Counted from the first letter of the stretch, positions 1 through 12,225 are shown. The stretch: DNA of 12,225 nt from Bacteriovoracaceae bacterium (GCA_041586955.1 JBFGZE010000092.1:1-12225), one strand, 5' to 3'. Notes: generated from the sequence alone by a model not told the origin. Program-made: numbers and translations.

Positions 1-346
1 CTGATGCGCCCTCAATAGTACCTCTTAAAAAACCTTTTTTATGATCATCCATGACTATAACTTCTTTATAGATCATTGGGAAAAGATTAATTCTCTTTTC
101 CTGTGTCATAAACAAAAGAAAAGATTTCGTCATTGCACTTAGATTCATCTTGCCGATGACCTGGCCAAGAATATCCGTTTTTTCCTCAACGGTAAAAACG
201 TCTAAAAATAACAATGTTTCGAAATCATTATTTTCGTTAATCACCTCTGTTAGCTGCGTAAGCTCATCAGCAATCTTAATATTTTGCTCTTCGCCTAGCT
301 GAAAAATGGACTGAGCGTATGCTCTAGCTATCTTTTGCTCTTTCAT
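1..346 (-). CDS. atpH: F0F1 ATP synthase subunit delta, 5' part (runs off the window edge)
   Basis: Not in the ORF track. Manual translation from ATG at 346 gives MKEQKIARAYAQSIFQLGEEQNIKIADELTQLTEVINENNDFETLLFLDVFTVEEKTDILGQVIGKMNLSAMTKSFLLFMTQEKRINLFPMIYKEV..., open to the edge. It has the delta/OSCP-type 'ARxYAxxxF' N-terminus, a GGAG SD at 358-361, and lies directly after atpF. Confidence 0.93.
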   Translation of the reverse strand, partial: MKEQKIARAYAQSIFQLGEEQNIKIADELTQLTEVINENNDFETLLFLDVFTVEEKTDILGQVIGKMNLSAMTKSFLLFMTQEKRINLFPMIYKEVIVMDDHKKGFLRGTIEGAS

Positions 347-364
347 CGCGAACGTTACTCCAAT

Positions 365-901
365 TTATAAACGGGAAACGAGATTTTTAGTGGCCTTGTC
401 TTGAAATTGACCATTATCTTTAATCGTTTGTTTTGTTTTATCTATCACTAAGTCAATTAGAGCTGAATTCATTTCATTAACAAGAATATTCTTTTCATAA
501 TCTAATTTTAAATCTGAATCTCTTTTAAACTTAGCAATCATTTCATCAGTTTCTCTTTCCTGATACTTATTAAATGCTTGCATTTGCTCTTGAGTGTTAG
601 TCAAAATCTTTTGGCAATCCTGATCAACATTTTCAATTTTTTGCTTGAGACTATTAAGCTTTACCGTTGCCTCTTTATCTTTTTCCTCAGCATACTTATA
701 TGTTTTCTCAACGTCTTCAGCGTTTTTATTAAACATATTCGCCACTGGCTTTTTTAACTTCCAACCAAGGAATGAAAATAAAAGAATAAAGTTTATTGCT
801 GGATAGACAAGGTCACTCACATGACCTGCCGCTTTCTCAGAACCAGCAGCAAGAATAATATTTGAAGATAATATCGTTAAGATGATAAATAATTTAGTCA
901 T
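365..901 (-). CDS. atpF: F0F1 ATP synthase subunit b
   Basis: Signal-like N-terminus, a membrane anchor (YPAINFILLFSFLGWKLKKP), then a long charged coiled coil. Sits between b' and delta. Confidence 0.85.
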   Translation of the reverse strand: MTKLFIILTILSSNIILAAGSEKAAGHVSDLVYPAINFILLFSFLGWKLKKPVANMFNKNAEDVEKTYKYAEEKDKEATVKLNSLKQKIENVDQDCQKILTNTQEQMQAFNKYQERETDEMIAKFKRDSDLKLDYEKNILVNEMNSALIDLVIDKTKQTIKDNGQFQDKATKNLVSRL

Positions 902-913
902 AATAATAGATCC

Positions 914-1357
914 TTATTGAACAATCTTTTCAACGAGTTCTTTAGATAAGTTATCAGAGCTTTTAAGAACTTCAGCTTTCAGCTGCTCTAATTCTTGCTC
1001 AATAACTTTTCTCTTTTCATCTGATTCGTTAACAATCTGCTCTTCGAATTTCTTAAAACGAGCTTTTCCCTCTTTAAGAACTTCTTGTCTATTATTTGAC
1101 ATTATTTCTTGAGCTTTCTCATTGGCCTCTTTAATTCTTAAATTATAATTGGCCATAAGGTTTTCAAACTCTTTGAGTTTGCCATCAGCTACTTCGTCTA
1201 GTTTAGTTGTTTTACCTTCACGTGTTTCTAAGACAAACTGGAGCTTAGAGAACAAAGTCACGTTCAGAATATTAAACAGAACTAAAAACACAATAAACTG
1301 ATAGTAGATTGAACTATCCACGCCTAATTGATTAAAAATCGCTACGATCTGATCCAT
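914..1357 (-). CDS. F0F1 ATP synthase subunit b' (second b-type subunit)
   Basis: Single TM helix (YYQFIVFLVLFNILNVTLFSKL), 'VLETREGKT' motif, then coiled coil. GGAG SD upstream at 1367-1370. Tandem b'/b pair before atpH. Confidence 0.83.
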   Translation of the reverse strand: MDQIVAIFNQLGVDSSIYYQFIVFLVLFNILNVTLFSKLQFVLETREGKTTKLDEVADGKLKEFENLMANYNLRIKEANEKAQEIMSNNRQEVLKEGKARFKKFEEQIVNESDEKRKVIEQELEQLKAEVLKSSDNLSKELVEKIVQ

Positions 1358-1395
1358 TAATGCTAACTCCCAAGGGACTTATGATTTTGAAACTT

Positions 1396-1425
1396 ATGAA
1401 TAATCTCTGCTCAAGCTTTTGTCAA
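1396..1425 (-). promoter_or_regulatory. Putative sigma70 promoter for the atpF'-atpF-atpH operon
   Basis: Perfect TTGACA (1425-1420), 17-bp spacer, then TATTCA(T), about 40 bp before the b' ATG. The -10 element is imperfect. Confidence 0.45.
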
Positions 1426-1490
1426 AGCCAATTTGTCTAAATTACAGTTTCAATTAATTATTTCTGTGCAAAACAGCATTTGTTTGGCCA

Positions 1491-1820
1491 CTATTCCATC
1501 ATTCTTGTTGTGCCATGAAAGATAACACCCTCTTCCACAATTAAGGATGGTGTTGTAATTGTCCCTTCAAACCTTGCAGGCTTGATAATCTCTACGCGAG
1601 ACGTTGCTTTTATACTTCCAGTAACCGTACCTGAGATTAAGATCACGTCTGCATTGATATCGGCCTCTACAACCGCACCCTCTGAAACAATGACTGTGTC
1701 ATTTGAAAAAATACTACCGACAACCTCTCCCGCAATTCTCGCGACACCAGAAAAAGATAAGTTACCCTCAAAGCGGCAACCTTCTTCAATAATTGCAGAT
1801 ATTTCTTCTCTTCTATTCAT
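1491..1820 (-). CDS. Bactofilin (polymer-forming cytoskeletal protein, DUF583/CcmA family)
   Basis: Beta-helix repeat pattern (IIEEGCRFEGNL...RIAGEVVGSI...VIVSEGAVVEADINADVILISGTVTGSIKA...FEGTITTPSLIVEEGVIFHG). Essentially the core domain only, directly downstream of parB. Confidence 0.93.
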   Translation of the reverse strand: MNRREEISAIIEEGCRFEGNLSFSGVARIAGEVVGSIFSNDTVIVSEGAVVEADINADVILISGTVTGSIKATSRVEIIKPARFEGTITTPSLIVEEGVIFHGTTRMME

Positions 1821-1823
1821 GCT

Positions 1824-1885
1824 CGGTCCTATGGGGGCAAATTAAATGGTCCTATGGGGGCAGAAAAAGTGGTCCTATGGGACCA
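1824..1885 (+). repeat. Array 1 of 16-bp pseudo-palindromic motif, 3 copies, 23-bp period
   Basis: CGGTCCTATGGGGGCA (1824-1839), TGGTCCTATGGGGGCA (1847-1862) and TGGTCCTATGGGACCA (1870-1885), with 7-bp A/T-rich spacers. Occupies 62 of the 65 bp between parB and the bactofilin gene. Confidence 0.95.
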
Positions 1886-2812
1886 TTATCTGTCTAATAG
1901 GTACTCATAAACATCATTAAACTCGGCTTCATTTCCGTATTTAATAATAATTTGCCCTGCGCCTGCGCTTTTCTGAGCGATTTTAAAATGAAAGCCTGTC
2001 TGTTTTTCTAATTTCTCTCTAAAGACATTTAATCTTTCATCTTGATCAAAACTAGGTGCTTTCTCTTCTTTAACTTTACGATTCGATTTTATTAATTTTT
2101 CTAGTTCTCGTACTGATAATTGCTTATCAATGGCCTCGTTGGCCAAGCGAATTGCGCGCTCTCTTTCTTTAACTCCGGCCAAAATTTTTGCGTGGCCAAA
2201 TGTTAAGAGATCTTTTTGAACTTGATCGACAACCTGACGTGGTAATTTCAATATCCGTAAAAAATTAGCAATAGATGACCTTTCCTTCCCTAATTTCTTT
2301 GCGACCTCTTCTTGAGTTAAATGGAATTCATCCATCAATTGATAATAAGCTAACGCCTCTTCGATACAATTAAGATCTGAGCGTTGAATATTTTCAATAA
2401 TAGACATGACCATTTTATCTTTGTCAGTACCGCGTTTAATGACGACTGGTACCTTTGTTAATCCGGCCTTCTTAGCTGCTCTTAAGCGCCTCTCTCCTGC
2501 AATTAAATCGAAAACCCCATTATTGGCCTGGCCTACAATTAATGGCTGGATAATGCCATTTTCTATAATCGATTGCGATAGCTCTTCTAGCTCTTTATCT
2601 TTAAAAATTTTACGCGGTTGATTCGGATTTGTTTTAATTTGATCGACACTAATTAAGTAAGGAGCGCTTTCTTCTTTAGGTTGCTCTTTCACAACTTCTT
2701 TTTTCGCTGGTGTCGTGCTGATATCATTTTTTAACTTTTTTGCTAGTATTTCATTGGGCGTTTCTTGAATTAAAGATGCAATACCCTTACCTAATGCCAT
2801 TTTTTTAGCCAT
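1886..2812 (-). CDS. parB: Chromosome partitioning CTPase ParB (Spo0J family)
   Basis: N-terminal ParA-interacting LGKGIASLI, NPNQPRK, IAGERRLRAA arginine patch, IENIQRSDL, and HTH TQEEVAKKLGKERSSIANFLR. Confidence 0.97.
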   Translation of the reverse strand: MAKKMALGKGIASLIQETPNEILAKKLKNDISTTPAKKEVVKEQPKEESAPYLISVDQIKTNPNQPRKIFKDKELEELSQSIIENGIIQPLIVGQANNGVFDLIAGERRLRAAKKAGLTKVPVVIKRGTDKDKMVMSIIENIQRSDLNCIEEALAYYQLMDEFHLTQEEVAKKLGKERSSIANFLRILKLPRQVVDQVQKDLLTFGHAKILAGVKERERAIRLANEAIDKQLSVRELEKLIKSNRKVKEEKAPSFDQDERLNVFREKLEKQTGFHFKIAQKSAGAGQIIIKYGNEAEFNDVYEYLLDR

Positions 2813-2835
2813 TTTATTCCTCTCAAAAATTTTTT

Positions 2836-3696
2836 CTAGATTGTCGTTTCTTGAACATGCGATTCATCAATATCCAAACTCTTTGGCACTATTGGTATCT
2901 CGCTCTTTTGCTCTAGGGCCTGAGTTTGCGCTCGCTCCCTTATAATTACTTCTTTGGCCAAATTCAAATAGGCAGAACTTCCTCTCGACTCGATATCATA
3001 GAGAATTATAGGTTTACCAAAACTAGGACTTTCAGAGAGTTTTACATTTCTTGGAATAACTGTTTCAAAAACTTTATCCCCAAAGTGACGTCTAATTTCC
3101 TGGGCGACCTGCTTATGCAAGCTAGTTCGCGCATCAAACATCGTAAGAAGAATTCCCTGCATTTCAAGCTTCGGGTTTAGGTTGGCCTGAACCAATTTTA
3201 CCGTTTGAAGCAATTGTGCCAATCCTTCCATTGCGTAGTATTCGGTTTGAAGGGGAACAATGATTCCGTGAGCACAATTAAAAGCATTCAAAGTCAGAAG
3301 GCCAAGTGAGGGCGCACAGTCGATTATAATATAGTCGTATTCGTCCATAATTGGCGCTAGGGCCGCTTTTAACTTGCTTTCCCTCGCCATGATACTCACA
3401 AGCTCAATTTCGGCGCCTATCAGGTTATTATCGGCTGGACAAACATCAAAATTTGGAAGCTCGGTGGGATAAATTACCTCTTTAAGGGATACTTGCCCAA
3501 TAATAGCGTGGTAAATATTCTTATCTGCAAAATCGTCTTTATTGAGACCAACACCCACACTGGCGTTTCCTTGCGGATCAAGATCCAATAGTAGAGTTCT
3601 TTTCTCGGCTACTGCTAGACACGCCGCAAGATTAATGGATGACGTGGTCTTCCCGACTCCGCCTTTTTGATTGGCCATCGCAATAATTTTAGCCAT
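2836..3696 (-). CDS. parA: Chromosome partitioning ATPase ParA (Soj)
   Basis: Deviant Walker A NQKGGVGKTT, DLDPQGNAS, YIIIDCAPSLG, IPRNVKLSESPSFGKP. AAGGGGG SD upstream. Confidence 0.97.
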   Translation of the reverse strand: MAKIIAMANQKGGVGKTTSSINLAACLAVAEKRTLLLDLDPQGNASVGVGLNKDDFADKNIYHAIIGQVSLKEVIYPTELPNFDVCPADNNLIGAEIELVSIMARESKLKAALAPIMDEYDYIIIDCAPSLGLLTLNAFNCAHGIIVPLQTEYYAMEGLAQLLQTVKLVQANLNPKLEMQGILLTMFDARTSLHKQVAQEIRRHFGDKVFETVIPRNVKLSESPSFGKPIILYDIESRGSSAYLNLAKEVIIRERAQTQALEQKSEIPIVPKSLDIDESHVQETTI

Positions 3697-3730
3697 TTAT
3701 CCCCCTTGGATACACTCTTTAGATCTAAAA

Positions 3731-3759
3731 AAGTTAAAGGATGTTGGAAACTTTGACAA
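3731..3759 (-). promoter_or_regulatory. Putative sigma70 promoter for parA-parB, in the 3' end of rsmG
   Basis: TTGTCA (3759-3754), 17-bp spacer, TAACTT (3736-3731), about 35 bp upstream of the parA ATG. Confidence 0.45.
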
Positions 3760-4369
3760 GGTTTTTATCAAAAGAATTTGTTCCACGTGGAACTTTTTTT
3801 GAGCGATACAAAAGAATGTTTCGGCCTATGGCACCCTCTAGGTTGACAGGCCTATTTAAGATCTGTTCCCATCCTGGAATTCCATCTGTTTGCTCCTGCT
3901 CTTCGACATTGGGACCTTTATAGAACAAAACATAAGTCTCCTCTAATGCATTTATTTTTTCTAGGTAAACCGGTATCTTGCCCACGGCCTTAAGGGTAAT
4001 GAAGGCCTTACGGTCAAACAGTATTTCCTCTGAACGCTTATGATATGTTTGGACATTGGTAAGGTTCATTTGCTTGGCTATTTCCTGCACGGCCTCAGCT
4101 TTTTTTCGGCGAGCTTCAAGACCAATTAATTTTTTGCTTGGAAAAAAAGTGGCAAGAGGAAGTAGAGGAAAACCTCCACCAAAACCAATATCGCAAATTA
4201 AATCAATATCCTTAATTATGTTCATCAATTCAGGCAATGCCTTAAACGGAAGTAAGCTATCTTCATATTGCTTTAATTGAAATTCATGCGGGTCCAATAT
4301 CCGAGTGAGATTTAGGCCATAAAAGTCTGTTGTGATTATTTTTAAATAAGCTTCAGAAAAGTTTTTCAT
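3734..4369 (-). CDS. rsmG: 16S rRNA m7G527 methyltransferase RsmG (GidB), divergent
   Basis: N-terminal NLTRI, SAM motif DIGFGGGFP, GLEARRKK, YKG. Lies between mnmG and parA, and its start overlaps the mnmG stop (TAATG). Confidence 0.92.
   Translation of the reverse strand: MKNFSEAYLKIITTDFYGLNLTRILDPHEFQLKQYEDSLLPFKALPELMNIIKDIDLICDIGFGGGFPLLPLATFFPSKKLIGLEARRKKAEAVQEIAKQMNLTNVQTYHKRSEEILFDRKAFITLKAVGKIPVYLEKINALEETYVLFYKGPNVEEQEQTDGIPGWEQILNRPVNLEGAIGRNILLYRSKKVPRGTNSFDKNLVKVSNIL
3779..3794. promoter_or_regulatory. parS site (inside rsmG)
   Basis: TGTTCCACGTGGAACT, 15/16 match to the canonical TGTTCCACGTGGAACA. Encodes VPRGT in the RsmG C-terminal tail. Confidence 0.92.
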
Positions 4370-6228
4370 TAATTTATGATTCCTGCAATATATGCCAAGG
4401 TAGATGGCCTAATCCCTGAGATACGGTTAATCTGACCGAAGGTTTCCGGCTTAATGGCCTCTATCCTCTGGCGGCACTCATTTGAGATACTTGCGTTGGC
4501 AACTAAGACCTTCCATTGTATGCGCTTTTTTTCGAGTTTTTCAAAACGCCTAGTCTCTGCCATAGCACGGTTTACATAGCCTTCATATTTGAGAGTAATG
4601 GCCGCTGCTTTTATTGATGGCCATTCAAAGTCAAGCCCAAAGCGCCTTAATTCCCTACTCAAGGTATCCACTGGATCGAGATGAGATCGCTTAATGAGTT
4701 CGGCCAGACTGATATTGGTAACAAGGTCACCATAGGAACTCTTAATGAAATAATCTTTTTGGTCCGTGGTGTTTTTATAAATATAATTGCGTGCTAAAGA
4801 GACACAAAGGTTAAATTCATCCAATACTTGTGAGTTAAAGCGGTCAATCGGGAGATTTAACCCCAATTCCTTTCTATAAGGGGCCATTCTTAAGACCGAA
4901 TTATCTTCCCGAATATAGAGGCGATTTTCGGAACGGGCGGTAAATAAGCGATATGGTTCATCTCGCCGGTCAGAAACTAAATCCTCTATCATAACACCGA
5001 TGTAGCTTTCATTGCGGCTTAAAACAAGGGTTTCTCGCCCTAAGGTTGCCAAAGCAGCATTGGCCCCGGCGATAAAGCCCTGCCCTGCCGCTTCTTCATA
5101 GCCAGATGTACCATTTACTTGTCCAGCAAAGTACAAACCACTCACAATATTGCTTTCTAGCCCCAGGTTTAACTCTGCTGTGTCGACAACATCATATTCA
5201 ACGGCGTATCCGTACTGGAGTATTTCAGCGTTTTCAAGCCCGGGAATTGTTCTAATAAAATCAAGCTGTGTTTCTCGAGGTAAACTTGTGCTAATACCAT
5301 TTGGATAGATGGAATCGCGATTTAGACCCTCTGGTTCAACAAAAACATGATGAGAATCTCTGTCTAGATAACGAAAGGCCTTATCCTCAATGGACGGGCA
5401 ATACCGCGGCCCTATTCCCGTGATCTGGCCATTATACATAGGGCTTTTCTCTTTATTTTCCCGGATAATTTTTAGTGTTTTCTCATTTGTGTTGGTTATA
5501 TAGCAAGAAACCTGCTCAATATAGCGCTTATGGCGAGGATGGGCCCAATGGAAATTCTCTGTTCGTTCATCACTTTTCTGCTCAACCATTACCTTGAAAT
5601 CGATTGTATTTTTATCTAGTCTAGCAGGTGTGCCCGTTTTAAAACGTACTTTAAGGCAAGGTATCTTCGTGAAGATTTCACTTAAGCTTGGTGCTTTTTC
5701 ACAATCAATTCGCCCACCGGCGGCGACATCTGAACCGCAATGGAGCTTACCATTGAGAAATGTCCCCGTAGTTACAATCACTCTTGATGATGTTATTATT
5801 AATCCCGTTTCCGTGGTAACTTGAAAACGATCCCCTTCTTTTTCTACTCGCAAGACTTTTTCTTGAATAATTTCTAGATTCTTAACCTTTTCTAGCATTT
5901 CAGTCGCAACGCGAGAGTATTCATCTTTATCTACTTGTACCCTGGTGCTTTGGACTGCATGCCCTTTGGATTCATTAAGGATTCTATATTGGATCGCTGA
6001 TTGATCTGCAACTTGCGGCATAAATCCACCAAGTGCGTCTAGCTCTCTAACAACCTGACCTTTACCTACTCCACCAATTGATGGATTACAGGGCGTAGAT
6101 GCAATACTTACCCCTGGCATCGTAATGAGTGCGACTTCAAGGTCAAACTGAGTGGCAATCCAGGCAGCTTCAGCCCCGGCGTGCCCAGCGCCAATAATAC
6201 AAATATCTATTGCTTTATTCTTTTTCAT
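4369..6228 (-). CDS. mnmG: tRNA U34 carboxymethylaminomethyl modification enzyme MnmG (GidA)
   Basis: FAD motif [76 protein letters not shown]. Confidence 0.98.
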
Positions 6229-6231
6229 ATA

Positions 6232-6247
6232 TGTTCCACGTGGAACT
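6232..6247. promoter_or_regulatory. parS site
   Basis: TGTTCCACGTGGAACT (15/16), separated from the mnmG ATG by only 3 bp. Confidence 0.92.
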
Positions 6248-6258
6248 TTTAACGTAAT

Positions 6259-6274
6259 TGTTCCATGTGGAACA
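6259..6274. promoter_or_regulatory. parS site
   Basis: TGTTCCATGTGGAACA (15/16). Dyad symmetry extends to 24 bp (TAATTGTTCCATGTGGAACAATTA, 6255-6278). Confidence 0.9.
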
Positions 6275-6295
6275 ATTAAAGGATAATTTAAAATA

Positions 6296-6323
6296 AGTCT
6301 AGATAAATATAACTATTTGTAAA
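6296..6323 (-). promoter_or_regulatory. Putative sigma70 promoter for mnmG-rsmG-parAB
   Basis: TTTACA (6323-6318), 16-bp spacer, TAGACT (6301-6296), in the AT-rich mnmE-mnmG gap. Confidence 0.45.
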
Positions 6324-6325
6324 CA

Positions 6326-7804
6326 CTACTTTCCGATACAGAAATTGGTAAATATATCATTTAGCACTTCATCAGGGGATATAACCCCTATCAGGGCCCT
6401 TATCTCATGTCCAATGAGGTTGACCTCGGAGGAAATTATTGCAATATCGTCCACTTCACGCAATGACCGTTCAAAATGCTCAAGATTTAAACAAATACTA
6501 TTGATGGCCTCTCTATGTCTTGCGAGAGGAATGGGATTACTTTTAATTAATTCTTTATATTTTTCTGTGGCCAAACGGAAAACCTCATCTGCCCCCGTAG
6601 GACCATTTAAGGTTGCCCCCATAGAACCATCGCCACCTGGTCCTATAGAACCACTTTGTAAATTTGCCCCCATAGGACCGTGGACATCTGGTCCTATAGA
6701 ACCACTCTCTCCCCCCGATAAATCACTAATAATTAAATGAGTAGAAATTGGTAAAGAATTTTTTAATAAGGCCCAAGCCCCCGTGAAAGAAGGGTCATCA
6801 GCATGCGAGAGCACAAGTAAATCAAAATCAATTGATCTAATTTCTGTAAACCAGCCCGGATCAGATTCTAATGGATTCACGACTAAAACTTTAAAAAAAG
6901 CACGTTCAATGAGGGCCTTACTGCGATTAACGCCCTCCTCTTCTATCAAATCTGAAGTCAATCGAATCCCCGCAGTATCAATTACCTTAAAGTTAACACC
7001 CTTATAATTTTGTAGCTCTGAAACATAATCTCGAGTTGTACCGGGTGCTTGACTAACAATTGAGCGACTCTCACCACAGATCCAGTTAAATAAGCTACTT
7101 TTCCCAGCATTGGGTTGACCGACCAACACAATGTCAGGCTCACTAAGAGAGTTCTGTGGGCCCTCAGTGCGCTTATGAAGAGAATTAATCACTTTTTTGA
7201 AAGCTAAGAAATGATTATCAAATTGCTTTTGCGCATTTTCTTGACCGATATCCTCCAAAAAATCAATTTGCAATTCAACCGAGGCCTTTAGCTTAATAAA
7301 AGTTTCATATAATTCGTTGTATTTACGGTGTAAATTTCCACCTAAGATTTCAAGACCCTTATCTAAGATAAAGCTAGAATTGGCGTTCAACATCAAATCG
7401 AGGCCTTCCACCTGAGATAAAGACATTTTTTGATTTTTAAGGGCCCTAAAGGTAAACTCCCCCCCCTCAGCGAGTCTAAATTCCCCACTCTGAGTAAAGA
7501 GATCTAAAATACGTTGAATATTAAGTAAATTACCATGGCAAGATATCTCTAAGATATTTTCACCAGTAAAACTATGAGGTGCCTCAAAGAAGGTAAGAAC
7601 AACTTGATCAAGGACAGTTCCTCCTGAAATGATTTCGGTTAAAAAAGCATAACGAGGTTTAATTTTGGAAAAGTCGAAATTGAAAAATGGCCTTAAGATA
7701 TCAAAGTTTTTAAAGCCGCTAATTCTAATTAAGGAAATAGCGGCATTAGTGATTTGACTAGAAGAACAAGCTATAATTGGTTTGCTATCTACTAAAAACT
7801 TCAT
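6326..7804 (-). CDS. mnmE: tRNA modification GTPase MnmE (TrmE) with a repeat-derived insertion
   Basis: APHSFTGENILEISCHG, AEGGEFTFRA, G1 GQPNAGKSS, G2 PGTTRD, G3 DTAGIR, and C-terminal IFTNFCIGK. Confidence 0.97.
   Translation of the reverse strand: MKFLVDSKPIIACSSSQITNAAISLIRISGFKNFDILRPFFNFDFSKIKPRYAFLTEIISGGTVLDQVVLTFFEAPHSFTGENILEISCHGNLLNIQRILDLFTQSGEFRLAEGGEFTFRALKNQKMSLSQVEGLDLMLNANSSFILDKGLEILGGNLHRKYNELYETFIKLKASVELQIDFLEDIGQENAQKQFDNHFLAFKKVINSLHKRTEGPQNSLSEPDIVLVGQPNAGKSSLFNWICGESRSIVSQAPGTTRDYVSELQNYKGVNFKVIDTAGIRLTSDLIEEEGVNRSKALIERAFFKVLVVNPLESDPGWFTEIRSIDFDLLVLSHADDPSFTGAWALLKNSLPISTHLIISDLSGGESGSIGPDVHGPMGANLQSGSIGPGGDGSMGATLNGPTGADEVFRLATEKYKELIKSNPIPLARHREAINSICLNLEHFERSLREVDDIAIISSEVNLIGHEIRALIGVISPDEVLNDIFTNFCIGK
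6590..6704 (-). repeat. Array 2 of the same 16-bp motif, 5 copies, in frame inside mnmE
   Basis: On the + strand: TGCCCCCGTAGGACCA (6590-6605), TGCCCCCATAGAACCA (6614-6629), TGGTCCTATAGAACCA (6638-6653), TGCCCCCATAGGACCG (6665-6680) and TGGTCCTATAGAACCA (6689-6704). Periods are 24, 24, 27 and 24. Confidence 0.95.
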
Positions 7805-7807
7805 TTT

Positions 7808-9289
7808 TTAGTCAGTAGTTTTATAAACAATCATTTGTTGAATAATACCCAGTAAGGTCGAAAAGAAAAAATACAAGTTAAGCCCGGCAGGTAAATCCTT
7901 CATAATAAAACAAAAGATTAATGGCATAAACATCATCACCTTCTGCTGAGAAGGATCAGCGCTCGCGCTGGGATTAAGTTTATTCTGAAAGAACATCGCA
8001 ATACCCATTAAGATGGGTAAAACATAGAATGGATCTTTAATAGAAAGATCGGTAATCCAAAAATAAAACGGAGCATTTACTAATTCGACCGCATTATAAA
8101 GTACATTATAAAAAGCAATTAAAATTGGAAATTGTAAGACCATAGGGAGACAACCAGAGAGTGGATTGGCACCGGTACGCTTAAACAAATCCATCGTCTC
8201 TTTTTGCATACGTTGAGGATCATCTTTAAATTTCTCTTTTAATTTAGTGAGCTCTGGCTGAATTTTTTGCATCTTCTTCATGCTTTTAAAGCTTTTAAAC
8301 TGCAAAGGAAACGTAAGAAGACGGATAAAGAAAGTTAATAAAAGAATAGCTAGTCCATAATTGGGAATATATTCATAAATGAATTGTAGTCCTCTAAGTA
8401 TTGGAACTGCAATGATACCAAACCAACCAAAGTCAACAGCTAATTCAAACTTCTCGCCAAAGCTGTGAAGGTAATCATAATTTTTCTTGACGAAAAGAAG
8501 GCTAAAATTGAGATCACTAGAAGCTTCTACTAGGTCAAAATTAACCAGACCACTTTCCATACTATTAAAGCGAGCAACTTTTCTATCGTTAAACAAAAGA
8601 GTAAAAAGATGAAAATTATAATCCAATGCTGCCCACTTGTAGCGCCCGTCACCTTCATCACTAGAGCCTATGGTGGACCGAATAATTTCTTTACCGTAAA
8701 CTAGGAAATCTTTAACTTGCCTATTTTCAAGAGAGTCCTCTTTAGATGTGAAGCTAAAACGATATTGCTCGGGATGGGCAGATGTGAATTTAAAATTAGA
8801 TTTGCCATTTTCATCAAGGGAAATATTAACTTGTATATTATATTTTGATGATTTTGCCTTAAGCTCCCTTGAACTCTGCTCAATGATTTCGTCAAAGTAG
8901 AAGGGCGTATACTTATTATTTCTTTTTATGAAAATTTGAAATCTATTGTCTTGTCCAAAGATTTCGCGAAAAGGAAAAACATTTGTATGCGCCTTATAGT
9001 CTTGAATATCAAAGTCATTAGAAATTTCAAGAAGAGTCTCTTTATTTTTAAGGCTAACCAATTTTTTATTAAACTCGGTGGCATTTGAACTTGACTCTAA
9101 GGCAGTACCAGTAGGAGACTTCTCATGAATAGCTTGACCGACAATCGGACTTTCCTTCACTTGCATTTGTTGCTGAGTTTCTACGACCCTTTTCGGTGCA
9201 ATCTTTGGAGCGAAAAATTTTTGCCAACCAAATAAAATAATACCGGAAAGGACAACTGCAAGAAACGCGCGCTTTTGATCTGAATTCAT
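7808..9289 (-). CDS. yidC: Membrane protein insertase YidC
   Basis: N-terminal TM, periplasmic domain, VDFGWF, NYGLAILLLTFFIRLLTFPL, NPLSGCLPMVLQFP, WITDLSIKDPFYVLP, LPAGLNLY. GAGG SD. Confidence 0.97.
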   Translation of the reverse strand: MNSDQKRAFLAVVLSGIILFGWQKFFAPKIAPKRVVETQQQMQVKESPIVGQAIHEKSPTGTALESSSNATEFNKKLVSLKNKETLLEISNDFDIQDYKAHTNVFPFREIFGQDNRFQIFIKRNNKYTPFYFDEIIEQSSRELKAKSSKYNIQVNISLDENGKSNFKFTSAHPEQYRFSFTSKEDSLENRQVKDFLVYGKEIIRSTIGSSDEGDGRYKWAALDYNFHLFTLLFNDRKVARFNSMESGLVNFDLVEASSDLNFSLLFVKKNYDYLHSFGEKFELAVDFGWFGIIAVPILRGLQFIYEYIPNYGLAILLLTFFIRLLTFPLQFKSFKSMKKMQKIQPELTKLKEKFKDDPQRMQKETMDLFKRTGANPLSGCLPMVLQFPILIAFYNVLYNAVELVNAPFYFWITDLSIKDPFYVLPILMGIAMFFQNKLNPSASADPSQQKVMMFMPLIFCFIMKDLPAGLNLYFFFSTLLGIIQQMIVYKTTD

Positions 9290-9305
9290 TATTACCTCTA
9301 AAAAC

Positions 9306-9539
9306 CTATTTTTCTGGTGGTAGATCTATACCACCGGAAGAGAAAGGATGACATCTAATTATACGTTTGTATGAATACCATAAGGCCCGGCAAAAGGAAA
9401 ACCTTTGAAAGCAGGTCGTACAATATGACGAGCAAGTGGGATAATACCTACAACGAGGCCCAAGTAATGGTGAAATAATTTTTTGATAAATAAAGATAAG
9501 AAAAATAATTAATTTATTGAGTAATTTGTTTAAAGACAT
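9306..9539 (-). CDS. yidD: Membrane protein insertion efficiency factor YidD
   Basis: YQKIISPLLGPRCRYYPTCSSY...RIIRCHPFSSGGIDLPP. I moved the start to the in-frame ATG at 9539 (ORF track starts at 9581) to reduce the overlap with rnpA. The start is uncertain. Confidence 0.92.
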   Translation of the reverse strand: MSLNKLLNKLIIFLIFIYQKIISPLLGPRCRYYPTCSSYCTTCFQRFSFCRALWYSYKRIIRCHPFSSGGIDLPPEK

Positions 9540-9879
9540 TTTCCAAATTAACAGAAATCTGCTTCGAAGATGGACAATCACCTCGTTTTAATTTCTGATC
9601 CTTTCGTAAAAAAACAATCAGACAATCCTTTCCCAAGTGCTTATAGGGTGATTGCCTGAAATACTCGCGAATAATTCTCTTAATTTTGTTACGGACATTG
9701 GCCTTGCCAATTTTCTTAGATACAGCAAGTCCAATTCTCGTGAGATCAGAATCTTGATCAAAGCCATCTTTATAGAAGACTTGAATACTACCTGATCTCA
9801 CTCTTTTAGAATTAGTTCTTAGGTAGGAAAAATCCCCCTTATTTAAAAGTCGAAATTCCTTACCAAAGCCTAAGTTCAT
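9514..9879 (-). CDS. rnpA: Ribonuclease P protein component
   Basis: RLLNKGDF and RIGLAVSKKIGKANVRNKIKRIIRE (RNR-type motif). Follows rpmH. Confidence 0.95.
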   Translation of the reverse strand: MNLGFGKEFRLLNKGDFSYLRTNSKRVRSGSIQVFYKDGFDQDSDLTRIGLAVSKKIGKANVRNKIKRIIREYFRQSPYKHLGKDCLIVFLRKDQKLKRGDCPSSKQISVNLENVFKQITQ

Positions 9880-9899
9880 ATAAGTATATTAATTGGTTT

Positions 9900-10052
9900 C
9901 TACTTAGATCCAGTAGAAACAGTTAATTGCTTACGACCTTTTGCCCTTCTTGCGTTAATAACGCTGCGGCCATTAGAAGTAGACATGCGCTTAAGAAAGC
10001 CATGAACTCTTAATCTTCTTTTTCTTCTTGGTTGCCAAGTTCTTTTGCTCAT
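9900..10052 (-). CDS. rpmH: 50S ribosomal protein L34
   Basis: Below the ORF-track cutoff. Manual translation: [50 protein letters not shown] (50 aa). GAGGT SD at 10063-10059. Confidence 0.97.
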
Positions 10053-10093
10053 TGTATTACCTCAAATTTTTATTCTATAGTCAGCGAATAACC

Positions 10094-10185
10094 CTATTAC
10101 AGATATTCGTTGAAAAGGTCAACTACCAATAACGCTATTTACAAGGAAAAACAATTTGCAAGACCTCCTGCCATCATGTAAAAAT
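10094..10185. promoter_or_regulatory. Divergent rpmH / dnaA promoter region
   Basis: Minus strand toward rpmH: TTGACC (10122-10117), N17, TAATAG. Plus strand toward dnaA: TTGCAA (10156-10161), N17, TAAAAA(T). Both -10 elements are imperfect. Confidence 0.4.
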
Positions 10186-10225
10186 CTCCAACTCACATGT
10201 CGTGATCATTATCCAAGAGGGTTTA

Positions 10226-11788
10226 ATGAATAAGGATTTTCCTTTTGATCACTTTCTTCAAGACAAGAAAGGCTCAAGTGCTGGGCCGGGCCAAACCCGT
10301 AATAATAATGACTTATCGCATTTTTTCCCATTAAATCAAGAAGAGCCTCAAATTAAAAATGATGAATTTGATATCCTTATAAAGGAAGTGCTGACACATC
10401 TCCAAAAAAACATAAGTACTGATAAATACAATACTTTTTTTAATAAAAAGCTTGAAATTATCAATATTGATGCGAACAAAGTCCTATTTAAGGTCAATAC
10501 TATCTTCATTAAAAGCATTATGGAGTCCAATTTTAAGTTACTTATCCAAGACGCGCTCCAGGCCACTCTTGGCTCTCCATATTCTGCGGAATTTCAAGTA
10601 GTTACTGAGGAAAGTAATACGACACCAGCGTCTAACGAAAATCAATTGGTAGGCCGTGATAAATCATTTAAGGATGCCAGCTTTAAAATTGATCTGAATC
10701 CTACTCATGACGACCTCATCTCCAGAGTCGAATCCCAATACATAGATCATATGAACCCCGATCACACTGGTATTCTTATTGATCCTAATAAAACATTTGA
10801 TAACTTTATTGTTGGCCCATCCAACCATCTGGCCTTTGCAACTGCAATAGCTGTATCTGACGCACCAGGCAAGCGTGGTAAATACCCTTGTCTTTACATA
10901 TACTCTAGCTCAGGACTCGGGAAAACTCACCTCCTCCATTCTGTAGCCAATGGCATTAAAGTGGAAAATCCGGAACTAGTCATTTGCCTCATTACTGCTC
11001 GTGACTTTATGAAAGAGATGATCAACTCTATTCGGGACAAGCGACTGCCAGAATTCCAAAAGAAATACTCGGAAACAATAGATATCCTCATGATTGATGA
11101 TATTCATGAGCTCAAAAACAAGCAAGGGACTCAAAATGAGTTCTTTCACATTTTTAATGCTCTACATAATAAGGGCAAGCAGCTTATATTTACTTCAGAC
11201 AAAGCACCTAAAGAGATTGATGGGATTGAAGACCGAATTAAGACGCGACTTCAATGGGGCCTCGTTATAGATATTCAACGACCTGACCTAGAAACCCGAA
11301 TTGCCATTCTAAAAAGAAAGGCGCAAGAATTGGACCTCTACCTCCCAGATGACGTCCTTAACTTGATCGCCAGCTCTTTCAAATCAAGCATTCGTGAACT
11401 TGAGGGCTCTTTAATAAAGTTATCTGCCTTTGCTGAGTTAATGAACGTTGAAATAGATACTATTATGGTCAAAGACCTACTTAAGCTAGAAGATCTTCAT
11501 GAAAAAACCGTCACACTAGAATCTATCGCACGCGCAACATCACAATTCTACAAAATCCCTCTCGCCGACCTTAAATCAAAAAGTCGCAGTAAAGAAATCG
11601 CCAACGCACGACATGTAGCAATGTACCTTTCTAAGAAATCAATTGATGCGACACTCAAGGATATTGCCCATTTCTATGGCGGTAGAGACCATTCGTCCGT
11701 GATACATGCTGTCAAAAAAGTCGAAGTCAAAGTCAAATCAGACATGAACTTGTCCCGAGACATCATTCAAATTGAAAATTCTCTCTAA
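10226..11788 (+). CDS. dnaA: Chromosomal replication initiator DnaA
   Basis: TFDNFIVGPSNHLA, Walker A SSSGLGKTHLL, Walker B LMIDDI, QNEFFHIFN, RLQWGL, PDLETRIAIL, IRELEGSL, and domain IV GGRDHSSVIHA. ATG 10226 is preferred over GTG 10202 because of the GAGG SD at 10217-10220. Confidence 0.98.
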   Translation: MNKDFPFDHFLQDKKGSSAGPGQTRNNNDLSHFFPLNQEEPQIKNDEFDILIKEVLTHLQKNISTDKYNTFFNKKLEIINIDANKVLFKVNTIFIKSIMESNFKLLIQDALQATLGSPYSAEFQVVTEESNTTPASNENQLVGRDKSFKDASFKIDLNPTHDDLISRVESQYIDHMNPDHTGILIDPNKTFDNFIVGPSNHLAFATAIAVSDAPGKRGKYPCLYIYSSSGLGKTHLLHSVANGIKVENPELVICLITARDFMKEMINSIRDKRLPEFQKKYSETIDILMIDDIHELKNKQGTQNEFFHIFNALHNKGKQLIFTSDKAPKEIDGIEDRIKTRLQWGLVIDIQRPDLETRIAILKRKAQELDLYLPDDVLNLIASSFKSSIRELEGSLIKLSAFAELMNVEIDTIMVKDLLKLEDLHEKTVTLESIARATSQFYKIPLADLKSKSRSKEIANARHVAMYLSKKSIDATLKDIAHFYGGRDHSSVIHAVKKVEVKVKSDMNLSRDIIQIENSL

Positions 11789-12225
11789 GGGCCGTTGATA
11801 AAGTTGTTAATTAGGCCGTGGATAACTTTATTTCCACACCTATTCACATTTTTTCCACATAGTTACTCACAAGAAATTAAAACCATAAATAACTGGTTTT
11901 ATTCGTATTATTAATATATTTAAAGTGATTTTCCACAATGTGGATAAGTATTTTATCAGCGTAAACTTATCCACGGCCCTTTTTATTCACATGTGGAAAA
12001 AAATGTGGGTAAATTTTGCGAATATCGCAAATAATTACTAAAAGTTTTCCACATAGTTATTCATGTTTATAAGTAAGTGGAAAACTAGTGAGTAAGACGG
12101 AAGATCGATGAAGCCAATTATGGATATGCGAAGCTACTCCTTCAGATAACTGGAAATATCCACAACCATCCACAATTGGAGTAGAACTTAACTATCTTAA
12201 TTTAAAGGATTTTTACCAGATCTCC
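11789..12225. other. Replication origin oriC (DnaA-box cluster downstream of dnaA)
   Basis: Six exact TTWTNCACA boxes: 11851-11859, 11929-11937, 11939-11947(-, TTATCCACA), 11983-11991, 11992-12000(-) and 12045-12053. One-mismatch boxes start at 11817(-), 11830, 11840, 11863, 11967, 12004(-), 12076(-) and 12156. No long ORF. AT-rich. Confidence 0.93.

Follow-up and report, generated by a model that had tools for sequence, protein, structure and literature searches.

Most ParB genes adjoin their cognate site, an arrangement that is usual and not obligatory. Secondary replicons of Vibrio or Burkholderia carry orthogonal ParABS sets with distinct centromere sequences, and NBS sites, the targets of the ParB paralogue Noc, are spread over the chromosome arms. 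Rickettsia palindromic elements are selfish, dispersed, much longer than 16 bp, and found in frame within genes. The excerpted text of PMC7383237 describes an invariable arginine in parS binders (R173 of Caulobacter ParB) and, in Firmicutes, the reading of a variant 16-bp palindrome by Noc, which owes this specificity to a small number of substitutions in its recognition region. F-plasmid sopC, the site of SopB, is made of 43-bp direct repeats, 12 in all, and every unit holds one 16-bp inverted repeat (PMC3177203).

A 16-bp palindrome of the form T-GGTYCTATRGRRSC-A lies in two arrays near the probable oriC of a Bacteriovoracaceae bacterium. The original prediction had listed eight copies in the window (the whole stretch of DNA that was analysed, 12,225 nucleotides), three at 1824-1885 and five at 6590-6704; all were found there, and all have the half-sites it named (Table 1). 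The periods it gave were also recovered: 23 bp between parB and the bactofilin gene (starts at 1824, 1847 and 1870; 7-bp spacers) and 24 or 27 bp in mnmE (24, 24, 27 and 24 bp; spacers of 8-11 bp). Copies 1-3 fill the 65-bp spacer from the parB stop (1886) to the bactofilin start (1820). The arrays are inverted homologues of each other, spacers included (complementarity of 100% over 20 nt and of 77% over 43 nt), and copy 7 with its flank is an exact inverted copy, over 20 nt, of 1824-1843. Because the spacers are alike between both arrays, the similarity within this genome reaches beyond the 16-mer. The ideal palindrome with up to three mismatches had four matches in the window (0.03 expected), a number that none of 200 shuffles reached; the tandem pattern had four matches versus 0.00 expected. 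The window also contains 12 DnaA-box-like 9-mers (3.3 expected), 10 of them in the probable oriC. From there, the mnmE array is ~5 kb away and the intergenic array ~10 kb.

Table 1. Features of the window, with positions counted from its first nucleotide.
Feature	Position	Strand	Sequence	Basis or remark
Bactofilin gene	1491..1820	-		Pfam; directly downstream of intergenic array
Motif copy 1	1824..1839		CGGTCCTATGGGGGCA	parB-bactofilin spacer; PWM match
Motif copy 2	1847..1862		TGGTCCTATGGGGGCA	parB-bactofilin spacer; PWM match
Motif copy 3	1870..1885		TGGTCCTATGGGACCA	adjoins parB stop codon; PWM match
Canonical parB (ParB1)	1886..2812	-		Pfam; parS-type R...G at specificity positions
Canonical parA	2836..3696	-		Pfam
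parS-like site	3779..3794			in rsmG; sequence match
parS-like site	6232..6247			mnmG-mnmE spacer; sequence match
parS-like site	6259..6274			mnmG-mnmE spacer; sequence match
mnmE, host of larger array	6326..7804	-		Pfam; TrmE_N, GTPase and helical domains, C-terminal CIGK; otherwise intact
Array-encoded MnmE insertion (~residues 364-406)	6587..6715	-		predicted disordered loop, G5 position of GTPase domain
Motif copy 4	6590..6605			within mnmE; minus-strand peptide GPTGA
Motif copy 5	6614..6629			within mnmE; peptide GSMGA
Motif copy 6	6638..6653			within mnmE; peptide GSIGP
Motif copy 7	6665..6680			within mnmE; peptide GPMGA
Motif copy 8	6689..6704			within mnmE; peptide GSIGP
dnaA	10202..11788	+		Pfam
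DnaA-box-like 9-mer cluster (n=10)	11817..12164			probable oriC

The motif is not parS itself. It agrees with the parS consensus TGTTNCACGTGNAACA at only 10 of 16 positions (TGxTCC....GGAxCA, the count originally given), deviating at positions 3, 7-10 and 14, and the window has three separate parS-like sites, each departing at one base from the parS form that the original prediction gave. The arrays flank parAB and all three of these sites (3779, 6232 and 6259), the bracketing that had been claimed. Nor does the motif have the NBS sequence given in the excerpt of PMC7383237; the original prediction had not recognised it as either parS or NBS.

The arrays resemble each of the described systems in part. 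As in chromosomal ParABS, a few dyad-symmetric 16-bp sites cluster near oriC and are tolerated within genes; however, the motif occurs in closely packed tandem arrays of 2-13 sites, mostly 24-30 bp apart, whereas parS sites are isolated, and it coexists with a complete canonical ParAB-parS at the same origin. The likeness to sopC is partial: the arrays are tandem, of units with one 16-bp inverted repeat each, here for a candidate ParB-family protein, but they are chromosomal and partly within reading frames, with shorter, irregular periods and unconserved spacers. Multipartite genomes likewise have two ParA/ParB pairs per cell and distinct centromere sequences; here, in contrast, both site families are on one chromosome and intermingle no more than 12 kb from a single origin. 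Rickettsia elements share the in-frame placement of palindromic DNA in conserved protein genes, adding peptide segments, but the present motif is 16 bp long, origin-restricted and conserved family-wide.

The motif is conserved throughout the Bacteriovoracaceae, as the family is labelled in database records. It was present in 24/24 and then in 148 of 149 sampled family genomes (reversed-pattern controls, 0-3 per genome), versus 2 of 16 outgroup genomes with one match apiece, and was kept across at least 57 genera; a check for conservation in relatives had been part of the original prediction. In a scan of 185,579 species, 75 of 80 loci carried the cluster yidC-mnmE-mnmG-rsmG-parA-parB-bactofilin, and in four others the motif directly followed atpC of the adjoining atp operon. 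One record ('Proteobacteria bacterium') was rejected as a false positive, being a tandem repeat with a 33-bp unit whose GC-rich surroundings are unrelated. Across the family, arrays are found beside dnaA, after atpC, in the parB-bactofilin spacer, in a ParB linker, or in the MnmE loop that is predicted to be disordered, and their periods vary (24, 27, 30 ... 69 bp). Among 426 sites from 78 loci of other species, the flanking T was kept in 406 and the flanking A in 404, and the T...A-flanked 16-mer in ~95%. The motif could serve as a simple origin-region marker for draft genomes of this family.

A second ParB, ParB2, is the candidate reader of these sites. Its gene (G000:C121:4236-5123, in the genome that contains the window) follows that of ParA2. 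The protein matches ParB_N (5.8e-16) and TIGR00180 (88 bits, cut-off 58), and scores 91.7 bits against TIGR04285, below the cut-off of 315; its best PDB sequence matches are Noc structures (7ol9, E 5.8e-17). Like chromosomal ParB proteins it has the ParB fold and the GERRxR and ENxxR motifs (GERRFRA and ENSSRE), and its CTP motif is intact. A ParB with helix-turn-helix and CTPase fold and a ParA partner are encoded, a likeness to ParABS judged by presence only. ParB2 orthologues (55-74% identity) were single-copy in 24/24 and 146 of 149 family genomes, with none in 16 outgroups or the one sister-family genome, so the link to an extra ParB gene that the original prediction had proposed to check was found. 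The ParA2/ParB2 pair has the same phyletic range as the motif; this co-occurrence in a single clade amounts to one evolutionary event and is weak as a correlation. The motif without a ParB2 match was seen in three family genomes (81-85% complete), and one (85% complete) showed the reverse, mismatches that are compatible with incompleteness.

The recognition residues of ParB2 predict a target other than parS or NBS. The recognition helix, GISKSEVHRS, varies little or not at all among 120 homologues, and lysines replace both the invariable R of parS binders and the residue at the position of ParB G201. Noc is a precedent for a chromosomal ParB paralogue with re-programmed 16-bp specificity, but its four specificity positions are Q/K/K/R (PMC7383237, excerpt) and those of ParB2 are K/S/K(R)/K. 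ParB2 also differs from Noc in being paired with its own ParA, in belonging to a family of Bdellovibrionota rather than Firmicutes, and in having origin-confined candidate sites. The 1.5-kb surroundings of parA2B2 in 12 genera had no motif and no conserved palindrome, and the k-mers common to the 12 loci were all coding and none palindromic. We therefore rejected a cognate palindrome adjoining parA2B2; the cognate site should be elsewhere. The ParB2 gene does not adjoin the motif sites, which are 0.3-0.6 Mb away, a difference from chromosomal ParABS. Searches (tblastn) with ParB2 returned only matches below 60% identity, in 612 plasmid and 39 phage records. The best match was below 46% and covered only the N-terminal domain; such distant N-domain matches led us to reject both a plasmid or phage origin of ParB2 and a plasmid with ParB2 and similar arrays, another difference from sopC/SopB.

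Every computational check suggested in the original prediction favored its reading of the sites, and neither the scatter nor the lack of conservation that it had named as refuting was seen. We give an even chance to the prediction that the sites are centromere-like loading sites for the family-specific ParB2. The 16-bp dyad and the identity to parS at 10/16 positions give the site a ParB-family format, which we count in favor of this prediction. Each palindrome would be bound by a ParB2 dimer by way of its invariant helix-turn-helix; the dimers would close into CTP-dependent clamps and spread, and ParA2 would move or position the origin-proximal complex independently of ParA, ParB1 and parS. 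If so, the motif would define a third natural specificity class in the ParB/Noc family, after parS and NBS, and, with the specificity residues of ParB2 defined and invariant, this class would be usable for studying the evolution of DNA recognition and as an orthogonal DNA-labelling tool. There would also be two independent partition systems on one chromosome origin, with a bearing on origin sorting in predators whose polyploid filaments divide into many cells.

A broader picture, put forward tentatively at somewhat under an even chance, is that in this family of predatory bacteria two orthogonal ParABS machines act on one origin; the second centromere would be a tandem array written into the frame of mnmE or, elsewhere, of ParB1, the hypervariable loop of MnmE, a housekeeping enzyme, would solely spell predicted binding sites, and ParA2/ParB2 would sort or anchor the many origin copies of filamentous, non-binary predatory growth. 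A full-text literature search gave no description of the motif, a second ParB, or such sites in Bacteriovorax or Halobacteriovorax, and none of four motif strings occurred in any paper of the literature searched; the excerpt of a paper on Bacteriovorax chromatin mentions only generic parS (PMC11789641).

The sites may instead be genuine origin-specific sites for a protein other than ParB2, which we consider possible and rather doubtful. The binder would be ParB1, using secondary or variant sites, or another protein for origin organisation, anchoring or replication control, possibly with bactofilin. The placement of the arrays beside canonical parAB1 counts for such a binder and against ParB2: several genera have an array in the parB1-bactofilin spacer, one (G016) has it within the N-terminal linker of ParB1, and in another genome (G074) the sites adjoin dnaA and a DnaA box. 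The distance to the ParB2 gene and the positions common to motif and parS point the same way. Half-palindromic sites, which are common (TGGTYC + TGCCCC in ~80 of 426), would be bound less well by a symmetric dimer, and we count this too against ParB2. On the other side, ParB1 has the parS-type R and G and already has three good parS sites, and members of the ParB family are specific for their own 16-mer (PMC7383237, excerpt). No other candidate was found short of a whole-proteome screen for family-specific DNA-binding proteins; a third, ParB3-like ParB_N protein (P0003, on contig C68) was rejected as a poorer fit than ParB2, being present in only 13 of 24 family genomes.

The confinement of the motif to the origin makes it very unlikely that the palindromes are selfish or structural DNA (REP/MITE-like repeats, RNA hairpins or terminators) without a sequence-specific protein partner. 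We scanned the 3.46-Mb draft genome that contains the window with a position weight matrix (PWM) built only from sites of other species and a cut-off of at least 12 bits. Of the 10 matches, seven fell in the window, the four highest-scoring among them; copy 4, the weakest of the eight, fell below the cut-off. Three weaker matches (12.9-19.4 bits) at C8:10214, C19:41401 and C62:1377 were dismissed as chance, with unrelated gene contexts and scores comparable to those of the reversed-genome control (two matches, maximum 17.3 bits). All nine strand-hits of a pattern scan were inside the window, and a scan allowing up to two mismatches found only loose two-mismatch matches outside the window's contig. 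In five single-contig genomes of relatives (2.5-4.2 Mb), 34 of 34 sites were at most 16 kb from dnaA. The genome scan against distance from oriC that the original prediction called for was thereby done, and the uniform scatter that would have counted against it was absent. Instead of many dispersed, chiefly extragenic copies, each genome has 4-20 sites, at the origin and mostly intragenic. Palindromes can form hairpins, and in four relatives an inverted pair after atpC, accompanied by a T-run, is terminator-like; nonetheless, non-palindromic variants are frequent, and the motif is kept across the genera sampled and even in a GC-rich member (L062). The transcribed-strand fold of the intergenic array was unremarkable (z-score -1.08), and Rfam covariance models had 0 matches to the window at gathering score; on these two results we rejected an RNA-level reading.

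Inside mnmE, the motif is constrained as DNA. We compared 89 in-frame units from 19 mnmE ORFs, this genome included, whose proteins are only 41-51% identical. Synonymous third positions were almost fixed: the first Gly codon was GGT in ~85 of 86 units (background 37%), Ser was TCT in 24/24 (background 30%), and Ile was the rare ATA in 60 of 64 and never ATT (backgrounds 21% and 59%). The two prolines use different codons, CCT for Pro2 and CCA for Pro5, and the variable preceding codon had T as third base in 85 of 89 (background 41%). Both orientations occur: GPIEP units are the reverse complement of GSIGP, and APIGP that of the GPMGA type. Non-coding arrays have the same motif with periods of 22-34 bp. 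These results strongly bear out the earlier proposal, from sequence patterns, of a DNA-level element that is frame-constrained only inside genes. A repeat kept for its peptide (a G-P-I-G-P-type flexible or collagen-like MnmE linker, with intergenic copies as decayed duplicates) would account for the 395 of 437 scanned sites that are in frame in mnmE (8 double-counted, from the overlap of loci L092 and L093) and for the inverted homology of the two arrays in this genome, but is largely refuted, and scarcely credible, given the fixed synonymous positions, one amino acid encoded by different codons in a palindromic pattern, orientations that encode different peptides, an insertion predicted to be disordered, conserved non-coding arrays with frame-breaking spacing in other genera, and four family genera that lack the mnmE array and retain nearby sites.

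The G[PS][IM][GE][PA] peptides are a by-product of the array in a tolerant disordered segment (the G5 loop of MnmE and, in one genus, the N-terminal linker of ParB1). In the predicted structure, pLDDT was below 50 at residues 364-403 of MnmE, and outgroup MnmE proteins are without the insertion. If the sites are bound as proposed, this would be an unusually clean case in which codon choice gives way to a binding-site array that also shapes a protein, and selection on DNA would explain a hypervariable MnmE insertion otherwise annotated as a low-complexity linker.

The eight 16-bp palindromic sites lie within a classic origin gene order. The window is one entire contig (G000:C92, 12,225 bp) of the source draft genome, G000 (3.46 Mb, 39% GC). 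Of its genes, assigned by Pfam, only dnaA is on the plus strand. A cluster of DnaA-box-like 9-mers probably marks oriC. All eight 16-mers were recovered at exactly the predicted positions, and their frequency is far above chance. Three fill the 65-bp spacer between parB and the bactofilin gene with a period of 23 bp, and five are in mnmE with periods of 24, 24, 27, and 24 bp. The two arrays of G000 are homologous to each other in inverted orientation, and the similarity extends through the spacers (20 nt match exactly, and 43 nt at 77%). As listed, the yidD and rnpA ORFs overlap by 68 nt (window 9514-9581); the yidD start (GTG at 9581) was probably called too far upstream.

Features of the window and of the additional ParB_N genes (G000, source genome; C, contig; L, extracted locus)
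Feature	Position	Strand	Remark
atpH, atpF, atpF'		minus	Pfam
bactofilin	1491-1820	minus	Pfam
parB	1886-2812	minus	Pfam
parA	2836-3696	minus	Pfam
parS-like site	3779-3794		inside rsmG coding sequence
rsmG, mnmG		minus	Pfam
parS-like sites	6232 and 6259		27 bp apart, mnmG-mnmE spacer
mnmE	6326-7804	minus	Pfam
yidC, yidD, rnpA		minus	Pfam
dnaA	10202-11788	plus	Pfam
DnaA-box-like 9-mer cluster	11817-12164		n=10
parA2-parB2 operon region	G000:C121:2736-6565		L034; outside the window
ParB2	G000:C121:4236-5123		296 aa; ParB_N ORF, follows the ParA-type ATPase ParA2
P0003	G000:C68:17822-18781		L046; 320 aa; ParB_N protein

The host gene varies; conservation concerns the motif itself and its position near the origin. 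We scanned G000 with a PWM trained solely on sites of other species and found 10 matches of ≥12 bits, 7 of them, including the top four, in the window. The scores of the three outside it fell in the range that the reversed-genome control gave, and their gene contexts were unrelated. Neither this nor other genome-wide scans found comparable copies elsewhere in the G000 genome, which argues against an ordinary dispersed repeat. The pattern GGTYCTATRGRRSC was present in 24/24 relatives of the same family (Bacteriovoracaceae by record titles), with 4-19 strand-hits each (0-2 for the reversed-pattern control), and in 2/16 outgroup genomes, with a single match in each. In an order-level scan, 148/149 family genomes, from 57/58 genera, had the motif; the sister family, sampled by one genome, had none (0/1). 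In five single-contig genomes, 34/34 sites (9, 9, 4, 6, and 6) were ≤16 kb from dnaA. Both conservation in relatives and proximity to the origin, on which the original prediction depended, were thus borne out.

Most of the matches listed from a much larger sample fell in the same neighborhood. We searched one genome per species (185,579 species) for a tandem-pair pattern, for which about 0.6 chance matches are expected from its information content, and at least 122 stretches matched. The 80 matches listed were titled Bacteriovoracaceae, Bacteriovorax, Halobacteriovorax(-aceae), Bdellovibrionales, or Oligoflexia, or had generic MAG names. Among these listed matches, 75/80 loci had the cluster yidC-mnmE-mnmG-rsmG-parA-parB-bactofilin, and 395/437 sites were in mnmE (8/437 being double-counted through the overlap of loci L092 and L093). 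Four of the five remaining listed loci had an inverted site pair directly after atpC, which closes the atp operon that starts after bactofilin; one of the four (L062) is from a GC-rich genome and still keeps the motif. In these loci (L054, L062, L081, and L106), the two inverted copies just downstream of atpC (near position 3000 in each) flank or form a hairpin that is followed by a T-run, and may double as the terminator of the atp operon. Locus L100 is unrelated and was a false positive.

In mnmE, the sites are embedded in-frame in a disordered protein segment. The five copies, read on the coding strand, encode GSIGP, GPMGA, GSIGP, GSMGA, and GPTGA, within a ~43-residue insertion (SGGESGSIGP...NGPTGA) that takes the place of the short G5 loop (VSAKxxxG) seen in outgroup MnmE (alignment with 23 relatives). 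An AlphaFold2 model built on this alignment was confident overall (mean pLDDT 79). Because residues 364-403 had pLDDT <50 and no secondary structure, the array is predicted to encode a disordered loop at the surface of MnmE, an enzyme that is intact in other respects. We located mnmE in 40 relatives and counted units in complete ORFs (22 same-family and 6 outgroup loci). In 18/22 same-family loci there were 1-13 pentapeptide units, all at the same place, with ORF lengths in the family ranging from 457 to 609 aa; 0/6 outgroup loci had units. A nineteenth family genome with the array, G020, has mnmE broken over two contigs, split exactly at identical GGTTCTATAGGGGC units with a 24-bp period (ends of G020:C6 and G020:C24); motif arrays can break short-read assemblies.

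In the four family genera that lack an mnmE array, sites nevertheless occur in this neighborhood. In G016, the canonical ParB is a second host protein: seven sites with a strict 27-bp period are in-frame in its N-terminal linker (locus L177, G016:C163, 942-1117; GSIGAKEKSGSIGPKKES repeats). In G074, two sites adjoin dnaA and a DnaA box. The parB-bactofilin spacer has five sites in G013 and three each in G003 and G015, with periods of 23 to 34 bp.

Across the family, the sites are conserved as DNA rather than as peptide. MnmE proteins with units share only 41-51% identity with the query, yet synonymous positions are almost invariant in 89 units (the source genome's own included). As background for codon use, we took all ORFs of ≥250 aa from these loci after masking the units. 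The first Gly codon was GGT in about 85/86 cases (background 37%), Ser was TCT in 24/24 (30%), and Ile was ATA in 60/64 (21%) and ATT in 0/64 (59%). The second Gly codon was GGA or GGG, Pro2 and Pro5 were CCT and CCA, and the variable preceding codon had T as third base in 85/89 units (41%). In addition, GPIEP (GGTCCTATAGAACC) and GSIGP (GGTTCTATAGGACC) are encoded by reverse-complementary sequences, as are APIGP and the GPMGA type; therefore, one DNA word is used in both orientations. Among the matches listed, 78 loci of further species (L093 and L100 left out) gave 426 sites, with the flanking T kept in 406/426 and the flanking A in 404/426. Spacers between these sites were unconserved, and 259/324 spacings of ≤80 bp were 24, 27, or 30 bp.

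The motif is co-distributed with a complete second ParA/ParB pair that has a distinct, invariant reading head. G000 has two ParB_N ORFs besides canonical parB. One, P0003, lacks a recognizable ParB HTH; because only 13/24 family genomes have it, it fits less well than ParB2 as a binder. The other, ParB2, exceeds the TIGR00180 cut-off (88 bits vs 58) and retains GERRFRA and ENSSRE, which we take to be the CTP-binding motifs of ParB. The original prediction had named a ParB paralogue among possible binders, and an extra ParB gene does co-occur with the motif: ParB2 orthologues (55-74% identical, single-copy) were present in 24/24 family genomes and, in the larger sample, in 146/149, the three without a match being 81-85% complete, and in none of 16 outgroup genomes or the one sister-family genome. 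The phyletic range of ParB2 is that of the motif. Chromosomal synteny around parA2-parB2 is conserved, and ParA2, with 74-82% identity between genera, is better conserved than MnmE. A rhodanese-like gene is upstream on the opposite strand, and a gene of ~290 aa without a Pfam match is downstream. We found no close plasmid or phage relative of ParB2.

Across 120 homologues, the recognition helix of ParB2 (LGISKSEVHRSLLIAK) shows little or no variation. According to an excerpt of Jalal et al. (PMC7383237), the specificity positions are R173, T179, A184, and G201 in Caulobacter ParB and Q, K, K, and R in Noc, and R at 173 is invariable among parS binders. Mapped by HMMER alignment to Noc 7ol9, ParB2 has K, S, K/R, and K at these positions, and ParB1, the product of the window's parB, has R, F, K, and G. 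Judged by R at 173 and G at 201, ParB1 is parS-type; ParB2 should have a single target throughout the family, different from both parS and NBS.

Based on these results, we believe that the sites are well supported as a DNA element and that ParB2 is a candidate binder, with roughly even chances of being their reader; ParA2/ParB2 and the sites would then act as a second centromere. However, motif and ParB2 co-occur in one clade only, as a single event, the parB2 gene lies at a distance of 0.3-0.6 Mb from the sites, the arrays adjoin the canonical parAB, and about one fifth of the sites among the matches listed are only half-palindromes (TGGTYC plus TGCCCC). That another origin-binding protein reads the sites is a serious possibility, somewhat short of even. 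It seems highly improbable that the motif is kept for the encoded peptide, given the near-invariant synonymous positions, or that it is a selfish or RNA element, given its constant closeness to the origin.

We found no description of the motif, ParB2, or the MnmE repeat in the open literature searched (part of PubMed Central and few subscription-journal papers). The 16-mer resembles a parS-type centromere in format and location but fails the sequence test for parS, with 10/16 positions in common. For ParB2 as the reader, Noc/NBS is a precedent for a paralogue with a re-programmed 16-mer (PMC7383237, in excerpt). With a varying period (24, 27, 30 ... 69 bp) and unconserved spacers, the tandem-array build partly resembles that of F-plasmid sopC, which, according to the abstract of PMC3177203, has 12 repeats of 43 bp with one 16-bp inverted repeat in each.
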